IMG/VR virus record: IMGVR_UViG_3300045988_072726
Location: 1-5,497 of that record
Source of the DNA: a virus
Reading direction: 5' to 3' (one strand)
Length of the DNA stretch: 5,497 nucleotides
Shown: positions 1-5,497 of the stretch, piece after piece
Layout: each line of letters begins with the position of its first letter
How positions within the stretch are numbered: the stretch's first letter is position 1
Notes under the pieces: model-generated
What the model was told of the DNA's origin: nothing
The model's database searches: none
What the model saw: the letters and a program-made list of their open reading frames with translations, nothing else
Made by a program: the position numbers and the translations under genes

Positions 1-55
1 TCAAAGACATGATAAAAGCCGGAATAAATCCAATACTAGCAGCACAGTTAGGTGC
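1..55. repeat. 55-nt terminal redundancy, identical to 5443..5497. This is circular-genome closure, not a biological repeat.
   Basis: Direct base-by-base comparison: tcaaagacatgataaaagccggaataaatccaatactagcagcacagttaggtgc occurs at both ends of the window. A single ORF (VP2) reads through the junction in frame. Confidence 0.9.
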
Positions 56-290
56 AACCGGCCTATCAGGTGGAAGCATGGCAAGCGCAGGACTGGCAAG
101 CGGAGCAATGGCCAGCGGACACACCGCACAAATGCAACAGCAAACCGTACCGGATATCATCCGAAAAATCGGTTACGCCATAACAACGGCAAAAGAAGCA
201 GCGAAAGGATTGGAGGGATACACAAAAGAACTAGCTAACGAGAAACTGAACAAATACGCGAAACAGGCAATTGGAAACCTGAAAGGCTAA
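1..290 (+). CDS. VP2: VP2 minor capsid / DNA pilot protein, C-terminal part. It continues the ORF that begins at 5121 and crosses the circular junction; the unique CDS is 5121..5442 plus 1..290, about 203 aa.
   Basis: The reading frame is continuous with 5121..5497 because the 5442-nt unit length is divisible by 3 and position 9 corresponds to 5451 in the same frame. The region translates to a Gly/Ala/Ser-rich stretch (GATGLSGGSMASAGLASGAMASGHTAQMQQQ) followed by a C-terminus ending at TAA 288-290. It sits immediately downstream of VP1, as in gokushoviruses. Confidence 0.8.
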   Translation, partial: KDMIKAGINPILAAQLGATGLSGGSMASAGLASGAMASGHTAQMQQQTVPDIIRKIGYAITTAKEAAKGLEGYTKELANEKLNKYAKQAIGNLKG

Positions 291-296
291 ATTTTT

Positions 297-360
297 GTGT
301 CAGTCAGCCCCATTGTAACAAGGAGGCAATGGGGCTGACTGACCGGCCGCACGGCGGCCG
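297..360 (+). promoter_or_regulatory. Tandem perfect stem-loops in the VP2-VP4 intergenic region. The first has a 17-bp stem (299-315 paired with 327-343) and an 11-nt loop containing AAGGAGG. The second has a 7-bp GC stem (344-350 paired with 354-360). They are candidate terminators or ssDNA secondary-structure elements.
   Basis: gtcagtcagccccattg (299-315) is the exact reverse complement of caatggggctgactgac (327-343). cggccgc (344-350) is the reverse complement of gcggccg (354-360). The structure sits between the VP2 stop (290) and the VP4 SD (365-372). Confidence 0.6.
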
Positions 361-380
361 AGAGAAAGGAGGTGAAAACA

Positions 381-1412
381 TTGCCATGTTATCATCCTTT
401 GCGGCGCTGGTGGTGGGGTGAAACCGACCAAGACGGGAAGCAAATCAACGCCAAAATTACAGGCTGGGAAGTTGATACACTATTCGAAAGGCCGGTAGGC
501 TTTGGAAAACTTCGCGGGAACTGGTCAGCGGAAGAATGGAGCGAGGAAATACCATGCGGAAAATGCATCGGATGCAGACTAGAATACAGCCGACAATGGG
601 CAAACCGCTGTATGCTTGAAGCGCAAGAATGGCCGGAAAACTGGTTTATAACACTAACCTACGACGATGCACATTTACCATTCAAAGAACGCATAAACAC
701 CAAAACCGGGGAAATGACGGAGGAATTCACGCCGTCATTATATCCGCCAGACATAACAAAATTTATGAAAGACCTCCGGCGATACTGGGAATACCACTAC
801 GGAGAGCAAAACATAAGGTTTTACGCATGCGGGGAATACGGAAGCCACACAGCAAGACCACACTACCACATAATAGCATTTAACCTAAAACTACACGACC
901 TACAACCATGCGGACGAAGCAAAAGCGGGAAAATGCAATGGGACAGTCCAGCAATCCGAAAAATATGGGGTAGAGGACTAACAGCACTAGGACATGTAGA
1001 ATATGATTCATGTGCATATGTCGCAAGATATATGCTGAAAAAACAGAAAGGAGAGAACGCAAAAAAATACTACGCAGAAATGGGACTCGAACCAGAATTT
1101 ACAAGAAGCAGCCGCCGGCCGGGCATTGCAGCAGGATATTTTGAGCGCAACAAGGAAAAAATATATCATTATGATGAAATCGTGTTACCGGGGAATAAAG
1201 TGATAAGACCTCCAAAATACTACGATAAGTTATACGATATAGAAAATCCGAAAGAACTTGAAACAATAAAAAGTGCGCGCAAAGCGGCGGCAAAAGAAGC
1301 AGAAAAGATAGAGCTTGCAAAAACAACACTAACAAAGGGTGAATTACTAGCACTCAAAGAACGAACTGCAAAAGAAAAAATGAAGAAACTTCCTCGAGAG
1401 CTTAACGAATAA
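381..1412 (+). CDS. VP4: VP4 replication initiation protein, a rolling-circle HUH endonuclease that is the gokushovirus analog of phiX174 gene A. The probable start is TTG 381; the ORF track begins at GTG 372.
   Basis: Contains the conserved PCGKCIGCR cysteine motif. Rolling-circle motif 1 is FITLTYDD (~645-668), the HUH motif is PHYHIIAFN (~861-887), and the catalytic two-tyrosine motif is YVARYMLKK (~1017-1043; compare phiX A protein YVAKYVNKK). The SD AAAGGAGGTG (365-374) is 6-8 nt upstream of TTG 381, whereas GTG 372 lies inside the SD itself. Confidence 0.9.
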   Translation: MPCYHPLRRWWWGETDQDGKQINAKITGWEVDTLFERPVGFGKLRGNWSAEEWSEEIPCGKCIGCRLEYSRQWANRCMLEAQEWPENWFITLTYDDAHLPFKERINTKTGEMTEEFTPSLYPPDITKFMKDLRRYWEYHYGEQNIRFYACGEYGSHTARPHYHIIAFNLKLHDLQPCGRSKSGKMQWDSPAIRKIWGRGLTALGHVEYDSCAYVARYMLKKQKGENAKKYYAEMGLEPEFTRSSRRPGIAAGYFERNKEKIYHYDEIVLPGNKVIRPPKYYDKLYDIENPKELETIKSARKAAAKEAEKIELAKTTLTKGELLALKERTAKEKMKKLPRELNE

Positions 1413-1418
1413 CCAAAC

Positions 1419-1458
1419 AAAGGGGGCAAGCCCCCTTTACCCCCCTGCAAAAGGGGGG
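1419..1458 (+). terminator. Two adjacent GC-rich hairpins immediately after the VP4 stop. One pairs aaagggggc with gcccccttt; the other pairs cccccc with gggggg across a tgcaaaa loop, followed by atttatttat. Likely an intrinsic terminator, possibly also a structured ssDNA element.
   Basis: 1419-1427 is the reverse complement of 1430-1438. 1440-1445 (cccccc) pairs with 1453-1458 (gggggg) with a 7-nt loop. A T/A-rich tract follows at 1459-1468. The element begins 7 nt downstream of TAA 1410-1412. Confidence 0.55.
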
Positions 1459-1503
1459 ATTTATTTATCCGGAGAAACATTATGCAAGATGTAAAAAAAT
1501 TTA

Positions 1504-1556
1504 CTGACACAATTGGTGAAATGCATATAGAAATACAAACAGAAAAATAGTATAAT
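1504..1556 (+). promoter_or_regulatory. Candidate sigma70-type promoter elements upstream of the 62-aa ORF. There is a perfect TATAAT at 1551-1556. An alternative pair is cTGACA (1504-1509) with TATAGA (1526-1531) at a 16-nt spacing.
   Basis: Hexamer matches were read directly from the sequence in the AT-rich 1459-1581 intergenic segment, and SD GGAG 1570-1573 precedes ATG 1582. The -35 partner for the TATAAT (tagaaa, 1528-1533) is weak. Confidence 0.35.
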
Positions 1557-1581
1557 AAGACCATAGAAAGGAGATAAAAAC

Positions 1582-1770
1582 ATGAAAATACAAAACACCG
1601 CATTCAAAAACAAAACAAACAGAGACATGGCCTACAAAGAATTAAAAGAACACAAAATCCGCTGCGATACCTACAACATAAAAGATGGGTATTATTATGT
1701 AGCATGGTGTCCCTACAACAAAGAGCAATATCAAAAAGCAGTAAAAATAGTGGAAAGCCACTTGGACTAA
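1582..1770 (+). CDS. Hypothetical 62-aa protein, an orphan small ORF. It has no recognisable family, contains two Cys, and is Lys/Tyr-rich.
   Basis: ATG is preceded by AAAGGAG (1567-1573). The ORF is in the same orientation as all other genes and fills the VP4-to-VP5-region gap, with a candidate promoter upstream. Confidence 0.5.
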   Translation: MKIQNTAFKNKTNRDMAYKELKEHKIRCDTYNIKDGYYYVAWCPYNKEQYQKAVKIVESHLD

Positions 1771-1788
1771 ATGAAAGGGGGTGAAAAA

Positions 1789-1902
1789 ATGACGAACCTA
1801 AACAGCGTAAGAAAAGACAAAAAGGTATTCAAAGAAACCGCAGCAAAAACCAAAAGAATCAACATCGCGCCCAAAGTAATGCGCGGCGGCATCAGACTGT
1901 AA
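1789..1902 (+). CDS. Small, highly basic 37-aa peptide (MTNLNSVRKDKKVFKETAAKTKRINIAPKVMRGGIRL). Candidate ssDNA-binding/packaging protein, like gokushovirus ORF8 or phiX174 J.
   Basis: It is not in the supplied ORF track because it is below the size cutoff. ATG 1789 is preceded by GGGGGTG (1777-1783), and the ORF ends at TAA 1900-1902. 11 of its 37 residues are K or R. Its position, between the rep gene and the scaffold/capsid genes, matches small basic J-like ORFs in other Microviridae. Confidence 0.5.
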   Translation: MTNLNSVRKDKKVFKETAAKTKRINIAPKVMRGGIRL

Positions 1903-1927
1903 ACAAAACAAAAAAGGAGAAAAAACG

Positions 1928-2185
1928 ATGAAAACCAACATTTACGCATTCAAAGACACGAAAATAGGCTTTATGCAGCCATTCCTCCAGCAGAACGAAG
2001 CAGTTGCCATGCGAACCTTAAAAATGGCCGTGAACGATGAACACAGCCAGATTAGAAACATGGCAGAAGATATCCAGCTTTATCAGCTGGGAACCTTTAA
2101 CGATGATACCGGCGAAATCAAACCGGAAGTAAAATTTATAGCAAACGCCATCGACCACAAAGAGGAAAAGAACAATGGAAATTAA
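1928..2185 (+). CDS. Hypothetical 85-aa acidic protein. Positionally it is a VP5-like (phiX C analog) candidate.
   Basis: AGGAG (1915-1919) lies 8 nt upstream of ATG 1928. It is on the same strand as the other genes. No motif I can assign. Confidence 0.5.
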   Translation: MKTNIYAFKDTKIGFMQPFLQQNEAVAMRTLKMAVNDEHSQIRNMAEDIQLYQLGTFNDDTGEIKPEVKFIANAIDHKEEKNNGN

Positions 2186-2348
2186 CGAACTGGTAAACAT
2201 CATCGGGACAATCGGTTTTCCGTGTGTAATTGCGCTGCTGCTCCTGAAAAACAATCAGGAGCAAGCAACCATCATACGAGAAAACACCAAAGTAATTCAG
2301 GCATTAGCCGACCGAATCGACAATGTGCTATCAAAAGGAGAAGAATAA
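2175..2348 (+). CDS. Putative holin, 57 aa, with a single N-terminal transmembrane helix and a charged C-terminal tail. BhlA/UviB-like topology.
   Basis: Translation is MEINELVNIIGTIGFPCVIALLLLKNNQEQATIIRENTKVIQALADRIDNVLSKGEE. It has one ~19-residue hydrophobic segment followed by a polar, coiled-coil-like tail. ATG 2175 follows GAGGAAAAG (2162-2170), and its stop TAA 2346-2348 abuts the amidase ATG 2349. It is not in the ORF track (under 60 aa). Confidence 0.5.
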   Translation: MEINELVNIIGTIGFPCVIALLLLKNNQEQATIIRENTKVIQALADRIDNVLSKGEE

Positions 2349-2957
2349 ATGAAGCTGCACACACGAATAGCATACAAAAATGCATGCTACCAAGAAGGAC
2401 AAAAGATGAAACCCAAGGGCATCATGATACACAGCACAGGATGCAACAATCCAAACCTACGAAGATATGTCGGGCCGGATGATGGAATCCTCGGAAAAAA
2501 CATCTACAAAAACCATTGGAACAACGCCTATCCGGGCGGGAAAGCAATATGCTGCCACGCATTCATAGGCAAAGACAAAAACGGAGAAATCCGAACCTAC
2601 AAAATATTACCATGGGATATGGTGGGCTGGCATTGTGGAGGAAAAGCAAACAAAACGCACATCGGCATCGAAATCTGCGAAGACCATCCAAACACAGAAC
2701 ACTACCGGGAAACATTCCGGGAAGCCGTAGAAGTAGCGGCATACTTATGCAGAGTATACCAAATCCAGCCGAAAAACATAATCAGCCACAAAGAGGGCCA
2801 CGCAAAAGGCATCGCAAGCAACCACGGAGATCCGGAACATTGGTGGATGAACTACGGTGTAACAATGGATCACTTCAGAACGGAAGTAGCAAAAGAACTC
2901 GACAGACACAAAAGCTATAACATGATGATATACGATGAGAAAGGGGAAAACACATGA
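2349..2957 (+). CDS. N-acetylmuramoyl-L-alanine amidase, Amidase_2/PGRP family (T7 lysozyme-like endolysin), 202 aa.
   Basis: Motifs align with T7 lysozyme: IMIHSTGCNNP matches IFVHCSATKP (Zn-ligand His). AICCHAFIGKDKNGEI matches GYHFIIKRDGTVE. WHCGGKANKTHIGIEIC matches GSHAKGYNHNSIGVCLVG. ISHKEGHAKGIASNHGDPEHWW matches AHHEVAPKACPSFDLKRWW. AAGGAG (2333-2338) lies upstream, and the stop overlaps the VP3 start (ATGA 2954-2957). Confidence 0.8.
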   Translation: MKLHTRIAYKNACYQEGQKMKPKGIMIHSTGCNNPNLRRYVGPDDGILGKNIYKNHWNNAYPGGKAICCHAFIGKDKNGEIRTYKILPWDMVGWHCGGKANKTHIGIEICEDHPNTEHYRETFREAVEVAAYLCRVYQIQPKNIISHKEGHAKGIASNHGDPEHWWMNYGVTMDHFRTEVAKELDRHKSYNMMIYDEKGENT

Positions 2958-3451
2958 ACTTTTACAGCCGGATTAACCCGGCGCCGGTAATCGAAGCGCC
3001 GGCCGGAAGCAAAGAAGCAACAACCTATCAAACACAAATAGACGAGAACGGCCACAAAGTAACGGTACCGACCGGAAAAACCAACATCTACGACCGCATT
3101 CAAAGCAGCCTTGAGGAAACCAAAATTGAAAACATCATCAAACGATTTACGGAAGGTGATATCTCGGCATTCAGACAGGGCGAACCGCTGTATGCAGACA
3201 TGACCGAAGCACCACGAACACTGATGGAAGCGCAGAACATGATAATCCGCATTACAAACGAATTCAACGAACTGCCAGTAGAGATAAGAGCAAAATTTGA
3301 CCACAGCCCGGAAAAATATGTTGCACTGTACGGCGGCGAAGCATGGGCGAAGGCAGTGGGCTATGAAATCAAAAAAGCCGACACAGGCGAAATTCAGGGC
3401 GCTGGCGATACCAGCACAGAACCTATTCCGGAACAGGAGGAGAAAGCATGA
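2954..3451 (+). CDS. VP3: VP3 internal scaffolding protein (analog of phiX174 B), 165 aa.
   Basis: It lies immediately upstream of, and translationally coupled to, VP1 (ATGA 3448-3451). The composition is acidic (EPIPEQEEKA tail). The sequence features IYDRIQSSLEE...NELPVEIRAKFDHSPEKYV are typical of gokushovirus VP3. Confidence 0.75.
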   Translation: MNFYSRINPAPVIEAPAGSKEATTYQTQIDENGHKVTVPTGKTNIYDRIQSSLEETKIENIIKRFTEGDISAFRQGEPLYADMTEAPRTLMEAQNMIIRITNEFNELPVEIRAKFDHSPEKYVALYGGEAWAKAVGYEIKKADTGEIQGAGDTSTEPIPEQEEKA

Positions 3452-5106
3452 ACAGAAACACCGAAAGCCATTTTTCAGTAAATCCGATAAACCTTGATAT
3501 CCAGCGAAGTAAATTCGTTAGACCATCGACACACAAAACCACATTCAACGCAGGAAACCTAATTCCAATTTATGTTGATGAAGTACTCCCGGGCGATACA
3601 TTCAAAATGAACATGAGCAGTGTAATTCGTATGAGCACGCCAATCTATCCGGTAATGGATAACGCCAACATGGATGTATACTTCTTCTTCGTACCTAACC
3701 GCCTAGTGTGGGAGCACTGGAAAGAGTTTTTCGGAGAAAACAACACGACACACTGGGAGCAACCAGTCGAATACGAGGTACCACAAATCACAGCACCGGC
3801 GGGAGGATGGGCAAAAGGAACAATCGCCGACTATATGGGCATTCCGACGCTCATTAGTAATATCAGCGTGCAAGCACTGCCTTTCAGGGCATACTGTAAA
3901 ATATGGAATGACTGGTTCCGCGACCAGAACTTAAAAGACCCGGCTATGATAAGCCTTGACGAAACAACCACGGCCGGAGCCAACACCGGGGACTATGTAA
4001 CCAACGCAGAAAAGGGAGCGCTACCGCTTAAAGTAGCAAAATACCATGACTATTTCACAGCGGCATTACCGGAACCGCAAAAAGGGCCGGAAGTCACAAT
4101 CGGCGGCGTAGGCGGCTACATGCCTGTAATTACAAGGGATGAACTTGTAACCGACACAGAAAAAAACATGAAGTGGTACACACCGGGCAACACCACAGCA
4201 ACCAATTATGCACTTGGATATACGAGCCAAGTAAATGCAAGAGGAGCAAACGACATAAAAACGGCCGTATACGGAAGCGGATTCGTAAACCAAAATCCAA
4301 TAGCACCGGCTAACCTTTGGGCAGATATGACCGTAGGAACAGCTACCAGCATTAACGCACTGCGGCAGGCGTTTGCAATTCAACGATTGTACGAGAAGAA
4401 CGCACGAGGCGGAACAAGGTACATCGAAATCATAAAGGCGCATTTTGGGGTACAATCACCGGATGCAAGGCAGCAACGAAGTGAATACCTCGGCGGAACT
4501 CGCGTACCCATCAACATGGACCAAGTAGTACAGACATCCAACACGGCCGAGGGCAGCACACCGCAGGGTAACACGGCTGCATACTCTCTGACGGCATTCA
4601 ATGAAAGCATGTTCACAAAATCGTTTACCGAACACGGATACATTATCGGCCTTGCATGCATCAGAACGGAACACACATACCAGCAGGGCATAGAACGGTT
4701 TTGGAGCCGAAAAAAGATGCTGGACTATTATTTCCCGACATTGGCAAACCTCGGAGAACAGGCCATCCTTAACAAAGAAATCTATGCACAAGGGAGCACA
4801 ACAGACGATGAAGCATTCGGGTACCAAGAAGCATGGGCAGAATACCGATACAAGCCGAGCCGAGTATCGGGAGCAATGCGAAGCAACTACCAAACCACAC
4901 TGGACGCATGGCACTATGCAGACAAATACACAAGCCAGCCGATTTTATCAAGCGAATGGATTGATGAAACAAGCGCCAACATTGATAGAACACTGGCCGT
5001 ACAAAGCGCCACCGAAGACCAATTCATAGCAGACTTTTATTTTGCCTGCGAAGCAACAAGACCAATGCCGCTATACAGCATTCCGGGCCTGATTGACCAT
5101 CACTAA
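3448..5106 (+). CDS. VP1: VP1 major capsid protein (Microviridae F-protein fold), 552 aa.
   Basis: The N-terminus MNRNTESHFSVNPINLDIQRSKFVRPSTHKTTFNAGNLIPIYVDEVLPGDTFK carries the canonical gokushovirus VP1 signature (HFS...RS.F...HKTTF.AG.L.P...LPGD.F). It is the longest ORF. GGAGGAG (3436-3442) is upstream, and TAA falls at 5104-5106. Confidence 0.95.
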   Translation: MNRNTESHFSVNPINLDIQRSKFVRPSTHKTTFNAGNLIPIYVDEVLPGDTFKMNMSSVIRMSTPIYPVMDNANMDVYFFFVPNRLVWEHWKEFFGENNTTHWEQPVEYEVPQITAPAGGWAKGTIADYMGIPTLISNISVQALPFRAYCKIWNDWFRDQNLKDPAMISLDETTTAGANTGDYVTNAEKGALPLKVAKYHDYFTAALPEPQKGPEVTIGGVGGYMPVITRDELVTDTEKNMKWYTPGNTTATNYALGYTSQVNARGANDIKTAVYGSGFVNQNPIAPANLWADMTVGTATSINALRQAFAIQRLYEKNARGGTRYIEIIKAHFGVQSPDARQQRSEYLGGTRVPINMDQVVQTSNTAEGSTPQGNTAAYSLTAFNESMFTKSFTEHGYIIGLACIRTEHTYQQGIERFWSRKKMLDYYFPTLANLGEQAILNKEIYAQGSTTDDEAFGYQEAWAEYRYKPSRVSGAMRSNYQTTLDAWHYADKYTSQPILSSEWIDETSANIDRTLAVQSATEDQFIADFYFACEATRPMPLYSIPGLIDHH

Positions 5107-5120
5107 AGGAGGGGCAAACA

Positions 5121-5497
5121 ATGGCAGGAAGTAGGGGCCGAAACCTATTCGGACGAGACAAAAACCTCTATCAAGCCGGACAAAAAGCAGTAAATGCAGC
5201 AATAACCGGATTAGGGCTAGCACTCAACCCAATAGGAAACACCACAGCAACAGCCGAAGCAGCATTCAACAAAAGCCAAATGAGCGCAAAACAAGCAATG
5301 GCATTCGAAGCCAGCCAAGCAGCGCAACAAATGGCATTCCAGCGGGAAATGCTACAAAACCAAATGCGTTTCAACAGCGCAGAAGCTGAAACCAACAGAG
5401 CATGGCAAAGACAAATGAGACAAACAGCATACCAAGACACAGTCAAAGACATGATAAAAGCCGGAATAAATCCAATACTAGCAGCACAGTTAGGTGC
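5121..5497 (+). CDS. VP2: VP2 minor capsid / DNA pilot protein, N-terminal part. The ORF runs off the window end and continues at 1..290 through the circular junction.
   Basis: ATG 5121 is preceded by AAAGGAGGGG (5106-5115). No stop occurs before the window end. The translation MAGSRGRNLFGRDKNLYQAGQKAVNAAITGLGLALNPIGN...QMAFQREMLQNQMRFNSAEAETNRAWQRQMRQTAYQDTVKDMIKAGINPILAAQ carries the conserved gokushovirus VP2 motif (QxxFNxxEA...WQ..M..TAYQ....D...AG.NP.L). Confidence 0.85.
   Translation, partial: MAGSRGRNLFGRDKNLYQAGQKAVNAAITGLGLALNPIGNTTATAEAAFNKSQMSAKQAMAFEASQAAQQMAFQREMLQNQMRFNSAEAETNRAWQRQMRQTAYQDTVKDMIKAGINPILAAQLG

Follow-up and report, generated by a model that had tools for sequence, protein, structure and literature searches.

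Genome organisation

The window analysed here, a stretch of 5,497 nt (IMG/VR record IMGVR_UViG_3300045988_072726), is the complete closed genome of 5,442 nt of a mammalian-gut microvirus which belongs to the 'Gokushovirinae B' lineage. All genes share a strand and follow one another as VP2, VP4, orf62, VP8-like, VP5, holin-like gene, amidase, VP3 and VP1 (Table 1). Every gene read is preceded by a strong GGAGG-type ribosome-binding site, and the G+C content of the genome is 45.5%.

Table 1. Features of the window
Feature	Position	Strand	Remarks
Terminal overlap, left copy	1..55	.	assembler k-mer overlap, marks circular path
VP2, 3' part	1..290	+	stop 288-290
Hairpin, VP2-VP4 spacer	299..343	+	perfect 17-bp stem, 11-nt loop
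VP4 replication initiator, 343 aa	381..1412	+	REP_ORF2-G2P 4e-19; phrog_942 3e-116
Two G+C-rich hairpins past VP4 stop	1419..1458	+	T-run after the second, terminator-like
Strain-specific segment	1522..1771	+	about 208 nt without counterpart in eight aligned GenBank relatives
orf62, 62 aa, accessory gene	1582..1770	+	within 1522..1771
Highly basic 37-aa protein	1789..1902	+	11 K/R, 2 D/E; strong SD; phrog_10695 7e-9
VP5 (Phage_ORF5), 85 aa	1928..2185	+	PF20577 4e-22; phrog_1670 6.5e-28
Holin-like membrane protein, 57 aa	2175..2348	+	phrog_4898 'holin' 4.6e-5
N-acetylmuramoyl-L-alanine amidase (Amidase_2), 202 aa	2349..2957	+	PF01510 63 bits (cut-off 26)
VP3 internal scaffolding protein, 165 aa	2954..3451	+	Chlamy_scaf 7e-35; ATGA overlap with VP1
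VP1 major capsid protein, 552 aa	3448..5106	+	Phage_F 2e-176
VP2 (DNA pilot protein), 5' part	5121..5497	+	runs via the junction to 290
Terminal overlap, right copy	5443..5497	.	second copy of 1..55

VP2 is matched by pilot-protein PHROG families (E 6e-24 to 1e-13) and shares 90% of its amino acids with the annotated VP2 of KT264796 (Gokushovirus WZ-2015a). VP4 is 95% identical to the VP4 of the same genome; it starts with a TTG at 381, 6 nt downstream of AAGGAGGTG, a codon for which KT264796 has ATG. The hairpin in the spacer between these two genes, whose stems are identical in KT264796, is a candidate terminator or origin-associated element. The small basic protein is probably a VP8/J-like DNA-condensing virion protein, and the relatives likewise have a 37-aa gene call at this site. 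The best solved relative of VP1 is the gokushovirus capsid 8DES (3e-148; phiX174 F reaches 1.6e-5), and its variable surface loops (about 4143-4298) are an indel hot spot.

Relatives and circular closure

The window represents a new strain or species in a clade formed by Gokushovirus WZ-2015a and eight genomes from pig faeces. The closest relative, KT264796, originates from human faeces, has 5,417 nt and is 85% identical in nucleotides over 97% of the length. The pig-faeces 'Microviridae sp.' genomes (MG945319, MG945538, MG945410, MG945416, MG945385, MG945347, MG945389 and MG945746) measure 5,202-5,385 nt and are 77-84% identical to the window. For the clade as a whole the identities to the window are 74-85% in nucleotides and, in amino acids, 83-88% for VP1 and 81-96% for VP4. 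Gene content and order are shared, with the holin-like gene and the amidase again placed between VP5 and VP3; KT264796 carries 185 nt from a partial VP5 duplication. The clade members that were looked up in Table S1 of Kirchberger et al. 2022 are listed as Family3_GokushovirinaeB (PMC9239249). The GenBank records of the relatives either leave the amidase unannotated or call it 'hypothetical', and they do not annotate the holin-like ORF.

The preliminary description had regarded the window as one circular genome plus an overlap, with VP2 reading through the junction, and both points were borne out. Positions 1-55 and 5443-5497 are identical, which is the longest end overlap (exact match) and has a chance probability of about 4^-55; the circular unit has 5,442 nt once the overlap is removed. 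On the circularised sequence a single ORF runs from 5121 over 5442|1 to 290 and encodes VP2 with 203 aa. An ENA scaffold of 5,497 nt (L014) matches the circularised window exactly over its whole length from 4973 on, and has its own 55-nt overlap elsewhere on the same circle. A MEGAHIT contig (L015) of 5,463 nt (5,442 + 21) is broken at 5215 and contains one mismatch. A 300-mer over the window junction was found in L014 and L015 alike, and VP2 or its junction region is intact in both (203 aa for the VP2 of L014). The two linearisations repeat different 55-mers, which points to a k-mer overlap left by the assembler (k = 55) and not to a biological terminal repeat.

The predicted lysis cassette and its insertion site

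The 57-aa holin-like gene and the gene of the 202-aa Amidase_2 endolysin form a predicted lysis cassette of 772 nt between VP5 and VP3. In cassette-free outgroups (VP1 63-68% identical) VP5 overlaps VP3 directly by ATGA, so the earlier view that the extra DNA came by insertion holds. Alignment to the relatives places the cassette at VP5/VP3 and a further insert of about 208 nt with orf62 at 1522..1771. The nine GenBank relatives listed and two IMG/VR genomes have the cassette at the same site. It was very probably gained by the ancestor of this narrow clade, precisely where VP5 and VP3 had overlapped, and is now coupled in translation to both neighbours and ameliorated in composition. The holin-like ORF overlaps the end of VP5 by 11 nt and its stop directly abuts the ATG of the amidase, whose own stop overlaps the VP3 start (ATGA).

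The hydropathy profile of the holin-like protein shows a single hydrophobic helix near the N-terminus (about residues 6-24) and a charged helix at the C-terminus. Its gene is 70-84% identical in amino acids to a gene of phi29-like gut podoviruses of about 15 kb, which matches the same 'holin' family (phrog_4898) with 1.4e-8. The 44 homologue clusters come from contigs of either about 5 kb or shorter, or about 14-15 kb; the latter encode phi29-type DNA polymerase B, Gp16 ATPase, Phi29_MCP and connector. The homology between microviruses and podoviruses ends at the borders of this ORF. Differences lie mostly in third codon positions and synonymous changes dominate, a pattern which indicates purifying selection.

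The amidase matches the endolysin family phrog_15001 with 2e-51 and comprises the catalytic domain only, without signal peptide and wall-binding domain. It aligns with PlyL and XlyA, and H28, E108 and H147 correspond to H29, E90 and H129 of PlyL, so that two Zn ligands and the catalytic Glu are conserved; a third zinc ligand could not be placed in this alignment. Identity is 73-89% among the microvirus copies and falls to at most 60% in longer proteins. More than 2,400 longer homologues carry SPOR, LysM or PG-binding modules, and the source names of the homologues listed are mostly Firmicutes, with Oscillospiraceae and Evtepia phages as best phage matches. By these sequence criteria the enzyme corresponds to the catalytic part of a modular endolysin of the Firmicutes type.

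The orf62 segment

The segment with orf62 is a second insertion relative to the small cultured gokushoviruses. In a MAFFT alignment all eight relatives show gaps of 35, 33 and 140 nt there, and none has the roughly 208 extra nt of the window. Its G+C content is 32%, and the highest-ranking promoter-like site in the window (1528-1556) falls within it, in a scan whose number of sites was not above chance. A word-index search of 5.8 billion proteins retrieved orf62 itself only. The full HMMER scan found four relatives of 62-63 aa with 39-61% identity, the closest of which (61%) is encoded beside the large terminase on a contig of a tailed phage. A beta-alpha-beta-beta-alpha fold is predicted with confidence (AF2 pLDDT 91.5), for which the structure matches were non-specific. 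As far as sequence comparison can tell, the relatives of the holin-like gene, the amidase and orf62 among tailed dsDNA phages are thus distinct from one another, and such separate relatives for each of the three extra genes are what is new here.

Genome size and integrity of the assembly

Taken together, the window is very probably best explained as a closed Gokushovirinae B genome of ordinary size with two insertions and lysis genes related to those of tailed phages. It is extremely improbable that the circle is instead an artefact, a chimera or false closure by which the cassette or orf62 was joined from a tailed phage. The same sequence was obtained from three assemblies (two ENA, by different assemblers, and one Logan contig), in which orf62, its flanks and the junction are reproduced with one mismatch in 5,463 nt. 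A 55-nt repeat alone is a mere de Bruijn-graph signature, no other microvirus was found to carry orf62, which is also low in G+C, and a chimeric head-to-tail contig of the same clade is present in a public assembly; the shared position of the cassette in the relatives, however, speaks against a join. So does composition, as the accessory genes have the extreme A>T skew of the genome (AT skew 0.47 for the microvirus copy of the amidase), which is lacking in the lysis regions of tailed phages where the homologues lie (about 0.06).

A second alternative, that of an unusually large gokushovirus whose acquired DNA strains what a T=1 capsid can package, is very unlikely. The window does exceed the few cultured gokushoviruses, which have about 4.4-4.9 kb (Chp2, phiMH2K, SpV4, EC6098). 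It also stands at the upper end of its own cassette-bearing clade (GenBank relatives 5,202-5,417 nt), where the longest contig of the 5-kb class with the holin-like gene has 5,488 nt. VP1 is not longer than in solved gokushovirus capsids (566 and 553 aa), and therefore the extra DNA comes without obvious capsid enlargement. But Microviridae of 4.4-6.1 kb were already known in 2012 (Roux et al. 2012, PMC3394797), and 4,077 microvirus genomes have a median of 5,078 nt and a range of 3.5-8.3 kb, Gokushovirinae B being described as 'larger' (Kirchberger et al. 2022, PMC9239249). In our sample of Gokushovirinae B (n=136) the median is 5,055 nt and the maximum 6,330 nt, and 18% have at least 5,442 nt, so that the genome does not lie beyond the usual range as had been proposed. 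A size of 5,442 nt is ordinary for the lineage, and genome length is therefore uninformative on a T=1 packaging limit. The suggestion that such limits make the size notable is also contradicted by phiX174 with 5.4 kb inside a T=1 shell and Ebor with 6.6 kb inside an enlarged one (PMC11980548). That the excess roughly equals the lysis cassette plus small ORFs is correct as arithmetic (5,442 - 980 = 4,462 nt). As a cause of the large size of the lineage it fails, because relatives without the cassette also have 5,232-5,376 nt. What deserves attention is rather that the cell-bursting genes appear related to those of tailed phages of Gram-positive bacteria.

Comparison with known lysis systems

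Late in infection the single-pass holin would permeabilise the membrane, upon which the signal-less zinc amidase could reach the wall and cut the MurNAc-L-Ala bond. The outcome would be lysis of a thick-walled host, probably gut Clostridia (Oscillospiraceae-like). Protein E of phiX174 also brings about the release of a T=1 ssDNA phage, but it is an overprinted inhibitor of wall synthesis and not accompanied by a muralytic enzyme. Nothing similar to an E-like gene was found in the window, for which, unlike phiX174, enzymatic lysis is predicted.

Wall-degrading enzymes gained from bacteria or tailed phages are known from other microviruses. Gokushoviruses and alpaviruses with a horizontally acquired M15_3 peptidase were described by Roux et al. 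2012 (PMC3394797), and lysis-associated 'peptidase/amidase' accessory genes occur in the microviral Families 2, 7 and 14 (Kirchberger et al. 2022, PMC9239249). The M15 gene lies between VP1 and VP4 in the former systems and the Amidase_2 gene of the window at VP5/VP3. Unlike the M15_3 enzymes, that of the window is paired with a recognisable holin-like gene, which has separate tailed-phage relatives of its own. In Ebor ('Tainavirinae', Rhodobacter capsulatus) the extra DNA likewise encodes a peptidoglycan hydrolase, which was experimentally shown to degrade the host wall (PMC11980548). However, Ebor has a Gram-negative host, and its capsid protein is extended at the C-terminus, which enlarges the shell, whereas VP1 of the window has the usual gokushovirus length; a holin is not mentioned in the text of that paper.

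The cassettes of Firmicutes tailed phages (Oscillospiraceae 'Heliusvirales', PlyL/XlyA-type) resemble the window in having a small membrane-protein gene just upstream of a cytoplasmic Amidase_2, and the catalytic His, Glu and His are common to both. The window enzyme consists of the catalytic domain only (202 aa), in contrast to the tailed-phage and bacterial versions, which have 230-416 aa and include modules of the SPOR, LysM, PG-binding or SH3 type. A 139-aa holin next to an Oscillospiraceae phage endolysin did not match the holin-like gene in blastn or tblastx.

Function of the cassette and probable host

A holin function of the 57-aa protein is suggested by one PHROG family with modest E-values and by topology, and a role of the cassette in lysis rather than in entry appears plausible. 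It is rather unlikely that the two genes are no holin-endolysin pair, the amidase being a virion-associated or early entry enzyme and the 57-aa protein unrelated to it (YvrJ-like, immunity, exclusion). In the podoviruses the 57-aa gene has the packaging ATPase on one side and the scaffold/capsid genes on the other, apart from the GH25 lysin, and the ORF starts with ATA in seven relatives and with ATG in the window. The only offer from Pfam is weak, sub-threshold matches to YvrJ, while the PHROG 'holin' family is the sole consistent match and the topology is typical of small holins. The verified hydrolase of Ebor was seen in trace amounts in virions (PMC11980548). Against this alternative stands the fact that the 57-aa gene abuts a signal-less muralytic enzyme which needs a route through the membrane, and that both are kept as a unit across the clade.

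A Gram-positive host is likely, with gut Clostridia (Oscillospiraceae-like) as probable candidates, because related prophages sit in Clostridia chromosomes. The known hosts of cultured microviruses are Gram-negative or wall-less (Spiroplasma, SpV4), which would fit a Gram-negative gut bacterium, with Firmicutes-like genes saying nothing on the host; this we consider improbable. The CRISPR-based hosts of Gokushovirinae B do include Parasutterella, Bacteroides and Desulfovibrio, but many members are assigned to Faecalibacterium, Flavonifractor or Ruminococcus, even if most Gram-positive assignments, as Kirchberger et al. caution, derive from binned sequences (PMC9239249). Their table gives no host for the clade members, and a scan of 185,579 species genomes for close relatives of VP1 gave no match and thus no host for the clade. 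One prophage with a 45% identical VP1 lies in a contig of Phascolarctobacterium, a diderm Firmicute. The closest chromosomally integrated relatives, however, are found in Clostridia/Oscillospiraceae MAG contigs of 14-153 kb, and the three independently acquired genes have their nearest relatives in Firmicutes phages or tailed-phage contigs. For the wall enzymes described earlier from microviruses the nearest homologues likewise point to Clostridiales, and Gram-positive hosts were suggested on that ground (PMC3394797, PMC9239249). Cultured relatives of the phi29-like podoviruses mostly infect Gram-positives (Hungatella, Clostridium, Bacillus, Enterococcus, Bifidobacterium). Microvirus prophages with 56-57% identical VP1, which lack the lysis cassette, are flanked by ordinary chromosomal genes in contigs of 38 kb and 153 kb, labelled as Clostridia in the MAG records.

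Circular closure and genome size

The terminal 55 bases of the window (5,497 nt) are identical at both ends and no longer terminal match exists, so the unit measures 5,442 nt. In the circularised window an ORF of 203 aa crosses the junction, which matches DNA-pilot PHROGs of microviruses (E-values down to 6e-24) and shares 90% identity with the VP2 annotated in Gokushovirus WZ-2015a. The same circle was recovered in three public assemblies with differing break points. An ENA scaffold (L014) of 5,497 nt follows the circularised window exactly from position 4973 onwards, and its own 55-nt overlap corresponds to positions 4973-5027 of the unit, that of the window to positions 1-55. A MEGAHIT contig (L015, 5,463 nt) comprises 5,442 + 21 nt with one mismatch, an overlap of 21 nt and a break at position 5215. 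A 300-mer across the junction of the window is present in both. As the same sequence recurs in three independent public contigs and two of them span the junction of the window, the circle is real. The preliminary description of a complete circular genome plus an overlap, which relied on the exact 55-nt ends and on VP2 reading through the junction, is thus confirmed. The position of the repeat shifts with the cut site of the circle; the 55-nt repeat is therefore an assembler k-mer overlap (k = 55) and not a biological terminal repeat.

One further contig (L023, GCA_019971095.1, JAHXDW010001580.1, 11,339 nt) consists of two different variants of the clade joined head-to-tail, with the amidase gene. 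It is easily mistaken for a prophage or an oversized microvirus. Due to the absence of host DNA and the head-to-tail arrangement of two variants it was rejected as a prophage and is regarded as an assembly chimera.

The genome had also been described as larger than the usual size range, which is not borne out. In the curated set of Kirchberger et al. 2022 (PMC9239249), 4,077 microvirus genomes have a median of 5,078 nt and range from 3.5 to 8.3 kb, and a single faecal survey reported microviruses of 4,265-7,225 nt. The 136 consecutive Gokushovirinae B entries taken from Table S1 of Kirchberger et al. 2022 (PMC9239249) have a median length of 5,055 nt and an interquartile range of 4,908-5,383 nt, and the longest measures 6,330 nt; 25 entries (18%) reach 5,442 nt or more. 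With regard to T=1 shells, that of phiX174 holds 5.4 kb and that of Ebor, which is enlarged, 6.6 kb (PMC11980548). It is true that the genome is larger than those of cultured gokushoviruses, but this reflects the small number of isolates and no limit. The observation of an unusually large complete genome was correct as such, its explanation is however an ordinary one: the size is normal for the clade, and since the genome is typical of Gokushovirinae B the size claim loses its importance.

Gene content and classification

All credible genes are located on the plus strand, and each coding-strand ORF of at least 37 aa outside overlaps could be accounted for. The core set of VP2, VP4, VP3 and VP5 is completely present (see table). 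Compared with solved structures, VP1 resembles the gokushovirus capsid 8DES (3e-148) much more than phiX174 F (1.6e-5). The remaining ORFs gave no match to external scaffold (D) or spike (G) families in Pfam and PHROGs. VP4 starts with TTG, its counterpart in KT264796 with ATG. The basic protein of 37 aa is probably a VP8/J-like DNA-binding or DNA-condensing protein. In most related records its gene is without annotation.

Features of the window, indel hot spots of the clade and prophage-linked recombinases. Positions refer to the sequence in the second column.
Feature	Sequence	Position	Strand	Remarks
VP1	window		+	Phage_F PF02305, 2e-176
VP2 pilot	window	5121 through the junction to 290	+	PHROGs
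VP3 internal scaffold	window		+	Chlamy_scaf, 7e-35
VP4 replication initiator	window	start TTG 381	+	REP_ORF2-G2P; phrog_942, 3e-116
VP5	window		+	Phage_ORF5, 4e-22
VP8/J-like candidate, 37 aa	window	1789-1902	+	11 Lys/Arg, strong ribosome-binding site, kept in relatives
orf62, 62 aa	window	1582-1770	+	
Holin-like gene, 57 aa	window	2175-2348	+	'holin' PHROG phrog_4898, 4.6e-5
Amidase, 202 aa	window	2349-2957	+	Amidase_2 PF01510; endolysin PHROG, 2e-51
Hairpin	window	299-343		perfect, 17 bp, VP2-VP4 interval; stems the same in KT264796
Two hairpins	window	1419-1458		G+C-rich, 3' of the VP4 stop; T-run after the second
Holin-like ORF, ATA start	L001 (KT264796)	4145		
Holin-like ORF, ATA start	L007 (MG945410)	1580		
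Holin-like ORF, ATA start	L002, L006, L008, L009, L010			equivalent positions
Indel hot spot, VP4-VP5 spacer				
Indel hot spot, holin/amidase junction	MG945410	1754-1933		176-nt insert, 59-aa lysine-rich ORF; also in MG945347 (pig faeces)
Indel hot spot, VP5	KT264796	3713-4155		partial tandem duplication, extra 185 nt
Indel hot spot, VP1 surface loops				
Indel hot spot, VP2 N-terminus				
Tyrosine recombinase	L058	9717-10760		
Tyrosine recombinase	L059	12485-13510		
Tyrosine recombinase	L061	5521-6441	-	
Tyrosine recombinase	L064	2523-3464	-	

The nearest GenBank record, KT264796 (Gokushovirus WZ-2015a), comes from human faeces, is 5,417 nt long and matches at 85% identity across 97% of the length; eight genomes from pig faeces (5,202-5,385 nt) come next. 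The nearest relatives, which are 74-85% identical at the nucleotide level (KT264796, MG9453xx, MG945410, MG945538), are listed as Family3_GokushovirinaeB, and by this proxy the window would be assigned to the same group. Kirchberger et al. 2022 (PMC9239249) call Gokushovirinae B (Family 3) 'larger and more uniform' and associate it almost exclusively with mammals. The genome is a new addition to an already known clade.

The coding (packaged) strand of the whole window contains 38% A, 16% T and 61% purines, which corresponds to an AT skew of 0.41. The skew is 0.29-0.49 in all fetched Gokushovirinae B relatives (L001-L011) and about 0.03-0.06 in tailed-phage contigs with homologous genes. The hairpins at both sites may be terminators or structures associated with an origin; no RNA families were found in Rfam, and a promoter scan showed no excess of sites over shuffled sequence.

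Insertions in the clade

The excess length had been attributed to the lysis cassette (holin-like gene and amidase) plus extra small ORFs, and for this genome the sum is correct. The cassette contributes 772 nt (2186-2957) and a second part about 208 nt, and 4,462 nt are left without both. In an alignment of nine clade genomes (the window and eight GenBank relatives) the second part is exclusive to the window and appears as gaps of 35 + 33 + 140 nt within 1522-1771. Nevertheless the cassette was rejected as the cause of the large size, since relatives without it are equally large (5,232-5,376 nt) and contain other small accessory ORFs, some of which resemble ribbon-helix-helix repressors.

Acquisition by insertion, which had also been proposed, is supported by synteny. 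MG945858 and OM869663 (VP1 63-68% identical) do not have the cassette, and their VP5 and VP3 genes share an ATGA. The first 11 nt of the holin-like ORF in the window are also the last 11 nt of VP5, the TAA of this ORF is immediately followed by the ATG of the amidase, and the stop codon of the amidase lies in an ATGA with which VP3 begins. The cassette is found at the identical site in all eight aligned relatives as well as in two IMG/VR genomes, the divergence of the amidase (73-87%) parallels that of VP1 (83-88%), and the amidase gene shares the extreme excess of A over T of the genome, with an AT skew of 0.47 compared to about 0.06 in tailed-phage lysis regions with homologues. The shared site, the coupling of the genes, the divergence tracking VP1 and the excess of A over T indicate that the common ancestor of the narrow clade already gained the cassette, which is thus no recent acquisition. 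Genome length within the clade varies by short insertions and deletions at a handful of hot spots (see table). The 3' end of the first VP5 copy in KT264796 is divergent and apparently disrupted, and this duplication is either genuine or an assembly artefact of the record.

The holin-like gene

The 57-aa protein has a charged tail and one hydrophobic helix, at about residues 6-24. The 'holin' family phrog_4898 matches it at 4.6e-5 and its podovirus homologue at 1.4e-8; Pfam gave only sub-threshold matches to YvrJ, and a search of NCBIfam nothing meaningful. In a collection of 5.8 billion proteins 44 clusters of homologues were identified, each of 51-57 aa. Most of them are on contigs of up to about 5 kb; a few, 70-84% identical at the amino acid level, are encoded by contigs of 14-15 kb together with a phi29-type SSB, a protein-primed DNA polymerase B, a Gp16 ATPase, Phi29_MCP, tail and connector proteins. 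Three of these contigs (L017, L018, L020) are very small phi29-like podoviruses from human gut samples, which contain a GH25 lysin and are apparently near-complete. Their only close match in the phage collection is MT836502, an unannotated 10-kb fragment (83% nt). The nearest cultured relatives are phages of Hungatella and Clostridium symbiosum (40% capsid identity), then of Bacillus, and nearly all named hosts in the podovirus match list are Gram-positive.

The nucleotide homology between microvirus and podovirus (71-74%) ends exactly at the ORF borders. The differences are mainly at the third codon position (e.g. 5/2/25), which shows purifying selection on the ORF in both types of virus. Base composition gave no signal for the direction of transfer, as the podovirus copies are not outliers within their own genomes. 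The ORF of seven GenBank relatives has an ATA start in place of ATG, 7 nt downstream of AAGGAGGTG, and the remaining frame is conserved. This probably accounts for the fact that the gene was never annotated, and suggests non-canonical initiation, perhaps weak on purpose.

The amidase

The match to PF01510 scores 63.2 bits (cut-off 26) and covers profile positions 2-130 of 131. H28, E108 and H147 align with H29, E90 and H129 of PlyL, two zinc ligands and the catalytic Glu of that enzyme, a numbering with which an alanine in the corresponding column of chain 2AR3 is consistent; a candidate for the third ligand (possibly H159 or D161) is outside the alignment. The microvirus copies are 73-89% identical, and more than 2,400 longer proteins reach at most 60%. 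Among the matches listed, most longer amidases carry SPOR, LysM, PG-binding or SH3 modules, and the few with a named source are mostly from Firmicutes, e.g. Clostridium sporogenes and Proteiniclasticum. The top phage matches (55-58%) are endolysins from tailed phages of Oscillospiraceae and Evtepia; the two that were fetched measure 318 and 416 aa. The catalytic domain is the sole part retained in the microvirus amidase.

The accessory gene orf62

The strain-specific segment 1522-1771 has a G+C content of 32% and contains a promoter-like site, a strong SD and orf62. A word-index search with orf62 returned only itself, and four relatives of 62-63 aa (39-61% identical) emerged when 1.84 billion representatives were scanned in full with HMMER. 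The gene of the closest one (61%) directly follows that of the large terminase on L056, a tailed-phage contig of 9 kb. No match was found in Pfam, PHROGs or NCBIfam. A single-sequence AlphaFold model is confident (pLDDT 91.5) and has the order beta-alpha-beta-beta-alpha, for which fold searches gave only generic ferredoxin-like matches (E >= 0.008). A likeness to SPOR or PlyG wall-binding domains was set aside as not significant at the same E-values, and a BLASTP comparison with a SPOR-domain amidase gave no match.

Proposed lysis mechanism

The best-supported reading of the cassette is a canonical two-component lysis system. The domains, two zinc ligands with the catalytic Glu, the topology, the adjacency of the genes and their conservation are established; holin activity and timing we infer. 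The single-pass 57-aa protein would permeabilise the membrane, and the signal-less zinc amidase would afterwards cleave the MurNAc-L-Ala bond. It is consistent with such a system that the holin-like gene adjoins that of an amidase without export signal, with a hydrophilic N-terminus, and that the pair is kept in every clade member examined. The main rival is that the amidase acts in entry or that the 57-aa protein is no holin; the family assignment of the latter is weak, and the podovirus copy of its gene lies in a neighbourhood not related to lysis.

Acquired wall hydrolases as such are already known in microviruses, as M15 peptidases (Roux 2012, PMC3394797), as peptidase or amidase genes in Families 2, 7, 14 and 'occasionally' elsewhere (Kirchberger 2022, PMC9239249), and in Ebor, where the hydrolase was verified by experiment (PMC11980548). 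No description of a holin-amidase pair in a microvirus, or of a gene common with phi29-like phages, was found in literature that covered few subscription journals, which is for that reason no proof of novelty. The cassette, which public records leave unannotated, offers a clear testable case on gokushovirus lysis.

Probable host and possible gene flow

Neither a scan of 185,579 species genomes for close relatives of VP1 nor the table of Kirchberger et al. 2022 revealed a host of the clade itself. The affinities of the accessory genes point to Gram-positive Clostridia, and strong GGAGG-type ribosome-binding sites precede every gene read. For many Gokushovirinae B entries in the published table, CRISPR-based host assignments name Faecalibacterium, Flavonifractor or Ruminococcus (Kirchberger et al. 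2022, PMC9239249). Prophages were found only by an alignment-based VP1 scan, at 42-60% identity. Complete microvirus gene sets with 56-57% identical VP1 are integrated in Clostridia MAG contigs of 38 kb and 153 kb, flanked by ordinary chromosomal genes (lexA-miaA-mutL-mutS; on the other contig murD-like, PBP and mltG-like genes). Since these prophages are without the cassette and their taxon labels were taken from the MAG records, a Gram-positive Clostridia host is only likely for the clade of the window. Reports of microvirus prophages in Firmicutes go back no further than 2022 (PMC9239249). Infection of Gram-positive bacteria by microviruses is barely documented, and the prophages related to this clade sit in Clostridia chromosomes.

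Due to their separate homologies the holin-like gene, the amidase and orf62 point to three different tailed-phage relatives. We tentatively propose, with slightly more doubt than belief, that the clade infects Gram-positive gut Clostridia and lyses them with a complete holin-endolysin system, that its holin (up to 84% identical at the amino acid level in phi29-like podoviruses) and its trimmed Firmicutes amidase came from two tailed-phage lineages and that orf62 is a third capture, made by this strain. If so, there would be repeated and recent gene flow from dsDNA tailed phages to ssDNA microviruses, and the shared holin would provide a handle on host identity. Gene uptake by microviruses is regarded as highly restricted and the group as genetically isolated (Kirchberger et al. 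2022, PMC9239249); a 5-kb ssDNA phage able to acquire at least three tailed-phage-related genes tempers this view of near closure to transfer. What merits follow-up is the mosaic lysis cassette together with the Gram-positive host that it implies.

Each of the Clostridia-MAG prophages has a tyrosine recombinase about 0.2-1.3 kb from the microvirus genes (see table), and the neighbouring host genes differ. The recombinases may be phage-borne integrases, which to our knowledge would be unusual in microviruses, or xer genes beside a dif-like attachment site. Three of them are 45-50% identical to one another.

Follow-up and report, generated by a model that had tools for sequence, protein, structure and literature searches.

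Genome organization of the window

The window, the whole 5,497-nt stretch of viral DNA analysed here (IMG/VR record IMGVR_UViG_3300045988_072726), is one complete circular gokushovirus genome, consisting of a 5442-nt unit and 55 nt of terminal redundancy; the identity of bases 1-55 to bases 5443-5497 establishes both the circularity and the unit length. The + strand carries all nine genes. The features are as follows:

1..55: terminal redundancy, identical to 5443-5497
299..360, + strand: two stacked hairpins between VP2 and Rep (DNA fold -30.7 kcal/mol, z=-8.4)
366-372, + strand: Shine-Dalgarno (SD) site of Rep, AAGGAGG, with an 8-nt spacer to the TTG start
381..1412, + strand: Rep/VP4 replication initiator, 343 aa (PF23343, E=4e-19; phrog_942, E=5e-117)
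1419..1468, + strand: two GC hairpins downstream of Rep, the second followed by a T-rich tail, terminator-like
1528..1556, + strand: best sigma-70/SigA-like promoter match, TAGAAA-17-TATAAT (10/12), upstream of orf62
1582..1770, + strand: orf62, with a strong SD site (AAGGAG)
1789..1902, + strand: orf37, a small basic protein (phrog_10695, E=7e-9; tblastn matches in prophages)
1928..2185, + strand: VP5, Phage_ORF5 (PF20577, E=4e-22)
2175..2348, + strand: 57-aa holin candidate (phrog_4898 'holin', E=4.6e-5; hydropathy)
2349..2957, + strand: N-acetylmuramoyl-L-alanine amidase (Amidase_2) endolysin, 202 aa (PF01510, E=4e-17; phrog_15001, E=2e-51)
2954..3451, + strand: VP3 internal scaffolding protein (PF09675, E=7e-35)
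3448..5106, + strand: VP1 major capsid protein, 552 aa (PF02305, E=2e-176)
5106-5114, + strand: SD site of VP2, AAGGAGGGG (duplex energy -12.5)
5121 wrapping to 290, + strand: VP2 DNA-pilot gene, 203 aa, with its 5' part at 5121..5497 and its continuation at 56-290 (PHROG pilot-protein families, E down to 6e-24)

This gene content is that of the Microviridae and, within them, the Gokushovirinae: a Phage_F capsid protein, VP4, VP2, a Chlamy_scaf VP3 and VP5, encoded on one strand of a circle in the ~4.5-6 kb range (Pfam, PHROG). Pig and human faecal genomes of the "Gokushovirus WZ-2015a" type share 84-87% nucleotide identity with the window over 55-92% of the genome, and WZ-2015a itself (KT264796), pig-faeces MG945319, MG945538, MG945385 and others match the window in gene order, down to the 57-aa gene and the amidase. 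These records assign no host; they leave the 57-aa gene without annotation and either label the amidase 'hypothetical' or do not annotate it. The window differs from them in its TTG Rep start and in its private orf62, which has no homologue in any of the relatives examined and no Pfam or PHROG family match. By contrast, orf37 is kept in relatives and prophages and is a candidate VP8/J-like DNA-binding protein. We interpret the window as a complete gokushovirus genome from a lytic gut virus of the WZ-2015a-like clade, within Kirchberger's 'Family 3, Gokushovirinae B'.

Strength and placement of the Shine-Dalgarno sites

The first-pass annotation described a strong AAGGAG(G) SD site, spaced 5-9 nt from the start codon, before nearly every gene. 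The spacing is correct and a purine-rich SD site precedes each of the nine genes, but the motif itself is less uniform than claimed: AGGAG is present at six genes, where it ends 5-8 nt upstream of the start codon, and AAGGAG at five, while the holin candidate (GAGGA), VP3 (AAGGGG) and orf37 (GGGGGTG) have weaker purine runs. Duplex energies with the anti-SD tail of 16S rRNA are at or below -6 kcal/mol at all nine genes, with a mean of -11.9; for random 20-nt windows drawn from this genome the mean is -3.2, and no nine-window sample among 100,000 drawn at random was equally strong. AGGAG is not enriched across the genome (11 observed against 9.5 expected), so that its placement alone is non-random. 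The proposed TTG start of Rep is borne out by the SD site 8 nt upstream and by relatives that start at the homologous codon; this codon is TTG in one relative and ATG in two, and the TTG is therefore a polymorphism and not a conserved trait.

Mean SD energies range from -7.1 to -11.6 in seven microviruses with an integration or CRISPR link to Firmicutes, compared with -4.3 to -7.3 in five with links to two-membrane hosts (Chp2, phiMH2K, EC6098, the Parasutterella-linked MG945318 and a Phascolarctobacterium prophage). The two sets are distinct at the level of both genomes (Mann-Whitney p=0.010) and genes (p=5e-5), and the window differs from the two-membrane set (p=0.002) and not from the Firmicutes-linked set (p=0.69). 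SD strength places the window with the microviruses linked to monoderm Firmicutes, in support of a host of that type, in which these Firmicutes-style sites would drive translation of the window's genes. Many phages of Proteobacteria also have strong SD sites, and the signal is not host-specific; in the Bacteroidota, SD-led initiation is largely unused.

This last point bears on a host among the Bacteroidota, the dominant gut phylum and a known host of gut Alpavirinae microviruses. The virus does come from gut samples, and Bacteroidales microvirus prophages are known (PMC3394797). Nevertheless, the gene set is gokushoviral (Chlamy_scaf, Phage_ORF5) and not alpaviral, the capsid relatives found in the GTDB scan included no Bacteroidota genome, and none of the named relatives of the lysis genes belongs to the Bacteroidota. 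With a well-placed SD site at every gene in addition, this already disfavoured host is highly improbable.

A putative holin-amidase cassette between VP5 and VP3

The 57-aa gene overlaps the end of VP5 by 11 nt, and its stop codon lies 3 nt before the ATG of the amidase. Hydropathy analysis of its product indicates an acidic N-terminus, one transmembrane segment (residues ~7-24) and an amphipathic C-terminus. This agrees with the topology of the BhlA/UviB-like holin suggested at first pass, namely an N-terminal transmembrane segment and a charged C-terminus, but the family assignment does not hold at the profile level: the protein has no Pfam BhlA/UviB match even at E<=10, and its sole Pfam similarity is a sub-threshold one to YvrJ (12-18 bits against a cut-off of 29.5). 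Genes of the same type, with 60-75% identity, are found in ~15-kb genomes and contigs of phi29-like podophages from the human gut. As judged by capsid protein, these podophages have cultured relatives that infect almost only Gram-positives, with Hungatella, Clostridium symbiosum, C. perfringens, Bacillus, Enterococcus and the like as hosts.

The assignment of the neighbouring protein as an Amidase_2 endolysin is confirmed by a profile score of 63.2 bits against a gathering cut-off of 26. The protein is a catalytic domain alone, with a hydrophilic N-terminus and with neither a signal peptide nor a wall-binding domain. Its matches in the PDB are PlyL and XlyA of Bacillus; in the PlyL alignment, E108 of the window ('IGIEIC') lies opposite PlyL 'ISVEIC', and H28 and H147 lie opposite PlyL histidines. 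The microvirus amidases form a tight group at 73-89% identity, beyond which identity is at most 60%. The nearest non-microvirus relatives (52-58%) are endolysins of tailed phages of Oscillospirales, Oscillospiraceae, Evtepia and Anaerosphaera, located in lysis modules. The named cellular homologues come from Listeria, Oceanobacillus, Vagococcus, Clostridium sporogenes, Proteiniclasticum and similar genera, with one outlier, Dehalococcoides.

A small membrane protein gene adjoining a muralytic enzyme without a secretion signal is the arrangement of a holin-endolysin cassette, and the same layout, with a holin directly upstream of a signal-peptide-less Amidase_2, is found in tailed Firmicutes phages (Oscillospiraceae phage NatCom_11393; Bacillus PlyL and XlyA). 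The catalytic domains of window and tailed-phage amidases are 52-58% identical, but the latter have C-terminal SPOR, LysM, PG_binding or CW_7 modules, whereas the microvirus copy has been shortened to 202 aa. The holins differ as well, that of NatCom_11393 being a distinct protein of 139 aa.

Neither the sister genomes (78% and 67% identical in the capsid protein) nor any of the Clostridia prophages compared carry the cassette, which indicates a recent insertion between VP5 and VP3; we infer both the direction and the recency of the transfer from these sequence comparisons. The same distribution refutes the earlier proposal that a thick cell wall made an endolysin necessary. It also lends some weight to a different reading of the two genes, in which neither the holin role of the 57-aa protein nor the lytic role of the amidase would hold, the pair serving as a virion-associated or entry hydrolase or in superinfection, with lysis left to an unrecognised single-gene protein as in phiX174. 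The phi29-like homologues of the 57-aa gene, which lie between the packaging ATPase and the scaffold/capsid genes and away from the GH25 lysozyme, would fit such a role, as would the YvrJ similarity. Nevertheless, the 57-aa protein matches a PHROG annotated as 'holin', the amidase matches endolysin PHROGs (E=2e-51) and belongs to lysis modules in tailed phages, and the layout of a small transmembrane protein directly upstream of an endolysin without a signal peptide is the classic one; we therefore consider a function other than lysis unlikely.

In the lysis mechanism that we favor, both genes would have been acquired from tailed phages with the same range of hosts, and the newly inserted two-component cassette would release the progeny: the 57-aa single-span holin would permeabilise the membrane, and the cytoplasmic, catalytic-domain-only Amidase_2 would then cut the peptidoglycan stem peptide from MurNAc. 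The outcome, progeny freed by lysis, is shared with the classical microvirus mode of single-gene lysis by phiX174 E, but E is an inhibitor of wall synthesis, whereas the window encodes a muralytic enzyme and a membrane protein.

Integrated relatives and the capsid tree

The closest capsid relatives in GTDB species genomes, at 56-61% identity, lie on 21-153 kb contigs of Lachnospiraceae, Christensenella, Clostridia and Bacillota MAGs, as retrieved by a scan with only two peptide motifs, both from the window's clade and thus biased towards it; the host names of the prophage contigs are those of the MAG record titles. The prophages are flanked by housekeeping genes (SerRS, TopA, Tgt, MutS, RecJ, MiaB and a Gram-positive-type AddA), and their gene order, orf37-VP5-VP3-VP1-VP2-VP4, is that of the window. 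A search for direct repeats on either side of four of the loci gave repeats of 42-93 nt, spaced 5.1-5.4 kb apart, at L004, L006 and L009 and none at L007; a XerS-like recombinase gene lies near all four. Six Clostridia MAG prophages (L002, L004, L006, L007, L009 and L015) share the core synteny, have equally strong SD sites and encode capsid proteins 49-61% identical to that of the window, but lack the holin and amidase genes.

The search for prophages in Firmicutes genomes proposed at first pass gave integrated copies for these relatives and not for the window's own clade, for which a single-protein scan of species genomes gave no integrated copy. All contigs of this clade are either free genomes or concatemers; it has been seen as free circles only, whereas its Clostridia MAG relatives are integrated.

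A neighbour-joining tree of capsid proteins separates, with 99-100% bootstrap, a two-membrane group (Chp2, phiMH2K, EC6098, the Phascolarctobacterium prophage and two small binned contigs) from a Clostridia-side group (the window's clade, eight Clostridia loci and SpV4). Apart from this split, support between the major groups is low in this neighbour-joining analysis, with good support confined to the window's clade and a few small pairs. Other Gokushovirinae B genomes, tied by CRISPR to Faecalibacterium (Kirchberger et al., 2022, Table S1; PMC9239249), fall on the Clostridia side. MG945318 is linked by CRISPR to the betaproteobacterium Parasutterella. The capsid protein of this virus is 56% identical to that of the window, as near as those of the Clostridia prophages, and capsid distance alone therefore does not fix the host phylum.

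The host of the virus

This capsid similarity is one of the arguments for a Gram-negative, two-membrane gut bacterium as host (Parasutterella, for instance, or one of the Negativicutes), with the lysis genes and SD sites explained by horizontal transfer or by general phage optimisation. To our knowledge, and from the host fields of records, cultured gokushoviruses all infect two-membrane or wall-less hosts. Single-domain endolysins without a wall-binding module, such as the bare catalytic domain of the window, are commoner in phages of Gram-negatives. The window's own clade, moreover, has no host link in the species-genome scan or in the Kirchberger table. However, the other proteins of MG945318 are far less similar to those of the window (VP4 37-39%, VP5 28%, VP3 34%) and its SD sites are weaker (-7.3), while the Phascolarctobacterium prophage clusters with Chp2 and EC6098, apart from the window. 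The named relatives of the amidase and holin are all monoderm Firmicutes or their phages, except for the one Dehalococcoides amidase, and there is no spanin-like gene among the window's ORFs beside the cassette. A two-membrane host thus appears doubtful.

By contrast, the Firmicutes-type host proposed at first pass is supported by four independent lines of evidence: SD strength, the integrated Clostridia relatives with their shared synteny, and the kinship of both amidase and holin with Firmicutes or their phages. As the window's own clade has neither a CRISPR nor a prophage link, we infer the host from these lines. Most probably it belongs to the class Clostridia of the Bacillota and has a single membrane (monoderm), with Oscillospiraceae, Lachnospiraceae or Christensenellales as our best guesses. 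Taken together, the data are probably best explained by a lytic gokushovirus of such a host, with strong SD sites and a holin-amidase cassette recently inserted from tailed phages.

The first-pass annotation regarded a microvirus infecting Gram-positives as unusual, but the novelty is modest, since Firmicutes hosts were proposed for gokushoviruses by Roux et al. (2012; PMC3394797) and again by Kirchberger et al. (2022; PMC9239249), the latter reporting microvirus prophages in Erysipelatoclostridium and Mammaliicoccus and listing KT264796, MG945319 and other close relatives of the window without a host. A Clostridia-type host for gokushoviruses is thus a published idea, never shown in culture. 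The argument of Roux et al. was based on a Peptidase_M15_3 gene of the Faecalibacterium/Anaerofustis type in human-gut gokushoviruses (PMC3394797). As proposed here for the window, a peptidoglycan hydrolase was gained horizontally from Clostridiales or their phages; the window differs in having an Amidase_2 in place of the M15 peptidase and an identifiable holin partner directly upstream.

Candidate regulatory elements

Promoter-like sites are no more numerous across the window than expected by chance. Of the stacked hairpins between VP2 and Rep, the first (299-343) has a perfect 18-bp stem and a 9-nt loop that contains AAGGAGG, and the second (344-360) a 7-bp GC stem; together they are a candidate terminator or origin.

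Genome organization and gene content

Bases 1-55 of the window recur at 5443-5497, so the sequence represents a circular genome of 5442 nt that has been read slightly past its own end. The genome has a G+C content of 45.5% and carries all of its genes on the + strand; profile searches recognised a full gokushovirus gene set, with additional genes beyond this core. Its nucleotide identity is 84-87% both to Microviridae of pig faeces and to the human-derived Gokushovirus WZ-2015a, and capsid proteins 83-98% identical to its own are encoded by hundreds of metagenomic circles of 5.2-5.5 kb. We refer to these WZ-2015a-like gokushoviruses as the window clade.

Genes of the window
381-1412, + strand: Rep/VP4 (PF23343; phrog_942, E=5e-117)
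1582-1770, + strand: orf62, additional to the core set
1789-1902, + strand: conserved 37-aa basic protein (orf37)
1928-2185, + strand: VP5 (PF20577)
2175-2348, + strand: 57-aa membrane protein (holin candidate), additional to the core set
2349-2957, + strand: Amidase_2 (E=4e-17), additional to the core set
2954-3451, + strand: VP3 scaffold (PF09675)
3448-5106, + strand: VP1 capsid (PF02305, E=2e-176)
5121 through the origin to 290, + strand: VP2 pilot protein

The coding strand (1-5442) has a marked excess of A over T (38% against 16%, with G and C at 23% each), a bias common to the window clade and to the Clostridia prophages L004, L006 and L009 described below, and absent from Chp2 and EC6098. 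Two adjoining hairpins occupy 299-360, between the VP2 stop codon and the Rep Shine-Dalgarno (SD) site: a perfect 18-bp one whose 9-nt loop exposes AAGGAGG, then a 7-bp GC hairpin. The DNA fold of the pair is -30.7 kcal/mol (z=-8.4); possible roles are those of a terminator, a complementary-strand origin or a recombination site. The orf62 gene has a strong SD site, with the best promoter-like site of the window (1528-1556) just upstream. As it has no tblastn match in the relatives or prophages examined and no family match, it is a private or variable-region gene. A promoter and terminator scan of the window gave counts not above those of shuffled sequence, and these were therefore not used as host evidence.

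Shine-Dalgarno sites resemble those of monoderm-linked microviruses

The first-pass annotation had inferred a Gram-positive host in part from an AAGGAG(G) motif before nearly every gene. AGGAG ends 5-8 nt before the start codon in six of the nine genes and weaker purine runs precede the holin candidate, VP3 and orf37; with AAGGAG at only five of nine, the description of the motif was overstated. An SD-type site is nevertheless present at every gene: when SD strength is expressed as the duplex energy of the upstream region with the 3' tail of 16S rRNA, all nine regions reach -6 kcal/mol or lower, with a mean of -11.9 kcal/mol. Random 20-nt windows of the same genome averaged -3.2 kcal/mol, and 100,000 random draws of nine such windows yielded no set as strong. 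With 11 occurrences against 9.5 expected, the AGGAG motif is not over-represented in the genome, the strand being purine-rich; it is the placement of the motif, not its abundance, that carries the signal. The proposed TTG start of Rep is credible, with an SD site 8 nt upstream and relatives that start at the homologous codon (ATG in two cases, TTG in one). GTG372 was rejected as the Rep start because it lies across the SD site and because the start codon of relatives is at the position of TTG381.

In a small comparative sample (7 + 5 genomes, some with approximate start codons), mean duplex energies ranged from -7.1 to -11.6 kcal/mol in the seven genomes tied to monoderm (single-membrane) Firmicutes by integration or CRISPR, and from -4.3 to -7.3 kcal/mol in the five tied to diderm (two-membrane) hosts (p=0.010 at the genome level, p=5e-5 at the gene level). 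The window (p=0.002 against the diderm set, p=0.69 against the monoderm set) falls with the monoderm-linked group, as do its sisters that lack the holin and amidase genes (-12.5 and -11.8 kcal/mol). The intuition that SD strength carries host information thus held up in comparison.

Related prophages are integrated in Clostridia genomes

A single-protein capsid scan of one genome per GTDB species gave no close relative of the window capsid; the window clade is therefore without a prophage in the scanned GTDB species genomes. A second GTDB scan, with an alignment of clade capsid proteins as the query, gave 15 loci. The best of these, at 56-61% capsid identity, lie on contigs of 21-153 kb from metagenome-assembled genomes labelled Lachnospiraceae, Christensenella, Clostridia and Bacillota. 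The Clostridia loci have the gene order orf37-VP5-VP3-VP1-VP2-VP4 in common with the window, and lie among housekeeping genes, namely those for seryl-tRNA synthetase, topoisomerase I, Tgt, MutS, RecJ, MiaB, a PBP, a methionine gamma-lyase and an AddA scoring above the equivalog threshold of the Gram-positive type. Direct repeats of 42-93 nt, 5.1-5.4 kb apart, flank three of the four loci searched (L004, L006 and L009), for example a 43-nt palindrome-containing repeat at L006 3628/8997 and a 93-nt repeat at L009 1/5239; none was found at the fourth, L007. Given the shared gene order, the housekeeping flanks and these repeats, the Clostridia loci are real prophages. The closest integrated relatives in the scanned genomes were thus prophages at 56-61% capsid identity; none belonged to the window clade itself.

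Four of the Clostridia prophages have a gene for a XerS-like tyrosine recombinase 1-3 kb past VP4.

XerS-like recombinase genes
L004, 16586-17638
L006, 9717-10763
L007, 14485-15513
L009, 6393-7418

These adjacent genes, with the flanking direct repeats, suggest that prophages of the L004/L006/L009 type integrate at a dif-like site, as in Enterogokushovirus. Elsewhere, a CcrB-like large serine recombinase and a Cch-like helicase adjoin one Clostridia microvirus prophage (L015 2524-5757), which suggests that it sits beside or inside an SCC-like mobile element. Beside the Christensenella prophage, L004 14297-15193 has a weak match to an anti-phage nucleotidyltransferase (DS2_2, E=1.4e-10, below cut-off).

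Larger contigs of the window clade (11.3, 7.6 and 7.1 kb) were considered as possible carriers of bacterial flanks and rejected, all being tandem or concatemer microvirus assemblies. The 11.3-kb NCBI contig (L001 1-11339) holds two different clade genomes in tandem, with capsid proteins 86% and 88% and VP2 88% and 62% identical to those of the window, and is either a chimeric assembly or a pair of co-replicating relatives; L030 and L031 are over-length assemblies resembling it. Matching by GC content or k-mers was judged unreliable as a host signal for a strand-biased ssDNA genome, since prophage and flanking host DNA differ by up to 11 points in GC content.

Capsid phylogeny and host assignment

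Neighbour-joining capsid trees are split with 99-100% bootstrap support (bipartition counting) into a diderm side, with Chp2 (Chlamydia), phiMH2K (Bdellovibrio), EC6098 (Escherichia), a Phascolarctobacterium prophage and two small binned contigs, and a Clostridia side, with the window clade, eight Clostridia loci and SpV4, within which resolution is poor. Phascolarctobacterium is a Firmicute with an outer membrane. Its prophage (L013 9950-14549, in a 113-kb contig) is more distant from the window, at 45% capsid identity, and has weak SD sites. It groups with the Chlamydia and Escherichia gokushoviruses; the lineage of the capsid seems to follow the type of cell envelope and not the phylum of the host.

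Close relatives of the window are filed as 'Family3_GokushovirinaeB' with no host given, and other members of that group (MG945382, KT264793 and MG945753) are CRISPR-linked to Faecalibacterium (Kirchberger et al., 2022, Table S1; PMC9239249). In our capsid tree these three fall among the Clostridia prophages. The Parasutterella-CRISPR-linked MG945318 has a capsid protein 56% identical to that of the window, and capsid distance alone therefore cannot fix the host phylum. Its VP4 and VP5 are 37-39% and 28% identical to those of the window, against 42-51% and 36-50% for the Clostridia prophages, and its SD sites are weaker. We regard a two-membrane host, the main rival, as unlikely, and consider it probable that the host belongs to the Bacillota, most likely to the Clostridia.

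Microviruses are among the most abundant gut phages. To our knowledge, no cultured microvirus infects a Gram-positive or monoderm bacterium, and most gut gokushoviruses, including the widespread pig and human window clade, are without an assigned host. Gram-positive hosts were suggested earlier from Faecalibacterium-type M15 peptidases in gut gokushoviruses (Roux et al., 2012; PMC3394797), and prophages of Erysipelatoclostridium and Mammaliicoccus isolates were reported as the first Gram-positive cases in a study that also noted, for several families of microviruses, accessory genes encoding peptidases and amidases (Kirchberger et al., 2022). Literature on 'WZ-2015a' and on microvirus holins and endolysins gave no host assignment or cassette description for the clade. 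The window is thus a well-supported new example of an already-known, still uncultured kind; because the idea itself is not new, its value lies in the example and in a testable host range, the converging evidence leaving a narrower set of groups, Oscillospiraceae, Lachnospiraceae and Christensenellales, in which to look for an isolation host. Modest additions are the previously unannotated holin partner and its near-identity to a phi29-like phage gene, the apparently recent gain of the cassette, and the clearly integrated Clostridia prophages adjoining XerS-like genes.

A putative holin-amidase cassette related to genes of tailed phages

The holin candidate and the amidase form a cassette between VP5 and VP3. 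The 57-aa protein has one transmembrane segment (residues ~7-24) and matches PHROG 4898 'holin' (E=4.6e-5). Most of the first-pass observation holds, but the BhlA/UviB label given to this protein initially was not borne out, as it has no match to the BhlA/UviB Pfam profile; its only Pfam similarity is a sub-threshold one to YvrJ over the transmembrane helix. Outside microviruses, homologues 60-75% identical occur in gut phage genomes of ~15 kb that encode Phi29 SSB, a protein-primed DNA polymerase, gp16 ATPase and Phi29-type capsid and connector proteins. Their cultured relatives by capsid are phages of Hungatella, Clostridium symbiosum, C. perfringens, Bacillus, Enterococcus, Streptococcus and actinobacteria.

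The Amidase_2 endolysin is a solid assignment. Its N-terminus is not hydrophobic, and it thus lacks a signal or signal-anchor sequence. Microvirus amidases form a tight group (73-89% identity), and the next relatives (at most 60%) are longer, with added SPOR, LysM, PG_binding_1, SH3, SLH or CW_7 modules. Named relatives come from Clostridium sporogenes, Proteiniclasticum, Pseudogracilibacillus, Listeria, Oceanobacillus, Vagococcus, Amphibacillus and similar genera, with Dehalococcoides as an odd single entry. The nearest matches in the phage collection searched (52-58%) are endolysins of Oscillospirales, Oscillospiraceae, Evtepia and Anaerosphaera tailed phages, followed at ~39% by Blautia and Faecalimonas phages. 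Matching solved structures are PlyL and XlyA of Bacillus, and E108 of the window amidase corresponds in the alignment to the PlyL glutamate that is an alanine in entry 2ar3. At 202 aa, the compact protein could represent a minimal enzyme against Clostridia cell walls.

Judged by the bacteria and phages in which these relatives occur, both genes appear to stem from the pool carried by phages of Gram-positive bacteria. Identity as high as that of the holin argues for a recent exchange, most easily explained by shared hosts. In sisters with capsid proteins 78% and 67% identical to that of the window, VP5 runs straight to VP3, and both cassette genes are missing from all Clostridia prophages; we therefore infer that the cassette entered a single sub-clade recently and is not required for infecting such hosts. 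The earlier proposal that an endolysin was needed for a thick wall fails on the same genomes. Christensenellaceae and many Oscillospiraceae, both candidate host families, are monoderm but not classically thick-walled.

Judging from homology and gene arrangement, the most likely course is that the holin would build up in the membrane late in infection and open it, whereupon the cytoplasmic amidase would gain access to the wall and cut the bond between MurNAc and L-Ala. The donor enzyme would have lost its wall-binding module, plausibly through the genome-size limit of the T=1 capsid. We give roughly even odds to the fuller scenario, in which an ssDNA microvirus lineage of monoderm Clostridia recently took over an entire holin-endolysin module of two genes from tailed dsDNA phages sharing those hosts, the amidase now having its wall-binding domain trimmed off and the holin still being up to 75% identical to the phi29-like podophage gene. 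This capture may have replaced or supplemented single-gene lysis. If true, it would clearly exemplify the movement of genes between virus realms, in which even 5-kb ssDNA phages trade lysis genes with tailed phages, and the shared genes would offer a practical route to the host and to a first cultured Gram-positive microvirus.

In phi29-like gut podophage contigs (L020 7830-8003; L018 2615-2812) the holin homologue has the gene for the gp16 packaging ATPase on one side and the scaffold/capsid genes on the other, and its role there may not be classical; the GH25 lysozyme of L020, at 3353-4123, is far from it.

What the first reader, a model, noticed from the sequence alone, without database searches (positions are those of the whole stretch)
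297..372. 17-bp perfect hairpin sequestering an AAGGAGG motif in its loop, followed by a GC clamp hairpin, directly upstream of the rep gene
In an otherwise A-rich genome, the VP2-VP4 spacer holds a long perfect stem (299-315/327-343) with the loop taacaaggagg, immediately followed by cggccgc-acg-gcggccg. In ssDNA phages such structures act as complementary-strand origins or primosome sites (phiX n' site, G4 ori-c). In mRNA they act as terminators or stabilisers after VP2. The SD-like loop and an in-stem ATG (329) could also act as a decoy or regulatory structure modulating the nearby true VP4 SD (365-372). This is a concentrated structured element in one of only two sizeable non-coding regions.
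Basis: seen in the sequence. Interest (0 to 1): 0.55.

Follow-up and report, generated by a model that had tools for sequence, protein, structure and literature searches.

The report
Inverted replication origin of a gokushovirus
The long hairpin upstream of the replication gene is most likely the site where the virus's replication protein nicks the DNA, but it sits on the strand opposite the genes, which suggests this gut phage clade packages the antisense strand, something not described for this virus family.

Summary
A perfect 17-bp hairpin (299-315/327-343, loop TAACAAGGAGG) abuts a 7-bp GC hairpin (344-360) in the 90-nt VP2-VP4 spacer of a circular 5,442-nt gut gokushovirus.

The interpretation needs changing. 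Read on the minus strand, the loop is CCTCCTTG|TTA. The element matches a cassette found across Gokushovirinae: arm, YCTTG(A/T)T loop, arm, then (C/G)TGACAC. This includes cultured Chp2, SpV4 and phiMH2K. The loop motif resembles the phiX174 nick site (AACTTG|ATA) and the pC194 ori (TCTTGATA).

A covariance model built only from coding-strand copies hits the window's minus strand (291-346, 52.6 bits, E=1e-11). AAGGAGG is therefore the complement of the nick-site pyrimidine tract, not a ribosome-binding decoy.

Among 173 relatives, 145 carry the cassette on the coding strand and 28 on the opposite strand. Synonymous-site composition is mirrored between the two groups (four-fold T 0.47/A 0.21 against A 0.54/T 0.17). 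This fits C-to-T pressure on whichever strand carries the nick motif.

Best reading: this is the viral-strand origin, inverted, in a clade that probably encapsidates the antisense strand. That last step is inferred and untested. The role of hairpin 2 is unresolved.

The parts
291..346 (-). Whole origin cassette as matched by the family model. Minus strand 5'-..GTCAGTCAGCCCCATTG CCTCCTTGTTA CAATGGGGCTGACTGAC ACAAAAAT-3'.
   Evidence: Covariance model R1 was built from 58 coding-strand copies only, including Chp2, SpV4 and phiMH2K. It hits 291-346 on the minus strand at full length (52.6 bits, E=1.1e-11). The plus strand scores only 18.6 bits and matches partially.
299..315 (.). 5' arm (plus-strand numbering) of the 17-bp perfect stem.
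   Evidence: Across 76 relatives the stem has 217 double-sided compensatory cells against 79+-8 in shuffles (0/500).
316..326 (-). Loop. The minus strand reads CCTCCTTG|TTA, the putative Rep nick motif. The predicted nick is on the minus strand between the complements of 319 and 318. The plus-strand AAGGAGG is its complement.
   Evidence: The motif CTTG(A/T)(T/C) is invariant in the aligned family (C25 T26 T27 G28 in A2/A3). The phiX174 ori is annotated at G4305|A4306 within AACTTG|ATA. The nick position itself is inferred and not shown.
327..343 (.). 3' arm (plus-strand numbering) of the stem.
291..303 (-). Asymmetric flank box CTGACACAAAAAT (minus strand), 3' of the hairpin in motif sense. 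It overlaps the base of the stem.
   Evidence: TGACA is invariant or at least 90% conserved 17-18 nt after CTTG in all classes (T45 G46 A47 C48 A49). Its presence on the minus strand shows the whole cassette is inverted, not just the loop.
344..360 (.). Hairpin 2: CGGCCGC-acg-GCGGCCG, abutting the origin hairpin. Function unresolved.
   Evidence: The loop varies ACG/ACA in close relatives. In L004/L006 it is replaced by CAAAATTGC-aaa-GCAATTTTG. A second hairpin between the origin hairpin and the VP4 SD is common in the gut clade whichever way the origin faces.
365..383 (+). True VP4 ribosome-binding site AAAGGAGGTG (365-374) and TTG start codon (381-383).
   Evidence: Relatives have ATG at the same codon, followed by PCYHPL.
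381..1412 (+). VP4, the rolling-circle Rep, with motifs FITLTY, HYH and YVARY.
   Evidence: PF23343, E=4e-19. Invariant H161, H163, Y213 and Y217 in 26 homologs. Translation.
1501..1514 (+). Second copy of the flank box (TTACTGACACAATT), on the plus strand in the VP4-VP5 spacer. Its relation to the origin is unknown.
   Evidence: Invariant in all 10 genomes of the window clade and absent from other minus-orientation lineages.

Best explanation
The 17-bp hairpin, its loop and an adjacent box together form the viral-strand (rolling-circle) origin of this gokushovirus. In supercoiled replicative-form DNA the palindrome would extrude. The HUH Rep protein VP4 would cut the loop of the strand that reads CCTCCTTG|TTA and start rolling-circle synthesis. 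In this genome and its clade the whole cassette (arm, nick loop, arm, CTGACAC box) lies on the strand complementary to all the genes. The strand that is nicked, displaced and (as in phiX174) fed into procapsids would therefore be the antisense strand. The plus-strand AAGGAGG is simply the complement of the pyrimidine tract 5' of the nick.

Shown: the structure; family-wide conservation with covariation; the match to the family model on the minus strand; and mirror-image synonymous composition that follows cassette orientation.

Inferred: that VP4 cuts there, and that the antisense strand is encapsidated.

Hairpin 2 is a separate, position-conserved structure next to the VP4 leader, and its role is open.
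For: (1) The same architecture occurs in about 150-170 of 219 gokushovirus loci. It is found in 155/219 loci, against 15-25/219 after shuffling. It also occurs in cultured Chp2 (2904-2941), SpV4 (512-544) and phiMH2K (3296-3335).

(2) The stems covary. All 7 RNAalifold pairs show compensatory changes. The covariation score is 0.423, against 0.157 shuffled and 0.08-0.17 in slid controls.

(3) The invariant loop core CTTG(A/T)T matches two known origins: the annotated phiX174 ori CAACTTG|ATATTAATAAC and the pC194/pUB110 ori ...TCTTGATA (PMC5031790). VP4 carries the HUH and YxxxY motifs of that Rep class.

(4) Model R1, built from plus-orientation copies only, hits the window's minus strand at E=1e-11. 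The asymmetric TGACAC box is also on the minus strand.

(5) Orientation tracks strand composition. Four-fold-site AT skew averages -0.39 in 144 plus-orientation loci. In 27 minus-orientation loci it averages +0.54, with a minimum of +0.23 (Mann-Whitney p=6e-16). The full mirror image is seen at four-fold sites: A .21 C .17 G .15 T .47 against A .54 C .14 G .14 T .17. NNY T-fraction is .69 against .44, and NNR A-fraction is .53 against .78. ssDNA phages are known to be NNT-biased through C-to-T deamination of the single strand (PMC3278643).

(6) There were at least 4 independent orientation switches on the VP4 tree, and each has the concordant skew.
Against: No experiment shows that any gokushovirus Rep cuts this loop. 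phiX174's own origin has no hairpin and is not hit by the model.

The nick dinucleotide here is G|T rather than G|A, although SpV4, phiMH2K and several plus-orientation genomes also have CTTGTT.

The link between skew and orientation is not perfect. Eight of 144 plus-orientation genomes have A>T above 0.2, including cultured phiMH2K.

Only about 4 independent switches support the link phylogenetically. The rows used for the covariation count were selected for having a hairpin.

A strand-specific complementary-strand origin or packaging signal would give the same link between orientation and composition.
Confidence: 0.7

Rival explanations
1. Complementary-strand origin. The hairpin on the packaged single strand would be recognised by host primase, PriA or RNA polymerase to start second-strand synthesis, as with the phiX174 n' site, G4 ori-c, the M13 minus origin or plasmid sso elements.
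For: It is a strong DNA hairpin in a non-coding spacer. Conserved hairpins next to rep in other microvirus clades have been discussed in this light, with the function left open (PMC9865509 section 3.8). Such an element is also strand-specific, so it would explain the link between orientation and skew.
Against: The invariant part is the loop core CTTG(A/T)T plus a TGACAC box. That core matches the Rep nick sequence of phiX174 and pC194, not a priming-site signature. The element is conserved across hosts as different as Chlamydia, Spiroplasma, Bdellovibrio and Clostridia. That fits recognition by the conserved viral Rep better than recognition by divergent host priming machinery.
Confidence: 0.15
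2. mRNA element: a transcription terminator, attenuator or 3'-end stabiliser after VP2, or a decoy or sequestered Shine-Dalgarno sequence that modulates VP4 translation.
For: As RNA the region folds very stably (-50.9 kcal/mol, z=-5.9). It lies directly upstream of the VP4 SD. Hairpin 2 keeps its position next to VP4 whichever way the origin faces, so part of the region may act in expression.
Against: There is no U-run after either hairpin, and the terminator scan does not call it. AAGGAGG is in the loop, so it is not sequestered. The nearest ATG is 2 nt away, and the small ORF is not conserved. In most relatives the mRNA-sense loop reads CUACUUGAUG, with no SD-like sequence. The asymmetric flank box and the orientation-linked composition have no explanation at RNA level.
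Confidence: 0.07
3. Recombination or attachment site for lysogeny (attP or dif-like).
For: Relatives at 40-50% VP4 identity are prophages in Clostridia genomes. In one of them (L105, Oscillibacter sp. PC13) the junction lies between the hairpin and VP4.
Against: In almost all prophages the hairpin is internal (VP5-VP3-VP1-VP2-hairpin-VP4), and the junction is in the VP4|VP5 spacer. The prophages are flanked by a different, dif-like imperfect palindrome, AACTATTCGTAAAATACAAG... Strictly lytic cultured phages carry the hairpin too.
Confidence: 0.03
4. The origin assignment is right, but polarity is unchanged. The cassette works in either orientation, or another undetected plus-strand origin is used. 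The A-rich coding strand would then have a different cause, such as host-related codon or purine preference.
For: phiMH2K and 7 other plus-orientation genomes also have A>T at four-fold sites. A second TGACAC box lies on the plus strand at 1501-1514 in this clade. Only about 4 independent switches were found.
Against: HUH nucleases cut one specific strand. No CTTG motif or hairpin accompanies the second box. Plus- and minus-orientation genomes within the same Clostridia-associated clade differ in a mirror-image way at four-fold, NNY and NNR sites. Host preference does not predict that pattern.
Confidence: 0.25

Closest known systems
phiX174 (Bullavirinae) viral-strand origin, cut by gene A protein
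   Same: It shares the nick-type core: phiX has AACTTG|ATA, and the family here has YCTTG|(A/T)T. The Rep is of the same class, with HUH and two tyrosines three residues apart (the phiX A Y343/Y347 motif is from established knowledge). In phiX the nicked strand is the one that is packaged.
   Different: The phiX origin lies inside gene A, has no hairpin, and is on the coding strand. Model R1 does not hit phiX174. Here the motif is presented in an 11-nt loop of a 17-bp hairpin, in a spacer, with a TGACAC flank box, and on the non-coding strand.
pC194/pUB110-family plasmid double-strand origins
   Same: The ori sequence is ...TTCTTATCTTGATA (PMC5031790; sequences in PMC7072734). Like the cassette here, it has a pyrimidine tract followed by CTTGAT.
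   Different: These are plasmid origins in Firmicutes with a Rep_1-type protein (one Tyr plus Glu, from memory). They have no TGACAC box and no capsid packaging.
Origin-type hairpins of cultured gokushoviruses (Chp2, SpV4, phiMH2K) and about 145 uncultured ones
   Same: They share the same cassette and the same model. SpV4 and phiMH2K even share the CTTGTT variant.
   Different: In all of those the cassette is on the coding strand. In the window and 27 other loci it is on the complementary strand. I found no paper in the searchable library describing this hairpin as the gokushovirus origin. An older chlamydiaphage paper may do so (my memory only; it is not held in the library).
CRESS-DNA virus origins (nonanucleotide in a stem-loop next to rep), and Circovirus versus Cyclovirus or Anelloviridae polarity
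   Same: A HUH Rep nick site is presented in a hairpin loop beside rep. Related genera differ in where the origin lies relative to the coding regions (ICTV Circoviridae profile abstract). Anelloviruses are negative-sense circular ssDNA viruses (abstract of PMC13065334).
   Different: The Rep lineage is different (fused to an SF3 helicase), as are the nick motif and the hosts (eukaryotic). No such variation in polarity has been described for Microviridae in the papers I could search.
Conserved hairpins next to Rep in reekeekee- and roodoodooviruses (Microviridae)
   Same: They lie in the intergenic region next to rep, have a conserved loop, and show compensatory substitutions in the arms (PMC9865509 section 3.8).
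   Different: They belong to different clades and I did not compare the sequences. The authors left the function open and leaned towards negative-strand priming.

Membership tests
Gokushovirinae origin-type cassette (as defined here by model R1 / alignment A3) | Stem of at least 9 bp enclosing a loop with the core CTTG(A/T)(T/C). | tested here: met
   17-bp stem. On the minus strand the loop reads CCTCCTTGTTA. R1 gives 52.6 bits, E=1e-11, at full length.
Gokushovirinae origin-type cassette (as defined here by model R1 / alignment A3) | Asymmetric (C/G)TGACAC box 17-18 nt 3' of CTTG. | tested here: met
   The minus strand has CTTG followed 18 nt later by TGACAC (CTGACTGACACAAAAAT, window 307-291).
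Gokushovirinae origin-type cassette (as defined here by model R1 / alignment A3) | Lies on the strand that encodes the genes, as in Chp2, SpV4, phiMH2K and 145/173 loci. | tested here: not met
   The best hit is on the minus strand. The plus strand scores only 18.6 bits and matches partially. This is an inverted variant, shared by 28/173 loci.
phiX174/pC194-type rolling-circle double-strand origin | Nick sequence CTTG|ATA. | tested here: inconclusive
   CTTG is present, but it is followed by TTA (G|T). The same variant occurs in SpV4, phiMH2K, L020 and L121. The resemblance rests on sequence only.
phiX174/pC194-type rolling-circle double-strand origin | A cognate superfamily-I HUH Rep with catalytic tyrosine(s) is encoded by the replicon. 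| tested here: met
   VP4 matches PF23343 and carries FITLTY, HYH and YVARY.
phiX174/pC194-type rolling-circle double-strand origin | Site-specific cleavage and covalent attachment by Rep, and initiation and termination of rolling-circle synthesis at the site. | not testable with these tools
   This needs purified VP4 with oligonucleotide substrates, or in vivo origin mapping.
Negative-sense circular ssDNA virus (virion strand complementary to mRNA) | The encapsidated strand is antisense to all ORFs. | not testable with these tools
   The support is indirect only: the nick motif is on the antisense strand, and synonymous composition is the mirror image of plus-orientation relatives.
Intrinsic (rho-independent) terminator | GC-rich hairpin followed within 0-2 nt by a T/U run. 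| tested here: not met
   The scan does not list 299-360. The hairpins are followed by CGGCC.. and AGAGAAAGG. The T-run lies 5' of hairpin 1.
Complementary-strand origin (phiX n'/PAS, G4 ori-c, M13 minus origin, plasmid sso) | Recognition by host PriA, primase or RNA polymerase on the single strand, with the family-specific sequence signatures. | not testable with these tools
   There is no Rfam match in the region, but these DNA elements are not Rfam families. No curated model was available.
SD-sequestering or decoy translational element | The SD is paired in a stem, or a decoy SD has a usable start codon, conserved in mRNA sense. | tested here: not met
   AAGGAGG is unpaired in the loop. The ATG is 2 nt downstream and the ORF is not conserved. 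The mRNA-sense loop of most relatives has no SD-like sequence.
Phage attachment / dif-like site | Lies at the prophage-host junctions. | tested here: not met
   The hairpin is internal in the prophages L097, L099, L100, L101, L103, L106, L110 and L135. dif-like repeats flank the prophage elsewhere.

The most novel reading that the evidence does not exclude
A large clade of gut (Clostridia-associated) gokushoviruses, including this genome, would be negative-sense. Their virions would carry the strand complementary to all genes, because the palindromic origin cassette has been inverted. Virion polarity in Gokushovirinae would then be evolutionarily labile (at least 4 switches), set by the orientation of a roughly 50-nt cassette, with synonymous composition re-equilibrating to the mirror image after each switch.
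Probability: 0.55. Interest if true: 0.85.

Novelty: new variant of a known kind. Interest (0 to 1): 0.7.

Why it matters
Microviridae are described as positive-sense ssDNA phages, and they are among the most abundant phages in the gut. Outside the phiX174 group their replication origin is essentially uncharacterised.

If the reading holds, this work would do four things:
1. It gives a sequence and structure model that locates the origin in most gokushovirus genomes.
2. It shows that the strand being packaged can flip during evolution.
3. It explains why some microvirus genomes are strongly A-rich and T-poor on the coding strand, the opposite of the NNT bias regarded as typical of ssDNA phages.
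4. It offers a natural experiment for measuring strand-specific mutation pressure in ssDNA viruses.

It also has practical consequences. It affects strand-specific virome library protocols, annotation (one GenBank record starts its 'VP4' at the ATG inside the hairpin), and the design of gokushovirus-based vectors. The key prediction can be tested with one strand-specific hybridisation or sequencing experiment on virions.

Tried and rejected
- **Exact-pattern scan.** Searching viral contigs for CCCCATTGTAACAAGGAG returned one unrelated 19.6-kb contig (L012). The match there lies in coding sequence with no hairpin, so it is a chance hit.
- **Rfam.** Nothing was found in 290-380 at E up to 5. The only weak sub-threshold hits lie elsewhere in the window, several of them in the second spacer.
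- **Promoter and terminator scans.** Nothing was called at the element. I considered reading the cassette as a promoter (TTGATG ... TGnCACAAT). I rejected this because the -10-like part is CACCAA in most lineages, and in this clade the cassette points away from the genes.
- **Small ORF from ATG 329.** Its length is not conserved and the SD spacing is 2 nt.
- **attP.** Rejected on the prophage maps.
- **Regex-based orientation calls.** These produced false positives (for example L054, L074, L083, L197, L080, L183, L202 and L215). I replaced them with profile- and CM-based calls.
- **First NJ tree.** With 75 taxa it suggested 5-6 or more orientation switches. The larger, trimmed tree supports only 4, and I use the lower number.
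- **GC skew.** It does not differ between orientation classes (-0.06 against -0.05), so it is not informative.
- **Second TGACAC box at 1501-1514 as an alternative plus-strand origin.** It has no CTTG motif and no hairpin, and the ATGTAA next to it is unique to the window.
- **Literature.** Ten searches found no description of a gokushovirus origin hairpin or of negative-sense microviruses. One older chlamydiaphage paper that I half-remember could not be retrieved.

Full report
**What is there.** The window is a complete circular gokushovirus genome. It has a 55-nt terminal overlap, so the genome is 5,442 nt. The genes are VP4/Rep (381-1412), VP5, an Amidase_2 gene, VP3, VP1, and VP2 (5121-wrap-290). 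Its closest records are pig- and human-gut Microviridae at about 85% nucleotide identity. There is a perfect 17-bp stem (299-315/327-343) with the loop TAACAAGGAGG. It is followed without a gap by CGGCCGC-ACG-GCGGCCG (344-360). It is the longest inverted repeat in the genome by a wide margin. It folds far better than shuffles as DNA on either strand (z=-7.0 and -7.7) and as RNA (z=-5.9).

**Close relatives.** I examined nine genomes of the same clade. The hairpin is kept even where the adjacent VP2 C-terminus has diverged. Two more distant members (L004, L006) show a compensatory A-T to C-G change in the stem. In those two, hairpin 2 is replaced by an unrelated hairpin, CAAAATTGC-AAA-GCAATTTTG. 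So hairpin 1 is conserved in both sequence and structure, while hairpin 2 is conserved in structure only.

**Distant relatives change the picture.** I collected loci that encode VP4 homologs from viral contigs, genomes and metagenomes, 219 usable loci in all. In most of them the best hairpin near VP4 has a loop containing CTACTTGAT, ACTTG or TCTTGTT on the coding strand. The cultured Chp2, SpV4 and phiMH2K have it too. When all copies are anchored on CTTG, a common architecture appears: arm, yCTACTTG-ATGTAA, arm, then (C/G)TGACAC(C/A)A. CTTG is invariant and TGACA is invariant or nearly so. The stems differ widely in sequence but stay paired:
- All 7 RNAalifold pairs show compensatory changes.
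- On a 17-pair helix there are 217 double-sided cells, against 79+-8 in shuffles (0/500).
- The covariation score is 0.423, against 0.157 shuffled and 0.08-0.17 in slid controls.

One caveat applies: the rows were chosen because they contain a hairpin. As an independent null, 155/219 loci have such a hairpin, against 15-25/219 after shuffling.

**The window's copy is inverted.** The window loop TAACAAGGAGG is the reverse complement of CCTCCTTGTTA. The asymmetric flank box also lies on the minus strand: window 303-291 reads CTGACACAAAAAT. So the entire cassette is inverted relative to the genes, not just the loop. A covariance model built from 58 coding-strand copies only (A3, R1) hits the window's minus strand at 291-346, full length, at 52.6 bits and E=1e-11. 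The plus strand reaches only 18.6 bits, through the palindromic stem. The SD-like AAGGAGG is therefore the complement of the pyrimidine tract that precedes TTG in the motif. Plus-orientation relatives also show CCTTG or CTCTTG there.

**What the cassette most likely is.** The loop core resembles two known origins. One is the experimentally defined phiX174 origin, annotated in RefSeq at G4305|A4306 within CAACTTG|ATATTAATAAC. The other is the pC194/pUB110 ori ...TCTTGATA (PMC5031790). VP4 carries the FITLTY, HYH and YVARY motifs of that Rep class. A HUH nick site presented in a hairpin loop next to rep is the usual design for rolling-circle replicons. I therefore read the cassette as the viral-strand origin, with the predicted nick on the minus strand between the complements of positions 319 and 318. 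This is inference from sequence. No cleavage data exist in what I could search. Conserved hairpins beside rep in two other microvirus clades have been reported, with the function left open (PMC9865509).

**Orientation tracks strand composition.** I called orientation with a profile built from plus-orientation copies only. Of 219 loci, 173 have a hit: 145 on the coding strand and 28 on the complementary strand (CM results agree). The four-fold-site AT skew of VP1+VP4 on the coding strand differs sharply between the groups:
- Plus orientation: mean -0.39. 17% are above 0 and 6% above 0.2.
- Minus orientation: mean +0.54, minimum +0.23, and all are above 0 (Mann-Whitney p=6e-16).

The whole synonymous composition is mirrored:

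| Measure | Plus orientation | Minus orientation |
|---|---|---|
| Four-fold A / C / G / T | .21 / .17 / .15 / .47 | .54 / .14 / .14 / .17 |
| T/(T+C) at two-fold NNY | .69 | .44 |
| A/(A+G) at two-fold NNR | .53 | .78 |

The same holds within the Clostridia-associated clade alone (14 plus against 17 minus). ssDNA phages are known to favour NNT codons, which is attributed to C-to-T deamination of the single strand (PMC3278643). The mirror image is what that pressure would produce if it acted on the strand carrying the nick motif. On a VP4 tree of 104 taxa, the minimum number of orientation switches is 4. These are one large clade that includes the window, plus L090, the L093/94/96 group and L102. 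Each has a skew of the expected sign relative to its nearest plus-orientation neighbour. An earlier, smaller tree suggested more switches; I use the lower figure.

**Consequence.** In phiX174 the strand nicked by the Rep is the one that is displaced and packaged (established knowledge). If the same holds here, this clade packages the antisense strand. Nothing in the life cycle forbids this, because genes are expressed from the double-stranded replicative form. It remains an inference.

The evidence against it is as follows. Eight plus-orientation genomes, including cultured phiMH2K, also have A>T. Few independent switches were found. A strand-specific priming or packaging signal would give the same correlation, although that would still imply the same packaged strand.

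**Rivals.**
- A terminator is not supported: there is no T-run and the scan does not call it.
- An SD decoy is not supported: AAGGAGG is unpaired, there is no usable start codon, and it is not conserved in mRNA sense.
- An attachment site is not supported. In Clostridia prophages the order is VP5-VP3-VP1-VP2-hairpin-VP4, with the junction in the VP4|VP5 spacer and dif-like flanking repeats.
- A complementary-strand origin remains possible, at lower probability.

**Hairpin 2.** A second hairpin, variable in sequence, sits between the origin hairpin and the VP4 SD in many gut-clade genomes, whichever way the origin faces. It seems tied to the VP4-proximal position rather than to origin polarity. 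It could be an mRNA or leader element, or an accessory to cruciform extrusion. I cannot decide between these.

**Verdict.** The finding is real. It is more interesting than first proposed, but for a different reason. It is a member of a subfamily-wide origin-type cassette, present here as an inverted variant. That variant predicts negative-sense virions for a sizeable gut clade.

Noticed in passing
window 1-55 and 5443-5497: The last 55 bases repeat the first 55 exactly. This terminal redundancy is typical of a circular assembly. The true genome length is 5,442 nt, and VP2 (start 5121) runs across the junction to 290.
   Followed up: yes
window, whole genome: The coding strand has an extreme composition: A 38.3%, T 16.2%. 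At four-fold sites A=286 and T=47. This is the opposite of the NNT bias reported for ssDNA phages. It became part of the main argument.
   Followed up: yes
window 1501-1514 (+): A second copy of the origin flank box (TTACTGACACAATT) lies in the VP4-VP5 spacer, about 20 nt upstream of a promoter-like TAGAAA-17-TATAAT (1528-1556). It is invariant in all 10 window-clade genomes and absent from other minus-orientation lineages. No nick motif or hairpin sits beside it. It might be a second Rep-binding or regulatory site, or a fossil half-origin.
   Followed up: partly
window 1413-1470: Nested G/C-run palindromes (AAAGGGGGC..GCCCCCTTT and CCCCCCTGCAAAAGGGGGG) are followed by ATTTATTTAT, right after the VP4 stop. 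This looks like a terminator on the plus strand and is conserved in relatives. Weak sub-threshold Rfam hits here are probably chance.
   Followed up: partly
window 2349-2957 (+): A gene for an N-acetylmuramoyl-L-alanine amidase (Pfam Amidase_2, E=4e-17) lies in a gokushovirus genome. It is presumably a lysis enzyme, which fits the Gram-positive (Clostridia) hosts suggested by the related prophages.
   Followed up: no
window 381-383: VP4 appears to start with TTG where most close relatives have ATG (L003 and L008 also have TTG). The GTG at 372 listed by the ORF finder lies inside the SD.
   Followed up: partly
L097 4300-4330 / 9497-9527; L135 3628-3670 / 8997-9039; L101 3742-3817 / 9081-9156: Related prophages in Clostridia genomes (Christensenella, Oscillibacter sp. 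PC13 and others) are flanked by direct repeats about 5.2-5.4 kb apart. In L097 and L135 these repeats are dif-like imperfect palindromes (AACTATTCGTAAAA-TACAAG-TTTTACGAATAGTT). This suggests Xer-type integration at the VP4|VP5 spacer, as proposed for other microvirus prophages.
   Followed up: partly
L107 5160-14253: Two complete tandem copies of a gokushovirus genome (period about 5,173 nt) lie inside a 36-kb Clostridia contig. This is either a tandem prophage or a concatemer assembly.
   Followed up: no
L105 8001-13029: In the isolate genome Oscillibacter sp. PC13 the prophage is permuted (VP4-VP5-VP3-VP1-VP2-origin hairpin). The junction therefore lies between the origin hairpin and VP4, unlike the other prophages.
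   Followed up: no
L142 (phiMH2K) 3296-3335; also L036, L051, L061, L085, L125, L165, L179: These genomes carry the cassette on the coding strand and yet have A>T at four-fold sites (+0.2 to +0.6). They are exceptions to the orientation-composition rule. They may be recent switches or reflect another pressure.
   Followed up: partly
L001 (MG945319.1) 1-1083 and 5176-5213: The GenBank record is linearised inside the hairpin loop. Its 'similar to VP4' feature starts at the ATG that lies within the 3' arm of the hairpin. This is an annotation artefact.
   Followed up: partly
L149 2943-2979; L152 63-100: Some minus-orientation relatives have CTCG instead of CTTG in the loop (..GCTCGATAT, ..TCTCGTTGTAA). 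The second T of the core is therefore not absolutely required.
   Followed up: partly

Follow-up and report, generated by a model that had tools for sequence, protein, structure and literature searches.

Two adjacent genes of a gokushovirus genome, encoding a 57-aa holin-like protein and a 202-aa putative N-acetylmuramoyl-L-alanine amidase, probably form a two-component exit (lysis) module of mosaic origin, used by a clade of gut gokushoviruses on a monoderm host among the Clostridia.

Genome and gene junctions

The window, i.e. the whole stretch of DNA analysed (5,497 nt), closes with a 55-nt terminal direct repeat of its own start, and the circular complete genome comprises 5,442 nt. Gokushoviruses were recognised by a circular genome of 4.5-6 kb that carries VP1-VP5 and a gene for a small basic DNA-binding protein. 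Pfam identified VP1 (Phage_F), VP3 (Chlamy_scaf), VP5 (Phage_ORF5) and VP4 (Rep), which bears out the gokushovirus setting of the preliminary description. With Pfam and PHROG combined, the gokushovirus-type set of VP1, VP2, VP3, VP4, VP5 and the small basic DNA-binding protein is present, every gene lying on the + strand. The GenBank entry ‘Gokushovirus WZ-2015a’ (KT264796) is 82-88% identical to the window at the nucleotide level.

The pair lies between VP5 (1928..2185; Pfam PF20577, E=3.8e-22, supported by the sequence and a junction alignment) and the late gene for the internal scaffolding protein VP3 (2954..3451; Chlamy_scaf, E=6.6e-35, supported by relatives). The ATG of the 57-aa ORF (2175-2348) is located within the last 11 nt of VP5, whose stop codon TAA falls on codons 3-4 of this ORF. 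The TAA of the 57-aa ORF (2346-2348) is directly followed by the ATG of the 202-aa ORF (2349-2957), so that the two abut over 2175-2957 exactly as had been described. The translational link to the late genes holds as well: in the ATGA at 2954..2957 the start of VP3 (ATG, 2954-2956) overlaps the stop of the amidase gene (TGA, 2955-2957), and an equivalent coupling joins VP3 to VP1 at 3448-3451.

Strong ribosome-binding sites (AAAGGAG/GGAGG) precede most genes. That of the amidase, AAAGGAG (2334..2340), is situated within the final codons of the holin-like gene, and the context AAAGGAG-N-ATGAA is seen again at orf62 and VP5. A Shine-Dalgarno-like AAGAGG (2160..2165) is found 9 nt 5' of the ATG of the 57-aa ORF. 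This ATG is present in three of the 17 clade genome copies, the other 14 having ATA, so that expression of the holin-like gene in these depends on non-canonical initiation; in 12 of the 14 ATA-start copies the position of the AAGAGG site reads AAGGAGGTGA. Because of its non-ATG start the ORF is systematically overlooked by gene callers. A promoter and terminator scan returned counts not above shuffled expectation, and no cassette-internal promoter can be claimed.

The amidase

The 202-aa protein (2349..2957, + strand) scores 63.2 bits with Pfam Amidase_2 (PF01510; curated threshold 26 bits, E=4e-17), the alignment spanning profile positions 2-130 of 131, and matches PHROG 15001 ‘endolysin’ with E=1.7e-51. 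The AF2 model (pLDDT 83.4, pTM 0.85) returned 38 PDB matches at E<=1e-3, all of which are Amidase_2 enzymes or PGRPs. Foldseek placed PlyP100, AmiA, PlyL, XlyA, AmiE, PlyG and LytA at the top, with E about 1e-9.

Across 40 amidase homologues H28, E108, H147 and D161 do not vary, and H159 is retained in at least 90%. His28 (codon 2430..2432, motif IHSTG) aligns with the ‘VHNT’ His of XlyA and PlyL and is the likely first Zn ligand. Glu108 (2670..2672, motif IEICE) aligns with ‘EICE’ of XlyA and with Glu87 of LytA and would be the catalytic Glu, while His147 (2787..2789), aligned with the ‘PHK’ His of XlyA and His133 of LytA, would be the second Zn ligand. The conserved motif NHGDP (codons of His159-Gly-Asp161 at 2823..2831) probably contributes the catalytic His and, as third Zn ligand, the Asp; hhalign aligned it with ‘DHVDP’ (His147, Asp149) of LytA, in which E87, H133, H147 and D149 have these roles. 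No match was obtained by phmmer against the PDB with the 70-residue C-terminal segment. The active site thus composed appears to be an intact one of the LytA/AmiE/PlyL kind with a His-His-Asp Zn triad, and the protein is predicted to cleave the MurNAc-L-Ala bond. The Amidase_2 assignment of the preliminary description was therefore sound, with Zn-ligand and catalytic residues intact; its T7-lysozyme type was mistaken, as that enzyme has His-His-Cys.

The fold is shared with LytA, AmiE and PlyL (PDB 4ivv, 3lat, 1yb0) at Foldseek E values of about 1e-9 to 1e-6, although identity is only 16-22%. The Zn triad, the catalytic Glu and His and the H-x-D-P motif of these enzymes are apparently all matched. 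They carry choline-binding, SH3b or other targeting modules; the window amidase does not. It consists of the catalytic domain only, terminates 14 residues past it and has no wall-binding domain, in departure from the Gram-positive-type modular build of catalytic plus cell-wall-binding domain. This build is common among Gram-positive-type endolysins and not obligatory. Neither a signal peptide nor a SAR segment is present, the maximum 19-residue hydropathy being 0.49 and the N-terminus, MKLHTRIAYKNACYQEGQK, polar. The gene adjoins that of the holin-like protein, whose identity as a holin is predicted.

The holin-like protein

The N-terminus of the 57-aa protein (2175..2348, + strand) is short and acidic; one TM helix and, at the C-terminal end, a charged amphipathic helix follow. 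The single TM helix noticed earlier was recovered at residues 6-24 (LVNIIGTIGFPCVIALLLL; 2190..2246, + strand) with a Kyte-Doolittle 19-mer mean of 2.42, and contains the invariant columns G14, F15 and P16 (G-F-P motif). AF2 modelled a single helix from residue 3 to 53 (pLDDT 80). Among the C-terminal 33 residues 5 are basic and 6 acidic. Holins were recognised by small size, the presence of one or more TM helices and a hydrophilic, charged C-terminus; all three features are found, and no other TM protein is encoded in the genome. PHROG 4898, whose label ‘holin’ is computational and not experimental, was matched by the window protein (4.6e-5), by its counterpart in MT836502 (1.3e-7) and by that in C. 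perfringens phage vB_CPP_AT (4.7e-13). Together with the podoviral homologues and the selection described below, these properties suggest that the protein is a holin.

The term ‘canonical holin’ and the proposed Holin_BhlA relationship went too far, the name resting on the computational PHROG label and on synteny. No curated holin family, Holin_BhlA (PF10960) included, was matched at E<=1 in Pfam by the window protein or its 18 homologues, and the NCBIfam search of the 57-aa protein returned no holin family. All Pfam/NCBIfam signals of the family, YvrJ and DUF3090, are sub-threshold; the only one from Pfam is a weak YvrJ match, seen in 17 of the 19 members at a best E of about 1e-3, and one homologue is publicly annotated as ‘YvrJ protein family’. 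This would suit a different assignment, by which the amidase is real and serves lysis but reaches the wall otherwise, while the 57-aa protein anchors replication or assembly at the membrane, acts in superinfection exclusion or is YvrJ-like. The scarcity of ATG starts in the clade agrees with such an assignment, as does the location of the gene in phi29-like gut podoviruses, where packaging ATPase and scaffold/capsid genes flank it and the GH25 lysin is encoded at a distance. We nevertheless regard it as unlikely. Proteins of the 57-aa type are the only small TM proteins in the microvirus and in the podoviruses, and the lysins of the latter are signal-less, so that these phages need a holin. 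Moreover, the family adjoins an endolysin gene in two unrelated contexts, Amidase_2 in 17/17 microviral copies and Amidase_3 in podovirus vB_CPP_AT. Size, the single TM helix and the charged C-terminus follow the holin pattern, and purifying selection on the gene is strong.

Proposed function and host

The role in lysis suggested here for the pair is read from the two sequences. Transcription of the pair would accompany that of the late genes and run from VP5 through the holin-like gene and the amidase to VP3 and VP1. The 57-aa protein would enter the cytoplasmic membrane of the host by its single N-terminal TM helix, build up there and permeabilise the membrane. The signal-less amidase would thereby be released from the cytoplasm and cut MurNAc-L-Ala of the peptidoglycan by means of its LytA/AmiE-type Zn site, and the cell would burst. 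No spanin-like gene was found in the genome, and all dsDNA relatives of both genes are from Firmicutes phages or genomes; a monoderm member of the Clostridia (Oscillospirales) is therefore the most likely host, as judged from the gene relatives and the ribosome-binding sites.

A fuller reading is offered tentatively, as one whose parts we are less than evenly confident will all hold together. According to it, a mammalian-gut gokushovirus clade lives on monoderm Clostridia (Oscillospirales) and leaves its host by a module from two lineages of tailed phages, its holin having passed between viral realms in an exchange with phi29-like podoviruses. The endolysin would have been stripped of its wall-binding domain to suit the T=1 capsid, and the polymorphic start codon (ATG or ATA) would set holin output, with initiation from a perfect Shine-Dalgarno or termination-reinitiation at the VP5 stop.

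The amidase could instead act at entry, virion-associated or released early, and open the thick Gram-positive wall for genome delivery. Its small size and lost wall-binding domain would suit packaging, a thick wall is an evident penetration problem for a T=1 phage, and the lytic enzyme of microvirus Ebor occurs in trace amounts in virions (PMC11980548, Table 1). Yet the amidase gene directly follows the holin-like gene and is co-expressed with the late genes, its nearest homologues are annotated endolysins neighbouring holins, and a capsid-association motif is not evident. In microviruses, moreover, DNA delivery goes through the VP2/H pilot protein. An entry enzyme is thus improbable.

We consider it still more improbable that the 57-aa protein brings about lysis singly, in the manner of phiX174 E, through a TM helix that inhibits an enzyme of wall synthesis, the amidase being accessory. 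It is among microviruses that single-gene lysis proteins are classically found. Like the 57-aa protein, for which a lysis role is predicted, protein E is small and microviral and has an N-terminal TM helix with a conserved proline; Pro21 of E is essential, and the proline of the G-F-P motif is invariant. However, no sequence similarity to E was found. E is overprinted in gene D, inhibits MraY and needs no muralytic enzyme, whereas the window has a separate ORF, overlapping VP5 by only 11 nt, and an amidase. Close homologues are encoded by dsDNA podoviruses with muralytic enzymes of their own, where an amurin would be redundant, and a lysin co-occurs with the homologues in 17/17 microviral copies and in the podoviral genomes examined.

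Conservation of the pair

The pair is no peculiarity of one genome and is fixed in the clade: both genes occupy the same site in all 17 genome copies examined. They occur in independent assemblies (pig and human faeces, IMG/VR, SRA), and clade members have been in GenBank since 2015-2018 with the pair labelled ‘hypothetical’ or unannotated. In the next-nearest microviruses VP5 directly abuts VP3 and there is no cassette, the junction being uninterrupted in them. Both genes are under purifying selection: dN/dS is 0.091 in the amidase, as it is in VP1, and 0.078 in the holin-like gene (VP4, 0.071). With dS at about 0.9-1.0 the pair has diverged in step with the core genes, and its third-position composition fits the microviral genome, not the dsDNA homologues. 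An 11.3-kb amidase contig (L073; P0012), considered as an integrated prophage copy, turned out to be an assembly concatemer of two clade genomes.

An artefactual assembly that joined microvirus to tailed-phage reads might be suspected behind the cassette, given the metagenomic origin and this related concatemer, but is refuted by the identical site in independent assemblies, the divergence in step with the core genes, the microviral third-position bias and the self-closure of the contig by its repeat.

Relatives and origin of the two genes

Checking the relatives of the amidase, as had been proposed, showed that the nearest non-microviral ones are endolysins of Clostridia/Oscillospirales (54-60% identity) and that the microviral amidases are monophyletic. 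The closest homologues in cells and phages come without exception from Clostridia and carry SPOR, LysM, PG_binding_1 or SH3 domains. The amidase may thus go back to a single acquisition of an Oscillospirales-type endolysin whose C-terminal wall-binding domain was lost afterwards.

The holin-like protein is 70-84% identical to a protein of phi29-like gut podoviruses (~15 kb) that is their sole small membrane protein. These podoviruses also encode a signal-less GH25 lysin, and they have relatives among phages whose isolation hosts were Hungatella, Clostridium symbiosum and Bacillus. In a neighbour-joining tree (57-residue alignment, no support values) the microviral proteins fall inside the podoviral diversity, and the gene would accordingly be nested among the holin-like genes of these small phages. 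The podoviral genes are no compositional outliers in their own genomes, which gives no transfer direction.

When about 90 loci were searched with a holin-family HMM against stop-to-stop ORFs, the two genes were not found together in any dsDNA phage or prophage, and the holin family was confined to microviruses and phi29-like podoviruses. By tblastn no holin-like homologue was seen beside amidase homologues. The capture from tailed phages proposed in the preliminary description is hence upheld insofar as both genes are related to tailed dsDNA phages; a single-donor cassette is not supported, as the nearest dsDNA relatives of the two genes differ, although an unsampled donor could have carried both. 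From the shared site in 17/17 copies, the purifying selection, the microviral composition and the cassette-free next-nearest relatives we conclude that the pair is an old, clade-specific, mosaic acquisition.

Comparison with other lysis systems

Firmicutes tailed-phage cassettes, represented by Oscillospiraceae phage NatCom_11393 and C. perfringens podovirus vB_CPP_AT, show the same order, with a small TM protein directly 5' of a signal-less amidase. Their amidase is 55-58% identical to the window amidase domain, and their holin-like protein and that of the window fall into one PHROG family. Unlike in these cassettes, the window amidase has no wall-binding domain, the genes come from differing phage lineages, and the pair resides in an ssDNA genome of 5.4 kb, where its translation is coupled to that of capsid genes.

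Lysis enzymes acquired from elsewhere have been described in microviruses before, and only the holin partner and the hint at the host are new here. The notion that these phages are endolysin-free, from which the preliminary description started, is outdated (PMC3394797, PMC9239249, PMC11980548): M15 peptidases were reported as ‘possible endolysins’ of gut gokushoviruses in 2012, peptidase/amidase accessory lysis genes across microvirus families in 2022, and peptidoglycan degradation by an Amidase_2-type enzyme of microvirus Ebor was shown in 2025, respectively. Gp7 of Ebor, a Tainavirinae microvirus of Rhodobacter capsulatus, resembles the window amidase in being horizontally acquired, catalytic-domain-only and of the Amidase_2 type (PMC11980548). 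LysC (6SSC), its HHpred match, is also matched by the window amidase (Foldseek rank 21), and Ebor likewise has a small membrane protein, Gp1 (45 aa; PMC11980548). Ebor differs in its microvirus family, its diderm alphaproteobacterial host and the genome position of the gene. Gp7 has 146 aa versus 202 aa, the genes for Gp1 and Gp7 are not adjacent, and no holin role was proposed for Gp1. The activity of Gp7 was shown by experiment, whereas that of the window amidase is predicted.

The M15_3 peptidases of human-gut Gokushovirinae/Alpavirinae (Roux et al. 2012, PMC3394797) are also products of horizontally acquired peptidoglycan-cleaving genes, whose nearest relatives in Clostridiales suggested Gram-positive hosts. 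They are peptidases of the peptide cross-bridge, as opposed to the predicted MurNAc-L-Ala amidase of the window. No holin partner was identified in the M15_3 microviral genomes, holins being noted only next to the bacterial/prophage homologues (PMC3394797).

Implications

In the open-access full-text literature a microviral holin gene was nowhere reported, which is not proof of absence. We know of no gokushovirus isolated on a Gram-positive bacterium. On the exit of microviruses other than phiX174 and the hosts of the abundant gut gokushoviruses, the clade offers a concrete, testable answer for one lineage, with the substrate preference of the amidase and the relatives of the holin as pointers to Oscillospirales and other Clostridia. 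The pair also documents an exchange of genes between ssDNA microviruses and tailed dsDNA phages that goes past the ‘peptidases and methyltransferases’ recorded to date (PMC9239249). In practical terms its value is modest, an amidase of 202 aa, compact and domain-minimal, being a possible reagent against hard-to-culture gut Clostridia.

Genome organisation

The window is a complete circular microvirus genome with a unit length of 5,442 nt, closed by an exact 55-nt direct terminal repeat (1–55 = 5443–5497). Genes were assigned by ORF, Pfam and PHROG analysis and all lie on the + strand: VP4 Rep (372–1412), a small ORF (1582–1770), a small basic protein of PHROG 10695 (1771–1902), VP5 (1928–2185; Phage_ORF5, E = 3.8e-22), the 57-aa holin-like ORF (2175–2348), the 202-aa amidase ORF (2349–2957), VP3 (2954–3451; Chlamy_scaf, E = 6.6e-35), VP1 (3448–5106; Phage_F, E = 2.3e-176) and the VP2 pilot protein. 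The latter runs from 5121 to the end, crosses the repeat junction and continues to 290, and was missing from the ORF list because it spans the junction of the circle. Most genes have a strong AAAGGAG/GGAGG ribosome-binding site upstream. The gene junctions agree with the preliminary description: the 57-aa ORF starts 11 nt ahead of the VP5 stop, the ATG of the 202-aa ORF comes immediately after the TAA of the 57-aa ORF, and the stop of the 202-aa ORF overlaps the VP3 start as ATGA. The holin plus Amidase_2 cassette proposed there is present, looks functional and is clade-specific, its holin component being a prediction. We regard it as rather likely that the cassette forms the holin-endolysin exit module of a gokushovirus lineage whose probable hosts are Gram-positive gut Clostridia, with both holin and host predicted.

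For the PHROG 10695 protein, the second ATG (1789) is the probable start, being preceded by a AAAGGGGGTGA ribosome-binding site; the first (1771) has none, and the alignment of relatives begins only at residue 5. The VP4–orf62 intergenic region (1415–1458 and 1528–1556) contains overlapping G+C-rich hairpins (GGGGGC...GCCCCC; CCCCCC...GGGGGG then a T-rich run) and the best promoter-like site of the genome, TAGAAA-17-TATAAT, with 10/12 matches. Counts of promoter- and terminator-like sites were no higher than in shuffled controls. The region may represent a terminator or origin, plus a late promoter.

Conservation of the gene pair

Megablast returned nine GenBank microviruses with 78–87% nucleotide identity to the window, one of human faecal origin (KT264796, ‘Gokushovirus WZ-2015a’) and eight of pig faecal origin. 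Both genes were detected by tblastn in all nine. Of these, eight records were fetched, and in each the pair occupies the same site, as it does in two IMG/VR genomes and additional SRA/ENA contigs. Existing annotation either calls the genes ‘hypothetical protein’ or omits them. With clustering at 90% identity, the protein database contains 27 amidase clusters with 73–89% identity, all of 183–202 aa, and the contigs concerned are microvirus-sized (about 5.8 kb or less), except for an 11.3-kb concatemer of two clade genomes. Among 2,704 VP1-matching INPHARED records, the amidase is carried by these nine only. In three of the next-nearest microviruses (MG945858, OM869545 and MK496797; VP1 identity 63–68%) the VP5 stop overlaps the VP3 start and there is no gene in between. 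The possibility that the two ORFs are universal structural genes in relatives can be set aside.

In pairwise Nei-Gojobori comparisons among 11 genomes (dS about 0.9–1.0), the holin-like gene had a dN/dS of 0.078 and the amidase one of 0.091; VP1, VP4 and VP3 gave 0.091, 0.071 and 0.090, respectively. Third codon positions of both genes follow the strand bias of the whole genome (A 0.39–0.40, T 0.08–0.14); those of dsDNA homologues have T 0.16–0.35 and A 0.10–0.24. This microviral bias, together with dN/dS at a purifying level, argues for long residence in the ssDNA genome. Monophyly of the microviral amidases in a neighbour-joining tree implies a single acquisition. The pair is a fixed, old and clade-specific feature, not an artefact.

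The concatemer (JAHXDW010001580.1 in GCA_019971095.1; 11,339 nt), filed under a bacterial assembly, joins two different clade genomes head-to-tail, and its two amidases share 86% and 82% identity with that of the window. An assembly or binning artefact is the probable explanation, rather than a prophage. KT264796.1 contains a partial tandem VP5 duplication at 3713–4146 (tblastn matches 3713–3940 and 3931–4146), of which the record annotates the first copy alone; it gives no annotation for VP3 (4145–5415), the amidase or the holin-like gene.

The amidase

The 202-aa protein matched Pfam Amidase_2 with 63.2 bits (E = 4e-17; cut-off 26 bits) and 12 PHROG endolysin/amidase families (best E = 1.7e-51), and PDB sequence searches returned PlyL, XlyA, PlyG and LytA. 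An AlphaFold2 model based on 40 homologues (pLDDT 83.4, pTM 0.85) was compared with the PDB using Foldseek. All matches were Amidase_2 enzymes or PGRPs, headed by the Gram-positive endolysins/autolysins PlyP100, AmiA, PlyL, XlyA, AmiE, PlyG and LytA (E about 1e-9 to 1e-6). H28, E108, H147 and D161 are invariant in the 40 homologues and H159 is conserved in at least 90%. In HMMER alignments H28, E108 and H147 fall on the His and Glu positions of XlyA/PlyL, and hhalign to LytA paired E108, H147, H159 and D161 with LytA E87, H133, H147 and D149. Residue roles follow the LytA and AmiE literature. Given this alignment, which includes D161, the predicted active site is His-His-Asp of the LytA/AmiE kind and not the His-His-Cys of T7 lysozyme. 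The assignment to Amidase_2 was borne out by a significant match with conserved Zn-ligand and catalytic positions; of the T7-lysozyme/PGRP-type amidase initially proposed, the family and an intact predicted site are retained, while the type of site is revised. We hold with high confidence that the 202-aa protein is a functional amidase.

No hydrophobic N-terminus was found in the enzyme (maximum 19-mer hydropathy 0.49), which is therefore expected to be cytoplasmic unless released by something. It consists of the catalytic domain and a 14-residue tail, whereas relatives at 54–60% identity are all 230–350 aa long with SPOR, LysM, PG_binding_1 or SH3 wall-binding modules. The absence of a wall-binding domain plausibly reflects how tightly packaging is limited; lysis from within does not require such a domain, as is known for some Gram-positive endolysins, e.g. 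PlyL. A conserved C-terminal tail of 14–17 residues (2904–2957, residues 186–202; HK-S/D/E-Y-x-x-M-I-Y-D-x-K-G) is common to microviral amidases, absent from all dsDNA homologues and of low confidence in the model, and its last codons also serve as the VP3 ribosome-binding site.

The holin-like protein

The 57-aa protein, the sole membrane protein encoded in the genome, comprises an acidic N-terminus, one strongly hydrophobic segment (residues 6–24, mean hydropathy 2.42) and a charged stretch of 33 residues; AlphaFold2 predicted a single continuous helix (residues 3–53). It matched PHROG 4898 ‘holin’ (E = 4.6e-5) and none of the Pfam and NCBIfam holin families; it is holin-like without belonging to a curated holin family. 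YvrJ matches were obtained with 17/19 homologues, all sub-threshold (best E about 1e-3), and GenBank names one of the homologues ‘YvrJ protein family protein [Microviridae sp.]’.

Gut metagenomes contain ~15-kb phi29-like podovirus contigs with homologues of 56–57 aa (70–84% identity); these contigs encode protein-primed DNA polymerase, gp16 ATPase, Phi29_MCP, connector and collar; a 65-aa relative (60% identity) is present in GenBank MT836502. The podoviral homologues (56–65 aa, 60–84% identity) are located at 7449–7619, 7830–8003, 7792–7965 and 2615–2812 in loci L077, L079, L080 and L074, respectively, and nucleotide similarity between the window and the podoviruses is restricted to the ORF (70–74% over 2175–2348). 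Because these podoviruses encode no other small membrane protein and their GH25 lysin lacks a signal sequence, the homologue is, by elimination, their only holin candidate. It lies between the gp16 ATPase and scaffold/capsid genes and does not adjoin the lysin, which is about 4 kb off. In the C. perfringens podovirus vB_CPP_AT a more distant PHROG 4898 member (E = 4.7e-13) abuts an Amidase_3 endolysin. Occurrence of the family beside two amidase types in two unrelated virus groups provides good circumstantial support for a holin role, and we predict, with reasonable though not high confidence, that the 57-aa protein is the holin. The capsid proteins of MT836502 and L079 are 96% identical, their holins only about 67% (hand count).

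Start codon of the holin-like ORF

At the position of the window ATG (2175–2177), 14 of 17 clade genome copies have ATA; ATG occurs in only three, namely the window, MG945746 and one ENA contig; the loci compared also included L001–L005, L007, L008, L041, L042, L073 (two copies) and L088–L090. A full Shine-Dalgarno consensus match, AAGGAGGTGA, ends about 7 nt 5′ of the ATA in 12/14 ATA variants and has one mismatch in the remaining two; the sites of ATG variants are weaker. In every copy, the TAA of VP5 lies across holin codons 3–4 (ATTAA). The protein is nevertheless kept across copies, with many synonymous changes, which implies that most clade members would need non-AUG initiation (AUA or AUU) or termination-reinitiation. 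Gene callers miss the ORF in ATA genomes. A weak start may plausibly be a way of holding holin output low.

Origin, host and proposed mechanism

Genome matches to the amidase were all from Clostridia (32/32), mostly MAGs of Oscillospiraceae, Acutalibacteraceae and Ruminococcaceae, with Ca. Pararuminococcus gallinarum as the top match (57%). The best phage matches (55–58%) were Oscillospirales, Evtepia and Oscillospiraceae phages, annotated ‘endolysin’ and in some cases adjoining a ‘holin’. The holin-like genes preceding the amidase at these loci are of other types (2-TM of ~95 aa, 3-TM of ~157 aa, 1-TM plus coiled coil), and an HMM of the window holin family detected no member beside any dsDNA amidase homologue searched. 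In their capsid proteins, the phi29-like podoviruses share about 40% identity with phages whose isolation hosts were Hungatella, Clostridium symbiosum and Bacillus. With separate relatives for amidase and holin, the module appears as a mosaic of two tailed-phage lineages, both of Firmicutes. A neighbour-joining holin tree (57 alignment columns, no support values), rooted on the C. perfringens homologue, nests the microviral holins within podoviral diversity and suggests that the gene moved from podovirus to microvirus; base composition gave no signal for the direction of transfer. No spanin-like gene or second membrane protein was found in the window genome. This, together with the strong ribosome-binding sites and the relatives of both genes, points to monoderm (Gram-positive) gut Clostridia as the probable host.

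In the most likely course of events, VP5 would be made first from the late transcript, followed by the holin-like protein, with its start within the VP5 stop region. For the amidase, translation would begin at a separate AAAGGAG site that falls in the final codons of the holin-like gene; VP3 would follow via the ATGA overlap, and then VP1. Build-up of the holin-like protein in the membrane would lead to permeabilisation, allowing the amidase to escape and to cleave MurNAc-L-Ala bonds, resulting in cell lysis.

Relation to known microviral lysins

The preliminary description took microviruses to be endolysin-free, a view outdated by earlier reports. M15_3 peptidase ‘possible endolysin’ genes were described in five gut gokushoviruses and six alpaviruses, and Clostridiales hosts were proposed (Roux et al., 2012; PMC3394797). 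Peptidase/amidase accessory lysis genes are a conserved feature of Families 2, 7 and 14 and turn up sporadically in others; the same study, in which the word ‘holin’ is absent, reported a ~200-aa hypothetical protein common to Families 3, 4, 7 and dsDNA phages, as well as the first microviral prophages of Gram-positive bacteria (Kirchberger et al., 2022; PMC9239249). The Amidase_2-type enzyme Gp7 of Ebor (HHpred 6SSC) broke down peptidoglycan in vitro, and was presented as the first case in an ssDNA phage to be verified by experiment (PMC11980548). Acquired lysins in microviruses are therefore already known, and sequences of the present clade have been public for years. Searches of the open-access full-text literature turned up no description of a microviral holin gene. 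The new elements are the predicted holin partner, the loss of the wall-binding domain, the start-codon polymorphism and the mosaic tailed-phage origin, including a gene in common with phi29-like podoviruses.

Two cassette-free genomes encode proteins, both without a Pfam match, that are candidates for other lysis genes at other sites. These are a 111-aa single-TM protein after VP2 in MG945858.1 (4843–5178) and, between VP3 and VP1 in NC_040350.1 (2310–3005), a 231-aa protein that has a TM segment at its N-terminus and contains the motif ‘HVHIE’.
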